64,000 nt of DNA from Leucoraja erinacea (taxonomy: Eukaryota), in the NCBI RefSeq assembly GCF_028641065.1, contig NC_073403.1:26412001-26476000 (forward strand), read 5' to 3'. The notes under the pieces were generated by a model that was not told the origin of the DNA, did not search any database, and saw nothing but the letters and a program-made list of their open reading frames with translations. A program made the position numbers and the translations under genes. Below are positions 1 through 64,000 of this stretch, piece after piece (the first letter of the stretch is position 1; each line of letters starts with the position of its first letter).

Positions 1-243
1 TTCAACTTGTGTCCTCCAATTTTGATTCCCCTACTCCGGATAAAAGACTCTGTGCATTCACACTCTCTCTTCCTTCTTTGTTGTTGGGCTAATGGAGTTC
101 ACTGATATTTCTGAAATTTCTGAATAATGGCCTTCTGATGTCAGCTCACCAAACAAACTCTAGAATAGTGAAAGGCAACATTTTATTCACTGCAACACAT
201 TGCAAGCACAGGATGATGCTGTTTACGATATCATCATCACACA

Positions 244-520
244 AGGTGGCACAGCTGGTAGCCCCACAGTGCCAGAGACTACGGTTTAATTATGAACTCA
301 GGTGCTGTCTGTGTGGAGTTTGCATGTTCTCCCTGTGGCTGTGTGGGTTTCCTCCGGGTGCTTTGGTTTCCTCCCACATCCCCCAAAGACTTGCCGGTTA
401 ATTTGGATTAATCGGCCTCTGTAAATTGACCGTAATTTATAAGAAATGGATGTGTAAATGGGATAATACAAAACTAGTGTGAACGGAGTGACTGATGGTT
501 GGCGAGAATTCGGTGGGCCA
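244..520 (+). mobile_element. HE1-type V-SINE
   Basis: tRNA-like head GGTGGCACAGCTGGT followed by the V-domain core GGAGTTTGCATGTTCTCCCTGTG...GGGTTTCCTCCGGGTGCT..GGTTTCCTCCCACA; many homologues in the window. Confidence 0.85.
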
Positions 521-640
521 ATCCATTATTTTTAGACTGTGACCTCTGGTTCCAGGCATTCCAGCCAAGGAAAACATGGCTTCCACATGTCCCCTTTCAA
601 GCCGCATTAGAACACTTTGTATTTCAATTAGATCGCCTTT
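521..640 (-). mobile_element. Degraded CR1 LINE fragment (ORF2 C-terminus)
   Basis: ORF 437-643 reads KGDLIEIQSVLMRLERGHVEAMFSLAGMPGTRGHSLKI, matching RGDLIETYKILKGLDRLDAGRLFP..TRGHSLRI of the young CR1 copies. Confidence 0.75.
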
Positions 641-699
641 CATTCTTCCACGGAGTCACTTCAAGAAAACTTGTACCCCATTTTCATTGAATGCCATAT

Positions 700-1100
700 A
701 ACACAGTGTATCACTGCATCACACAGTCCTAGAAAACACTCCCTGGCACCATTTTGCATAATGCAAACTCTTGACAATATTTTAATTTTTTCCACACTTT
801 ATGTTCATTTGGTTATTTTTCTTTCACATTTTGTGTTTATTCGGGGGTTTTCTCAAATAAGTTCAATGAGTGATTTTTTATTCAGTATCTCAATTCTTTT
901 GGTAATGGTCTGTAAGGCTTAATTTCTGTTACCTAAACTGTGGTAATGTGCCAGGTATTCACTGTCTTTGGGCCTTATCCACAATAGGATGGAATTAACT
1001 ATGAAAGTAATAATGAAGCTAACAGCTCTTTTAGTTTTACATATGCAAATGTCATTGCAGTTTTGAGTGAACTCAGATGCACAATTAAATACAGGAATTC
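700..1100. repeat. Ancient ~400-bp interspersed repeat, copy A (octamer-containing)
   Basis: Colinear similarity to 15178-15690; identical 22-mer TACATATGCAAATGTCATTGCA at 1038-1059 and 15627-15648. Confidence 0.75.
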
Positions 1101-1394
1101 CAAGGCATCAAACAAATGTCTGCCTCTTTGAAACAGAACCTACCCATGAATTGCAGATCCAAATTCTACGATAACCAAAGTTAAAAAATGCCTTTGACCT
1201 GAAACAATAATCTCTTTCCGCAGAAACTGTCTGAAGAAATTTTCCAGCATTTTCCGTTTTTATTGGTTAAATTCGAAACACATTTGGAGCCTTTCAAGTA
1301 TCCGTACAAAATCATTTAACCCTAGATTAGCTGTCAGAGATTCTTTAAATGATGTATTAATAACTGTTAATGTCAGTGCCAAATCTTAACAGAT

Positions 1395-1650
1395 TAGTTT
1401 AGAGATACAGAGCAGAAACAGGCCCTTCAGCCCACTGAGTCCGAGCCAACCAGTGATCCCCACACACTAGCACTATCCGACACACTAGGGACAAGTTACG
1501 AATTTTGCCAAAGCCGAATTAACCTACTGTACGTCTTTAGAGTGTGGGAGGAAACCGGAGCACCCGGGGAAAACCCACACGGTCACAGGGAGAACGTACA
1601 GGCAAGCACTTGCAGTCAGGATCAAAACCAGGTCTCTGACGTTGTCATTG
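1395..1650 (-). mobile_element. HE1-type V-SINE
   Basis: Reverse-complement tail TTTAGAGATACAG..GAAACAGGCCCTTC and core GGGAGGAAACCGGAGCACCCGG..AAACCCAC. Confidence 0.85.
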
Positions 1651-1893
1651 CAAGTATAGAATCTCAGTCTTGCAAGCTCTAATTCAGGTTAAACATGTAT
1701 AAAACATAGAATTTAAAATTAAATATATATATTTTTTAAATTATTTTTCTTTCTTTTCTTTCCTATTCCATTTATTATTTCCCTTTCTATTGATTATTTC
1801 TATACCATCTATTTTTGATATCACTTGTTTTGGCTGTGTGTGTGCTTCACAGTTGATGTGGGAGCTATTCAGCAGCTTCAACTGCTCAGTAAG

Positions 1894-2921
1894 TAGCAAT
1901 GTTACAAAATGTTGAGATTTTAAAAATCAAGTCTGCAATTTATCCCATCAGATAAAGCATAAATTATATAAGTTTAATTTGACACCTAATTCACTTTCAT
2001 ATCTCAAGTATTTAAAAGGTTATGGCCATTTTCATACTCGGAAATTAGCATCTTGTTCCCTATTGATTTTCTATGGACATAACAAAAAAGCTGTGATCGA
2101 GGACAGTCAAAAGCCCATAACTTTCTTAAAAATTAAGAGAACTGAATGAAATTTTCAGTTATCATAGATTTAAGCATTCTGAAACAAATATAAAACAATC
2201 TTACTTGGATAACCTGACATTAAAGCATATAATTAGTTAGTTACCCAATTGTAGCTAATTTCAAATTTAAATTACTAGATCTAAACATCTATCCATTTCT
2301 TAATAAATGATTAACATTTTTAAATAGCCTAAGCGTCCAAATAATATTCACAAATAATTCACAATAAAACATGATTTTTAAATCTCATTGACATTAATTT
2401 ATAGGCCAAATGGAAGGAATTTAGTGTTCAATTGCTGTAAATTAATGTAAATTTAAATCAGTTTTCTAGTGGGATCCTGTGAACGCGCTGGTTTAGAACG
2501 TTCACATTGCGGTGGATTTGTACCCTCAAATGCCCTGAAAAATACTGCGGGATATAATGGGGCCAAAATTAGCTACTCGCAACATTAAACTTAAGAAGCC
2601 CTTTTTAATGTAAAAATAAACAGCCTACCTATTGTTGTCCCCTGTATGAGATCCGGCCGGTTGCCGGCAGTCGGGGGTTTAGAGGTTAATTTTTAAACTA
2701 CTATAACAACTAGATAAAGCCCTTAAAAGTAATAATAGCTAAAACGACGGAATCTACCAGCGATTTTTCGTTAATAATTAACTAGGCTGAACATCCTCGA
2801 TTTGAACAGCCTAGGGGAAATCATGTTTTAAACCCGCCCCCCTCTAAACGGCGCCAAAATCGCGCACACGGGCTGGGACAGATTTTCAGCGACGCTTCAG
2901 GTAGGCTTTGCAACATACCTA
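1894..2921. mobile_element. Non-autonomous DNA transposon (~1 kb, hAT-like termini)
   Basis: Imperfect TIRs TAGCAATGTTACAAA / TTTGCAACATACCTA flanked by the direct repeat CAGTAAG (1887-1893, 2922-2928); no coding capacity seen. Confidence 0.75.
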
Positions 2922-3261
2922 CAGTAAGTGGTTAATTTCCTTAGTGGCATTTATAACAGCTTGCATTTCAATAACTTGCAACAAGGTTAAACAAGAAATG
3001 CTGACCTGGAAATTGGATTATGTAATCCAATGGTGTTTGCTTGCATGTTCGAATGAGTGTATACAGACCTCTTATTTCCCATTTGAAATTCCAACTCAAA
3101 TTTATATCCTTCATGCTGCTTCAGTTGCAGGAATATTTCATCCAGCTTTCAATTGTGTATCAAAGAAAACCCTTATGACCTGACGCCACTCTCTACCCAT
3201 GGCAACTGTCTCGGGCTGCAGTGGCTGAGAGTCTTGTGTCGCTGGCAAAGAACCTTCCTAA

Positions 3262-3614
3262 TGGGCCTGTCCCACTTAGGCAATTCTTTAGGCGATTGCC
3301 AGGGACTAGTTTTAATGGCATTCATCTACGACACCTGGCGACAAACTACGACATTACCTACGACAATCCACGTCAACCTACGACAAAAAAGATTGGCACC
3401 AAAAAATTTTCGACATTATGGGCCAGTCCCACTTAGGCGATTTTTTGGACGACTACAGGCGACTGACGCAAAATTTTCAACAATTTTTGCTGACAATCTG
3501 TCGTAGGTTGTTGTAGGTGCTGCCGTAGGTTGTTACCAGGTGTCGTAGGTGAATTCCATTACAACTATTCCCTGGCAATCGTCTAAAATGTTCCCTAAGT
3601 GGGACACATGCCCA
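3262..3614. mobile_element. MITE, PIF/Harbinger-like TIR family, internal type A
   Basis: TIR TGGGCCTGTCCCACTTAGG...CCTAAGTGGGACACATGCCCA, flanks TAA/TTA, internal CTACGAC/GTCGTAG motifs, extra internal TIR copy at ~3419-3440. Confidence 0.75.
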
Positions 3615-3679
3615 TTAGGCTCTTTTCTTGAACATAAATACAAGGCAGCCAATTTTACCATTCTATAGGAAATTTCTGC

Positions 3680-4005
3680 AATAAATTGTGGAGAATTATA
3701 GATGTAGCCCAGTCCATTACATAGATCAGACTTCCCATCATTGACTCCATCTACATTTCACACTGGCTCGGAAAATCAGCCAACATGATCAAAAATATGT
3801 TCCACCCCAGTCATTCCCCCTCCCTGCTCCTGTCCAGCAGGAGATACAGAAGCTTCAGAGCACACACCACCAGACTCAGGAACAACTTCTACCCCTCTGC
3901 TATCAGGCTTCTAAATGGTCCTTCCATAAACTAGGATCCTGTCCGATCCTGTCCGATCCACCTCTAGCCTATTGTTGACATTGGACTTTGCCTATGGAAC
4001 TGATG
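3680..4005 (+). mobile_element. Rex1/Babar LINE 3' fragment
   Basis: Degenerate C-terminal motif SSRRYRSFRAHTTRLRNNFYPSAIRLLN plus 3' UTR. Confidence 0.75.
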
Positions 4006-4109
4006 CACTACGATACAATACGATACGATACGACATGATAAAACTTAATTCATCCATGGAGGGAAATTTGTCTGCCAACAGTCACAACACACAACAGATA
4101 CATGAAACT

Positions 4110-4422
4110 TCCAGGACAAGGGGTCACAGCTTAAGGATAAGGGGGAAATCCTTTAAAACCGAGATGAGAAGAACTTTTTTCACACAGAGAGTGGTGAATC
4201 TCTGGAAATCTCTGCCACAGAGGGTAGTTGAGGCCAGTTCATTGGCTATATTTAAGAGTGAGTTAGATGTGGCCCTTGTGGCTAAGGGGATCAGGGGGTA
4301 TGGAGAGAAGGCAGGTACGGGATACTGAGTTGGATGATCAGCCATGATCATATTGAATGGCGGTGCAGGCACGAAGGGCCGAATGGCCTACTCCTGCTCC
4401 TAATTTCTATGTTTCTATGTTT
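4110..4422 (+). mobile_element. Young CR1 LINE, short 5'-truncated 3' end
   Basis: ORF reads SRTRGHSLRIRGKSFKTEMRRTFFTQRVVNLW...; (TTTCTATG)n tail; nested in the tail of another LINE (GATAC repeats at 4010-4035). Confidence 0.9.
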
Positions 4423-4597
4423 AACTTGAAATTAAAAGTGAAATAAAAAGTGAATTCAAAAAGAGAAAGACAAGCGGGTGTTGTCTAGCTGCCGTGTGCA
4501 CGGAGCCTTCACTGGAAAAAATGAACAAACAAACTAACACAGCCTTATCCCACGGGCAGAAGATTTTAAACTAGAGTGCCCCCCACCTCCCTTAGGT

Positions 4598-6786
4598 CAT
4601 AGAAACATAGAAACATAGAAATTAGGTGCAGGAGTAGGCCATTCGGCCCTTCGAGCCTGCACCGCCATTCAATATGATCATGGCTGATCATCCAACTCAG
4701 TATCCCGTACCTGCCTTCTCTCCATACCCCCTGATCCCCTTAGCCACAAGGACCACATCTAACTCCCTCTTAAATATAGCCAATGAACTGGCCTCAACTA
4801 CCCTCTGTGGCAGAGAGTTCCAGAGATTCACCACTCTCTGTGTGAAAAAAGTTCTTCTCATCTCGGTTTTTAAAGGATTTCCCCTTTATCCTTAAGCTGT
4901 GACCCCTTGTCCTGGACTTCCCTAACATCGGGAACAATCTTCCTGCATCTAGCCTGTCCAACCCCTTAAGAATTTTGTAAGTTTCTATAAGATCCCCTCT
5001 CAATCTTCTAAATTCTAGAGAGTATAAACCAAGTCTATCCAGTCTTTCTTCATAAGACAGTCCTGACATCCCAGGAATCAGTCTGGTGAACCGTCTCTGC
5101 ACTCCCTCTATGGCAATAATGTCCTTCCTCAGATTTGGAGACCAAAACTGTACGCAATACTCCAGGTGTGGTCTCACCAAGACCCTGTACAACTGCAGTA
5201 GAACCTCTCTGCTCCTATACTGAAATCCTTTTGCAATGAAAGCTAACATACCATTCGCTTTCTTTACTGCCTGCTGCACCTGCATGCCTACCTTCAATGA
5301 CTGGTGTACCATGACACCCAGGTCTCGCTGCATCTCCCCCTTTCCCAATCGGCCACCATTTAGATAATAGTCTGCTTTCCTGTTTTTTTCCACCAAAATG
5401 GATAACCTCACATTTATCCACATTATACTGCATCTGCCAAACATTTGCCCACTCACCCAGCCTATCCAAGTCACCCTGCAGTCTCCTAGCATCCTCCTCA
5501 CAGCTAACACTGCCCCCCAGCTTAGTGTCATCCGCAAACTTGGAGATATTGCCTTCAATTCCCTCATCCAGATCATTAATATATATTGTAAATAGCTGGG
5601 GTCCCAGTACTGAGCCTTGGGGTACCCCACTAGTCACTGCCTGCCATTGTGAAAAGGACCCGTTTACTCCTACTCTTTGCTTCCTGTTTGCCAGCCAGTT
5701 CTCTATCCACATCAATACTGAACCCCCAATGCCTTGTGCTTTAAGTTTGTATACTAATTTTTTATGTGGGACCTTGTCGAAAGCCTTCTGGAAGTCCAGA
5801 TACACCACATCCACTGGTTCTCCCCTATCCACGCTACTAGTTACATCCTCGAAAAATTCTATAAGATTCGTCAGACATTATTTACCTTTCGTAAATCCAT
5901 GCTGACTTTGTCCAATGATTTCACCACTTTCCAAATGTGCTGCTATCCCATCTTTAATAACTGACTCTAGCAGTTTCCCCACTACCGATGTTTAGACTAA
6001 CTGGTCTGTAATTCCCCATTTTCTCTCTCCCTCCCTTCTTAAAAAGTGGGGTTACGTTTGCTACCCGCCAATCTTCAGGAACTACTCCAGAATCTAAAGA
6101 GTTTTGAAAGATTATTACTAATGCATCCACTATTTCTGGAGCTACTTCCTTAAGTACTCTGGGATGCAGCCTATCTGGCCCTGGGGATTTATCGGCCTTT
6201 AATCCATTCAATTTACCCAACACCACTTCCCGGCTAACCTGGATTTCACTCAATTCCTCCAACTCCTTTGACCCGCGGTCCCCTGCTATTTCCGGCAAAT
6301 TATTTATGTCTTCCTTAGTGAAGACGGAACCAAAGTAGTTATTCAATTGGTCCGCCATATCCTTGTTCCCCATGATCAACTCACCTGTTTCTGACTGCAA
6401 GGGACCTACATTTGTTTTAACTAATCTCTTTCTTTTCACATATCTATAAAAACTTTTGCAGTCAGTTTTTATGTTCCCTGCCAGTTTTCTTTCATAATCT
6501 ATTTTCCCTTTCCTAATTAAGCCCTTTGTCCTCCTCTGCTGGTCTTTGAATTTCTCCCAGTCCTCCGGTATGCTGCTTTTTCTGGCTAATTTGTACGCAT
6601 CATCCTTCGCTTTGATACTGTCCCTGATTTCCTTTGTTATCCATGGATGTACTACCTTCCCTGATTTATTCTTTTGCCAAACTGGGATGAACAATTTTTG
6701 TAGTTCATCCATGCAGTCTTTAAATGCCTTCCATTGCATATCCACCGTCAACCCTTTTAGAATTAATTGCCAGTCAATCTTGGCCA
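4598..6786 (-). mobile_element. Young CR1 LINE, 5'-truncated ORF2 (reverse transcriptase) with frameshifts
   Basis: ORFs 5954-6850, 5215-5832 and 4794-5630 contain [57 protein letters not shown]; (CATAGAAA)n tail at ~4598-4620. Confidence 0.95.
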
Positions 6787-6924
6787 TTTTGGGAGAACAA
6801 GTGGGAGAATGCCACAGTGGGAGAACAAAGGTCCCCCTTTGTTCTCCCACCGTCCCTCATGGCGGTCCCCAAATGTCGGGTCCTCATTATCCTTCTTCTC
6901 CCCCCCCCCCCCAACGCTCCACCA

Positions 6925-7275
6925 CCACCAAGGTTCCCACTGCTGCCAAGGCCCCCGAAGCCACCGAGGCCCCCGATGCCGCCGAGGTATCCACCGCCGC
7001 CGAAGCTCCCATTGCCACCGAGGCCCCATCACTGCCGGTGCTCCTGTTGCCGTCGAGGCTCATGCAGCCGCCAACGCTCTCGTTGCCGCCGAGGCTCCAA
7101 ACGCTGCCGAGGCTCTAGCTGTCGCCAAGGCTCCTGTTGCCGCCAAGGCCCCACCACTGCCGAGGTTCCTGCTGCTGTCGAGGCTCACGCTGCCGCCAAG
7201 GCACCCGCTACCACCAAGGCACCTGCTGCCGCCACCGAGGCTCCCATCGTCACCGCTGATGAGGCTCCTTCGCCC
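6925..7275. repeat. GC-rich 18-bp-unit minisatellite (consensus ~GCCGCCGAGGCTCCCACT) in a CpG-rich block (6787-7415)
   Basis: Recurrent GCCGCCGAGGCTCC / GCCACCGAGGCCCC units with 18-nt period; translates as AAEAPx repeats. Confidence 0.85.
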
Positions 7276-7414
7276 CAGACAGACCTCACCACCCGGCTTC
7301 TCCGCAGTCCCCTGGGTTGCCTGCGGGGCGAGTTGAGCCTACCGGGGCTGCGTTCCGGTCGGCGGCACGGTTGTTCGGTGTGTGGATCAGGCCCGCGCGG
7401 CTCCCCCCCGTGAA

Positions 7415-7615
7415 TGCTGAGAAACTTTACCATACTGACAAACTATATTCAGCATTTAATTTCGTACCCTTTGCTCACCTATTGAACTTGAGTTTGACCT
7501 GATTGTATTTATGTTATAGTACTGTCAAAATTGTTGGGATACCATGTAAAACATTGCTTTTCATTGTACCTCAGTACATGTGACATTAAACATTGTAAAC
7601 CTAAATATAAATCTA
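7415..7615 (+). mobile_element. Rex1/Babar-type 3' UTR/tail
   Basis: GCTTTTCATTGTACCTCAGTACATGTGACATTAAA terminal motif shared with other Rex-type tails in the window. Confidence 0.6.
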
Positions 7616-7734
7616 ATGGTACCAATGAAGATTGTAACACCGACCTCAATGAGCAAGTAAGGCAAAGTCATTAAGTTCACAATGACCTCAGGGCCAGGTT
7701 CCATGCTGTATCTCTAAACTAAACTAAACTGATT

Positions 7735-9190
7735 AAAAATGCCTCATATCTGACTTCATGGGTGGCCCCTTATTATTAAGCAGTGACCCTTGTTCTGGAT
7801 TATACCAAAGAAGAAATACTCTCCACACACCCAGCGTGTCGGAACCTCTCCAGATCTTTTTGATTCAATCAAGTCACCTTTCATTCTCCGAAACATCTGT
7901 AGACAAAAATCTAAGGTCCAACCTTTTCTCATAAAGCAATTTAATAATTCCGAGTATTAGTCCAGACTACTGGTTTATAATTACGCGTATATCCTTCCTT
8001 AAAAAAAGAAACCAATACTATACTGCAAGTAGACAAAAATGCTGGAGAAACTCAGCGGGTGAGGCAACATCTATGGAGCGAAGGAAATAGACAACGTTTT
8101 AGGTTGAGACCCTTCTTCAGACCCGAAATGTTGCCTATTTCCTTCGCTCCATAGATGCTGCCTCACCCGTTGAATTTCTCCAGCGTTTTTGTCTACCTTT
8201 GATTTTCCAGCATCTGCAGTTCCCTCTTAAACAATACTATACTGCAAATGTGTTCACACCAATTGTTTACATAGCCTCCCACCTTTGTGTTTAATTCCCC
8301 TGCCAATAGACAATAACCTTCCTTGAACTTTGTTAACAACTTATTGTATCCACTGAATTGTGTTTTAGGGCCCCGGATCCTTATGCCTCTTAGTGCTCTG
8401 TGACCTCACACTATTTAGATAATGTGCTTTTAAAAAATATGACAATACCAAAGAGGACAATTTTACATTTTCTTATGTTTCACTCCATTCAACAGGTCTT
8501 TGCCCATTCACTTCACATATCTCGATGCATTTGAAGCCTCCTAATATCCGCATCTCACTTGCTTTCCTACCAATGTTGATGTCTTCAGCAAATTTAGAGA
8601 CCATATCTTTGGCGCCTTCATCTAAATCATTGGTATGAATTGTAGAAAAATTGAAATTCCAGTATCCGTCGCTGTGGCCGACCAGTCATTACATCCTATC
8701 ACTTGTAACTAGATCCGTCTATGTCTACTTTCTGTTCCCTGTTCTTGAGCCAATCTCCAGTATGTCAGCACCCACATCATGACTGTTTACTTTCTGCAAA
8801 AAGCTTTGATGCAAAACCTTATCAGGTACCTTCTGGAAATCTAAATACAGTACATTCACCAGTTCCCCTTCATCACCAGAACCTGTTCCTATTTTGAAGA
8901 GCTCTACCAAAGTGGTTAGACATGATTTCCCTCTCTTAAAACCATATTGACCATCTGATTATCTGGGTTTATCAAGTGCCCAGCTGTAACACCTTTAATA
9001 TTCCCTTCTAATAATATCAGCGTTACTGTTGTTAATCAAACTGGTCTATTTTCTGCTCTCTGTTTCTCTGTTTATCCCGCCCATTTTGAACAATGGAGTT
9101 ACATTAGCTCTTTTCCATTCTAATGGATTATTTCCAAATAAAGTGAAATCTGGGAAATAAGAACCATGATCTCACCAACTATTTTGTTGT
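7735..9190 (-). mobile_element. Old degraded CR1 LINE (RT region), interrupted
   Basis: ORF 8725-8910 has VNVLYLDFQKVPDKVLHQ; colinear with young CR1 ORF2. Confidence 0.75.
8029..8231 (+). mobile_element. Penelope-type foldback short element with degenerate hammerhead motif
   Basis: Inverted arms GTAGACAAAAATGCTGGAGAAACTCAGCGGGTGAGGC.. / ..GCCTCACCCGTTGAATTTCTCCAGCGTTTTTGTCTAC; 16-bp TSD CAATACTATACTGCAA (8013-8028, 8232-8247). Confidence 0.8.
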
Positions 9191-9238
9191 GTCCATGTGG
9201 ATCTGAGATGGTGGTCCACACCTCCTTCAATTCACTAA

Positions 9239-9543
9239 AGGGTCTGTCCCACTATACGAGTTTACCCAAGAGCTCTCCCGAGTTAAAAAAAAAATTAAAC
9301 TTGTGGTAAGTACATAGAATGTACGTAGCGGGTACGTCGGAGCTCGGGACGTCTTTTAGCGGCTCGTAATGCTAACGGTAGGTACTCTGGAAACGCGGTA
9401 AGCTTGTGAAGTTTTTTCAACGTTGAAAAATGTCCACGAGAGTCCCGAGTACCTACGAGCGGCTATTACCGTAATTCTCCGAGTTCGAATCAGGGGAAAC
9501 TCGGGAGAACTCTTGAAATACCTCGTACAGTGGGACAGGCCCT
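9239..9543. mobile_element. MITE, Harbinger-like TIR family, internal type B
   Basis: TIR AGGGTCTGTCCCACT...AGTGGGACAGGCCCT; close copy at 22683-22981. Confidence 0.8.
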
Positions 9544-9564
9544 TACATTTCACTGCCACAGTGA

Positions 9565-9790
9565 TGTTTAAGAAGAAACTGCAGATGCTGGAAAAATCGA
9601 AGGTAGACAAAAATGCTGGAGAAATTCAGCGGGTGAGGCAGCATCTATGGAGCGAAGGAATAGGTGACGTTTCGGGTCACCGACTCTGAAGTCTGAAGAA
9701 GGGTCTGAAGAAGTATCTCGACCTGAAATGTCACCGATTCCTTCGCTCCATAGATGCTGTCTCACCCGTTGAGTTTCTCCAGCATTTTTG
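9565..9790 (-). mobile_element. Penelope-type foldback short element
   Basis: Inverted arms around tandem CTGAAGAAG motifs; 13-bp TSD ACTGCCACAGTGA (9552-9564, 9791-9803). Confidence 0.8.
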
Positions 9791-10124
9791 ACTGCCACAG
9801 TGACTGTCATTTTCCCGAGTTCCTCCTCCATTCCAGTTCCAGTTCCTCCTCCATTCCAGTTCCAGCTAATGCTGGAATATTATGTGTATCATCAATAGTG
9901 ACGCCCCTTGGCACTTCAGAGTACACTATTAATGCTTCTGTCCACCTCTTAAATCTTTAACAGTTCAGGGTGCTCAACAAGCTCAGAGTGCAATATGCAT
10001 TTTCTATATTAATTAGAGCTCTCCAGTTTTGTTAGCTGCCACCTGCAGTGGTCCCTTTCTCCTCATGTGACAAACAAGTTTTGCCCAAAAAATGAAAGCA
10101 AGAAATGGCAAATCAAAATCGAGG

Positions 10125-10512
10125 ACTATAGGCTTGGATAGAGTGAATGTGGAAAGGATGTTTCCATTAGTGGGAGAGTCTAGGACTTGAGGTCATAGCC
10201 TCATAATTAAAGCACGTTGTTTTAGGAAGGAGATGAGAAGGAATTTCTTTAGTCAGAGGGTGGTGAATCTGCGGAATTTGTTGCCACTGAAGGCTGTGGA
10301 GACCAAGTTAGTGGATATATTTAAGGCGGAGATAAATAGATTCTTGATTGGTACGTGTGTCAGAGGTTATGGTGAGAAGGCAGGAGAATGGGGTTTGGAG
10401 AGAGAGATAGATCAGCCTTGATTGAGTAGATTGTTTGATTGAATGGCAGAATAGACTGGATGGGCAAAATGGCCTAATTCTGCTCCTATCACTTGTGACA
10501 TGACTTATGACA
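10125..10512 (+). mobile_element. CR1 LINE 3' end (older subfamily)
   Basis: ORF 10233-10421 MRRNFFSQRVVNL..GYGEKAGEWG; tail GGCCTAATTCTGCTCCTATCACTTGTGA. Confidence 0.85.
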
Positions 10513-10821
10513 ACCTCCAGTAAAAATAAACTATCGGCAATCCTGTGGTTTGCAATCCTACTGGTATAAATATTTATATAAAATGATACAACACAGAAAC
10601 TGACCCTTCCCTGAGCCCGATCCAACCAAGAGGCACCCATCTACACTAATCCTACAATAATATCATTATAGTCTCCCCACATTCCCCCATCCCCGCGCTT
10701 ATTTAAACATTGGCCGTAATTTCCTTGCAGACAGCATCAAAGGTCAGGATCAAACTCATGCTGCTGCTCCCCTGTCCTTTTCTTAAGATCTTTCTTTGTG
10801 TGTGGTAAAATTAATGTTTTG

Positions 10822-11110
10822 TTCAGTTTAGTTTAGAGATACAGCGCAGAAACAAGCCCTTCGGCCCTCCGAGTCCGCACCGACCAACCATCCCCGTACC
10901 ACAGCACTACCCTACACACTGGAGACAATTTACAATTTTTAACAAAGCCAATGACTTTGGAGGGTGGGAGGAAACCGGAGCACCCAGGGAAAACCCACAC
11001 AGTCACGGGGAGAACGTACAAACTCCGTATAGACAGCGGACACCCATAGTCAGGATCAAACCCAGGTCTCTGGCACTGTAAGGCAGCAGGTTTACCACTG
11101 CGTGACGCCT
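10822..11110 (-). mobile_element. HE1-type V-SINE
   Basis: (TTTAG)n tail, GAGATACAGCGCAGAAACAAGCCCTTCGG, V-domain core. Confidence 0.85.
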
Positions 11111-13074
11111 TGAATCTGAATATAGAATCGTTTTCAGGTGAAGGCAAGGGAGAAGAGAATACTCTGCTACGTATTTAAACAGTTTCCCACAGTGAAATAA
11201 AGCTGATTACAAATGCTTACAATAGTGTGTTCCCCAGAACAGGTAACTCTTTTTTTCTTTTGTTGACCCTGTAATGTCACTCATGTTTTTGCAGCTGTAA
11301 GTGGCCATGCATTGAATGGTGGCTTGGACCTTCAGGCCTTCCCTTTGTTAGCACTGAAGGCGGCATCCTTCCTGAGTCTGAATGCCTAAAGCAGTCCCTC
11401 AATCCACATTTGCTCCTTCTCTCATTCCCTGGTCGAACTCTCTTGCTCAATCCTGTGTGCACTGGAAATGAACATTCCTCTAGCTGACGATTATTTTTCC
11501 TGTAAGTGTTTTAATAACCTTGTAATGTCAAAAAAAAAATGCTCTTCAAATGTGTATTTAGATCAAGAATATAGATCATCAATATAGACATGGAAATTAC
11601 CAGTGCAAAGGTCAAAGACAGGCCACAAACAGTGCAGAAGGATTTTACTTGTGCCACACAACAACACAAAGAAACAATTGAGCTTCCGAAAATACACATT
11701 TAGTCTGAATAAAATTAGGAGCATTTACAGTGGGAAATAAAACTTGTGGATTTTTTCTTTCTCTTTGCAAAGAAGGAATTGCATTAAAGGGTTTATCTTG
11801 CTTTACAAGTTAATGCAGCATATTATATTGATTTAACATTTCTAAATTTCCAGCGGCAGCTTTGCAATAAAATCAGAATATAATGCGATCAATAATGCAT
11901 CAGAGAAATATTTTTACAATGTTCGTGTAAATAACTTGATAGAAGCAGGAAATTAGATTATTCGCTTTCCTGTAATGAACCTATTTTTATTCCAAACAAT
12001 TTCAGCATCGGAGAATTAACCTGTATGGACAAGATGAAATCAATAACTGTTAGGGCTTTAGTAACCTACAGTTCCTTTGGAACAACTATGATTGCTTTTA
12101 AAATCAATATATTGCTCTGCAGCTAATTACCGATACACGTTTTAGAATCCTGCAGTTCCCTCCAACAGCAATTCATTCTTAAAAGCTTTCTGCATGCTGT
12201 TCAATAGCTAAATACGCTTTCATAAAGATGTTTCCACCTGAGGTGATGGTATTTGCTTGGCTTGGTCTGAAATATAGGGGCTGAAACTGCTGGCCTATAT
12301 TTGATTTATAGATCATTTTGAGAAGAGTTTAAATGCTGCAGTAATGAACAGATCTTGCACCATAGCACAAGTGAATTGATGGTAAATTGCCTGCTATTTA
12401 AGTCATTTTTTAATTATCGCTTGTCCAAATGGAAGCAGATTTATTTTCGCAGCAGATTGAAGCTTTAAAGCTTTTTGAGAAATGGGGCCTTTTCCTCTCG
12501 CCGATTGTCTCTTCTTGTCTCTTCAATGCGTGGATTCATGCTGGATTGTATCAATGGTCAGGATCGATCCTCAGCCACCTCACTGAAGCACAAAGCCATA
12601 TAATGCACAAGTTGCACTTCCCTAACTTAACCATTGCAGAGTAGGAATATCACGCATTACGAGGATTTAACCAAAGGTAAGCAGGTCACGGAGGCTCCAT
12701 GGATCGAATTAAGCAACAGATGTAAGACTAGAGTGGGGAGTAGGGTATAGGTCCCCTGGTAGTAGCTGTAAAATGGCAGAATATATTAGAGGTTCGAGAA
12801 CAGTGCAGCAAAGGAAATGCGGCCCTAATATGCATTTAAAATTTGATATGGAGGGGGTAAGCAAAAATTTCAGAAGAATGATATATTCCATGAACATGTC
12901 GGGACAGATTTTTGGTACAACTTATCATAGAACCAACAAGTTGATAGGCCATACATAAATGTAATATTGTTTAATGAATTAAATATATCCAATAAACTGA
13001 TAAAATGCATCAGCATTTTCCAATGGCAGCAGTGATATGCTAGAATTCAATCACTCAAAAAGGTGAAAGTAGAC

Positions 13075-13555
13075 TTCATAGAGTCGTACAGCACAGAAAC
13101 AGGCCCTTCAGCCCAACTCGGCCATACCGACCAAGATGCCCAATCTAAGCTAGTCCCATTTGCCCACATTTGTCCATATCTCTCTAAACATTTCCTATCC
13201 ATGGAGCTGTCCAAATGTCTTTTAAATGGTGTTAACTACCTCCAAATGCCTCAACTACCTCATTTGGCAGCTCATTCCAAATACCCACCATCATCTGAAT
13301 GAAAAAATTGCCCATCACTTTTCTTTCCCCTCTCAACTTAAACCTATGTCTTCGGGTTCTTGATTCCCCTATCCCAGGTAAAAGACTGTGCAGTCACCCT
13401 ATCAATTCTCTTATTGATTTCATACACCTGGATAAGATCACCCCTTAGCTTCCTGCACTCCAAGGAAGAAAATCCTAGCTTACCTAAACTCCCCCTATAG
13501 CTCTGGGCCTCGAATCCTGGCAACATCCTCGTAAATCTTCTCTGCACTCTTTCGA
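13075..13555 (-). mobile_element. HER1-type CR1 LINE 3' end (tail shared with HE1 SINE)
   Basis: ORF 13344-13547 QRRFTRMLPG...LRGDLIQVY; terminus ACAGCACAGAAACAGGCCCTTC matches the SINE tail. Confidence 0.8.
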
Positions 13556-13851
13556 CCTCAATTAGAAATTACAATCCTATATCTAGACTGACTAAGCAAG
13601 AAGTGACAATGCCCACAGTAATATAAACAGCCCATTGATAGATAAAATAACAAATCTACGGAATAGTTCAAAAAATAATATAAAATGATTTGGAATCATT
13701 TATACTCCTAAGAGACAAGAGCTTTACTAGGAGATGGCAGAAGAAGTAAGAGACCATACTAAAAACACAATACTAAGAAGTAAGAACTATAACAGGAACA
13801 CAATATTAAAATAAAAATACATAAACAATTGTACTAAAATTACAGGTGCCT

Positions 13852-14162
13852 GGTTTAGTTTAGAGTTTAGAGTTAGAGCATAGAAACAGGTTCTTCGGCT
13901 CACCGAGCCCATGCCAACCATTAATCACTCGTTCACGCTAGTTATCTTCCTACACACTAGGGGGATATTTTGACAGAGGCCAAGTAACCTACAAACTCAT
14001 ACGTCTTTGGGATGTGGGAGCAAACCGGAGCACCTGGAGGAAACCCATGCGGTCACGGGGAGAACATGCAAACTCCACGCAGGCAGCACCCAAGGTCAGG
14101 ATCAAACCCGAGTCTCTGGCGCTGTGAGGGGGCAGTTCTACCATTGCACCACTGTCTCGCCC
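13852..14162 (-). mobile_element. HE1-type V-SINE
   Basis: Tail, V-core and tRNA head all visible in reverse complement. Confidence 0.85.
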
Positions 14163-14440
14163 TAAGCGATGTGAAGAAATCCTAAGAAAAGAGAAAACAG
14201 ACAGAAAACAGACAATAAAAATGTAAACCTGCAAAGCGAGTGATGAATAGAATCAGAGGTCTCTCAAAACTGACACCGGGACATTTAAAAAACAAATAAG
14301 GAATCAATGGACACTTAAATTACTTTGCATCAATATTCACACATGGGGAAGCAGGAGATTTACCAGAAATAGGAACACTAAATTTGAATCAGGAATTGAG
14401 ACTGACCATAAACGGATGAACAAAAATAGAAAAGACAATC

Positions 14441-15115
14441 AAGTCCAAGTTCAGTTCACATTTATTGCCACATGCACCAATTAAGGTACAGTGATATTTG
14501 AGTTACCATACAGCCATACAAGTAAAAATAACACGATGCACAATAGAATTTAACATAAACATCCACCACAGTGCAATCTGCATTCTTCACTGTGATGGAA
14601 GGCAATAAAGTTCAGTCATCTTCCTCCATTGTTCACCCGTGGCCGGGGCCTTGAACCCTCCGCAGTCGCCGCTACAGATGTTCAGGCCCTCTCGTCGGGA
14701 TGATCGAAATTCTGACGTCGGGATGGATAGGAACACACTCCGAACCGGCCACTTCTTACCGGAGACCGTGGCTTCACGGTGTTAAAGTCCACAGGCCCCG
14801 CGGTCGGAGCTCCAACACTGGTGATCCTCGACAAAGGATGCCATCATCTGCTCCGCGATGGTAAGTCCGTGCCGGGCCTGCTGCTTGAAGCTCTGAGCCA
14901 ATCTCCAGTCTGGAGAGGCCGCACCAATCCAGTTGTTAAACCGCGAGGGGGGGGCAAAGATGCAACACAGAAAAAAGTTGCATCTCCATCAAGGTAAGGG
15001 GCTGGAAATAGTTTCCCCCTGTCCCCCCCCCCCCCCACCAACATCAAACCTACCCAGAGACATTAAAACGTACATTTAGACACACTAAAAATAACAAGTC
15101 AGAAATAAACACGCA
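14441..15115 (-). mobile_element. GC-rich non-coding retroposon with Rex1-like 3' tail
   Basis: Shares core GCCTTCCATCACAGTGA..GGTGGATGTTTATGTTAA..CACTGTACC..CATGTG(G/A)CAATAAA with 41160-42050 and 43375-43835. Confidence 0.7.
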
Positions 15116-15177
15116 AGCTATTCACACCACTATGATAAATCCTCAAGATTGGATGGTTATATCCCAGATTTTAAAGT

Positions 15178-15690
15178 GTAATACAGTGTATCACTGCATT
15201 GCAAACGGTTGTGTTTCTAAAATATCGTGATTTTCACTAACGCAAACACGTGACATCATTTATTGTTTCGATCACATTTTGCATTTTTATTGGGGGATTT
15301 TTCACTCAAATAAATTCTGTAAGAGCGAATTTTTAATCCGTATCTCAATTTTTTGGGAAATTTGGAATGAAAATCTGCTCTTACAGACTCCACACAGTCA
15401 GAACCTAAGGTCAGGATCGAACCTGGATATCTGGCGCTGCGAGGCAGAAGCTCTACTGCTGCTCCATTGTGTCAGCCTAAGCTCTATTTTTCTTAATGTG
15501 AATTCCTTAAGGACGGATTTCTGTTACTCAAACTGCCATAACCAGGGGATGCACTGTATTTACACAATGTCCATGAAAATACATAATTAAATATCATAAT
15601 AATGAGGCTACTGGCCCTTGTGGTCGTACATATGCAAATGTCATTGCAAGTCTGAATGAAAGCAGATGCACAATTATATCCCAGGTTTGA
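15178..15690. repeat. Ancient ~400-bp interspersed repeat, copy B (contains an HE1 fragment at ~15380-15475)
   Basis: Colinear with 700-1100: ACAGTGTATCACTGCAT start, CTCAAATAA, GTATCTCAATT, ATTTCTGTTAC, octamer core, CAGATGCACAATTA end. Confidence 0.75.
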
Positions 15691-15699
15691 AAGAATTAA

Positions 15700-16830
15700 A
15701 GAACTATCACGTTACAGGTACCTAAACTATAACCTTCCAAAGTTCCCCTGAATCAATTCCTTTAGATTGAAAATTGCACTTGTTAATCCACTATTTAATT
15801 GAAAGGAGGACACCAGGGAATTATAGACCAGTTAGCCTACAAACATTGGGAGGAAGTTATTTGAGCCCATAATTAAGAATGTAATGACAAAATATTTTGA
15901 GTTGTAGCATGGCTTTGTGAAGGATAGGTCATGCCTGACAACCGAATAAATATTTTGACAAATTAATAAAGCCAGTGAGCTGTGTAATGTATGTGAATGT
16001 TATTTATGTGAACTTTCAGAAGGCAGTTGATGACGTTTTTCATAAGAGACTGTTGAATGTCCTTAAACTCAATGCAAATTATTAACGTGGTCAGAAGAGC
16101 AGCAGGAGACACAAGGGACGGATGTGGACATACTCAAACTGGCTGCAGATGGAGATCTGAGGTGAGGCGCCAAATATTCACTGCATTCAATAATGATTTG
16201 GATGACAATATAGAGAATAATGTGATCGCGTTTTCTAATGATACAAAGGCAGCCAGTATTGTGAGCAGCAGAAGTTGATGTGCGTAGTTCAATGAAAATT
16301 CATGGACAGTTACAAAAAGAAAGAAATAAGAATGCAGACATATAGAGCTGAATAAAATACTCATAGGTGTGCAGCTCATGCTACTTCTGCACAAAGCAAT
16401 GGTTAAACCGCCACAGATAGACACAAAGTGCTGGAGTAAATCAACGGGTCCGGCAGCATCTCTGGAGAAAAGGAATAGATTTCGGCTTGAGACCCTTCTT
16501 CAGATTGAGAGCCAGGGGAGAGAGAAACGAGAGGTATGAAAAGGTACAGAACAAATCAGAGCTGGCACTGATGGCCAAGGTGTGTGTCCCCTGACTCTCA
16601 GTCTGAAAAAGGGTCTCAACCCGAAACGTCGCCTATCCCGTTTCTCCAGAGATGCTGTCTGACCCGTTGAGTTACTCCAGCTTTATGTGCCTAACTTCGG
16701 TGAGAACCAGCATTTGCAGTTCCTTCCTACACAATGGTTAAACAACATCTGGAATACAGTTTTCAGTCTGAAGCACTCAATCTTAGAAAGAAAACATTGG
16801 CTCTGGAGGAAATGCAGCCAAGATTGATTT
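15700..16830 (+). mobile_element. Old degraded CR1 LINE (RT region); upstream part at ~15130-15177
   Basis: GGGAATTATAGACCAGTTAGCCT (GNYRPVSL), CAGAAGGCAGTTGAT, TCTAATGATACAAAG (degenerate FADDTK). Confidence 0.7.
16409..16731 (+). mobile_element. Penelope-type foldback element with hammerhead motif in each arm
   Basis: GAGACCCTTCTTCAG on the left arm, CTGAAAAAGGGTCTCAACCCGAAACGTC on the right arm; TSD CAATGGTTAAAC (16397-16408, 16732-16743). Confidence 0.8.
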
Positions 16831-16837
16831 AAAATCC

Positions 16838-16934
16838 AGTCTGAGAAAGGGTCTCCACCCGAACCGTCGCCTATTCCTTTTCTCCAGAGATACTGCCTGA
16901 CCCGCTGAGTTACTCCAGCATTTTGTGTCTATGT
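16838..16934 (+). mobile_element. Penelope-type single arm
   Basis: CTGAGAAAGGGTCTCCACCCGAACCGTC followed by the ..CTCCAGAGATACTGCCTGACCCGCTGAGTTACTCCAGCA tail. Confidence 0.7.
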
Positions 16935-17004
16935 TTACTTAAATAATTCCTGGATTCTAGTACTTAAAATAAAAGGAGGGATTGCACAAACTAGGGATGT
17001 ACTT

Positions 17005-17827
17005 GCTAGAATACATTTTCCCAGGTAGTTGACCATTCCGAGGAACCTTTGTAAGCACACGACGTCAGTAGGAACCGGCATTTCGTTGATAGCTGTAGCA
17101 TTTGATGGGTCTGGTTTGAGACCGTCACTTGTGAAAACATGTCCGACGTAAGTAACCTCTGGAACTCGAAACCTACACTTCAGCGGATTGAGTTTGAGCT
17201 GAATGTCTTTGGCACGGTCAAGTACTTTCTTCAGATTGGCGTCATGTTCAGCCAGATCGCGTCCGGAGACGAGAGTATCATCAACAATGATGGTGCATGA
17301 GCACTCTGCAAACAATTGTTCCAATAGTGCGCTGGAAAACTTCGCTGACGGAGGTGATGCCAAAGGGCATTTCAGAAATTTGTATCGGCTAAAGGGGGTG
17401 CCGAACGTAGTGAGATTGGACGAATCTGGGTCCAGTGGAATCTGCCAAAACAAGCTTTTGGCATCCACAACTGAGAATACTGCTGCGTTGCCTATCTGGG
17501 CAGCAACTTCTTCTATTGTTCATGTTGGGTAATGCGGGCATTTGATTACAGTGTTAAGATCTCTGGGGTTGATGCAGATATGAATCTCCTCCTTGTTTTT
17601 CTTTGTTGCAACCACCATGGAGGGTGGGGATCGTTGTGATGAGCGATGCAGGCATAATGAGTGTAGTCACGTTCGAAAAGACGCCAGTGTTCAGCAATGT
17701 CAGAATCAAAGATCAGAGGACTTGGATGGTGACATGAATTTGCCATGATGAAGATAATAAACACACAAAAAGAAGATAAAACCCAATAAACATGAGTGGA
17801 GTGGGCAAGATTCACTCTCTGACACCA
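17005..17827 (-). mobile_element. Ty3/Gypsy internal remnant: PBS, gag N-terminus fused to RT fragment
   Basis: RT motifs DAKSLFWQIPL, TTFGTPFSRYKF, IIVDDTLV, KCRF..VTYVGH, LQRFLGMVNY; gag-like MANSCHHPSPLIFDSDIAEHWRLFE; PBS TGGTGTCAGAGAGTG (17813-17827) resembling the complement of a tRNA-Leu 3' end. Confidence 0.9.
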
Positions 17828-18031
17828 TGTAATGAGCAGACTCAAACACACATGAAGGTACAACACATGTTTATTAAATCTACTTACAGCAAGGATCTGC
17901 AGACATTACATCTCCGAGCTGCTACTCATACTAACTAGCGTAAGCAAGCTCTTGATAGTATAAAGCACATAATAGGCAGAGTCACTACTAACAAGCACTA
18001 TAATTGGTGAGTATGAAATAGCCAATCTACA
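17828..18031 (-). mobile_element. Gypsy 5' LTR (~204 bp)
   Basis: Minus strand begins TGTA and ends TACA, contains AATAAA, and is immediately followed by the PBS. Confidence 0.75.
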
Positions 18032-18065
18032 GCGATGTTTCAAATCGGGACCCTTCTTCAGACAA

Positions 18066-18795
18066 TGAGTTAATTATTGACTTCAGGAAGAGATAACTAC
18101 GGATCCATGAGCCTGTCTTCATTGAAGACTGGGGAGAGAGTTAACAACTTCAAGTTCGTGAGCGTGCATATCTCTGCCCTGGGCCCAACACATTGATGCA
18201 GTCACAAAGAAAGCCCATCAATACCTCTACTTACTCAGATGATTGAATAGATTTGCTACGTCATTGAAAACTCTCTCGAACTTCAACAGATGTACGGTCG
18301 CGAGCATTCCGACTGGTTGCATCATGGTCTGGCTCAGAAACATGAACATCCAAGAAGCAAGGAGGCAGCTTCAAGTGGCAGACATTGCCTGGTCCATCAC
18401 AGGTACTGACTTTCCCCACCGTCCAAATGATCTGCTGGAGATACTGCCTCAGAAAAGCAGCTACTATTGTCAAAGGCCCACACCACCCTGGCCATGCTTT
18501 CATCTCACTACTACCATAAGGAAGAAGTTATAAAAACCTGAAAACCATGACTTCCAAGTCCCAGCAACCATCAGGCTCTTGAACGCTGCATAACACTAGC
18601 CTCAAACCCTACTTCAGCAATCATGATCTACTATGGACTTTGATTTGGTTGCACTACAGACTCCGGTTTTCCCCTATGATGGTCCGGTTACCTGGTATTA
18701 CTGATTATTAATTTATTGCATTATTGATTACCCTATATTTATTTGCATTGATGGGCCTGTAAAGATGCAGCAAGGAATCATTCACTGCTTCATTG
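18066..18795 (+). mobile_element. Rex1/Babar LINE fragment
   Basis: ELIIDFRK, FKF..VHIS, KTLSNFNRCTVASIPTGCIMVW motifs and 3' UTR. Confidence 0.8.
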
Positions 18796-19789
18796 CCAGC
18801 ATCATCTGTGGAAGTTAGTATTTCAGGTTGAAGATCCTTCATCAGAACTATTTTTGGATTAACATTTAAAATCGAGGTCTTGGTGTCATAGGATGCACAA
18901 GTACAACATTCCTTCCTGTCTAAAGGATATTGAGATAAAGTACTCCTACGAATATATTAAGCAGGTTTCTGTCAGAGCTGAGCAGTTCCTAGTGTTATCG
19001 AGGCATGCATAATAAACAAAATAAATACCATTGATTGTAAATCTACACAGTGCATCATTTTTACATTTGGTGGGAGCAGCAAAAATTTAATACAAAATCA
19101 CACTTTAAATGTTGGGGCAAACAGGGCAACCATGTAGATACCTGTTATAGATTAAGATTTCCTTTTCATGTGGTTCTCTGGAATTTCCCCATTTTAGAAA
19201 CACTACCAATCCAAAAAGATTTTGTTTTAAAGTCTGTCAACAACACCCCCCACTGTAACACTGTGACTTTACACAAGCTTTGATGTTGCATAAATTATCC
19301 ACAGCTATTTCACTTAAGGGAACAATTAAGAATTTTTAAAAATCCATTGCGTGCTTTTGATCCATCTCTGAAAAGAAAGCATTATGAAGCGCTTTTAGCT
19401 TCTCCTTGAGGTTGCTGTGGGCAGTAGTCTTGGACTGCAGTCAACATTTCAGCATCGTGAACATGTTACGCTAGTTAATGGAGACACTGGGAGAGAGCAC
19501 AGGAAATGGACATCAATTCCTTCCACTCTCGTAATGAAACACTGCGCCACTGATTCAGAAACAGCACTTTCCACTTAGTTACTGCTTCAGTCAAGTGGCA
19601 TTAAAATGCTTTGTTCTCTTTTGCTGAGACGTCCTTCCTCTTGCTTCTATAATGATCTTCCAGATGTCTGGAGGGGGTCAGGACACACGGAGAATTCATC
19701 ACCAGTTCAATATAGGTTTCTATAGTCTGACGGGATAATTCAATTGTATTTGTATCCTTTGTTTCTGAGTCTGAACTCTTTGAGTTTGG

Positions 19790-20212
19790 ATGTTGGCTGC
19801 AACCTTCCCCCCATTGATGAAATGTACACTGCAAGGGCCAGGAAGTGAGCGGATAAGATCATCTCCGACCCCTCTCACCCTGGCTACAAACTCTTTGAAG
19901 CACTTCCCTCTGGAAGGCGACTCCGAACTGTCAAAGCCGCCACAGCCAGACATAAACACAGCTTTTTTCCACGAGCAGTAGCTCTACTCAATAACCAAAA
20001 GTCTGTAGCCTCCTTTTGTGCTGGTATTTTATTTCATTCACATGTTTAAACTATAATGCTTAATTCTTAATGTTTTAATGTGTTTTATTCTTTATGGTTT
20101 ACAGTATGTCGTGATGTTACTTGCGAGTGGAGCACCAAGGCAAATCCCTTGTATGTGTACATACTTGGCCAATAAACTTATTCAATCATTCATCATTCAT
20201 TCATTCATTCAT
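19790..20212 (+). mobile_element. Rex1/Babar LINE 3' end with (TTCA)n tail
   Basis: Encodes DPSHPGYKLFEALPSGRRLRTVKAATARHKHSFFPRAVALLN; AATAAA then (TTCA)n. Confidence 0.85.
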
Positions 20213-20759
20213 TATTATTCCCCAACTCTTAATTCCCAAACTCCAAAATGTGAGACCTATTGCACGGTACATTTTGAATAACTTTTAGGCGAGGCCATTT
20301 CCTGTGCATCACCAAGGTTCCAGGGCAGCACAGTGGTAAAGTTGCTGCCTTTACCACTGCGTCAATGTGGACTTGGTGGGCTGAGGGCCTATTTCTATGC
20401 TGCATTTGTAAACTAAAATTGCTCTGGAGTGTGACTGCTACATAAGTGACATTATTCCAGAATACATCAGATTGGGTAACATAGGGATCATTCAAATTTA
20501 AGATAGCATACAATAAATAAATTATCCCAGTGCCATAGGAAACCTGCGGCACTCTCTGAACATCATCATAATTTATAATGGTTTGACTAAACAGGTCAAG
20601 ATTAGACCCACGGTAGCTAGGCAATGTATTTTCCTAACACTGTGTTCCACCTACATAACCGTTTCCATACTCTCTCTAAAATTTAAACTAAAACTTCACA
20701 ACAAGTATATATTCCTTTAAGACATTAAAGCACAGCAGGAAAAATGGTTTTCCACTCAG

Positions 20760-21385
20760 TCAATGGAGAAGTTATAGAATTAGATACTAGGAAGAGCCTT
20801 ATAACAATGCCATAAAATGCAGTAAGCATAAAAGATTGGGAGAATTTCAGAATTTGGCAATGAAGAACAAAATCATTAAGAAAGTGAAGATAAAATATAA
20901 AACAATTTAGTGAGGAACATAAAGCAGATTGTAAAGATCACTAAAGATATATAAAAAAAAGAAACATAATCAAAAGTTAATTTGACTTCCTTACAGTTAA
21001 AGGGAGGACATTATATTGGAAATAAAGAAATAGCAGAAAAATCATTGGAGATTTTGAATCTGTTTGGAATGGTTCACACACATTGGAATGTCATGAATGT
21101 AACCCCATTATTTAAGAAAAAGAGGAGTGAAAAAACATGGAATATTGCATCAGTTAACCTTGCATCAGCAGTAGGAAAATGTTCTAATCAATTATAAAGG
21201 AAACAGCCATGAAAATATTAATAAGATTGGACAGAGTTGTGCTGGATCTATGAAAGGGAAATCATGTTTGACAAATCTGTTGGAGTATTTTTTAAGGTTG
21301 TAACAAGCAGAATAAATAAAATAGATAGCAATGGATAATCACTCAGAATGTTCACCAGATTGATTCATGAGACGCAGAAATAGAC
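20760..21385 (+). mobile_element. Old degraded CR1 fragments
   Basis: [25 protein letters not shown]; ATGAAAGGGAAATCATGTTTGACAAATCTG (MKGKSCLTNL). Confidence 0.7.
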
Positions 21386-21391
21386 TTTTGG

Positions 21392-21792
21392 ACTTTAGAG
21401 ATACAGCGCGGAAACAGGCCCTTTGGCCCGCCGAGTCTGTGTCAAACAGCGATCACCCCATACACTAACACTATCCTACACACTAGGGATAATTTACAAT
21501 TTTACCGAAGTCAATTAACCTACAAACCTGTACGTCATTCCTCACTAAATTATTTTATATTTTATCTTCACTTTCTCAATGATTTTGTTCTTCTTTGCCA
21601 AATTCTGAAATTCTCCCAATCTTTTATGCTTACTGCATTTTATGGCATTGTGGGAAGAAACCGAAGCACCGGGAGAAAACCCAGGCAGCCACAGGGAGAA
21701 CGTACGAACTCCTTACAGATAGCACCTGTTGACAGGATTGAATCCAGGTCTCTGACGCTGTGTGGCAGCAACTCTACCATTACGCCACTGTA
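21392..21792 (-). mobile_element. HE1-type V-SINE interrupted by a 114-bp inverted copy of nearby DNA
   Basis: SINE is colinear on both sides of 21538-21651, which is the reverse complement of 20804-20917. Confidence 0.85.
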
Positions 21793-21964
21793 ATTGTTCT
21801 ATGGCGAGAAATAAGCGATACTGCCATGAGTTAAGAAGAATGAGAAAGAGCCACATTGAGACATCAAATTCTTATCGTGCTTATCAGGGTGAATAAGAAG
21901 ACAACATATGCAGAACCAGCTGTCAGTTTCAATGTAAGAAGGCAGCCATTTAGAAGTAAGATGA

Positions 21965-22265
21965 ATATTGAATAGTACTGTACAGCACAGGAACAGGCTG
22001 TTCAACCCACGATGTCTGTGCCAAACATAATGCCAAGGTAAACTAATCCTTTCTGCCTGTACGAGATTCATCTCCCTCCATTCCCTGCATATGCAAAAGC
22101 ATTTAAAATATCACTAACATATCTGCCTCTACCACCATTGCTGGCAGTGCATTTCAGGCACCCACCACCCACTGTGTAAAAAACTTGCCCTGCGCATTTT
22201 TACACTTTGTCCCTTTCACCTTGAAGATATGCCCTCTAGTCCTTGACATTTCCACCCTGGGAAAA
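21965..22265 (-). mobile_element. CR1 LINE 3' end
   Basis: GTACAGCACAGGAACAGGC tail; CCACCACCCACTGTGTAAAAAACTTGCC..ATGCCCTCTAGT similar to other CR1 3' ends. Confidence 0.7.
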
Positions 22266-22682
22266 AGCTGAGGAATAAGGTTGGAAGCGAGAGACGGGTG
22301 AATCTTGGGAATTCTAAAGTTGAAACATGTTGTTATTGGTTTTTAAAGTAATTTTTAATTCATCAATTGCAAGCAATTATTCAAAAACTTTAACAATATA
22401 AATTGTTACTATACAGATTACAATACAAATTGTAAATATATATTGCAGGTCCCACTGCACCCTTCCAAAGCTTTCTAGAATCTACTCACTCCCCTCTAAC
22501 TCAACTGAAGACTTAGATCACTACTCCGTCCCATCGCGTGCAGTGGACAGAACACATCGAGCATATCATTACTGGGCCCTCTGGCTGCACCAGTGGCAGT
22601 GATTACCTTGTGACCCAGACTACGGCTGGAGAATGTTCTCATTGTCTGCTCATTGACTGCTGTTTCAGCACCAACACACTAA

Positions 22683-22981
22683 AGGGCCTGGCCCACTAGA
22701 CGAGTTTACCCAAGAGCTCTCCCAAGTTTAAAAAAAAATCAAACTCGTGGTAAGTACGTAGAATGTACGTGGCGGGTACGTCGGAGCTCGGGACATCTCT
22801 TAGTGGCTCATAATGCTAACAGCAGGTACTCGGGAAACGAGGTAAGTTTGTGAAGGCATGTTGAAAAATGCCCACGAGAGCCCCGAGTACCTACGAGCGG
22901 CTATTACCATAATTCTCCGAGTTCGAATCAGGGGAAACTCGGGAGAACTCTTGAATTACCTCGTACAGTGGGACAGGCCCT
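22683..22981. mobile_element. MITE, Harbinger-like, type B
   Basis: TIR AGGGCCTGGCCCACT...AGTGGGACAGGCCCT, flanks TAA/TTA; homologous to 9239-9543. Confidence 0.8.
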
Positions 22982-23014
22982 TTACTGTTTCAGGTACCCC
23001 TTGCATGCATAAAC

Positions 23015-23140
23015 TGCATGAAAAAGTGTCCCAACCCGAAATGTCACCTATCCATTCCTTCCACGGGTGCTGCCTGACCTGCTGAGTTCCTCCAGCACTT
23101 TGTGTTTTATGCAAGGTTTTAGCATCTGCAGTTCCTCATA
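23015..23140 (+). mobile_element. Penelope-type single arm
   Basis: ..AACCCGAAATGTCACCTATCC..GCTGCCTGACCTGCTGAGTTCCTCCAGCAC..GCATCTGCAGTTCC. Confidence 0.65.
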
Positions 23141-23247
23141 CTTCCAGAGTTAACTGTTCACCCAACTGCAGAGGTAATCCATAGGACAAGCATTCATTGA
23201 CTACTCTGACAAATGAGCATTTTGGTTATAAAATGCAAATATATTGT

Positions 23248-23900
23248 CTAGGTTTAGGTTTAGGTTTAGGTTTATTATTGTCACGTGTACAGAGGTACAG
23301 TGAAAAGCTTTGCTTTGCATGCTATCCAAACAGATCAGATACGTGCCATACTTAAATACAGTCAAGTCATACTCAAGTACTGTAGATAGAGTAATGGGGA
23401 AGATGCAGAGTCACCAACTGAGTGGATGCACAAAATATTTGGAGAGATCGAGAGCCCATCTAATGTACAATGCAGAAACTAGGGACTCCTAGCAATGGGA
23501 TAGAACCAGAGAGTACGCTTTCTATGGTGCACCAATAGACGTTTGTAATAGACATTGGAAACATGCCGAATTTCTTAAATCTCCTAATGCCCCTGTCCCA
23601 ATTAGGAAACCTGAAGGTTGCAGGTGGTTGCCGGAGGTTGCAGGTAGTGGAAGCAGGTAGGGAGACTGACAAAAAACCTCCGGGAACCGCACGGAAACCT
23701 TGGGTGGGGTGCAAAGTCTCCAGAGGTTTCCGTTCAGGTTTCTTAAGTGGGACAGGGGCATTAGGAAGTTGAGCCATTGATGTACCTTCCTGGTTGTCGC
23801 ATCAAGGTGCTTGGTCCATGAAAGATCATAGGCAATATTAATGCCAAGGAACTTGAAGCTCTCAATCATTTCCATGACTCTATTACTCTGACCCGTGGAT
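23248..23900 (-). mobile_element. Rex1/Babar fragment with (TTTAGG)n tail, interrupted by a MITE
   Basis: IESFKFLGINIAYDLSWTKH and YWCTIESVLSGSI motifs. Confidence 0.75.
23588..23760. mobile_element. MITE, Harbinger-like, type C
   Basis: TIR TGCCCCTGTCCCA..TAGGAAACCTGAA / TTCAGGTTTCTTAAGTGGGACAGGGGCA; flanks TAA/TTA. Confidence 0.8.
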
Positions 23901-24404
23901 TCTAGGTATCTAACAACAATAATTGTCTGGCACATCTGGTTCAGCATCATTCAGTCAAAAATAAGTAGTTGTTCTGTGACTATATTTTTGCTTACATTTC
24001 CAAAGATCTATCCCCAAGCTAAGCTCCATCCTCTGTTTGTTATTTTACCGATTCTTCTGAATATTTTTGTATAGTTTTGTTATTGTGAAGGGAAGCAAAG
24101 GACATTAATGGAAGCATTTGGATTTGACAAGGAATAGTTGTCAGCACACCAGTTGTCGGTTGATTCCAGTGGAAGTGGGGGATTCAGCAGAACAAAACAC
24201 TTTCATGAAATCAGTTCACTAAATCTACACTTTCTTGATGAGTAATCACTGTTGTAATAAAGAAAATATGGAAGCCATTTGAGGTAAAATTTCTAAAAGC
24301 AGGAATGTGATTATGATCAAACATGTAGTTTTGGTATTACTGACTTTAAGTCAAATACTGGTCAGGACTGTGAATAATTCCACTGTTTGTCTTTAGATCA
24401 CTGC

Positions 24405-24545
24405 CATGGAAGGAATGAAACCTCTGACAATGCAGCATTTCCCCAGATCTGAAGTAGTGGGTTAGTTTGAATATTTGTGGTCAAATCTCTGGAGTGAAAC
24501 TTGAACCCACAATCTTCTGACTCAAAAGATACCATCTGAACCATA
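24405..24545 (-). mobile_element. Old tRNA-derived DeuSINE-like (SacSINE1-like) 5' fragment
   Basis: CCTCTGACAATGCAGCA..TCAAATCTCTGGAGTGAAACTTGAACCCACAATCTTCTGACTCA (B-box GGGTTCAAGT on the minus strand). Confidence 0.55.
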
Positions 24546-24734
24546 CTTTCACAACGATTGTGCAAATTGGATACAATCAAAACATACTAGGCAGACATTA
24601 GTCAAGAGTGTTTAGTCAAGAGACATTAGTCAAGAGTGTCACACTAGACTAAGTGGGACCCGTTGGGTCCCAGCTTTACACGGGAGGGCTGGTCCCCCAA
24701 CGCAATATTCAACCTCTCCACCAATTCCAATATT

Positions 24735-24759
24735 TCACACACACAATCACACAATCACA

Positions 24760-24802
<43 letters not shown>

Positions 24803-24816
24803 TCCACCTCACACAC
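24735..24816. repeat. (CA)n microsatellite abutting the gap
   Basis: Direct reading. Confidence 0.95.
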
Positions 24817-25204
24817 NNNNNNNNNNNNNNNNNNNNNNNNNNNNNNNNNNNNNNNNNNNNNNNNNNNNNNNNNNNNNNNNNNNNNNNNNNNNNNNNNNNN
24901 NNNNNNNNNNNNNNNNNNNNNNNNNNNNNNNNNNNNNNNNNNNNNNNNNNNNNNNNNNNNNNNNNNNNNNNNNNNNNNNNNNNNNNNNNNNNNNNNNNNN
25001 NNNNNNNNNNNNNNNNNNNNNNNNNNNNNNNNNNNNNNNNNNNNNNNNNNNNNNNNNNNNNNNNNNNNNNNNNNNNNNNNNNNNNNNNNNNNNNNNNNNN
25101 NNNNNNNNNNNNNNNNNNNNNNNNNNNNNNNNNNNNNNNNNNNNNNNNNNNNNNNNNNNNNNNNNNNNNNNNNNNNNNNNNNNNNNNNNNNNNNNNNNNN
25201 NNNN
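24817..25204. other. Assembly gap (388 N)
   Basis: Run of n characters. Confidence 1.
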
Positions 25205-25940
25205 GTATGACAGTAAACTTTCTTGAATCTACTCACACGGCTGAGCACGGCCTCTCCACTCTGAGGCTTCTGCAGTCAGCGGCACTTTCACAATCAGCGT
25301 GATCTCTGCACTTACCAGAAATTACGCAATCTGCGCAACCTCTGCACTCACCGGAAGTCACAAAATGAGCGGGATTTCTGGACTAGGCACAGTTGGACCT
25401 AATAAAGCATTTATTCCTTCCAAACACAGTAAGACCTAATAAAGCATTTATTCCTTCCAAACACAGTTGGGTCTAATAAAGCATTTCAGTTTCAAGCACA
25501 GACAGGGCAGCAGGCCAAACAACTCATGGCATTGTCATTAAGGGCTGACAAATAATTTATTGCAAGTACATTGCAGACTCACAGTTCAGTTGATTCACAG
25601 CTTAGAATGATAGTCGTGGCCTCTCACTCGCGATCTTGCAGAGTGACTGACTCACGTCCAGGCATCCGCGGTTTTATAGTCCTGTCCCCTCGGAAGGGTG
25701 CCTTACCTTCATCGCGGTGATTGACAGGCTAGAGGACCAATCAGCTAATCTCAAGGTTTTTTAAACACTCATACGTTGTTATTTTTCATCGATGGGAAAA
25801 ATCCTCGGGGCTGGCTCAGTGGATGAGGACTGTGAATAAAATGGCCAAAAATCACAGCGATACAGGGCCGCGTTTTTTCTAAAAATCAATATACAGAAGC
25901 AGACAGGAAGTAGTCAAGATGATACTTTTAATTATATAGA

Positions 25941-26245
25941 TGTCCTAGATAGGACAATGAAATTCTTACTTGCTGCAGCACAACAGAACATGTAAACACA
26001 GTACACAATGGGAGAAAAAAAAGTTCAGTGTGTGTATATATACACATTCATACATACTCAATAAATAAACAAATATAGTGCAATAATAATAATAATAGTA
26101 TGTTATAGTTCAGAGGTTATTTGCTGTCGTGTTTAATAGCCCATTTAATAGTCTGGTAGGGAAGAAGCTGTTCCTGAATCTGGTCGTTACAGTTTTCAGG
26201 CTCCTGTACCTTCTTCCCAGTGGACATGGTGAAATTAGTGTGAGG
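25941..26245 (-). mobile_element. Rex1/Babar 3' end (host of the Helitron; tail continues at 24595-24643)
   Basis: GGGAAGAAGCTGTTCCTGAATCTGG..CCTGTACCTTCTTCCC; ACAATGAAATTCTTACTTGCTGCAGC. Confidence 0.7.
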
Positions 26246-26451
26246 CGAAATGAGTTATGAAAACAGGATAGTTTATTCATCTAAATGGATGGGGCCAAAA
26301 GTAAAAGTAAGCCCATTTGAAGGTTGTCCTCCAACCTGGAGTGAGAATAATAAGCCACCAGAACAACATAAACCACTGGAGATAAGGGAAGTGAAATTAG
26401 AACATGGAGTGGAGCATATGGAAGAACTATCAGAAAAGGTATATTAAGAAG

Positions 26452-26775
26452 GACACAACGGTGGCATAGTGGTGCAACTGGTAGAGCAGCTGCCTAACAG
26501 TGCCAAAGGCCCAGATTCTATCCTGATCTCTGGTGCAGACTTTCATAATTTCCTTCTGACCACTGGGGTTTCTCTGGGTGCTCCGGTTTCCTCCCACATC
26601 CCCAAAATACATGTGGGTGTATAGGTTAATTACACTCTGTAAAATTGCCCCTAATGCAAACAGAATGGATGCAAATGTGATTGAAATAGTGTTAAGGGGT
26701 GATCAATAGTCGACATGGAAATGGTGGCCCAGTGGTCTGTCTCCATGCTGTATCTTTCAATCAATTCAATCAAAA
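26452..26775 (+). mobile_element. HE1-type V-SINE with (TCAA)n tail
   Basis: GGTGCAACTGGTAGAGCAGCTGCC head, GGGTGCTCCGGTTTCCTCCCACATCCC core. Confidence 0.8.
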
Positions 26776-26782
26776 AAATCAA

Positions 26783-27105
26783 TGTGTAAAACGGAACTGC
26801 AGGTGCTGATTTATGCCGAAGAGAGACATAAAGTGCTGGAGTAACTCAGCAGTTCAGGCAGCATCATTGGAGAAAAAGAATGGGTGACGATTCGGGTCGG
26901 CACTCTTCTTCAGACTGTCTATCAATCAAAACACTGTTACAGACCTGAATGACAGAGGAGAATTAGCTACTTTCAGTCTGAAGAAAGGTCCTGACGCAAA
27001 ACGTTTGTGTGCACATTTCCCACCAGAAATGTTGTCTGACCGGTTGAGTCACTCCAGTGCTTTGCTATTTGCTCATGGTTCCAGCATCTGCAGTCCCTTG
27101 TATCT
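26783..27105. mobile_element. Two oppositely oriented Penelope-type arms
   Basis: 26783-26917 minus arm ending CTTCTTCAGACTG; 26974-27105 plus arm starting CAGTCTGAAGAAAGGTCCTGAC. Confidence 0.7.
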
Positions 27106-27864
27106 AGATAGTTTCAGCGGCCATTATGTGGCACCCTACCTAATCCTGTGGAGGACAGGGTAGTTTTATCTGCATGTTTAACACTAGTGGAGAAGCTGTT
27201 GGCATCATCTGGTCGAGCTTGGAATCCATGGGAAAATATTCTCCGACACTATTTTGCCATTTCAATGGCACATGCCTCAGCGTCCCTTGTACCTTTCAGA
27301 GATTTATGAAAGGTAGAGATTAAGTGGATTTTCTTTAAATTATTTTAAGGCAAGGCACTTTTGCAAATCACAAGCTTCTTTTTACTAATCAAACAAATAT
27401 GAAATGAAATGTTCATACTTCAACATGTTCCATTGAACAACAACTAAAATAAGTTCATAGATTAGTGAGATAAAGCAAAATAAATCTCAACCATCCATTG
27501 TAATTCCATCTTTCTAGTTTATGTCCAAATTCCTTTCCTATTACTGTCGAGAAGGATTATATTTGCATTATCTGCACTGTAAATCATCCTAAATGTACTC
27601 AATATGGGGCAGGTTGGTCAGGTATGACTAGGTTGCAGCAAAAAGATGAAAACTGATTTATTGAACTGTGTCAAGAATTTCTGATTTAAAGCCATATTGC
27701 TGTTCCTTTTCAGCACATGTTTCATCGTTGACTGAAGCCTGATATCTCCATAAAATTATGATAGAAACACCAGTTGTCTCCCATAGATGTTCAATCAAAC
27801 CAACGATTCCAGATCCAAAGGCAAATGGGAACTCGGAGAAGAAAGGGGAAAGATGGAGGAGGTT

Positions 27865-28238
27865 TTGGTTTAGGTTTATTATTGTCACGTGTACTGAGGC
27901 ACATTGAGAAGCTTTGTTTTGCATGCAATCATTTGAGAGAATACTGTACATGAATACATTCAAGACAAACTCAGGTACAATAGGTAGAGCAAAGGGATAC
28001 ATACTGAGTACAGAATATAGTTCTCAACATTGCAGCACACCAGTTCTGAGACAAAGTCCAATGTCCGCAATGGCGTAGAGGTGAATCGGGCAATAGCTAA
28101 TGGAAGGGCACTTCAGAAGCTGGATAACAGAGGGGAAGAAGCTGTTCCTAAGTCTGGTGGTGCACGCTTTCAAACTTCTGTATTTTCAATTTTATGAGAG
28201 CAGTATGAAGAAGGAATGAAAAAAGTGGGGCCAGTCTT
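27865..28238 (-). mobile_element. Rex1/Babar 3' end
   Basis: GGTTTAGGTTTATTATTGTCACGTGTACTGAGG tail; GGGAAGAAGCTGTTCCTAAGTCTGGTGG. Confidence 0.7.
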
Positions 28239-28787
28239 TAGAAACATAGAAACATAGAAAATAGGTGCAGGAGTAGGCCATTCAGCCCTTCAAGCCTGCA
28301 CCGCCATTCAATCTGATCATGGTTGATCATCCAACTCAGTATCCTGTACTTGCCTTCACTTCATACCCCCTGATCAATTTAACCACAAGGGCCACATCTA
28401 ACTCCCTCTTAAATGTAGCCAATCAACTGTCCTCAACTACTTTATGTGGCAGTGAATTCCACAGATTCACCACTTTGTGTGTGAACATTTTTTTTCTCAT
28501 CTCGGTCCTAAAAGACTTCCCCCTTATCCTTAAACCGTGATCCCTTGTTCTGGACTTCCCCAATATCGGGAACAATCTTCTTGCATCTAGTCTGTCCAAC
28601 CCCTTAAGAATTTTGTAAGTTTTTATAAGATTCCTCCTCAATCTTCTAAATTCTAGCGAGTATAAGCATATGAAAGTCCTGCCATCCCAGGAATCAGTCT
28701 GGTGAACCCTCTCTGTACTCCCTCTATGGCAAGAATGTCTTTCCTCAGATTAGGAGACCAAATCTGTACGCAATACTCCACGTGTGG
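28239..28787 (-). mobile_element. CR1 LINE 3' end (young family, more diverged copy)
   Basis: (AGAAACAT)n tail; ORFs 28423-28641 and 28653-28841 match the ORF2 C-terminus. Confidence 0.9.
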
Positions 28788-28789
28788 AG

Positions 28790-29710
28790 TAAATACAGAA
28801 CAGATCAGTGTGACCATATACCATTGAATATATATATACACACATTAATAATCAGATAAAGTGCAATGGGCTATTAATGTTCAGAGTTTTGTTTGAGTTG
28901 AGTTTAATAGTCTGATGGCTGTGGGGAAGCAGCTATTCCTGAACCTGGATGTTGCAGATTTCAGGCTTTTTCCTGTACCTTCTACCTGAAGGCAGCAGGG
29001 AGATGAGTGAGTGGCCAGGATGGTGTGGATCCTTAATGATGCTGGCAGCCTTTTTGAAGCAGCGACTGCGATAGATCCCCTCGATGGTAGGGAGGTCAGA
29101 GCCGATGATGGACCGGGCAATGTTTACAACTTTTTGCAGTCTTTTCCGCTCCTGGAGCCCTCAAGTTGCTGAACCAAGCCATGATGTAACCGGTCAGCAT
29201 GCTCTCTACTGTGCACCTGTAGAAGTTCGAGAGAGTCCTCCTTGACATACCGACTCTCCGTAATCTTCTCAGGGAGTAGAGGTGCTGATGTGCTTTCTTT
29301 ATAATTGCATCAATGTTCTCGGACCAGGAGAGATCTTCAGAGATATGCACGCCCAGGAATTTGAAGCTCTTGACCCTCTCCACCATTAACCCGTTGATAT
29401 AAACGGGACTGTGGTTCCCCATCCTGCCCCTTCCAAAGTCCACAATCAGTTTCCTATGTTTTGCAGGTTTTGAGAGCCAGGTTTTTGTGCTGGCACCATT
29501 TGGTCAAACGGTCGATCTCACTTCTATACTCATCTCCATCAGTGATACGTCCCACAACAGTGGTGTAGTCAGCGAACTTGATGATGGAGTTTGCACTATG
29601 ACCGGCTACGCAGTCATGAATATCGAGTGAGTACAGCAGGGGGCTGAGCACTCAGCATTGAGGTGATCCCATGCTGATTGTTATCGAGGCTGACACATTT
29701 CCACCAATAC
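28790..29710 (-). mobile_element. Rex1/Babar LINE fragment including RT C-terminal part
   Basis: LSPLLYSL..HDCVA..IIKFADYTTVVGRI; VKSFKFLGVHISEDLSW; TLSNFYRCTVES; TSRFRNSCFPTAIRLLN. Confidence 0.9.
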
Positions 29711-30179
29711 ATGATGCCCTCAAACCAATCTCCTCATTCTGCATGTGATCCACACCCTTCCATTCCCTGCATATCCGTTTCTATCTCAAGGCCTCTTAAA
29801 TGCCACTAACGTCTCTGCCTCCACCACCAAATGGCAACATGTTCCAGGTACTCGCTATGTAAAAAACTCTCCTTTAAAATCTACCCCTCTAACCACAAAG
29901 TCATCCAGTATAGAAACAGGCCTTTCTGCCCACTGATACCATGCCAATCATCAAGTAACTATTTTTGCTCATCCTATTTACTAGCACTTGGTCTGTAACC
30001 TCATACTCCTTGAGAATTCAGATGTTTGAGTCAACACTTAAATGTGTGAGAGTGCAGCCACTCCTTGAGTGATATGGCTTCCTGCTGACACTTTGTCTTC
30101 CAAACATTGCAGCTTGCGCTGCGTTTTGTAATCTCTTTCTCCCAGTAATGCCTCGCGGAAAGGGGATGATAACTAATAT

Positions 30180-30285
30180 TGAAGATAGACACAAAAAGCT
30201 GGAGTAACTCAGCGGGACAGGCAGCACCTCTGGAGAGAAGGAATGGGTGATGATTCGGGTCGAGATCCTTCCTCTGCAGTTCCTA
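30180..30285 (-). mobile_element. Penelope-type arm
   Basis: GAAGATAGACACAAAAAGCTGGAGTAACTCAGCGGGACAGGCAGCA..TTCGGGTCGAGA. Confidence 0.7.
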
Positions 30286-31099
30286 ATACCCCCATCATGC
30301 AAGAGCCTTGAAGTCTAGCCAGAGACTGCCATCGTCTGGCTTCACCCCCATCTAACACGCCATTCCTTATAGATTATGTCAACTTTAAGGAACCCAATAA
30401 ATCACTAAAGGCATCATTGTTACATTGGCAGGCAAGGTCCATTCAGACACAGACCTGCATTCGATGATAATTTCTTTAAGCACCATAGGCAATATGTTAA
30501 TGTTAATTCTGCTTTGCAAGATTAAGTGGGGGTGCAGTCCCAAGTTATTTTTTTCATACAAAATTAAATACTTTATTTCATAGAACATAATTAAGCTCCA
30601 ATCAAGCAGCAATGGGATCAAATCATTGTTCATCTGAAATTAGTGGTACTTGTGCTGAATTATTTACCAATAAAGGAAGCTGCTCCAATTCACTTAATGT
30701 TGCTTTCAGTTGCCTTCTGGAATCAATTTGCTGTGAAGAATTTGAAAAAAATGGCACTACAGAGCTGAAATTTGCAGCAATCATTCTTTGATATGCAAAT
30801 GGTTTAATTGCAGAGATGTTAAATTCTGATTCCCAAATGGAATATTTCCTGATGATTCATAGGAGACTATCAACTCGTTAAATTCTTGGCCAGTTTTTTA
30901 AGATCCCCATCATTTATGTCATCCTTGCTAATCCCAGATATCTCAATTCTTCAGCTGTTATGACCAGAGTCATCAATTTCAAGATTTTGTTCAAGATGTT
31001 ATCAGCATAAAGGCTATTTTTGAGCAGTTCAAGCAGTTTTAACGAGTTGATTACACATCAGATTTAAATGCAAAATACCATTGGCATGTGTCTGACTTT

Positions 31100-31342
31100 A
31101 GGTTTGTTTAGAGATACAGCATGAAAGCAGGCCCTTCGGCCCATCGAGTCCACGTCGACCATCGATCGCCTGTTTACACTAGTTCTATATTATTCCACGT
31201 TCTTATCCATTCTCTATACACTAGGGGCGATTTTACTGAGGCTTCTTGACTTTGGGATGTGCGTGGAAACCAGAGCACCCGGAGGAAACCCATGCGGTCA
31301 CAGGGAGAACGTACAAACTCCACACAGACAGCACCCGAGGTT
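31100..31342 (-). mobile_element. HE1-type V-SINE (partial)
   Basis: Tail and V-core in reverse complement. Confidence 0.8.
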
Positions 31343-32339
31343 TGCGTTGAACTTGTCTGTCATTGGGATGGGAATCATCTCTATATCTAGGATCAGGTGG
31401 CTATGTTGCCTTCAATGCCACCACTCCAGAGGATCTGTAACCCCGAGCACTACCATTACTGCTTTTTGCCAAATGACCCCTTCGACAGCAAATAACACAT
31501 CAGACATGAATTTCTTTCTCCACTGGCAATATTGGATTGGCAATATTTTCACCATCCTCCATTTTGTTTTAGATTTTCAGCACCTGCCATACACAGGGAA
31601 CTACTGCATTACAGGAGTTAGGAAACAGATATCATATCTTATAGAATTCATAAATCACTCACAAAGATCTGAGAAATTGAATACAGAATTTACTCATTAA
31701 ATTTTTTTTCCAACTTGTATTCATGACACATACACAAATGATGTGGCCTCACATTATGGAAAATTGTGATTCAGAAAACTTTTTAAGAACACAATTCCAC
31801 CTCCTACCCCCGGCCCTCATAATGCAGGGGTCCTCTGCACCTTTCTTACATTTCCCAGTTGGATTATATTTGGCTGCAGGGTTTTAAGCAGAACTTTCTT
31901 TTTGTGCTCACCTGGATATGCCAGGAAGCACTGTGAAAGTCATGTTTTTTTTTACTTCTCCAGTGCTTTTAACACCATCCGGCCTGTTCTGATGGGGAGC
32001 AAACTGACGAAGAAGCTTTGTGATGATACTTGAAGATAATTGATGTTTAGATGCATTGGATCACTGTAGTAACTGTGGATCATGACAGAGGCCTCCTCGT
32101 GGCGATCCCCAGAAACGTCGACACGATGCACTTTGTGACGCGTCGGGTGACCAATTCTGTCAACATGTTGGATGACGACGGAAGCCAAATGCGAGCTATG
32201 CGTCATCTGACACACGAGCGAATGAACTGTAATTACTATGGGAGAAGCAATTAACTGGGATTCAAGAAAACTCACTGGATTCACAGCACTTTTTAGATTC
32301 AATCAGAAGCCTTTGTTCCTGTAAGTGGAGAATGTATCC

Positions 32340-33025
32340 CGCCTGGTTCCTGTGCCAATGAGGGCACATCCCAGCTTCTCCAATGACTACAGCGATGACC
32401 TCGCACATCACAAAGTCCCTGGAGAGGCTGGTGCTCACTCATCTGTGACCACTGGTTAAACCCTACCTGGACCCCCGCAGTTTGTTTACCAAACAAAGGT
32501 GGGGGTTGAGGACATCATCGTCCACCTGCTCCTACGTTACAATGTTCACCTGTATAAGCCGGGAAGCGCAGTGAGAGTCATGTATTTTTACTTTTCCACC
32601 CTTTTAACACCATCCGTCCTGCACAGCTAGGGAGCAAACTGTCGAAGATGCGGGTGGATGCTCCTTCGGTGTCCTGGATCACCAACTATCTAACTGATCG
32701 ACCACAGTATGTCAGGCTACAGAACTGTGCCTCGGACATGGTAGTGAGCAACACAGGACCCCCACAGGGGACGGTCCTCTTTCCCTTCCTGTTCACCATC
32801 AACACCACGGACATCAGATACAACTCGAACTCCTGCCACCTGCAGAAGCTTTCGGATGACTGCAATTGTGGGCTGCATCAGTGAGGGGAGGTGTTGTCAA
32901 CGACTTTGTTGAATGGTGTGGGCTGAATCACTTGCAGCTCAACACTGACAAGACTAAGGAGTTAGTGGTGGACTTTAGAAGGAGAGGAACACCCCTGTCC
33001 CCTGTCTCCATCAATGGTGTGGATC
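32340..33025 (+). mobile_element. Rex1/Babar RT fragment (related short piece at 31900-32015; family tail at 33340-33478)
   Basis: WITNYLTDRPQYVRL..NTGPPQGTVLFPFLF..LQKLSDD; LQLNTDKTKELVVDFRR. Confidence 0.85.
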
Positions 33026-33967
33026 TCACTGAAAACAGACCAATTCTCAACAGTGAAGAGTCTCAGCGCATGCAGTTAACTCATCCTGATTCTTAGGAGA
33101 CCTATAATATAAGGAATACAATTTGTCACAAAATATCTGCCTTATAGCATCACCTACACACTGAGTTCAAGCCTGTGACGGGGCTATTGTTTTGCCACAA
33201 TAAAATATTCGCCACGACTAGGCTGGAAAAAAACTAGTACTTATGACTTTGAAGGCTAGAAAAAGTAAGGCTCTTGGTAAAACTTGTTGTGTTATTTGGA
33301 TCACCTCTCCACTTTGAAAAGGTTGATACTACTTATTTAATTTTCCCCATCCATTCTAATTTAACTGAAACACTTAATCTACTAATGCTCTTTGCTGATT
33401 TGTGTCGTTCTGACTGTTGGCAGACCAATTTACCTCCGGGAATGAATAGACAAAGATTTTTATCATATCGTATATGTTCTACAATATGAAGTGTACAGTA
33501 CTTCCAGAGTGGTCTATAGCGGACCAGCATTTTGATGGAAATCAGGGGTTTTAGGGTCTCAACCCAAAGTGTCACTAGGGGTACTCTAAGGTCCATGAGG
33601 CTGAGGTTGGGAAGGAGGGGGGGGATTTTTTTATGTGCGGTCATACCCATGTAAGAGTACAAGAATGCATAATTTGTCAAAACACAATTACATTTATTGT
33701 GTATTTATAATATAGTTTATTGTGTATTGTATGTCTTAGCTGCTTTCTTGCATCCCTCTCTCTCTCAGTTTACATTACAAAATGCCCCCATAATGGTATA
33801 TAATCTCAATATTTTATTTGAAATTGATGGCAAAAATAGACCAAAGTAAACAAGAGGAAGGAGCAAGAAATGGTGATGAGAAGAATTTAAATTATGTATA
33901 CAATATTTTGAACATTGGTTTAATTTATAGTAAATAGTTACACTAGTTGATCAAACTCAGTTGAATG

Positions 33968-34645
33968 TCAGAGTTGTACAGTGCAGCAATGGGCCCTTCA
34001 GCCCTCAACATCCACATTAACCTCTTTACCCCTCTGAACTAATTGCATTTTCTGCAGTGAGTCCACCTTTTTCTATGCCTTGGCTATTTAACTGCCTATC
34101 GAAATATCTTTTAAATGAGATGACTGCGTCTGATTCCACCACATCCTCTAGCAGGGAGGTCCAGACTCTGTGTGAAAAAATTCCCTTAAGTCCCCTTTAA
34201 AAATCATTTCTCTCACCTTAAATCTATGCCCTCTTGTTTCTGATACTTCTTTCATGGCAATAGGTTTTTGCCTATCTACCCTTCCTATGCCTCTAATAAA
34301 TGTATACACTTCTATCAGGTTATTACACTGCCTCCTATCACTCTAGAAAACCAACTCAAAATCTACAATGTTGACACTGAGTCTGAAGGGTCCTGACCCA
34401 AAACATCACATCTTCATGTCCTCCAGAGATACTGCCTGACCCGTTGAGTTCCCCCAGCACTTTGTGCCAACCTATACTATCTCTCCTCATGTCTATTATA
34501 ACTCATAACTAGGCAAAATCCTGGTACGTCCCCTGATGCAATCTCTCCAGCATATCTATGTCCTTCATATAGTGTTGCAACCAGAGCTGTAGACAATGCC
34601 CCAAGTGCAACCTAACTAGGGTTTTCTAAAGTTGCAACATAACAC
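33968..34645 (-). mobile_element. Old HER1-type CR1 3' region with a Penelope-type arm inserted at ~34378-34468
   Basis: CTCTGTGTGAAAAAATTCCC, CTATGCCCTCTTGT, CCAGAGCTGTAGACAATGCCCCAAGTG; insert GTCTGAAGGGTCCTGACCCAAAAC. Confidence 0.7.
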
Positions 34646-35254
34646 AACAATGGATATTAGTTTCTAATGACGTGCGGCAGGGATGGAATTGGGAGGAGGA
34701 TTCAAAAACTCACTCCGTAGTTCCTCAGAGCTTACATCTACATTTTTGCAGGCAAATGTTTACATATTAATCCTACTTTCACTTTTCCACTGTATTATTA
34801 GAATTTTCCAAGAAGTCAAAAATAAAAGAAAGCAAAAATAAAGCTGTTAATCCTGTCACCACACTATTCTAAATTTAACATGCAAGAGTTTTATGTTCCT
34901 TTTTAATTTGATGCATATAAAACTCCAAAGTATGATAATATTAATTATTTTAATGGGGTCAAGGAAAGTGCATTCACATCGCAGCCCTGTTTCCACCAAT
35001 CTTTCAACCACCGTATACAAGAAGCACAAGAAGCAACAAGACAGACACCATTGTGTGCAGATGCCGAGAAGTGTGTTCAGCTCTGGCTGAACAACTTCTA
35101 ATCTTGTGTGTGGACTGGATAAGAAGACGAATTATTTTAATATACAAAAGAGGAAAGAATGGAATTGCTGTGACTATGTGTGGGTTTTACATAAAACTAA
35201 ATGACAGTGCACAAGTTGAGATAACTGTTCCTTTTATTATAAATGTAAGGTGGT

Positions 35255-36515
35255 TTTTGAGTAATATAGTCTATGTAAGGTTTTAAATTGAATTAGAGTA
35301 TGTCTTACGTTAATCGAGCATTTATGCACATATAGCAAATGTTTATCCCACCTCTCTTTCGAATTTTTTATAGTTAGTTCGTGTTCCCAGTCTCTTCTAA
35401 TTCCATCGGATGATGGTATTTCTATATTGAGGATGATGTTATATATATGATATTATATTAGCTGATTGGGCCTTTATATTCATTGCTTCGTCCAATAAGT
35501 CTGGAGACAAGTTATGATATTCTTGTGTATATTTTTTCAAATAGTCACATATTTTAAAATATTTAAAATAATGATTATTTCTCAAATTGTATTTTAGTTG
35601 TAGTTGTTGAAATTATAATAAACTTCCAGTTTCAAACATGACTCCAAACGTTTTAATTCCTATTCTTTCCCAATGTATAAATGATTTATCTATAATAGAT
35701 GGTTTAAACGATGGGTTATTAACTATTGGAGAAAGAAGCTAAAATAAGTAAACTTTTTCCTAATGTCTCCCCTATCTGTGATTAATGTCTATCCCAAGAA
35801 GCAACATTCCTTTGTTTTCTGTATAAAAATCCAAACATTTTCGAATTATATTTTTGAAATTTTCACAAAATTATTTAAAATAAAACTGATACCGAATGCA
35901 GAATTGATTATTTTTGGAACAATGGAAGGCATCCCTGAGCAAACTGCGTCCCAAAAGAACCTACTTAATTACGGTTTAATAATGGGAAAAAACATACTTA
36001 AATTCTGGAAAAACGCCCCAACACCAACAATAAATATGTGGATTTCAAATATGTTCGAAATGCTACACCTGGAAGACATGAGATTCCTTCTAGCAGGCAA
36101 ACCGGACCATTTCCAAACGATTTGGTCTTCATTTATCGACTTACTACAAGTATAAGGTACAACAGAATTCTGAAAAGAAATGGTTTCAGGACCTGGTGAG
36201 GGGGGAGAAAATATACGAAGTTGGTATATCCCTTTTAGCTCATTTTTTTACTTTTAACATTTCTTCTGGTTTTTTTTCTCTTTTTCCTTATCTATGGCTT
36301 ACTTCTTAACTTTTTTTTCCAATTCTTCGTGTCTAAGGGTCTTTTTTTTATCACTCTTTCACACACTCACTATCCTATCTCACTTTCTATACTTTTCTTC
36401 TTTTTAAAGTTTAAAATATGAAGTGGTACAAGAAATGTATTATGTTATTTTTGGCTAATAGTATTGTAATGTACACTTCTAAGTTTTTTTTCCTTTTTTT
36501 TTTTTAAATAAATAA
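35255..36515 (+). mobile_element. L1-clade LINE, 5'-truncated with inverted 5' segment (35255-35738 minus; 35739-36515 plus)
   Basis: Minus part translates LLSPIVNNPSFKPS...KCSINVRHTLIQFKTLHRLYYSK and continues into the plus part TKISKLFPNVSPICD...PTPTINMWI..FQTIWSSF; (TAAA)n tail; 16-bp TSD ATAAATGTAAGGTGGT (35239-35254, 36516-36531). Confidence 0.9.
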
Positions 36516-36944
36516 ATAAATGTAAGGTGGTATCAAATGGCCCATGACTAAAGATGATGAGAATAATTTATGATTTAAGCCAAAAACGGAAAAGCACAAT
36601 CTGCTTTCCCTGAATGCCTGGGCCTCACTGTTAATGGATATGAGCTTGTGATCTGTTCTTTCGAGGAGCCTTTGGATTGTATTCCAATCTGGATATTTTC
36701 ATGAGTTCAGAGACATTATCTGGAAGAAAAGAGGTACCCTGGTACCCTGTATTGAACAAACACAATAGAAACCAGTCGCTCATTACACTTCTATCTACAG
36801 CATGTTTGATGCATAGAATGATTACTTTACTTGCCCTACACAACAATCAGACCATCATTCACTTTGGAACTCCAAAAGATTTAATGCCGCCAAATTATCA
36901 CTCTCCCCCCCATTCATATTCATAAAGAAGGAAGAAACTATTCC

Positions 36945-37100
36945 AACGTTTAAGAAACACTTACACAGGTACATGGATCGGACAGGTTTAGAGGGATATG
37001 GGCCACATGCAGGCAGGTGGGACTAGTGTAGATGGGACATGTTGGTCGATGTGGGCATGTTGGGCCGAAGGGCCTGTTTCCGCACTGTAAAACTCTAATA
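36945..37100 (+). mobile_element. HER1-type CR1 3' end
   Basis: TTTAGAGGGATATGGGCC..GTTGGGCCGAAGGGCCTGTTTCC. Confidence 0.75.
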
Positions 37101-37579
37101 AGTAAACTGGCAATGAAGATACAACACAGTTTCATTGTCGCTTCTGCTACGGACATGGAATTAGTCTCAAGGACAAATGTCAGGCACATTAAATAAAATG
37201 ATACAACAAAAAATACAAAATATTATCAAATATTCTAAGTAAACTATGATTGTGCAAGCCAAAGTATGTAGAGCAACCTGAGTAGTTCATAATAATGTAT
37301 TGTTGTGTTAGAGTTGTGATTGATTGAATGAAAGATACAGCATGGAAACTGATCCTTTGACCCATTGAGTGCACGCCGACCATTGATTACCAGTTCTCAC
37401 TGTAGTTATGTTATCCCGCTTTCGCTTCCACTCACTATTGATTGATTGTTTTTTTATTATCACACGTGAAAATGGTTTTGCACACCATACACAAGTTATG
37501 CAACGAGTCACCACGTATAAGGGTGCCAACAAAGTTACAAAGCATTCATTATAATCCCTAATGGTCCCAGAGATCTGCT

Positions 37580-38028
37580 GCCAGTGGAGAGGGTCCAGAG
37601 CAGATTTATGATCTCAGGAATGATTGGATTAACATAAGGCTCTGGTCCTCGCTGGAGTTTAGAAGGATGAGAGGACACCTCATTGAAACTTAACGACTAA
37701 TGAACGGCCTGTATAGACTGGATGTGGAGAGGATGTTTCCACTAGTGGGAGAGTCTATGACCAGGGTCCATGGCCTCAGAATAAAAGGACATACCTTTAG
37801 AAAGGAGGTCAGCAGTTGGTAAATCTGTGGAATTCATTGTCACAGAATGCTGTGGAGGCCAAGCCATTGGATATTTTTAAGGTGGAGACTGGCAGATTTT
37901 TGATTAGGTCGGTGCCCGGGGTTATGGGGCAAAGGCTGGAGAATTGGGTTGAGAGGGAAAGAAAGAGCAGCCATGATTGAATGGCAGAGTAGACTTGATG
38001 GGCCGAATGGCCTAATACCGCTCCTAGA
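37580..38028 (+). mobile_element. CR1 LINE 3' fragment
   Basis: GAGAGGGTCCAGAGCAGATTT, CTGGAGTTTAGAAGGATGAGAGG, GGGCCGAATGGCCTAA; similar to 10125-10512. Confidence 0.8.
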
Positions 38029-38059
38029 ATGTGTAAACTATGTTCCTACACAAATAGCA

Positions 38060-38270
38060 TCATGAAGATGCAGGCAGCTTTATTTGACCAAACAAGTAAT
38101 CTTCATCTTCTCCGTACCCCAAATTGTGCATTGCTGTTATGGAAACGTCCTGTCTGTGTTGTTAACATGCAGCATCTCGGAATTTTAAGCAAGTTGTATA
38201 GATGGCTTACAACAGTTTGCCACTGGACAATCTAATGCACAAGCAGCAGAACAAAATCACTTGCGAGCAA
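38060..38270 (-). other. Candidate terminal exon of an unidentified host gene
   Basis: Long pyrimidine tract and acceptor TTCCCTTTCCTTTATTTCCTTTCTTTATTATTTATTTCAG|TTGCTCGCAAGTGA; AATAAA at 38079-38084; apparently non-repetitive sequence. Confidence 0.35.
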
Positions 38271-39059
38271 CTGAAATAAATAATAAAGAAAGGAAATAAA
38301 GGAAAGGGAACGATAAAAGCATGATCAAACAGGAAGAAAAATACTTGCGTTGGTCAAATACCAAAGCTTCTTGTGGTTAGTCAGGAGTAGCATCATTATT
38401 GTGCTGTAAGAGATGAAGCAGACAACTTGAACAGAGCAAGTTACCAAAAAAATCACAATAACATTATTGACCAGGTAATCTGTGATTTCAACCAAAAAAA
38501 AACATTGTCCAGTTGCACACAATAACAGGAACAGTAATCATTCACATCCAGTTCAGACGCAAGACGATTCCTGGGGTTAATATCTTTCTCAAAGGAAGAT
38601 ATTGTCAGTTTGTCAGGGCTGTCTTACAGTGCCAACCTAGATTTGTGCTCAACGTCTTACAGTGAGTCTTGATGCCCATAAACCTATCTCTCAAAGCCAA
38701 ATCTGACACAATTACACCATGCTGCAAGCCACTGAATGAAGATTTTATGCTAAATTATAGCAGAGCAATCTTCACAAAAATACTTTTGTAACGATAATAA
38801 ACCACAAATGTGGATTCATGAGATAAACTGTATGGCCACCAACTTTGGAATGTTAACTGTTCCAGCATGACTTCCAGATGAACACTTGCATTGTGACTGC
38901 CCTGGTGAAGATAATTTCCTCCCTCCTCACCTGCTTTGCATTTCAGGCACCTTCTATTTTTATTTCAGGAACAAGTACGTTTTTCATGTGTGACGTAAAT
39001 GTTTAATGTGAGAAAAATGTTTGTGGTCCATGCTGCCTTGTGTGAAGTTCCCTCGTGAG

Positions 39060-39520
39060 ATCCTCTGTGTACCGATCCCCATTGGAAGCACTTCCTTCCT
39101 TGAATATAGACATTAAAACACCTCACCCAGGTCTAACATTGATTCATATATCTCAGCCAAGGCTCCTGTAATTTCTCCTCTCGCTTCCCACAGCCACCTT
39201 GGATATATCTGATCAGGTCCAGGAGATTTAACACTTTCATATGAAGGTTCCTTCTTAGATCACCGAGCATCTCCTCGACCATAATATGGACTTTTAGTCA
39301 TTTAGACCTTTCCATTAACTGTCCCAAGTTCACCAGTTTTCATGTCCTTCTTCAGGGTATAAAACAGAAGAGAAATACTCATTGAGGATCTTGCCCATCT
39401 TCTGCAGCTCCGCACAAATCTAACCGCTTTGGTTTTGGGGCGGCCTTATTTTCTCTCGAGTTACCCTATTTCCCTTAATGTACGTACAATGTTCTGCTGG
39501 TTTTTTTCATTACTGTTTGC
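39060..39520 (-). mobile_element. Old CR1 internal fragment (ORF2 linker region)
   Basis: GGATATATCTGATCAGGTCCAGGAGATTTA = KSPGPDQIYP on the minus strand; AGAGAAATACTCATTGAG = LNEYFS. Confidence 0.65.
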
Positions 39521-39824
39521 AATAAATAATTAAATCTACTGGTTTATCTTTTACACTGGATTAAACAAGATTTTAACTGAGGCTCAAATTTCCCTATCTC
39601 CGTTTAATCTGTGCAGCATAAAAATATTCCACTGGTAACCTTTTCAAATTGATATTTTTAGAGAAAAGGTAATTGACCTTTATCTGAACATTGACCGTCG
39701 ATGTTGATTGGACTGATTGATCTACCTGCCCAGTCTAAAGACAGATACTGATATGAATTGGTACATGAGAGATAACTCACTCAGATTGCAAGGAGGCCAT
39801 GAATTTTTGTTGATTTAAATTTAG

Positions 39825-40145
39825 TGGGCATCTCAGTGGCGCAGCGGTAGAGTTGCTGCCTTCCAGCGCCAGGGATGCGGATTTGATCCTAACTATGGGT
39901 GCTGTCTGTATTGAGTCTGCACGTTCTCCCTGTGACCACGTGAGTTTTCTCCAGATGATTCAGTATCCTCCCACTTTCCAAAGACGTACGTGTTTGTAGG
40001 TTAATTGACTTTGGTAAAATTGTAAATAGTTTCTAGTATGTAGGATATTGTTCATGTATGGGATAATCACTGACCTGCTCATAATCAGTGGGCCAAAGAG
40101 CCTGTTTGTGTGCTGTATTTCCAACTCAAAAATAAATCTAAAATT
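39825..40145 (+). mobile_element. HE1-type V-SINE
   Basis: GTGGCGCAGCGGTAGAGTTGCTGCC head, core and tail. Confidence 0.85.
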
Positions 40146-40321
40146 AGAAATTCATTGCTTAAATGTTAAAGTACAAAAAATAATCCCTTGCACCTAATAA
40201 TCATTGAGAATTTCAAAATTGTGCCTGGACCTTCAAGTTGTGTATTGGGATTCTTGAGAAAACTTTATGTATATCTGGAGAATGGTTATAAGAATAATCT
40301 TAGGAAAAATGTTAAATCAGA

Positions 40322-40520
40322 TTTTAGTTTTAGTTTTAGAAATACAGCGCAGAAACAGGCCTTTCGGCCCACCAAGTCTGTGCCGACCAGCAATTCCCGC
40401 ACACTAATGCTATCCTATACACACTGGGGACAATTCACAATTATACCAAGCCAATTAACCTATAACCTGTACGTCATTAGAGTGAGAGAGGAAACTGGGG
40501 ATCCCGCAGATATCAAGTGA
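40322..40520 (-). mobile_element. HE1-type V-SINE 3' half
   Basis: (TTTAG)n, AATACAGCGCAGAAACAGGCCTTTCGGCCCACC. Confidence 0.8.
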
Positions 40521-41159
40521 AGTTCACAAGATGATTAGTATCTTGAAATTCCCATGTTGTAATTCTATTCCTTTCAAAATCAGAGTATTCAAAACAGAAT
40601 ACCCCTTTCATTCGATGTATATTTTCCTGACTTTTTTCCTGTCAACATTAACAAAGAATGATTTGACCTATTAGAATGGGTCTTTTATCAAATGATAATC
40701 CCCTTTCCTCAAAATCAATTGCTCTTTGCTTATAGTGATAAGAGTCTAGAGCACCGTAAGTACAGGTGTGCAATGGGTTATTAATAGACTCACGTCAAGA
40801 GAAATGATAAAGACCAAGGATGTGATGTGTGATATGGAATCACTTCATCACTTTGAACTATATTAATTCTCACTTTAGTACACATCATCCACGGGTGATG
40901 AATATATTGCTGTTACATGGTGTCTAAAGGGAAATTAATATTTAATACTGGGATATAGTGAAGAAGTGTTTTATTGTCATATGTCCCAGATAGAACAATG
41001 AAATGTTTACTTGCAGCAGCACAACAGACTATGTAACCATCTTACACAGTAAGCAATATAATAAATGAGAAAAAATGTTCAGTGTGTGTATATATACGCA
41101 TACACACATATATATGCATATTTATCTATATATATTCCCACACACACATAAAAAAATGG

Positions 41160-42050
41160 GTGGAGCCAGAAACAGCTGCCTCTCCAACAATCTGTCTGAC
41201 CTTTCCTATTTTCTGTTTTAATTGTATGTTAAATGTTTGTTTTTTGTGTTCTTTAGCTTGTTTTACGTGGGGGGTTGTGGGAAACGTTTTTGAGATGTAA
41301 TTTATTTTCCGTATCGTATCTCCGTCTGCACTGCGGCCTAACATCGATGAGTTGCCGACTTTTGCTTTCAAGAGGGAGCTAGATAGGGCTCTTAAAAATA
41401 ACGGAGTCAGGGGATATGGGGAGAAGGCAGGAACGGGGTACTGATTGGGGATGATCAGCCATGATCACATTGAATGGCGGTGCTGGCTCAAAGGGCCAAA
41501 TGGCCTATTCCTGCCCTATTGTCTATTGTCTATTGCTGGAGGCCGATCTTGAGAGCTCCACCGCGGGGAGCCTGCGGGACTTTAACATCATGGAGCCTGC
41601 GATCCCTTTGCCAGGGGTCGACCTCAGAGCTCCAATCAGGTGTGCTTGGCGACTTTAACATCACGAACCCCGCGGTCTCTGGTCAAAGACCGACTTCAGG
41701 AATGCCAAGTCACGGGAGTTTCGACCTCCCTGATGCGGAGTTTCGATCGCCCCGACACGAGAGTTTCAATTGCCCCGACACGGGGACTTCGAACGCCGGC
41801 TGCGGGAGCTTCGATCGCCCCGACAGATGGTTCGACTGTTCCGACCACGGGAGAATAAAGAGGAAGATTGGACTTTTTTTGCCTTCCATCACAGTGAGGA
41901 ACATGGGGAATCCACTGTGGTGGATGTTTATGTTAACCTTTATGTAGTTGCGTGCCATGTTGCTTTTTTTTTTCGTACGGCTGTATGGTAATTCATATGT
42001 CACTGTACCGTAACTGGTACATGTGACAATAAAAGACTTTTGAAACCTTT
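41160..42050 (+). mobile_element. GC-rich non-coding retroposon with Rex1-like tail, containing a CR1 3' fragment (41366-41535), nested in a minus-strand Rex tail (40955-42205)
   Basis: Homology to 14441-15115 at both ends; internal TTCGATCGCCCCGAC repeats. Confidence 0.7.
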
Positions 42051-42422
42051 GAAATAAACATACCATAATATTGCAATAATAATAACAATAATATTCTATG
42101 TAGCTCAGAGTTTAATGGAGGTTGTAAGGGTTAATAGCCCGATGGCTGTAGGGAAGAAGTTGTTCCTGAACCTGGGCATTACAGATTTCAGGTTCCTGTA
42201 CCTATGCTTGTGTTGCAGACATTGAGCATTTATCGTAAGGCTAATTTAAATGATCGTAACTGAGTCGTTTCTAGTCATAGAGATATACAGCGTGTAAACA
42301 GGCCCTTTAACCCAGACCTGCCCTGGTTTGACATACCAAAGTGCAACACCTCATACTTATTAGAAATAAATGCCATTCTTTGGCCCACTTTCCCAACTGA
42401 TCTAGATCCTCTTGTAAACGAA

Positions 42423-42670
42423 AGGGCCTGTCCCACTTTCACGACCTAATTAACAACCTTTTTTACTCGTGGACATTTTTCATCATGTTGAAAAAACGCC
42501 CCGACCTACTTGATGCCACGAGTACCTACGACTGGCATCACGACCTGCTACGACCTACCTACGACCTCCTACGACCTCCTATGACCTGGTGACGACCATG
42601 CGGCGAGTATGAGTCAAGGGCAAACTCGGCAGAGGTCGTGAATTAGGTCGTGGAAGTGGGACAGGTCCCT
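42423..42670. mobile_element. MITE, Harbinger-like, type D
   Basis: TIR AGGGCCTGTCCCACTTTCACGACCTAATT / AATTAGGTCGTGGAAGTGGGACAGGTCCCT; internal CCTACGACCT repeats; inserted in a CR1 fragment. Confidence 0.8.
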
Positions 42671-42902
42671 TAGATGTCCTTCCTCACTCACCTGCAAACC
42701 ACCAATTTTGGTGTCATCTACAGATTAATCAACAATTGCCACAAAGTTCTGCAACAGTGGAGTGAATAAAAACTGTGGATACAGTGGATTTGTGTAAATG
42801 AGTATGTGCAGATTTGATGGGTGAAGGGCCTGTTTTGTGCTGTATGTCTCTCTGTAGCTTAATGAATATGTAAGGCCCATAGCATCAAACGTTACTGGAT
42901 AT

Positions 42903-43374
42903 TAGAGTCATACATCGTGGAAACAGGCCCTTAGGCCCAACCTGCCCACACCAATCAACATGTCCCATCTATACAAGTCTCACCTGCTAGCGTTTGGCCC
43001 AAATCATGTTAAACCTATCCTATCCATGTACCTGTCTAAATGTTTCTTAAACGTTTTGGTAGTACCTGCCTTAATTACCTCCTCCGGCAGCTCGTTCCAT
43101 ACACCCACGACACTTTGGGTACAAAAAGTTACTCCTCAGGCTCTTATTAATTCTTTCCCCCCTCACGTAAACCTATGTTCTCTGGTTCTTGATTCCCCTA
43201 CTCTGGGCAACAGACTCTATGTGTTTACCCGATCTATTTCTCTCATGAGTTTGTACATCTCTATAAGATCACTCCTCATCCACCTACACTTCAAGGAATA
43301 GGGTCCTAGCCTGCTCATCCTCACCCGTGAGCTCAGACCCCCGAGTCCTGGCGACATCCTCGTAAATCTTGCAT
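42903..43374 (-). mobile_element. HER1-type CR1 3' end
   Basis: GGAAACAGGCCCTTAGGCCCAAC tail; homologous to 13075-13555. Confidence 0.8.
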
Positions 43375-43835
43375 GTTGTTTATGGATGTATTATGGATCA
43401 CAGCAGTTCTTGGGAGCCAGAGGCCAAGCTGGCTGGTAGCAGTAGGAGCAATAAGTCCTGCATTGAGTTTGGTAAAACCTGGTGAGAAGCTGGAAGGATG
43501 GAGATCAAATGCATGCATTACGGCCCCCAGTCAGTTGGAGGGCAAGGAGGGAGATCTGTGGGTTGGCCACACATGCAGAAAGACGAGAGGGCCTGTACAT
43601 CGGGCCATCCGTAGCGGTGACTATGCAGGGTTCATGGCCCCGACCACGGGTGAACAAAGGAGGACTGGCTGAACTTTGTGCCTTCCACCACAGTGAAGGA
43701 TGCTATGGTGGATGTTTGTGTTAAATCTTACTGTGTATTGTGTGTTCTTTTAAATTGTATCGCTGCTGGCAAATTCATTTCGCTGCACCTTCAATAAATG
43801 CATGTGACAAATAAAATTGACTTTGACTTTAACTT
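43375..43835 (+). mobile_element. GC-rich non-coding retroposon with Rex1-like tail
   Basis: CCCCGACCACGGGTGAACAAAGGAGG..GCCTTCCACCACAGTGA..CATGTGACAAATAAA, (TTGACT)n tail. Confidence 0.65.
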
Positions 43836-44044
43836 TAGAACAGCTTCCTGCCACAGCTATCAGATTCATGAGCCGATCATATCTTTCTTACTCCCTTCCC
43901 AGTGGTACTATAACATACTTTTACTCATAGCTCATTTGGTTATTCAGTTATTTTTTCCTTTGTACTTCTTTAGATTACCCTGCAATCTTTGCTCCATTGT
44001 GCTGTTCTTGCATTTGTCTCTGTTAGACAAATAACCGGTAATGA

Positions 44045-44360
44045 GGGCCGCCTGGTGGCGCAATGGCAGAGTTGCTGCCTTACAGCGCCTGAGAACTGGG
44101 TTCGATCCTGACTATATATAGGTGCTCTCTATATGGAGTTTATACGTTCTCCCCATGACCTGCGTGGGTTTTCTCTGGGTGCTCCGGTTCCCTCCCACAC
44201 TACAAAGACATTCAAGTTTGTAGGTTAATTGGCTTCGGTAAAATTGTAAATTATCCCTAGTGTGTGTACAGGATAGTGTTAGTGTGCGGGGATCATTGGT
44301 CAGCGCGGTCTCGGTGGGCCAAAGTGCCCATTTCCATGCAGTATCTCTAAACTAAACTAA
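44045..44360 (+). mobile_element. HE1-type V-SINE, full length
   Basis: A-box TGGCGCAATGG, B-box GGTTCGATCC, V-core, (CTAAA)n tail. Confidence 0.9.
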
Positions 44361-44960
44361 TGATGAGTCAGGGTCTAGGAGCGAGATTGGTAGTCTGGTT
44401 GAGGGGTACCAGAACAACAACCTTGCTCTCAACGTTAGAAAGACCATGGAGTCGTTTGTTAACTTCAGGAAGAGAAAGCCAATGGTCCATGACCTGTCTT
44501 GAATCAACAGCTTCGAGTTCCTGGACGTGCATATCTCAGATGATCTGTTCTGGACCCAGTTATGCAATACAGAGAACTCCTCAGCACCTTTACTTCCTCA
44601 GAGGTGTGAGGAAATTCAACATGTCACTGAATACTCTATCAAACCACTACAGATTGTCTCGTTACATCAGGGTGTGATTTGGTACTTAACACGCTAAAAT
44701 TAAAGAGAATGTAGAAAGTTGCGGACCTTGTCCAGTCCATCATTGATATTGAACTCTCCACCCATCAAGGGATCTACAGGAAGTATTGTATTACCAAGGC
44801 AGCTACTTTCATCAACAACTCGCAACACCCTGGCCAGACTTGTATCTCATTGCTACCACCGAGGAGAAGGTAAAGAAGCATAAGAATCATTACTTCTGGG
44901 TTATAGAACAAGTTCTTGAATGACCCGGCATAACCCGAAACACAACCTTACCTTAGTACC
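44358..44960 (+). mobile_element. Rex1/Babar fragment
   Basis: QNNNLALNVRKTME; QHLYFLRGVRKFNMS. Confidence 0.75.
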
Positions 44961-45627
44961 CAACTACAGTGCACCAGTGCTTCCACATCTCAAAAACAAA
45001 ATTCCTGAAATAGAATCCCAAATTTCCTGGAATTTGAGGGTATTTCCTGAAATTTTCAAAATGCTTCCTGAATGCTAATTGTAGTTTGGGTTTTTTTTTC
45101 ACGGGCACACGTTAACAACACAAAGAACAAGGCAAAACAGATCTATGTAACTACACCGTATCTGCCTGCTTCTGTTACTCACTTGTACAGTGTTATGTAA
45201 GGCAGCTTTCGTTGCCTTCAACACCTTTCGTTGTCTTCTCACACGTCATTGTGGTGGCTGTTTAAGTCTAGGTCTAATTTTTATGTGGTTATGTATCTTG
45301 TTGCTTTTTTATATGACTGTTGGCAAATCAAATCAAATTCCTGGTATGTTTACATACTTGGCTAATAAATTAATTACAATTACAATCAAATTAATTACAA
45401 TTATTGAATGGCAGAGTAGACTTGACGGGCCGAATGGCCTAATTCTACTCCTATTCCTTATGACCTTATGATTTTCTGTTGGGAGAATGAAATCAACGTG
45501 TGCAACTGAGATGGAATCTGTGTCAGGTACACTGGAGTGACAGACAACTGGTCAAATATTCACTGACATGATTTCAAGTGGGATTGGCAGCTCTCACCTT
45601 CTACTCTGAAAATAAGAACATTTCAGA

Positions 45628-45935
45628 TTTAGTTTAGTTTATTTTAGAGATACAGCGTGAAACAGGCCCTTTAGCCCACGTAGTCTGTGCCGACCACTAA
45701 TCCCCACACACTAACACTATCCTGCACACTTGGGACAATTTTAAATGTTACCAAAGCCAATGAATTAACCTACAAACCTGTACATATCTGGAATGTAGGA
45801 GGAAACCAGAGCACCTGGAGTAAACCCACGCAGGTAACAGGGAGAACGTACAAACTCTGGTCAGACAGCACCCATAGACAGGATTAAACATGGGTCGCTG
45901 GTAGCAACTCTACCGCTGCGACACCGTGCTGCCCC
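45628..45935 (-). mobile_element. HE1-type V-SINE
   Basis: Tail, core and head in reverse complement. Confidence 0.85.
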
Positions 45936-46449
45936 AAAATTATTGTATAATACTGAAGAAGGGGAAAAAAAAGTCAGAACCAATTTCTAGCCCTATATAT
46001 CCTCCTTCAGTTCAGATGTTAACTGACCCACTGAGTTACTGCAGCACTTTGTGACCAGCTTTGTCTGGATTGGAATCAGGACAGTACATAATCAGCAACA
46101 TATTAACCTTGTGAACTCGGCCGTACTCACAGTCCCACCAAAAGACTATCAGCTTAAATCTCTACCCTTGATTTTAAGGACATCTTCTGATCAATACTCT
46201 AGTAGCTTGGAATGTTATACCATTGGAGAAGCTATTTGAACGACTCAAACCGGGATTGATCTCCTGGTCCAGATGGCAATTAATGATTTCACAAATTGTT
46301 CAAGAAAAAAAAGCATGGAACCCTTCTTGTGTTCTGCATGGCCATTTTATCAGCCAGTATCTTCTCCCAAATCAACCTTACCACTAAATAACTGGTTTAA
46401 TGGTTTATTTACATTTGCATTTGCGGAATTTGCTTTTCTTGCTTCCTTA

Positions 46450-46693
46450 TGCCCCTGTCCCACTTATGCCACTGTCCCACTTAGGAAACCTGAACGGAAA
46501 CCTCTGGAGACTTTGTGCCCCACCCAAGGTTTCCGTGCAGTTCCCGGAGGGTTTTGTCAGTCTCCCTACCTGCTTCCACTACCTGCAACCTACGGCAACC
46601 ACCTGCAAACTTCCGGGAACCGCACGGAAACCTTGGGTGGGGCGCAAAGTCTCCAGAGGTTTCCGTTCAGGTTTCCTAAGTGGGACAGGGGCT
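46450..46693. mobile_element. MITE, Harbinger-like, type C (long foldback, duplicated left TIR)
   Basis: ~75-bp inverted arms; TTA on both flanks; left end TGCCCCTGTCCCACTTA tandemly repeated. Confidence 0.85.
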
Positions 46694-47136
46694 TTATGCA
46701 AATGGATCCATTTTACTGAGACCAGGGCACTTTTAAAAACCATTGCCATCAAGCTCATTGCATAGTATTGATTTTTAAAACTATTACCATCATCTTATTT
46801 TTCAATTGATTTACTTAGGGTCAGTTTTATTTGAAGGGCTTTGTGTCGATGATATTGCTGAGCAATAATAAATCAGCATTGTGAGAGGACTACATTATCA
46901 ACCTACTGTAAGAGATGGTAAGGTTATTAACCAAATGCTGGGGCTTTATGGCTCTGTTAAGCTCAATAATCCTCTTAATGATTGTAAAGCTGAGATTTAC
47001 ACATCGCAATCTGCCATAATATTGAAAGGGTTGATGAGATTGGCCTGAATGTTTGATTTCAGCACTGCTGCAATGAAATTCATTCAGCATCTTGACGTCA
47101 ATGCCTTTTGGATTGAAGTGAGCATTTCTTGCTTAC

Positions 47137-47186
47137 CTGTGGTAAATATTCGGGTGCCTACATTCCCAATAGCAGTCGTCTGAGAA
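47137..47186 (-). CDS. Candidate 50-nt internal exon of an unidentified host gene
   Basis: Acceptor TATTTTATTTTCCAG and donor CAG|GTAAGC; two open frames (FSDDCYWECRHPNIYH or SQTTAIGNVGTRIFTT); lies in apparently TE-free sequence. Confidence 0.5.
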
Positions 47187-47569
47187 CTGGAAAATAAAAT
47201 ATAAGATGAAGTTTAAAAAAAAACATGAATATATTCCACTTTTACCAAAAGTAGTAGTAGAATATATTAATAGTTTGATGTTTAAGAAGGAATACACAGT
47301 GTATGGGATTAGATCAGAAAACAATTAATGAACAGGAACTCAGATGTAGGTCTGTTTTTTTTTTCACTGCAGAAAATGTTACTCTCAAATATTGTCTCTT
47401 TCCTGCTCTCCAGCCTGACTAATGTAGTCAGTGATCACCTGGTGCCTGGATTAATTTAAACCATTCATCCTAATCATTATGATATGATTACATCTGTTTT
47501 CTACACAAAATCAAACCTACAATCGTCTCATCTGACTTCCTGATGGGTTTTTTTTAATTTGCTCTAGAT

Positions 47570-47875
47570 TTTTAGTTTAGTTTAGAGGCGCAGTGCAGAA
47601 TCAGGCCCTTTGGCCCACCGAGTCCACACCGACCAGCAATCCCCGCACACTAATATCATCCTACACACCACGCACAGTTTACATTTATACCTAAGCAATT
47701 AACCTACAAACTTGTACGTCTTTGGAGTGTGGGAGGAATCCGAAGATCTCAGAGAAAACCCACGCAGGTCACGGGAAGAACACACAAACTCCGTACAGAT
47801 AAGCACCCGTAGTTAGGATTAAACACGGGTCTCTGTAAGGCCGTAACTCTACCACTACGCCAATGTGCTGCCCTG
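47570..47875 (-). mobile_element. HE1-type V-SINE
   Basis: Tail, core and head in reverse complement. Confidence 0.85.
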
Positions 47876-49590
47876 TTTTTATTTTTAATTTTTTAATTTA
47901 CTGAACTTGAATTTACTTTGTTGTTTATTCTGGTACCTGCTGTTATGCTTACTTTCATCTTGTGCTGCTGCAAGTAAGAATTTCATTGATTCCGTTTCGG
48001 GACATATGACAAATAAAACACTCTTGACTTGACTCTCTCTTAATGTTTCTCTGATCTAATCCCAAGCGCTGTGATTTCTTTCCAAACATCAGGGGAAATT
48101 CACAGCACTCCTAGCATTTCTAGAAATTTACTCTAAAATTATGACACAACCTTAAAAAAAGAGAAACATTAAGAATTTAAAGCAGATTTTAATCTTAAGA
48201 TTTCTGGGATATGGTTTTTCGATACTGCCTGTGACATGTCGATGCAGCTGGAAATTTGTTCATCATTGTTTCCACCACTTGCCAAACAGTTGTCTGCACT
48301 CCTAAATTCCACTATCTGACCTGACACAGAAGGGAAGGAGGCAAGATGGACAAAAAGATTGAGTTCTCAGCAGATGTTATTGACTCTTGAGCCAAGGAAC
48401 ATATGTTAGCTAATGACTAGACAGGGCCCGGGTTTGAGTAAAATTGATTGTAAGATGGATCAGTGAAATATTGGCCAAATTGCATGGCAAACTGCCTCTC
48501 TTGCTGTTGATTAGATTCTACAGTCCCCAGTGTACGCTGTAACATTGATACCACTGACTGCAATTACTGACTTTAAATGTGGAGAAAGACCTCTGACCCC
48601 ACAGTTGAAATGGGAGTCGGGGTTGCATTCAGTTTTTTTTTGTTGCTTTGTTTAACCTATTACGCGAAGATTACAAATGACCTGCCTTTCTAGAGCCACA
48701 GAGGTCTGTGGCATTGTGCTCCACTGCACTGAGGCTAATTTTTTGAACAAACGCATGTTTAGCACTTCAGAACGATAAACATCCCCACACGATTTCGAGT
48801 CCTACTCACTCTTTCTAATCTAAATGCACGATTCAATCCCATCAGATTTCTCAGTGTTGAGGGGGTTGATAACAACGTTTTAATATTAAAAAAAACATTC
48901 AAGAGCTGGAGATGTGAAGCAGTCCATCTCTCACTTTCCCACCCTCACACCCATTCCTGTACAAGTGCACAGACGCTTTTTGTTATATCAGACAGTCTAA
49001 AGATTTACACAATATTATTGTTTGTTAGTTTGGAATTTGTGATTTCTGTCTCAGGGATTGGGTGTTCTGAGGTACCTGAAGTGGGATTTCCTGGGATATT
49101 TCTCATCCAACATGAATATGAGAAGTTGGTATAATTCACCAGTGTATATTTGTGCATTTAAATCACTGATGTGACAGTGTTGGACCCGACAGATGATCCA
49201 TCAGTTTCTATGTCTGTTAAGGACTCGGGCTTTTCATCCATCTGCCACCTGTGACTCTGATGTGCAGTTCAGGTGTAATATGATCAGGGTGATTAGTGTG
49301 CTGACAGAAATGAAGACACAAAGCTTCTTAACAGATCACACTTAAATCTGGTCCCTTTTCAGATGATCACAAGCTTTGTTCCCTTTGTAATGACAACTGT
49401 TACAGAATCAAAGCATCAAGGGTCTTCGTGGAGACGCATCGAAATGTCTCCCCATGTCATGTGATCTCACGTTAAAATGGTATAGAATTGCTGGAATTGG
49501 AATTTGAAGGGGCCAGTTTTAATGCCAAGTCGTGGCATTAAGTGAGCCAGCAGTGCCAGCCTGAGCCAACAAGCTGAGACATGGATGATT

Positions 49591-49695
49591 AGTTCTGAAG
49601 AAGGGTCTCGACCCGAAACGTCACCCATTCCTTCTCTCCAGAGATGCTGCCTGTCCCGCTGAGTTACTCCAGCATTTTGTGTCTATCTTCGGTTT
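49591..49695 (+). mobile_element. Penelope-type arm with the best-preserved minimal hammerhead motif (49595-49622)
   Basis: CTGAAGA-A-GGGTC-TC-GACCC-GAAA-CGTC. Confidence 0.75.
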
Positions 49696-49859
49696 GTCCT
49701 TAAGAGCATACTCAGGGTGAGTTGAGGTGCTCATACCTCCAAAAGCAACGCAACTCTCAACCAAAAGAAGACATCCTCCCCCCCCTGTGGATGTTCTCAT
49801 GTTAAGCCAGGCAAGTTTAAGGAGGTGGTGTGGGAGGGAGAGGGCTGAACAGCCCATAG

Positions 49860-50112
49860 TGGGCAGCACAGTGATGCAGCTCTTGCCTCATAACACCAGA
49901 GACCCGAATTTGATCCTGACCTCAGGTGCTGTCAATGTGGAGTTTGCATGTTCTCCCTGTGACCAAGTGGTTTTCTTTAGTACTTGAGAGATACAGCACA
50001 GAATCAGGCCCTTTGGCCCACCAACATAGAACTAACTAGTGTGAAAGAGTGATCGATGGGCAGTGTGGAATCAGTGAGCCGAAGGGTCTGTTTCCATCCT
50101 GTATCTCTAAAC
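49860..50112 (+). mobile_element. HE1-type V-SINE, rearranged
   Basis: Head and core to ~49980, a short opposite-strand tail piece, then the 3' tail. Confidence 0.7.
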
Positions 50113-50561
50113 CTCCCCTTAAAGAGGAACCAAACAGGGTCTAAAAAGTGAAATCCAAAACAATACCAATCAATAACATAAAATCATCAATACATTGTCA
50201 ACACACATTGTAGTAAATCAATATATATCTGAAGGTGTCACAATAGCCTGACTGTACTATAGAGCACATGAAGGATCATTGACAGAGGCAGCACTGTTGT
50301 CTGCTTCAGTGACACTGATACTCTTCAAACACTCAAAGCCAATGTATCCACCCTCAGTGATTTCCAAAATCTGTGACATAATTGAAGAATATAATCTTGT
50401 CGGAACATCTTTTGATCAATTTGATCACGGAGTAGAGAAACAAAGGGGTGATTTTTAACAATTTGTTTTTAGAAATTTGGAATAATTTCTCAATAATGCA
50501 ATCGACACAAGCTGGAGTGTTTCCATTTTGCTCTTATTAAACAAGTACAAGTAAATCACAA

Positions 50562-50785
50562 ACAAGGAACTGCAGAAGCTAGTTTACAAAAGAAGACACA
50601 ATGTGCTGGAGTAACTCAGCAGGTTAGAACATGAATAGGCAACATTTCGGGTTGGGACCTCACTTCAGACTCAATAGGCGATGTTTCGAGTCAGGACCTT
50701 TCTTCATACTGAAGAAGGGACCCAACCCAAAACTTCACCTATCCATGTTCTCCAGAGATGCTGAATTATTCCAGCACTTTGCATC
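50562..50785 (-). mobile_element. Penelope-type foldback element with tandem motif copies
   Basis: GGAACTGCAGAAGCT..TGCTGGAGTAACTCAGC; two minus motifs then plus CTGAAGAAGGGACCCAACCCAAAAC. Confidence 0.7.
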
Positions 50786-51104
50786 AACACGTTTTTTCTT
50801 AAATCCCTGAACTTCTTTTTTCATTCATAATCCTGAAATAAAACAAATTTAAAAAAAGATTCCACCCAACAGTCTCCATGAACAATCACTTTCAAGCTTT
50901 AAAACGTTCTATTTGAGCATTTTGTCATTAGAGTTCCTTGTTGCAATTCAATGATTCAAATATTGACGCACTAATATATCTATTTTTTTTCTGTTTGGTT
51001 AACATTAAGTTTCAGTGACTAAATACTGGGTAATGATGACATTACTGACCAAGGGGATTTGGTTGAGCAAAAGGCAACACAAATGCAGCAGAGGTTTCCA
51101 CAAT

Positions 51105-51400
51105 GTGGCACAGTGGCGTAGTGGTAGAGCGCCAGAGATCTGGATTCAATCCTGATAACGAGTGCTGTCTGTAACGCGTGTGTACATTCCCCCCACGACC
51201 GTGTGGGTTTTCTCCGAGATCTTAGGTCTCCTCTCACACTCCAAAGACGTTTAGGCTTGTAGGTTAATTGGCTTGGTATAAATGTAAATTGCCCCTAGTG
51301 TGTGTAGGATAGTGTGGGTGTGCGGGATCGCTGGTCAGTGCAGACTTGGTGGGCCAAAGGGCCTGTTTCCGCATTGTATCCCTAAAACTAAAACTAAACA
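51105..51400 (+). mobile_element. HE1-type V-SINE
   Basis: Head, core and (CTAAAA)n tail. Confidence 0.85.
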
Positions 51401-51784
51401 AAATAATATCCTAATCACCCAAATGTCATCTATATTAGTATCCATAATTTACAAACTCCCTTATTTGCCTTCAACTTTTACGAGTTTCAAGCTCCCTTCA
51501 AATTTCTGCTGCCTTTCTGCTCATTCACACGAGGATCTGCAAGCCCATCACTTCCTCCATTTTCTCTTGAGCATCACTGATTTCCAATGACTTTAATGCC
51601 TCAAGTTTATACTTTGTTTCGATGCTTTAAGTGTCTCATCCTCTTTATCCTACAACCTCATTTATACTTACCATAACACATAGGGGCAGTGAGTTGAATT
51701 ACATAAGAAGTATATGAAGATTTGGGAATTCAAAATGGACGGGCATTTGTGTGGGGATGATATATTATATGTAATCTACCTTAT

Positions 51785-53950
51785 GCCATACCTATGTTGT
51801 GATAAGTCTGAAGAATTCCAACAGGTTCATCAGGCAAGATCTCCGTAGCACCAAACCATATTGTCTTTGGCATATTTAATCATGACGTTCTAAGTGCTCA
51901 GAAACCTCATCCTTTATAATGGACTCGAAAACCTTACTGACCATTAAAGGCAGGCCTATAACTGGCCTGTAGTTTCTCCTCTTCTGCTTCGCTGTCCACT
52001 CGAATAGTGGAGTAATATTTGCAATTTTCCAATCGGCTGGGACTACTTCTGACTCTAATGATTCTTGAAGATCATTACTAATGTCTCCACAATCTCTAAA
52101 GCCATTTCTTTCAGAAACCTGGGGTGCAGTCCAGGTGACATCCACCTTTCAGACCTTTCAGCTTCCCAAGCACCTTCGCCCTAGTATTAGCCACTCCCCT
52201 AACTTCCACCTCCTGCTTCTCTTGAATTCCAGCCACGTTGCTGGTGCCTTCCACTGTGAAGACTGATGCAAAAATCATATTCAATCCCTCAGCCATTTTT
52301 TTATTCCCCACTATCAGTTCTCACGCATTATTTTCCAGTGGTCCAATGTCCACTCTTGCCTCTTTCTTACTTTTTATATATCTGAAGAAACATTTGCTAT
52401 CCTCTTTTATATTATTGTCTAGCTTACTATAATATTTCATCTTTTTTCCCCGTACAGCCTTTTTAGTTATCTTCTATTGTTTTTTTTTTAAAGTTTCCCA
52501 ATCCTCTAGCTTCCCACTGATCTTTGCAATATTATATGCCTTCTTATTAGTTTTATGCTGTCTTTGACTCCCCTTGTCATCCATGGTCACCTCATTCTCC
52601 CCCTAGAATCTTTCTTCCTCCTTGGAATTAAAAGATCCTGCATCTTCCAAATTATTCCCAGAAATTCCTGCCATTGCTGTCCCACTGCCATTCCTGCTAG
52701 AGTCTCTTTCCATTCAACTTTAGCCAGCTTCTCCCTCGTGCCTCTGTACTCACCTTTGCTCAGCTGTACTACCGACATATCCAATCTCATCTTCTCCCTC
52801 TCAAATTGCAGGTTGCATTTTGTCATATTATTATGTTCACTACCCCCTAGTGGTCCCTTTACCTTAAGCTCCCTAATTAAACCTGGTTCATTACACATTA
52901 CCAAATCCAGAATTGCCTTTTAGGCTCAATCACAAGCTGCTCTAAGAAACCATCTCGTAGACGCTCTACAAATTCCCTCTCTTGGGATCCAGGGCCAACC
53001 TGATTTTCCCAGTCTTTCCGCTTATTGAAATCCCCCATGACCACTGTAACATTGTCTTTTTTACATGCCGATCGTATCTCCTGATGTAACTTGTACCCTA
53101 TATCCTGGCTACTGTTTGGGAGCCTGTAAAATAACTCCCATCAGGGTTATTTTATCCTTGCAGTTTCATAGCTCTATCCACGAGGATTCTACATCTTCTG
53201 ATACTATGTCACCACTTGCAAAGAAGCAAATGTCATTCCTTACCAGGAGAGCTACCCTACCCCCTCTGCCCACCTGTCTGCCTTTTCAAAAAGATGTATA
53301 ACCTTGGATATTCAGCTCTCACTTCTGGTTATTTTTCAGTGAAGTCTCTGCAATGCCAACAATGTCCTATGTACCAATTGCTAACTGTGCTACAAGCTCA
53401 TCCATTTTGGTCCTTATACTAGGGGCATTCAAATATAACGCCATTAGTTCGGTGTTCACCACCCCTCCTCTCACATTGGTTCCAATTTTACTTGATGCTT
53501 TCTTATCCCTTCGTAAACTTTCTGTCCTATTTATTCTAGAGACCTTTGTAATCCCTCCTGCATTCGCCTTCCCTTTAACTTCATCCATGTACTTCCAGTT
53601 TGTTGACCCCCCCCCCTCCCCACTATTTTGTTTAAAACCCTATGGTTATGTAGTTTGCCAGGACCCTGGTACTGGCCGGGTTCAAGCCCATCCCTCCTTC
53701 CCCAGTACTGGTGTCAATATCCCATGAATTCAAACCCACTTCATCCACACCAATCTTTGAACCACTCATTCAACTCTTAATTTTCTCAACCATCTGCCAA
53801 TTTGCATGTGGCTCAGGTTGCAACCCAGAGATTATGACCTTTTTGCTTCTGCTTTTCAATTTAGTCCCTAGCTGCTCAAATTCACTTTGCAGAACATCTT
53901 TCATTGTTCTACCTTCGTCATTGATACCCACGTGGACCAAGATGACTGGG
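51785..53950 (-). mobile_element. Old CR1 LINE 5' portion: ORF1 SGNH-esterase remnant and ORF2 endonuclease-to-RT start
   Basis: ORF1-like VILVHVGIND..LGTKLKSRSKKVIISGL; ORF2 LYLNAPSIRTKMDEL, PLGGSEHN, DWKIANITPLF, NYRPV. Confidence 0.85.
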
Positions 53951-53999
53951 TCTGCAAAGGAATTCCTATTACAGGCTGGAGGCCAGTTGAAATCATTCC

Positions 54000-54359
54000 G
54001 GACTCTCCCTCTTTTCCCTCTCCCATCAGAGGTACAGAAGTGTGAAATCACATACCTCCAAATTCAGGGACAGTTACTTCCCAGCAGTTATCAGGCAACT
54101 GAACCGTCCTTTCACCAACTAGACAACTGTCCTGACCTCTCATCTACCTCATTGGAGACCTTTGAACTATTTTTAATTGGACTTTATTGGACATTTATCT
54201 TGCACTAAACATTATTCCCTTTATCCTGCATCTGTACATTGCTGGCGACTTGATTGTAATCATTTATAGTCGTTTCACTGACTGGATGGCACACAACAGA
54301 ACGTTTTTCACTGTACCTCAGTACATGTGACAATATTAAACTAAATCAAACTAAACTAA
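54000..54359 (+). mobile_element. Rex1/Babar 3' end
   Basis: CCTCTCCCATCAGAGGTACAGAAG..TTCAGGGACAGTTACTTCCCAGC; CACTGTACCTCAGTACATGTGACAAT tail. Confidence 0.75.
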
Positions 54360-54528
54360 AGCCCCTGTCCCATTGTACGAGGCAATTTATGAGTTCTCCC
54401 GAGTTTTCCCCTGATTCAAACTCGGAGAATGTCCGTAGCAGGTCCGTAGCGGGTCCGTAGGAGTTTGTGGATGTCTCGTAGTGGCTCGTAATGTTAACGG
54501 CAGGTACACGGGACATCCGGTAACTCAT
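54360..54528. mobile_element. Partial MITE related to type B
   Basis: AGCCCCTGTCCCATTGTACGAGG..GAGTTCTCCCGAGTTTTCCCCTGATTC, reverse of the right end of 9239-9543. Confidence 0.7.
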
Positions 54529-54554
54529 GGTTTGCGTTCACACATGCGGAAAAG

Positions 54555-54750
54555 GAATTTTATTAATATAGTGGCTTTCCGATCCAAAAAAGCACTTCAC
54601 TAGAAACTACTTTTGAAGTGCAGACACTATAGGTTTTCAAGCAAATTGGTCGATTTGTCTTCTGAAAGATGTCTTAAATAGCAACAGAATATTGACTAGT
54701 TAGTGATGTTTGAGTGATTAACATTGGCCAGAATACTCTCTATCCTATTC
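54555..54750 (-). mobile_element. Old DeuSINE-like 3' fragment
   Basis: AAAGCACTTCAC..TACTTTTGAAGTGCAGACACT..TAGTGATGTTTGAGTGATTAACATTGGCCAG; reverse-similar to 60640-60940. Confidence 0.45.
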
Positions 54751-54956
54751 CAGGACATGCTGTGGTTTGTATCTACTTGAATGTAATATTGTCTAAATTA
54801 CAGGTTTGTGTTGGAGCTGCTCTGTGTCAGTGGAAACAATTTTGTCTTATTTTTCATGTCTAAATCTAAAAATGTGCCCAGTTATTCCTTTTCACTCACA
54901 TTTGGAAACAGGAAAAGTAAACCTGTTTGATGAAGTCGTCAACTCTTCAGTAAATT

Positions 54957-56800
54957 AGAAACAGAAATATAGAAACATAGAAATTAGGTGCAGGAGTAGG
55001 CCATTCGGCCCTTCAAGCCTGCACCGCCATTCAATATGATCATGGCTGATCATCCAACTCAGTATCCCGTACCTGCCTTCTCTCCATACCCTCTGATCCC
55101 CTTAGCCACAAGGGCCACATCTAACTCCCTCTTAAATATAGCCAATGAACTGGCCTCGACTACCCTCTGCGGCAGAGAGTTCCAGAGATTCACCACTCTC
55201 TGTGTGAAAAAAGTTCTTCTCATCTCGGTTTTAAAGGATTTCCCCCTTATCCTTAAGCTGTGACCCCTTGTCCTGGACTTCCCCAACATCGGGAGCAATC
55301 TTCCTGCATCTAGCCTGTCCAACCCCTTAAGAATTTTGTAAGTTTCTATAAGATCCCCTCGCAATCTCCTAAATTCTAGAGAGTATAAACCAAGTCTATC
55401 CAGTCTTTCTTCATAAGACAGTCCTGACATCCCAGGAATCAGTCTGGTGAACCTTCTCTGCACTCCCTCTATGGCAATAATGTCCTTCCTCAGATTTGGA
55501 GACCCAAACTGTACGCAATACTCCAGGTGTGGTCTCACCAAGACCCTGTACAACTGCAGTAGAACCTCCCTGCTCCTATACTCAAATCCTTTTGTTATGA
55601 AAGCTAACATACCATTCGCTTTCTTCACTGCCTGCTGCACCTGCATACCTACTTTCAATGACTGGTGTACCATGACACCCAGGTCTCGCTGCATCTCCCC
55701 TTTTCCTAGTCGGCCACCATTTAGATAATAGTCTGCTTTCCTGTTTTTGCCACCAAAATGGATAACCTCACATTTAACCACATTATACTGCATCTGCCAA
55801 ACATTTGCCCACTCACCCAGCCTATCCAAGTCACCTTGCAGTCTCCTAGCATCCTCCTCACAGCTAACACTGCCCCCCCAGCTTAGTGTCATCCGCAAAC
55901 TTGGAGATATTGCCTTCAATTCCCTCATCCAGATCATTAATATATATTGTAAATAGCTGGGGTCCCAACACTGAGTCTTGCGGCACCCCACTAGTCACTG
56001 CCTGCCATTGTGAAAAGGACCCGTTTACTCCTACTCTTTGCTTCCTGTTTGCCAGCCAGTTCTCTATCCACATCAATACTGAACCCCCAATGCCGTGTAC
56101 TTTAAGTTTGTATACTAATCTCTTATGTGGGACCTTGTCGAAAGCCTTCTGGAAGTCCAGATACACCACATCCACTGGTTCTCCCCTATCCACGCTATTA
56201 GTTACATCCTCGAAAAATTCTATAAGATTCATCAGACATGATTTACCTTTCGTAAATCCATGCTGACTTTGTCCAATGATTTCACCACTTTCCAAATGTG
56301 CTGCTATCCCATCTTTAATAACTGACTCTAGCAGTTTCCCCACTACCGATGTTAGACTAACTGGTCTGTAATTCCCTGTTTTCTCTCTCCCTCCCTTCTT
56401 AAAAAGTGGGGTTACGTTTGCTACCCGCCAATCCTCAGGAACTACTCTAGAATCTAAAGAGTTTTGAAAGATTATTACTAATGCATCCACTATTTCTGGA
56501 GCTACTTCCTTAAGTACTCTGGGATGCAGCCTATCTGGCCCTGGGGATTTATCGGCCTTTAATCCATTCAATTTACCCAACACCACTTCCCGGCTAACCT
56601 GGATTTCACTCAATTCCTCCAACTCCTTTGACCCGCGGTCCCCTGCTATTTCCGGCAAATTATTTATGTCTTCCTTAGTGAAGACGGAACCAAAGTAGTT
56701 ATTCAATTGGTCCGCAATATCCTTGTTCCCCATGATCAACTCACCTGTTTCTGACTGCAAGGGACCTACATTTGTTTTAACTAATCTCTTTCTTTTCACA
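54957..56800 (-). mobile_element. Young CR1 LINE, 5'-truncated, RT domain with one frameshift
   Basis: ORFs 55864-56799 and 55059-55991; near-identical to 4598-6440. Confidence 0.95.
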
Positions 56801-56814
56801 TTAGTTCAGTTATC

Positions 56815-57303
56815 TGTTCAGTTATCACAGCTTGGTTTGGGAAGAGCTCCATCCTAGACCACAAGAAACTGCAGCGAACTGTGGACACAGCCCTGACTAT
56901 CACACGAACCAACCTCCCTTCCATTGACTCCATTTATACCTCACGCTGCCTCGGCAAGGCCAGCAGCATAATCAAGGAAATCGCACCTTGGCCGCTCCCT
57001 CTTCTTGCCTCTCCCATCAGGCAAAAGGTATAGTAGTGTGAAAACACACACCTCCAGATTCAGGGACAATTTTTTTCCCAGCTGTTATCAGGCAACTGAA
57101 ACATCCTGCCACAACCAGAGAGCAATGCTGAACTACTCTTTGATGACCCTAGGACTATCCTTGATCAGACTTTACTGGCTTTAACTTGCACTAAACGTTA
57201 TTCCCTGATCATGTATCTATACACTGTAAATGGATCGATTGTCATCATGTATTGTCTTTCTGCTGACTAGTTAGCACGCAACAAAAAGCTTTTCACTGTA
57301 CCC
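56815..57303 (+). mobile_element. Rex1/Babar 3' fragment
   Basis: ITAWFGKSS..KKLQRTV; LPSGKRYSSVKTHTSRFRDNFFPAVIRQL. Confidence 0.8.
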
Positions 57304-57510
57304 AATTAAATCACGAGAGCCCTGAGCGGCCACAGATTGCATTGCCTGTGGTGAACGCTTTTTCAGTCGTATGTCTTCGTCGTGAAAGAATCAACTATGC
57401 TCTCAAACTTCTCTCCTAACTGTTTAGCAAAGCCAATCCAGTAATCCCTCGTTTTAGCGACCCAATTTGTCGGATGTCGAGTCTTTTTGAACACCACAGG
57501 AGATCCTTTT

Positions 57511-57745
57511 AGCCTGCGGCTATTAAACTGTACAACTCCTCCCCCTTCTGTCATGGGGTAGACTGACTCCCCTCCCCTCACCGCCTCCCTTCCCCTCACC
57601 GCCTCCCCTCCCCAATATTTGCACGTCCCCACTCTTTTCCACTCGTCATTTTAATTTCATGTTTCACGTGTCTTGTTGTGCTTTATGACTGTTGACAGAT
57701 CAATTTCCCTCCTGGGATAAATGAAGTTCTATCATATAGTATACA
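57511..57745 (+). mobile_element. Very short Rex1/Babar 3' end
   Basis: PAAIKLYNSS motif; tail GACTGTTGACAGATCAATTTCCCTCCTGGGAT as at 33410-33478. Confidence 0.7.
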
Positions 57746-58774
57746 GCGGATAGACTTGCCGACCCCACCCCAACTCACGCCTTCTCCCCGGCCGTTTGGT
57801 GTCCTGGCTTTTGACCCCACTCTTGACTTGAAAGGTGCACCAGTATATAGGGGGGAGAGGGGAGAGGGGGGGGGGGGAGGAAGAGGTGTTGACCCGAAGA
57901 AACCTCTGTCCCCAGGAGCTAGGACGTGAGCCACAACAACAGCCGTGCTGTTAGGTGAAGAAGGGCTCGCTGCACTTTGTAAGTCGGGAGTGAGGTCGGA
58001 AGCCGGAGCTCTAAACGACCAGGAAGGCGGTGAGAGCCTGGGATAGGTCAGCCGGTCATTCCATTCACATTCAGTTTTGATTTGATATTTGTTTTATATT
58101 TGTTATATTTGTTTTATTCAAGTCTCTGGCACTCGATGCTGCTTTAGAACACGGGAGGGGTGCCCTTAGTGGGCTAGGGGGGTATATTATCATTTCATTA
58201 TCACATGAACTCTGTTGGTCCAGAAAAACAGATCATCCAGAAAGGCTCTGGAACCGAGGGTGCTGGAAAATCGGTGTTCTACCTCTATGTGGTATTTGAC
58301 TCTTACTAGTCAACCATTGAATTTGCCTCACTGCCTTCTTCAGTTGATGATAAAATGCAAGGCAACAAGCCACAATATAGGAGGATCCAGAACTATTACA
58401 AATGTTTCCACACACTTCTGTTTCTTGCTTTTAAACTTAATTATTCAATCCTTATCCAAAGCAAATGTTACAATGAAATCCAAATGGGACATGGACCACT
58501 GAAGGCTTCTCATCTCTGTCATTTCATAAGTGGTTTTATAGTTCCAGTTTCCCAGAGTTCTTGTCCCATTTCTAATTATGCTCCATAAATAGGCCATTAT
58601 AGACCAGGGTCCAGAAATGGTGCCATGCCTCAGAAGGCATGTTATACCAGTAATAAGCAATGGTTCATTTTGTGCATGGGAGCTTTGCAGCAACTTGAAC
58701 AGAAATTTAAAAATACTAATTGAATGTAAGGCTATGAAAATGTACCCCCCCCCCCCCCACCACCACACTGAGCC

Positions 58775-59130
58775 CCACCTGGACTCACACCTATATCTCC
58801 TCACCCATCCTCCTTCCTCCAGCTTCACAATTTGCAACTATTCAATCCTTACATCTCAAACCATCTGCTTTTTCATCTCTGGCCTTTGTCCAACCATCTG
58901 CCTATAAAAAATACCTGACCTGTATTCACCTATTACCTGCCAGGCTTTGGCCTGCCCCTCCTCTCTTCCAGCTTTTCTCCCCCCACCCCACTGCCACAAT
59001 CAGTCTGAAGCAAGGACCCGACCCGAAACGTCACCTATCCACGTTCTCCAGAGACACAGCCGGACTAGCTGAGTTACTCTAGCACTTTGCGTCCTTTTTG
59101 AAAACCAGCGTCATCAGTTCCTTGTTTCCA
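58775..59130 (+). mobile_element. Longer Penelope-type 3' region
   Basis: C/T-rich leader, then CAGTCTGAAGCAAGGACCCGACCCGAAACGTCACC and family tail. Confidence 0.65.
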
Positions 59131-59831
59131 GCTTCAAGCACTTGCTGTAATCCAAGCGTCAAGATGAGTTTTAAATAATTTAATGTGCAGGGATGTAAAG
59201 AACACATAAAGTACTTTTATGAACAAGATGAAATATTACTCTTAATGCAATGCACCCTCGCAACAATGCCAACTAGTCATTCTATATCTAATAATTCTTA
59301 AGTTGAAATCTTTTTAATTTCATTAGGACGCAACCACCATCTTGTGGTTCCTGAAAGGTTCACAGTATATCAGCCAAACAATTCCAGGAACAAAATGTAA
59401 CTCAAGGGCAGGTTGCCATAAAAAGTGTTCATAGATCCACATTGCATCAGTGAAGTCAAGCAAATTCTACTGTCACAGGAATACAGCAGAAAAATAAGCT
59501 TAAAGGATAGGTTACTAATGATAACAAGTTCCCTCAATCTTTATTAAAGTGCATTTGAGATGTGCAAATCTGATCAAGTATACTGAACATTATGATACTA
59601 TATACCTTGCACTACATACAGTTAAGTGGCATTAATGACTGAATCTAATTTAAGGCTTATCTGAACTTTTAAGTTGCACATCATCCCATTAATTTAAGAA
59701 ATGCAATTTAATAATTAGAAATTCTGGACACAAAGCAGAGTATTTACAATCTACAGAAAGTAGGAAATGAATTGAAAAGTGCGATGAGGCAACGCTAGCC
59801 TGAGGGCAATCAGTGAAGTGCTGGAGATGTA

Positions 59832-60061
59832 ACCTACCAAGAATCTTTTAATGTAGTAAAACTGTCATCTTTCATCTTACAGGCACATAGTGCTGACTCG
59901 GTGAGTCAGTCAGCATCTCAGGTTGAAACCCTTCTTAGGACCATCTCGACCCGAAACGTCGCCCATTCCTTTTCCAGAGATGCTGCTCGACTCACTGAGT
60001 TACTCCAGCACTGTGTGTCTGATAGATGAGAGTTTACTACATTAAAAGATTATTGGTAGGT
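59832..60061. mobile_element. Penelope-type foldback with ~40 bp of extra inverted sequence at both ends
   Basis: ACCTACCAAGAATCTTTTAATGTAGTAAAACTGTCATC / GATGAGAGTTTACTACATTAAAAGATTATTGGTAGGT; centre TCTCGACCCGAAACGTC. Confidence 0.75.
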
Positions 60062-60134
60062 CTGAAAAATGAGATTTCAATAAAATTGCAATTTTTATTA
60101 GAAACAATAGATTGGATTTAAATAGCAACTATCG

Positions 60135-60435
60135 TTTTAGTTTAGAGATACAGTGTGGAAACAGGCCCTTCAGCTCACTGAGTCCCTGCAGACGATCGAT
60201 CACCTGTTCACACTAGTTCTGTTATCCCGTTTTCTCATTAACTAATTTACAGAGACCTATTAACCTTGAAACCCGCATGTCTTTGGGATGCAGAAGGAAA
60301 TCAGGGCATCTGGAGGTAACACACATGGTCACAGAAAGAATGTGCAAACTTCACACTGACAACACCCCTGGTCAAGATTGAAGTCGGGTCTCTGGTGCTG
60401 AGAGTCAGCAGCTCTACCAGCTGTGCCACAGTTCC
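60135..60435 (-). mobile_element. HE1-type V-SINE
   Basis: Tail, core and head in reverse complement. Confidence 0.8.
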
Positions 60436-60639
60436 ATCCCATTGCATGTCAGACTTTGAGAAAAACAGATGATGCAGAAAGATTGGACTTTTAATCATTT
60501 GTGATGATAAAGAATTGAAATCACATAGCTTCCTCAATCTCAGAAAAATGCCATTGATTGATTGTGTCTGCCATAACTCGGTTGTAACCAATGTATCTCT
60601 GTGTCAGTAAACCAGGCCAACACTAATCTATAACATTAA

Positions 60640-60940
60640 AGGAGTGATGCACTGTCAATGATGCTTACTGAGGCCAGTCTCTCCATTCACTGGGATGGTA
60701 CTATTTCGAAGATGAACAGTGAAGTTTCCCCACAGGTAACACAATTAGTATTTGTCCCCTGATCGACACTGGCAAAACGAAAAATAATCTGGTATTTTCT
60801 CATTGCTACATGCGAGATCTTGCAGATTGGAATTTGTTCTTTGTATTGCCCGCAGTACTATTGTTCAAAAGCAATGTTAGCTGTAAAGTGCTTTTGAGAC
60901 ATCATGAAAGAGATTACATAAGTGTGTTTCTTTTTCTTTT
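60640..60940 (+). mobile_element. Old DeuSINE-like (SacSINE1-like) element
   Basis: GGAGTGATGCACTGTC..ATGGTACTATTTCGAAGA..ATCTGGT..CTCATTGCT..GCTGTAAAGTGCTTT, recalled as Deu-domain SINE sequence. Confidence 0.6.
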
Positions 60941-62239
60941 AGACAAGGCAGCAATACAAATGAGTTAAACTCAGGAAGGACTGATCATTTTAACAGTTCT
61001 ACCCGTCGACACCTAAGCCACTGTCCTGCCCATTTTACTCACTATAAAATACGGTAGTTAGTTCTGGGAACAGCCAGCATTATCATTCTCCTCATAAACC
61101 TACACCATACTTATCTATCAATGTAAGGAGCACGTGGTCCTTCAAACATAGTTGCCTCAATCACAGCATACATTACACCTCATGCATAACATCTCTGCTG
61201 GCAGTATCAACTATGAAGACAAAATTGACCATGATAATATATATTTGCCTCTCTTCCCTTTAAAAACAGCTAATAAATAAATGAACCAAAGGAATCTTGG
61301 AAATGGTGGATTTGATTATTTTCATTGGAGGGAATTATCTTGGGTGAAACCCATTATGAATGCAGATAACTGCAATTGACTTGGCCTACTAAATCTTAAC
61401 AACATAGTACTTTTTAATGAGAAATGTGTCCATTAGTGAGGCAGGCTTGCCCTGAAGGCACAGTATAAGGAGGAAAAAAGTTTCAGGATCCATTTGCCAA
61501 ATAATTGCGAAGTTACGGGCTGCTGTCCTCCAAAATGCAGATTAGTATTACTCACAGTGCATTCTGAAATCTAGTTATAAATAATTGATTCATGTATTTC
61601 CTTGTTTTAATAGAATAGCTCTTGTCTGTAGATAATCAGACACTGCATTGCAATTAAAAGATTTTTTTTTCCCTTCCTATTGGTACCGTACAAATCATCT
61701 CACTGAGCATCAAGGTTAGTTTTTCCCCACTTTATTTGAAGCAACTAAGTAATTTCAAAAGGAGGAATTTTTAATAGGAACGGAGCGTAGATTAATAGAT
61801 GATTCGAAACTTTGCTGATCTACCTGTCAAGGGTAGGATTTGCAATGACTTAATGCACATTATTGTCCATTTGGCAATGGCACTCTTCACCAGGATTGAA
61901 ATAATCACCACCGCAGTTCTCCTGCAGTTCTTAACTTCTATACCACTTTCCTTAAAAGCTGTGACCGGTCTGTGATTTGAAATAGATTACAATGTTTCCC
62001 ACTACCTGCACACCACCAAATTGTTATTTTCCTGATTTCAACCTCACTGCAGATTTTGTGTAATTGAGGAAACCCACACAGTCAACGTGCAAACCCCACA
62101 CAGGCAGCACCGGAGGTCAGGATCGATCCTGTGTCCCTACGGCTGTGAAGCAGCGGCTCCATCTACTGTGCCGTCGTGCCGCCGAAACATTCAAACTCTG
62201 GTGCCTGCCCCACTACTCAATAAGATAATTTATGGCAGA

Positions 62240-62395
62240 GATGCATAGATTCTTGATTAGTACCCATGTCAAGGGTTATGGGGAGAAGGCAGGAGAATAG
62301 GGTTAGAAGGGAGAGATAGACCAGCCATTATTTAATGGTGGAGTGGACTTGATGGGTCGAATGGTCTAATTCTGCTCCAACCACATGAACTTATC
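62240..62395 (+). mobile_element. CR1 3' end fragment
   Basis: GGGTTATGGGGAGAAGGCAGGAGAAT..GAATGGTCTAATTCTGCTCC. Confidence 0.75.
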
Positions 62396-62602
62396 AGACC
62401 TGATGTTTTGCCCTGGTGCTACTTTGCTGCTCTAAACATATCTTGAGATTCCTTTAATAACTAAAAAGGGATCAATCTGGTGAACATTCGCTGTGCTCAC
62501 TCTATTGTAAGGACATCCATCATTAAGAAGGAAGAGTAGACCTGTAAATACTCCTGAAGATGTGGTATTACCAGGGCCCTATATCAAGACGCCCTTCTAT
62601 AA

Positions 62603-62795
62603 CAAAGGTTTCTAACCTGGGGTAAATGTATTGATTCTGGATTTGTACATCTTTTTTCTTATTGACTGACTGTGTTTGGTTCTGGTATACCGGTATCTGT
62701 TCATCATTAGTTGTTCATAAATAAGTGAAGTAACATTGTTATGTGCTATTAAAGTTGCCAGGGGTAAACGGGACGAAAAAGGTTGGGAACCCCTG
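62603..62795. mobile_element. hAT (Charlie-type) MITE
   Basis: TIR CAAAGGTTTCTAACCT / AGGTTGGGAACCCCTG with perfect 8-bp TSD TTCTATAA (62595-62602, 62796-62803). Confidence 0.85.
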
Positions 62796-63089
62796 TTCTA
62801 TAAATTAGAGTACCACACGAATTACCTCTACCTCACTGGACTTTGTCAGGAATTGGTGCACTACAATGCTGAGATCTATATGCTGCATTCTTTATCTTCA
62901 CCTTTGCTCTACCTATTGCGCATGAGTTTGATGAATGTGTTTATGTAAGGTTTATGCAAGAGCAAAATTGAAGATATTAAATTTAATCCCATTATCCGAA
63001 TCACTGATGAAGAGTATGAAATGCTGAAACCCAGCATAAACATGAATATGTATTAAATTGCGGTATTATATTTACCACCTTCCAATCTA

Positions 63090-63370
63090 CGGGAGCTGTA
63101 GAGCTTCTCATTTGGTGCTAAAGACCCGTTTTCAATCCTGACTATGGGTGCTCCCTGTACGGAGATTATACATTCTCTCCATGACCGCATGGGTTTTCTC
63201 CAGGTGCTCCCACTTCCTCTTAACAGTCCAAACATATACAGATTTGTAGGTTAATTGGTTTTGCTAAAAATTGTAAATTGATCCTGGTTGCAAGATAGTG
63301 CTAGTGTACGGGGATCGCTGGTCGGCACGGACTCGGCGGGCCGAAGGGCCTGTTTCCGTGGTATATCTTT
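63090..63370 (+). mobile_element. HE1-type V-SINE
   Basis: Core and tail GGGCCGAAGGGCCTGTTTCCGTG. Confidence 0.8.
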
Positions 63371-63372
63371 TC

Positions 63373-63512
63373 GTTTTAGTTTAGTTTAGAGATAAAGCAT
63401 GGAAACAGACCCTTCAGCCCACTGAGGCGGCACCGACCAGCAATCCTCGCACACTTAGGCTATCCAACATTAGGGACAATTTACAATTATACCAAGCCAA
63501 TTAACCTACAAA
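63373..63512 (-). mobile_element. HE1-type V-SINE 3' part (resumes at ~63986 after a CR1 insertion)
   Basis: ..TAACCTACAAAC | CR1 | CAAACCTGTACGTCTT. Confidence 0.8.
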
Positions 63513-63972
63513 CATAGAAACATAGAAAATAGGTGCAGGAGTAGGCCATTCGGCCCTTCGAGACTGCACCGCCATTCAATATGATCATGGCTGATCATCC
63601 AACTCAGTATCCTGTACCTGCCTTCTCTCCATACCCCCTGATACCTTTAGCCACAAGGCTAACTCCCTCTTAAATATAGCCAATGAACTGGCCTCAACTA
63701 CCTTCTGTGGCAGAGAATTCCACAGATTCACCACTGTGTGAAAAATGTTTTTCTCATCTCAGTCCTAAAAGATTTCCCCGTTATCCTTAAACTGGGACCC
63801 CTTGTCCCCAACATCGGAAACAATCTTCCTGCATCTAGCCTGTCCAACCCCTTAAGAATTTTGTAAGTTTCTATAAGATCCCCCGTCAATCTTCTAAATT
63901 CTAGCGAGTACAAGCCGAGTCTATCCAATCTTTCTTCATATGAAAGTCCTGAAATCCCAGGAATCAGTCTGT
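63511..63972 (-). mobile_element. Young CR1 LINE 3' end nested in an HE1 SINE
   Basis: ORF 63728-63928 DRLGLYSLEFRRLTGDLIETYKILKG; (CATAGAAA)n tail. Confidence 0.9.
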
Positions 63973-64000
63973 CAGGACTGGAATCAAACCTGTACGTCTT

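What the first reader, a model, noticed from the sequence alone, without database searches (positions are those of the whole stretch)
8013..8247. Family of foldback retroposons built around a minimal hammerhead ribozyme motif, inserted with 12-16 bp TSDs
Seen: more than ten short elements share CTGAAGA-A-GGGTC(N)GACCC-GAAA-CGTC plus a ~100-nt tail. Three (8029-8231, 9565-9790, 16409-16731) share one architecture: a truncated inverted tail, a motif centre and a full tail ending GCAGTTCC..ACA (in either orientation), with TSDs of 16, 13 and 12 bp. Known: CUGANGA / stem II / GAAA / NUH is the hammerhead core, and Penelope-like elements carry minimal type I hammerheads with a palindromic stem III that can cleave as dimers and often have inverted 5' pseudo-LTRs. 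Inference: these are non-autonomous, retrozyme-like Penelope derivatives mobilised by target-primed reverse transcription with a stereotyped fold-back step. This is the best candidate here for an under-described system.
Basis: partly seen in the sequence, partly recalled or inferred. Interest (0 to 1): 0.7.

Follow-up and report, generated by a model that had tools for sequence, protein, structure and literature searches.

The report
Two-ended Penelope stubs with hammerhead motif
These short mirror-image repeats are stubs of a known kind of jumping gene (a Penelope-like element whose end carries a minimal hammerhead-ribozyme motif), not a separate family; in the clearly bounded copies examined one end has a short tail that the other lacks, which likely means that each cut DNA strand starts its own copy of the element's RNA.

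Summary
The three elements and their TSDs (16, 13, 12 bp) are real. The core has 111,811 matches in the genome (control 58).

It is the end repeat (pLTR) of a 3,948-bp RT + GIY-YIG Penelope-like element, of which young copies exist. An inverted 5'-truncated copy, a one-sided 30-40 bp tail and a TSD are described PLE anatomy.

The data do not support an independent retrozyme-like family or a stereotyped fold-back. Inner junctions differ in 66 of 69 elements, and either arm can reach further 5' (35 vs 19). The outer ends are what is fixed: 46 of 46 classifiable TSD-bounded inverted copies have one long and one short end. The best model (inferred) is that both target strands prime at two internal RT start sites. 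The two cDNAs then join, often after running off near the ribozyme start.

Stub starts do not pile up at the cleavage site. The scan reached the same reading before on other DNA. Verdict: new member of a known kind, useful for testing PLE insertion.

The parts
8013..8028 (.). Element 1, left target-site duplication (16 bp)
8029..8122 (-). Element 1, inverted short arm of subfamily B pLTR (ref -1..+92); outer end at the short site; hammerhead core with GAAA box mutated
8120..8231 (+). Element 1, long arm (ref +16..long end) including the ~35-nt tail (about 8197-8231); 3-nt overlap GAC with the other arm at 8120-8122
8232..8247 (.). Element 1, right target-site duplication
9552..9564 (.). Element 2, left TSD (13 bp)
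9565..9678 (-). Element 2, long arm (ref +16..long end), subfamily B
9679..9702 (+). Element 2, 24-nt junction insert made largely of repeated pieces of the first ~12 nt of the ribozyme
9703..9790 (+). Element 2, short arm (ref -1..short site); core boxes present, stem II broken
9791..9803 (.). Element 2, right TSD
16397..16408 (.). Element 3, left TSD (12 bp)
16409..16580 (-). Element 3, inverted short arm, subfamily A, continuing ~75 nt into the PLE 3' UTR
   Evidence: spacer has 16 blastn hits in fetched loci
16581..16731 (+). Element 3, long arm with tail, subfamily A (inner start approximate)
16732..16743 (.). Element 3, right TSD
16837..16935 (+). Solo short-ended stub, subfamily A
23019..23136 (+). 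Old solo long-ended stub
26783..27099 (.). Two outward-facing long-ended arms, different in age and type, no TSD found: probably two separate insertions
30181..30274 (-). Solo short-ended stub
34385..34466 (+). Old solo stub
46014..46061 (+). Fragment of the pLTR (ref +48..+95)
49594..49695 (+). Solo short-ended stub with the one exact minimal hammerhead motif of the window (49595-49622)
50564..50763 (.). Cluster of three decayed arm fragments with an inversion at the ribozyme start
59000..59123 (+). Old solo long-ended stub
59944..60020 (+). Solo short-ended stub

Best explanation
The repeats are stubs of the hammerhead-bearing end repeat of an RT + GIY-YIG Penelope-like retrotransposon, and the mirror-image copies likely form when both nicked target strands prime reverse transcription, one at each of two internal start sites that likely lie on one uncut RNA. 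SHOWN: the repeat is the pLTR of a 3,948-bp unit; it has two recurrent 3' ends (short ~+90-96, long ~+128-131) that both lie inside the continuous unit; TSD-bounded inverted copies pair one long with one short end; the inner junctions vary; TSDs are 8-21 bp. INFERRED: the element's protein nicks both strands ~10-16 bp apart; one 3' OH primes at the long site and the other at the short site (1-3 nt microhomology); the two cDNAs stop independently and join at small inverted microhomologies or through short inserts; use of one site alone gives solo stubs. INFERRED, weaker: many cDNAs end at -4..+2 because the mRNA begins there (TCAGTC fits an initiator consensus, recalled), so the ~95- and ~133-nt stubs would be run-off by-products of priming in the 5' pLTR. 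The hammerhead is carried along; its cleavage would not define the template.
For: PLE identity: 23 of 30 loci; 19 of 20; RVT_1 E 1e-6 and GIY-YIG E 0.007, both under Pfam cut-off; shark proteins 65-69% identical; unit 3,948 bp; CX4CX2C, GIY-YIG-type box, YIDD. Sequence continues past the long end into the 5' body, so both ends are internal. Bimodal 3' ends. Outward-facing neighbours within 100 nt: 143 against 28, 25 and 29 for the other orientations. Of 195 outward pairs, the 49 with an exact abutting TSD >=9 are 46 long+short, 0 long+long, 0 short+short, 3 unclassifiable; in the subset not selected by a search 24 LS, 6 SS, 3 LL, 11 other. Large inverted copies: 4 of 4 seen first are long+short with 13-14 bp TSDs, and 3 of 5 predictions written beforehand were met. 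Short arm reaches further 5' in 35, long arm in 19, symmetric 15 of 69; long arm is tail only in 10 of 114. The short site is also a TSD-bounded end of solo copies (20 of 90 with exact TSD >=10, control 33 of 1500). Microhomology at the short end mean 1.59 vs 0.36 nt in 32 of 48 elements placed cleanly; junction overlap >=4 nt in 15 of 59 vs 3% random; inserts in 19 of 59. Arms share a source: same subfamily in 116 of 121, shared variants 2.6 vs 1.3-1.4 per 100, 0.4-1.2% vs median 1.1-4.0% mismatch in 6 young elements. 5' pile-up: 85 of 269 solos start at -5..+4 against at most 18 per other 10-nt bin, 12 around the cleavage site; 13 of 29 TSD-defined; homology falls most sharply between -2 and -3. 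Literature: the Anolis PLE protein cleaves and extends both strands, starts at two internal sites that bound the tail, is predicted to be a dimer, and inserts uncleaved RNA in vitro (PMC11167929, parts 1-2 of 4 read).
Against: Nothing here observes intermediates; geometry alone cannot exclude fold-back followed by asymmetric deletion of the hairpin centre. Among 7 large inverted copies 5 have the long arm reaching further 5', as fold-back predicts. One of the 5 predictions failed (L274: both ends long, no TSD) and one could not be resolved (L280). 30 of 195 outward pairs are LL or SS, none with an abutting TSD >=9. Arm likeness shows a shared source locus, not one RNA molecule, and two of six elements have an outside arm as close or closer. 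Tiny inverted remnants of the other end were found in 0 of 18 solo long and 3 of 20 solo short copies, and solo starts do not pile up at the short site. For the transcription-start step: only 1 of 26 near-full-length young copies has its 5' pLTR begin at the ribozyme start; the -5..+4 bin is inflated by the edge of my reference; the same bases also look like a splice acceptor. The sample is mostly the first 20 Mb of one contig and partly chosen on the long end.
Confidence: 0.66

Rival explanations
1. Fold-back or self-priming: one target-primed cDNA (or an antisense RNA, as proposed for rotifer Penelopes) folds at a palindrome and copies itself; the endonuclease resolves the second end at the short site; later deletions make the centre asymmetric.
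For: Junction overlaps at palindromes are enriched (15 of 59 with >=4 nt; 15 of 69 symmetric); arms share a source; 5 of 7 large inverted copies have the long arm longer. Proposed in PMC3846280 (Discussion read); PMC8557442 ascribes the tail to EN-mediated resolution (passages).
Against: Either one-primer version allows only one sign of asymmetry, yet both are common (35 vs 19 of 69); 10 of 114 long arms are tail only; 19 of 59 junctions carry inserts; the short site is a primary TSD-bounded end in solo copies.
Confidence: 0.18
2. Two-ended priming, but on two separate RNA molecules held by an asymmetric protein dimer rather than on one RNA.
For: All long+short, geometry and junction results fit equally; 5 of 121 close pairs mix subfamilies.
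Against: Needs an extra rule to forbid long+long and short+short (0 of 46) and to keep arms from one source; the mixed pairs show no TSD >=8.
Confidence: 0.1
3. An independent non-autonomous, retrozyme-like family: short master elements or tandem units are cut by the hammerhead (as dimers), circularised and mobilised in trans.
For: Only 5 of 124 unselected arms that reach the ribozyme start have PLE coding sequence upstream, and the window has none; one internally deleted tandem mini-unit exists (L009); a 2026 preprint reports tandem retrozymes in one chondrichthyan and derives them from pLTRs (10.64898/2026.07.22.740005, parts 1-3 of 5 read).
Against: 66 of 69 junctions distinct; the L009 deletion junction is unique among 40 matches; no 5' pile-up at the cleavage site; no tandem array of whole ribozyme-bearing units with a regular period seen among 828 arms, only 66-nt arrays lacking CUGANGA; continuous size series up to full length; monomer hammerhead fold -3.9 vs MFE -10.1 kcal/mol.
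Confidence: 0.05
4. Ordinary MITE or chance palindromes.
For: The elements fold as long hairpins (-126.6 kcal/mol, z -17).
Against: TSD length varies 8-21 bp, termini are asymmetric, and the sequence is the end of an RT-encoding unit.
Confidence: 0.01

Closest known systems
Insertion units of EN+ Penelope-like elements: pLTR, adjacent inverted 5'-truncated copy, one-sided 30-40 bp tail, TSD (PMC8557442 Fig. 2 legend and passages; Pen2a_Av and others in PMC3846280, passages and Discussion)
   Same: Partial tandems, head-to-head inverted pLTR, ~35-38 nt tail at one end, TSDs, palindromes at some junctions, RT followed by GIY-YIG.
   Different: Here most copies are only 95-330 bp, about 4% of sampled bases; the long+short pairing is counted and exclusive among TSD-bounded pairs; the ORF region has a ~480-aa N-terminal extension with no Pfam match.
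Neptune/Nematis-type PLEs (CX2-5CxxC motif between RT and EN; PMC8557442 passages)
   Same: CX4CX2C just before the GIY-YIG box; C-terminal EN.
   Different: No phylogeny with named references was built; assignment to Neptune rests on the motif and on a vertebrate host.
Poseidon_Ac (PAc) of Anolis, studied in vitro (PMC11167929, parts 1-2 of 4 read)
   Same: Two internal RT start sites bounding the tail; hammerhead upstream of them; A/T-rich bases after the long end (A 40, T 22, T 19 of 48), recalling its ATT cut preference.
   Different: Different clade; PAc start sites are non-homologous to the target, whereas the short end here shows 1-3 nt microhomology; the parts read do not link the two sites to inverted copies.
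Minimal type I hammerheads of metazoan PLEs (PMC4209133, parts 1-2 of 4 read)
   Same: Core boxes, extra base after A9, G10.1-C11.1, palindromic CG at 15.2/16.2, no loop 3.
   Different: Helix II is 4 bp (7-8 bp in Schistosoma), helix I only 2 bp as in D. virilis; the young subfamily has a GUU triplet; 111,811 core matches against ~4,000 and ~9,000 reported for coelacanth and Xenopus.
Metazoan non-LTR retrozymes (PMC7229834 passages; bioRxiv 10.64898/2026.07.22.740005)
   Same: Type I hammerhead, PLE ancestry, no coding capacity in the short copies.
   Different: Retrozymes are tandem repeats of 150-450 bp units processed to circles; these are dispersed solo or head-to-head copies with TSDs.
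L1 twin priming
   Same: Second target strand primes an inverted segment, with microhomology and TSD kept.
   Different: In L1 the second site is variable and the arms do not overlap; here the second site is recurrent and the arms usually duplicate the same stretch.

Membership tests
EN+ Penelope-like element | RT domain followed by C-terminal GIY-YIG endonuclease in the parent unit | tested here: met
   Pfam scores are below the curated cut-offs but the motifs and homologues agree. The window stubs themselves carry no coding sequence.
EN+ Penelope-like element | pLTR formed by partial tandem copies | tested here: met
   26 of 30 young 5'-body loci are preceded by a pLTR piece of 50 to >1500 nt; unit 3,948 bp.
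EN+ Penelope-like element | Inverted 5'-truncated copy and 30-40 bp tail at one end | tested here: met
EN+ Penelope-like element | Variable-length TSD | tested here: met
   8-21 nt, mode 14, in 64 of 114.
EN+ Penelope-like element | RT groups with telomerase/PLE RTs in a tree | not tested
   No named PLE reference sequences were at hand.
Neptune/Nematis clade | CX2-5CxxC motif between RT and EN | tested here: met
   Residues 678-686 of the L217 ORF.
Neptune/Nematis clade | Phylogenetic placement with named Neptune elements | not tested
   Homologues found are unnamed or 'uncharacterized'.
Minimal type I hammerhead (PLE type) | CUGANGA and GAAA boxes, extra base 9/10, G10.1-C11.1, palindromic 15.2-16.2, NUH | tested here: met
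   198 descriptor hits in 1.78 Mb of loci, control 0; CG at 15.2/16.2 in 143 of 198. Met for the family, not for the three named elements.
Minimal type I hammerhead (PLE type) | Compensatory changes in helices I and II | tested here: inconclusive
   Only one-sided changes between subfamilies: stem II U-A 106 / U.G 67, stem I U-A 79 / U.G 88 of 184; no two-sided change among the common types. Most copies decay neutrally.
Minimal type I hammerhead (PLE type) | Match to Rfam hammerhead models | tested here: not met
   0 at gathering in the window; no hammerhead family at E<=10 around the exact copy. Expected for a motif without helix III (inference).
Minimal type I hammerhead (PLE type) | Self-cleavage as dimer or with protein | not testable with these tools
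   Folding predicts the active fold is not favoured in monomer or unconstrained dimer.
Non-LTR retrozyme | Tandem units each holding a complete hammerhead | tested here: not met
   Window copies are solo or head-to-head; regular arrays seen only for a 66-nt piece lacking CUGANGA. Sample 1.15 Mb, not the genome.
Non-LTR retrozyme | Template ends at the ribozyme cleavage site; circular RNA | tested here: not met
   12 of 269 solo 5' ends in the bin of the cleavage site, like its neighbours (16, 10). Circular RNA itself could not be tested.
Independent non-autonomous family | Many copies share one internal structure | tested here: not met
   66 of 69 junctions distinct; L009 junction unique.
MITE | Symmetric TIRs and fixed short TSD | tested here: not met

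The most novel reading that the evidence does not exclude
The PLE protein works as a dimer that primes both target strands at two fixed sites on one RNA. The unexplained PLE signature (inverted pLTR plus one-sided tail) is then the direct footprint of two-ended priming, and the roughly one million 95-135 nt stubs in this genome are run-off copies of the mRNA's own 5' end that map its transcription start.
Probability: 0.5. Interest if true: 0.62.

Novelty: new member of a known kind. Interest (0 to 1): 0.4.

Why it matters
The element class, its hammerhead and its inverted-plus-tail shape are known, so the discovery value as a new system is low. The value is mechanistic. How PLEs make inverted ends and the tail is still open: published accounts invoke self-priming or endonuclease resolution. 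This genome gives a very large natural series, from 95 bp to 7 kb, with a strict long+short rule and young, nearly identical copies. That makes two-ended priming directly testable, and it ties the in vitro Anolis result (both strands extended, two start sites) to a genomic signature. The stubs also cover about 4% of the sampled DNA, so they matter for repeat annotation in cartilaginous fish.

Tried and rejected
- Rfam: no hit.
- PLE coding sequence in the window: none by tblastn; the RT fragments in the window are of other elements.
- Template cut at the ribozyme site: no 5' pile-up.
- Host-exon splicing into the acceptor-like CAG at -1: in TSD-defined solos the TSD abuts the start, so no exon is captured. 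No GT..AG joint to that site is among the 15 joints shown per lay (63 and 49 more were not shown). Left open as a feature of the parent RNA.
- Transcription start tested on near-full-length copies: 1 of 26 fits.
- Repeated copying of the 5' end as a general rule: 3 of 105, 1 of 66 and 0 of 123 arms; anecdotal only.
- Tiny inverted remnants in solos: 0 of 18 and 3 of 20.
- A recurrent mini-master like L009: single copy.
- Sequencing runs: no RNA holder listed. Raw RNA reads of two coded related organisms lay on the repeat on both strands, with no start or end pile-up near the ribozyme, but they are dominated by dispersed copies and say nothing on the element's own transcript.
- Supplements of PMC11167929: 3 text files searched, no hit for tail, inverted or initiation; its figures S1-S2 could not be seen and may bear on the link between start sites and inverted copies.
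- Paper searches for a published two-ended model: 'Penelope' + 'twin priming' gave 3 unrelated listings; a five-term search from 2022 gave only PMC11167929; chondrichthyan PLE searches gave 3 and 1 listings. Subscription papers (Arkhipova 2006, Evgen'ev and Arkhipova 2005) and Repbase/Dfam were not available, so neither the family nor the model is shown to be unpublished.
- The script stopped with an error after 11 rows; two tandem comparisons are missing.

Full report
1. Observation. The window holds 19 arms of the repeat at about 13 places. The motif as written finds nothing: two bases, not one, lie between GGGTC and GACCC, and the workable helix II is 4 bp with a CUCG or UUCG tetraloop. Numbering below sets C3 of the ribozyme as +1. 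The own genome (2.19 Gb) has 15,042 exact copies of the 28-nt motif and 111,811 matches to the core boxes at this spacing, against 58 for the reversed control. In 478 kb not centred on a search hit there are 225 arms covering 4.0% of bases; scaled up that is roughly a million arms, a rough figure from a sample taken mostly on one contig. None of the three named elements keeps both core boxes with intact stems, and element 1 folds into one long hairpin that buries the motif.

2. What it is. One of the first ten motif loci carried a GIY-YIG-like reading frame just upstream. That protein has 122,582 first-look candidates in the genome. In 23 of the 30 best loci the motif lies 88-120 nt after the ORF end; 4 were not parsed and 3 had no pattern match. 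An N-terminal query found many open frames of 770-840 aa; 19 of 20 fetched loci have the repeat directly behind the ORF. The ORF has weak Pfam hits to RVT_1 and GIY-YIG, both under the cut-offs, a CX4CX2C motif before the GIY-YIG box, and its best named relatives are shark proteins at 65-69% identity. The host is therefore likely a cartilaginous fish. The unit is 3,948 bp and occurs in partial tandems; past the long end the sequence runs on into the 5' body, and 9 of 41 matches to that 5' body are 100% identical over the full query, so one subfamily is young. Elements 1 and 2 belong to subfamily B, element 3 to subfamily A, which is also linked to coding sequence (15 arms). The repeat is thus a pLTR of an EN+ Penelope-like element, Neptune type by motif (PMC8557442, passages).

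3. Anatomy of the insertions. In 1.15 Mb of loci I found 828 distinct arms. Their 3' ends are bimodal, near +90-96 and +128-131, also in the unselected subset. Neighbouring arms within 100 nt face outward in 143 cases, against 28, 25 and 29 for the other orientations. Of 195 outward pairs within 1 kb, 118 are long+short, 20 short+short, 10 long+long and 47 unclassifiable; of the 49 with an exact abutting TSD of 9 or more, 46 are long+short, none long+long or short+short, 3 unclassifiable. Sampling on the long end would favour long+long, not suppress it. TSDs run 8-21 nt, mode 14 (64 of 114 pairs; control 28 of 2000). Four large inverted copies (2.6-6.1 kb) seen first are all long+short with 13-14 bp TSDs. 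Five predictions were noted before the distal ends were fetched: three were met, one failed (both ends long, no TSD) and one could not be resolved. The inner junctions are not stereotyped: 66 of 69 differ. The short arm reaches further 5' in 35, the long arm in 19, and 15 are symmetric; in 10 of 114 the long arm is only the tail. Junctions overlap by 4 nt or more in 15 of 59 (3% by chance) and carry inserts in 19 of 59. Both sites also end solo copies with TSDs: 18 of 104 long and 20 of 90 short, controls about 2%. The two arms come from one source.

4. Mechanism. A single cDNA primed at the long site and folding back must leave the long arm reaching further 5'; self-priming of an antisense RNA, proposed in PMC3846280 (Discussion), also allows only one sign. 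Both signs are common, and tail-only long arms exist. The simplest reading is that each target strand primes its own cDNA, one at each site. It fits the Anolis PLE in vitro, which extends both strands, starts at two internal sites that bound the tail and is predicted to be a dimer (PMC11167929). The exclusive long+short pairing suggests both sites lie on one RNA. That step is inferred, and arm likeness cannot separate one molecule from one source locus. Fold-back followed by asymmetric deletion of the centre remains possible: 5 of 7 large copies have the long arm longer. Solo 5' ends pile up at -5..+4 (85 of 269; 13 of 29 TSD-defined), and upstream homology drops most between -2 and -3. TCAGTC there fits an initiator consensus (recalled); PLEs are known to have internal promoters in the pLTR (PMC2377424, passages; PMC3846280). 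Priming in the 5' pLTR of an mRNA that begins at -2 would give the ~95- and ~133-nt stubs. Against this, only 1 of 26 near-full-length copies begins there, my reference ended at -4, and the same bases resemble a splice acceptor, as at helix I in D. virilis (PMC4209133).

5. The ribozyme. The family meets the sequence definition of the PLE minimal hammerhead (198 descriptor hits, control 0; PMC4209133 parts 1-2). Helix I is 2 bp. Subfamily changes keep pairing on one side only (U-A to U.G in both helices); no two-sided change is among the common types. The young subfamily has a GUU triplet (57 of 184 core matches carry its linked letters). The active fold is not favoured in a monomer (-3.9 vs -10.1 kcal/mol). 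There is no 5' pile-up at the cleavage site (12 of 269, neighbours 16 and 10), in line with the Anolis result that uncleaved RNA is the main substrate. Rfam has no match. Activity is untested.

6. Comparison with what is known. The inverted copy, one-sided tail and TSD are described as typical PLE features. Retrozymes are tandem units processed to circles (preprint); that definition is not met by these copies. It works like L1 twin priming (recalled), with a recurrent second site and overlapping arms. I found no paper stating the two-ended model in searches, but the library lacks subscription journals and Repbase/Dfam, and the supplementary figures of PMC11167929 could not be seen. The scan's own notes reached the same readings on this and other genomes. 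My reading was written down before those look-ups, and those notes are not independent support.

7. Verdict. A real, very abundant feature; a new member of a known kind. Confidence: PLE origin about 0.97; two-ended priming about 0.75, on one RNA about 0.66; run-off at a transcription start about 0.55. Interest 0.4, for making the origin of the PLE inverted end and tail testable.

Noticed in passing
L221:4272-5894, L218:1291-2718, L230:1453-4833, L268, L271, L273: The young PLE unit has a ~480-550 aa N-terminal frame (helical start, then a proline-rich repeat region) with no Pfam match. In most copies read it is in a different frame from the RT-EN part, with the offset in a C-rich tract; L230 has one 1,127-aa frame. 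Homopolymer errors, decay or a programmed shift: not resolved.
   Followed up: partly
   Followed up: no
L009:1290-1600: Internally deleted tandem mini-unit of subfamily A (tail + ~95 nt of 5' body + end of 3' UTR); its junction is unique among 40 matches.
   Followed up: yes
window 9679-9702: The junction insert of element 2 repeats the first ~12 nt of the ribozyme, as if the RT ran off and re-primed at the same point; rare elsewhere (4 of 294 arms).
   Followed up: yes
L239:1366-1405 and other young copies: The youngest subfamily changed the cleavage triplet from GUC to GUU and the loop to UUCG, with U.G wobbles in both helices.
   Followed up: partly
ref -15..0 of the pLTR, e.g. window 16585-16602: Pyrimidine tract, CTGAC and CAG just before the ribozyme look like a branch point and 3' splice site, and also like an initiator; not resolved.
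   Followed up: partly
window 4794-6856 and 55059-56805 (- strand): Two near-identical, frameshifted LINE reverse transcriptase fragments (Pfam RVT_1 for 55864-56805; CR1-like is a recalled label).
   Followed up: no
window 16935-17519 (- strand): RT fragment of LTR-retrotransposon type (Pfam RVT_1 E 2e-15; type recalled from motifs), directly beside the solo stub at 16837-16935.
   Followed up: no
window 24817-25204: 388-nt run of N beside a CA microsatellite.
   Followed up: no
L215:1385-7521: A 6.1-kb head-to-head insertion of two ~3-kb arms, each with an ~800-aa open frame, 0.41% apart, with a 13-bp TSD.
   Followed up: yes
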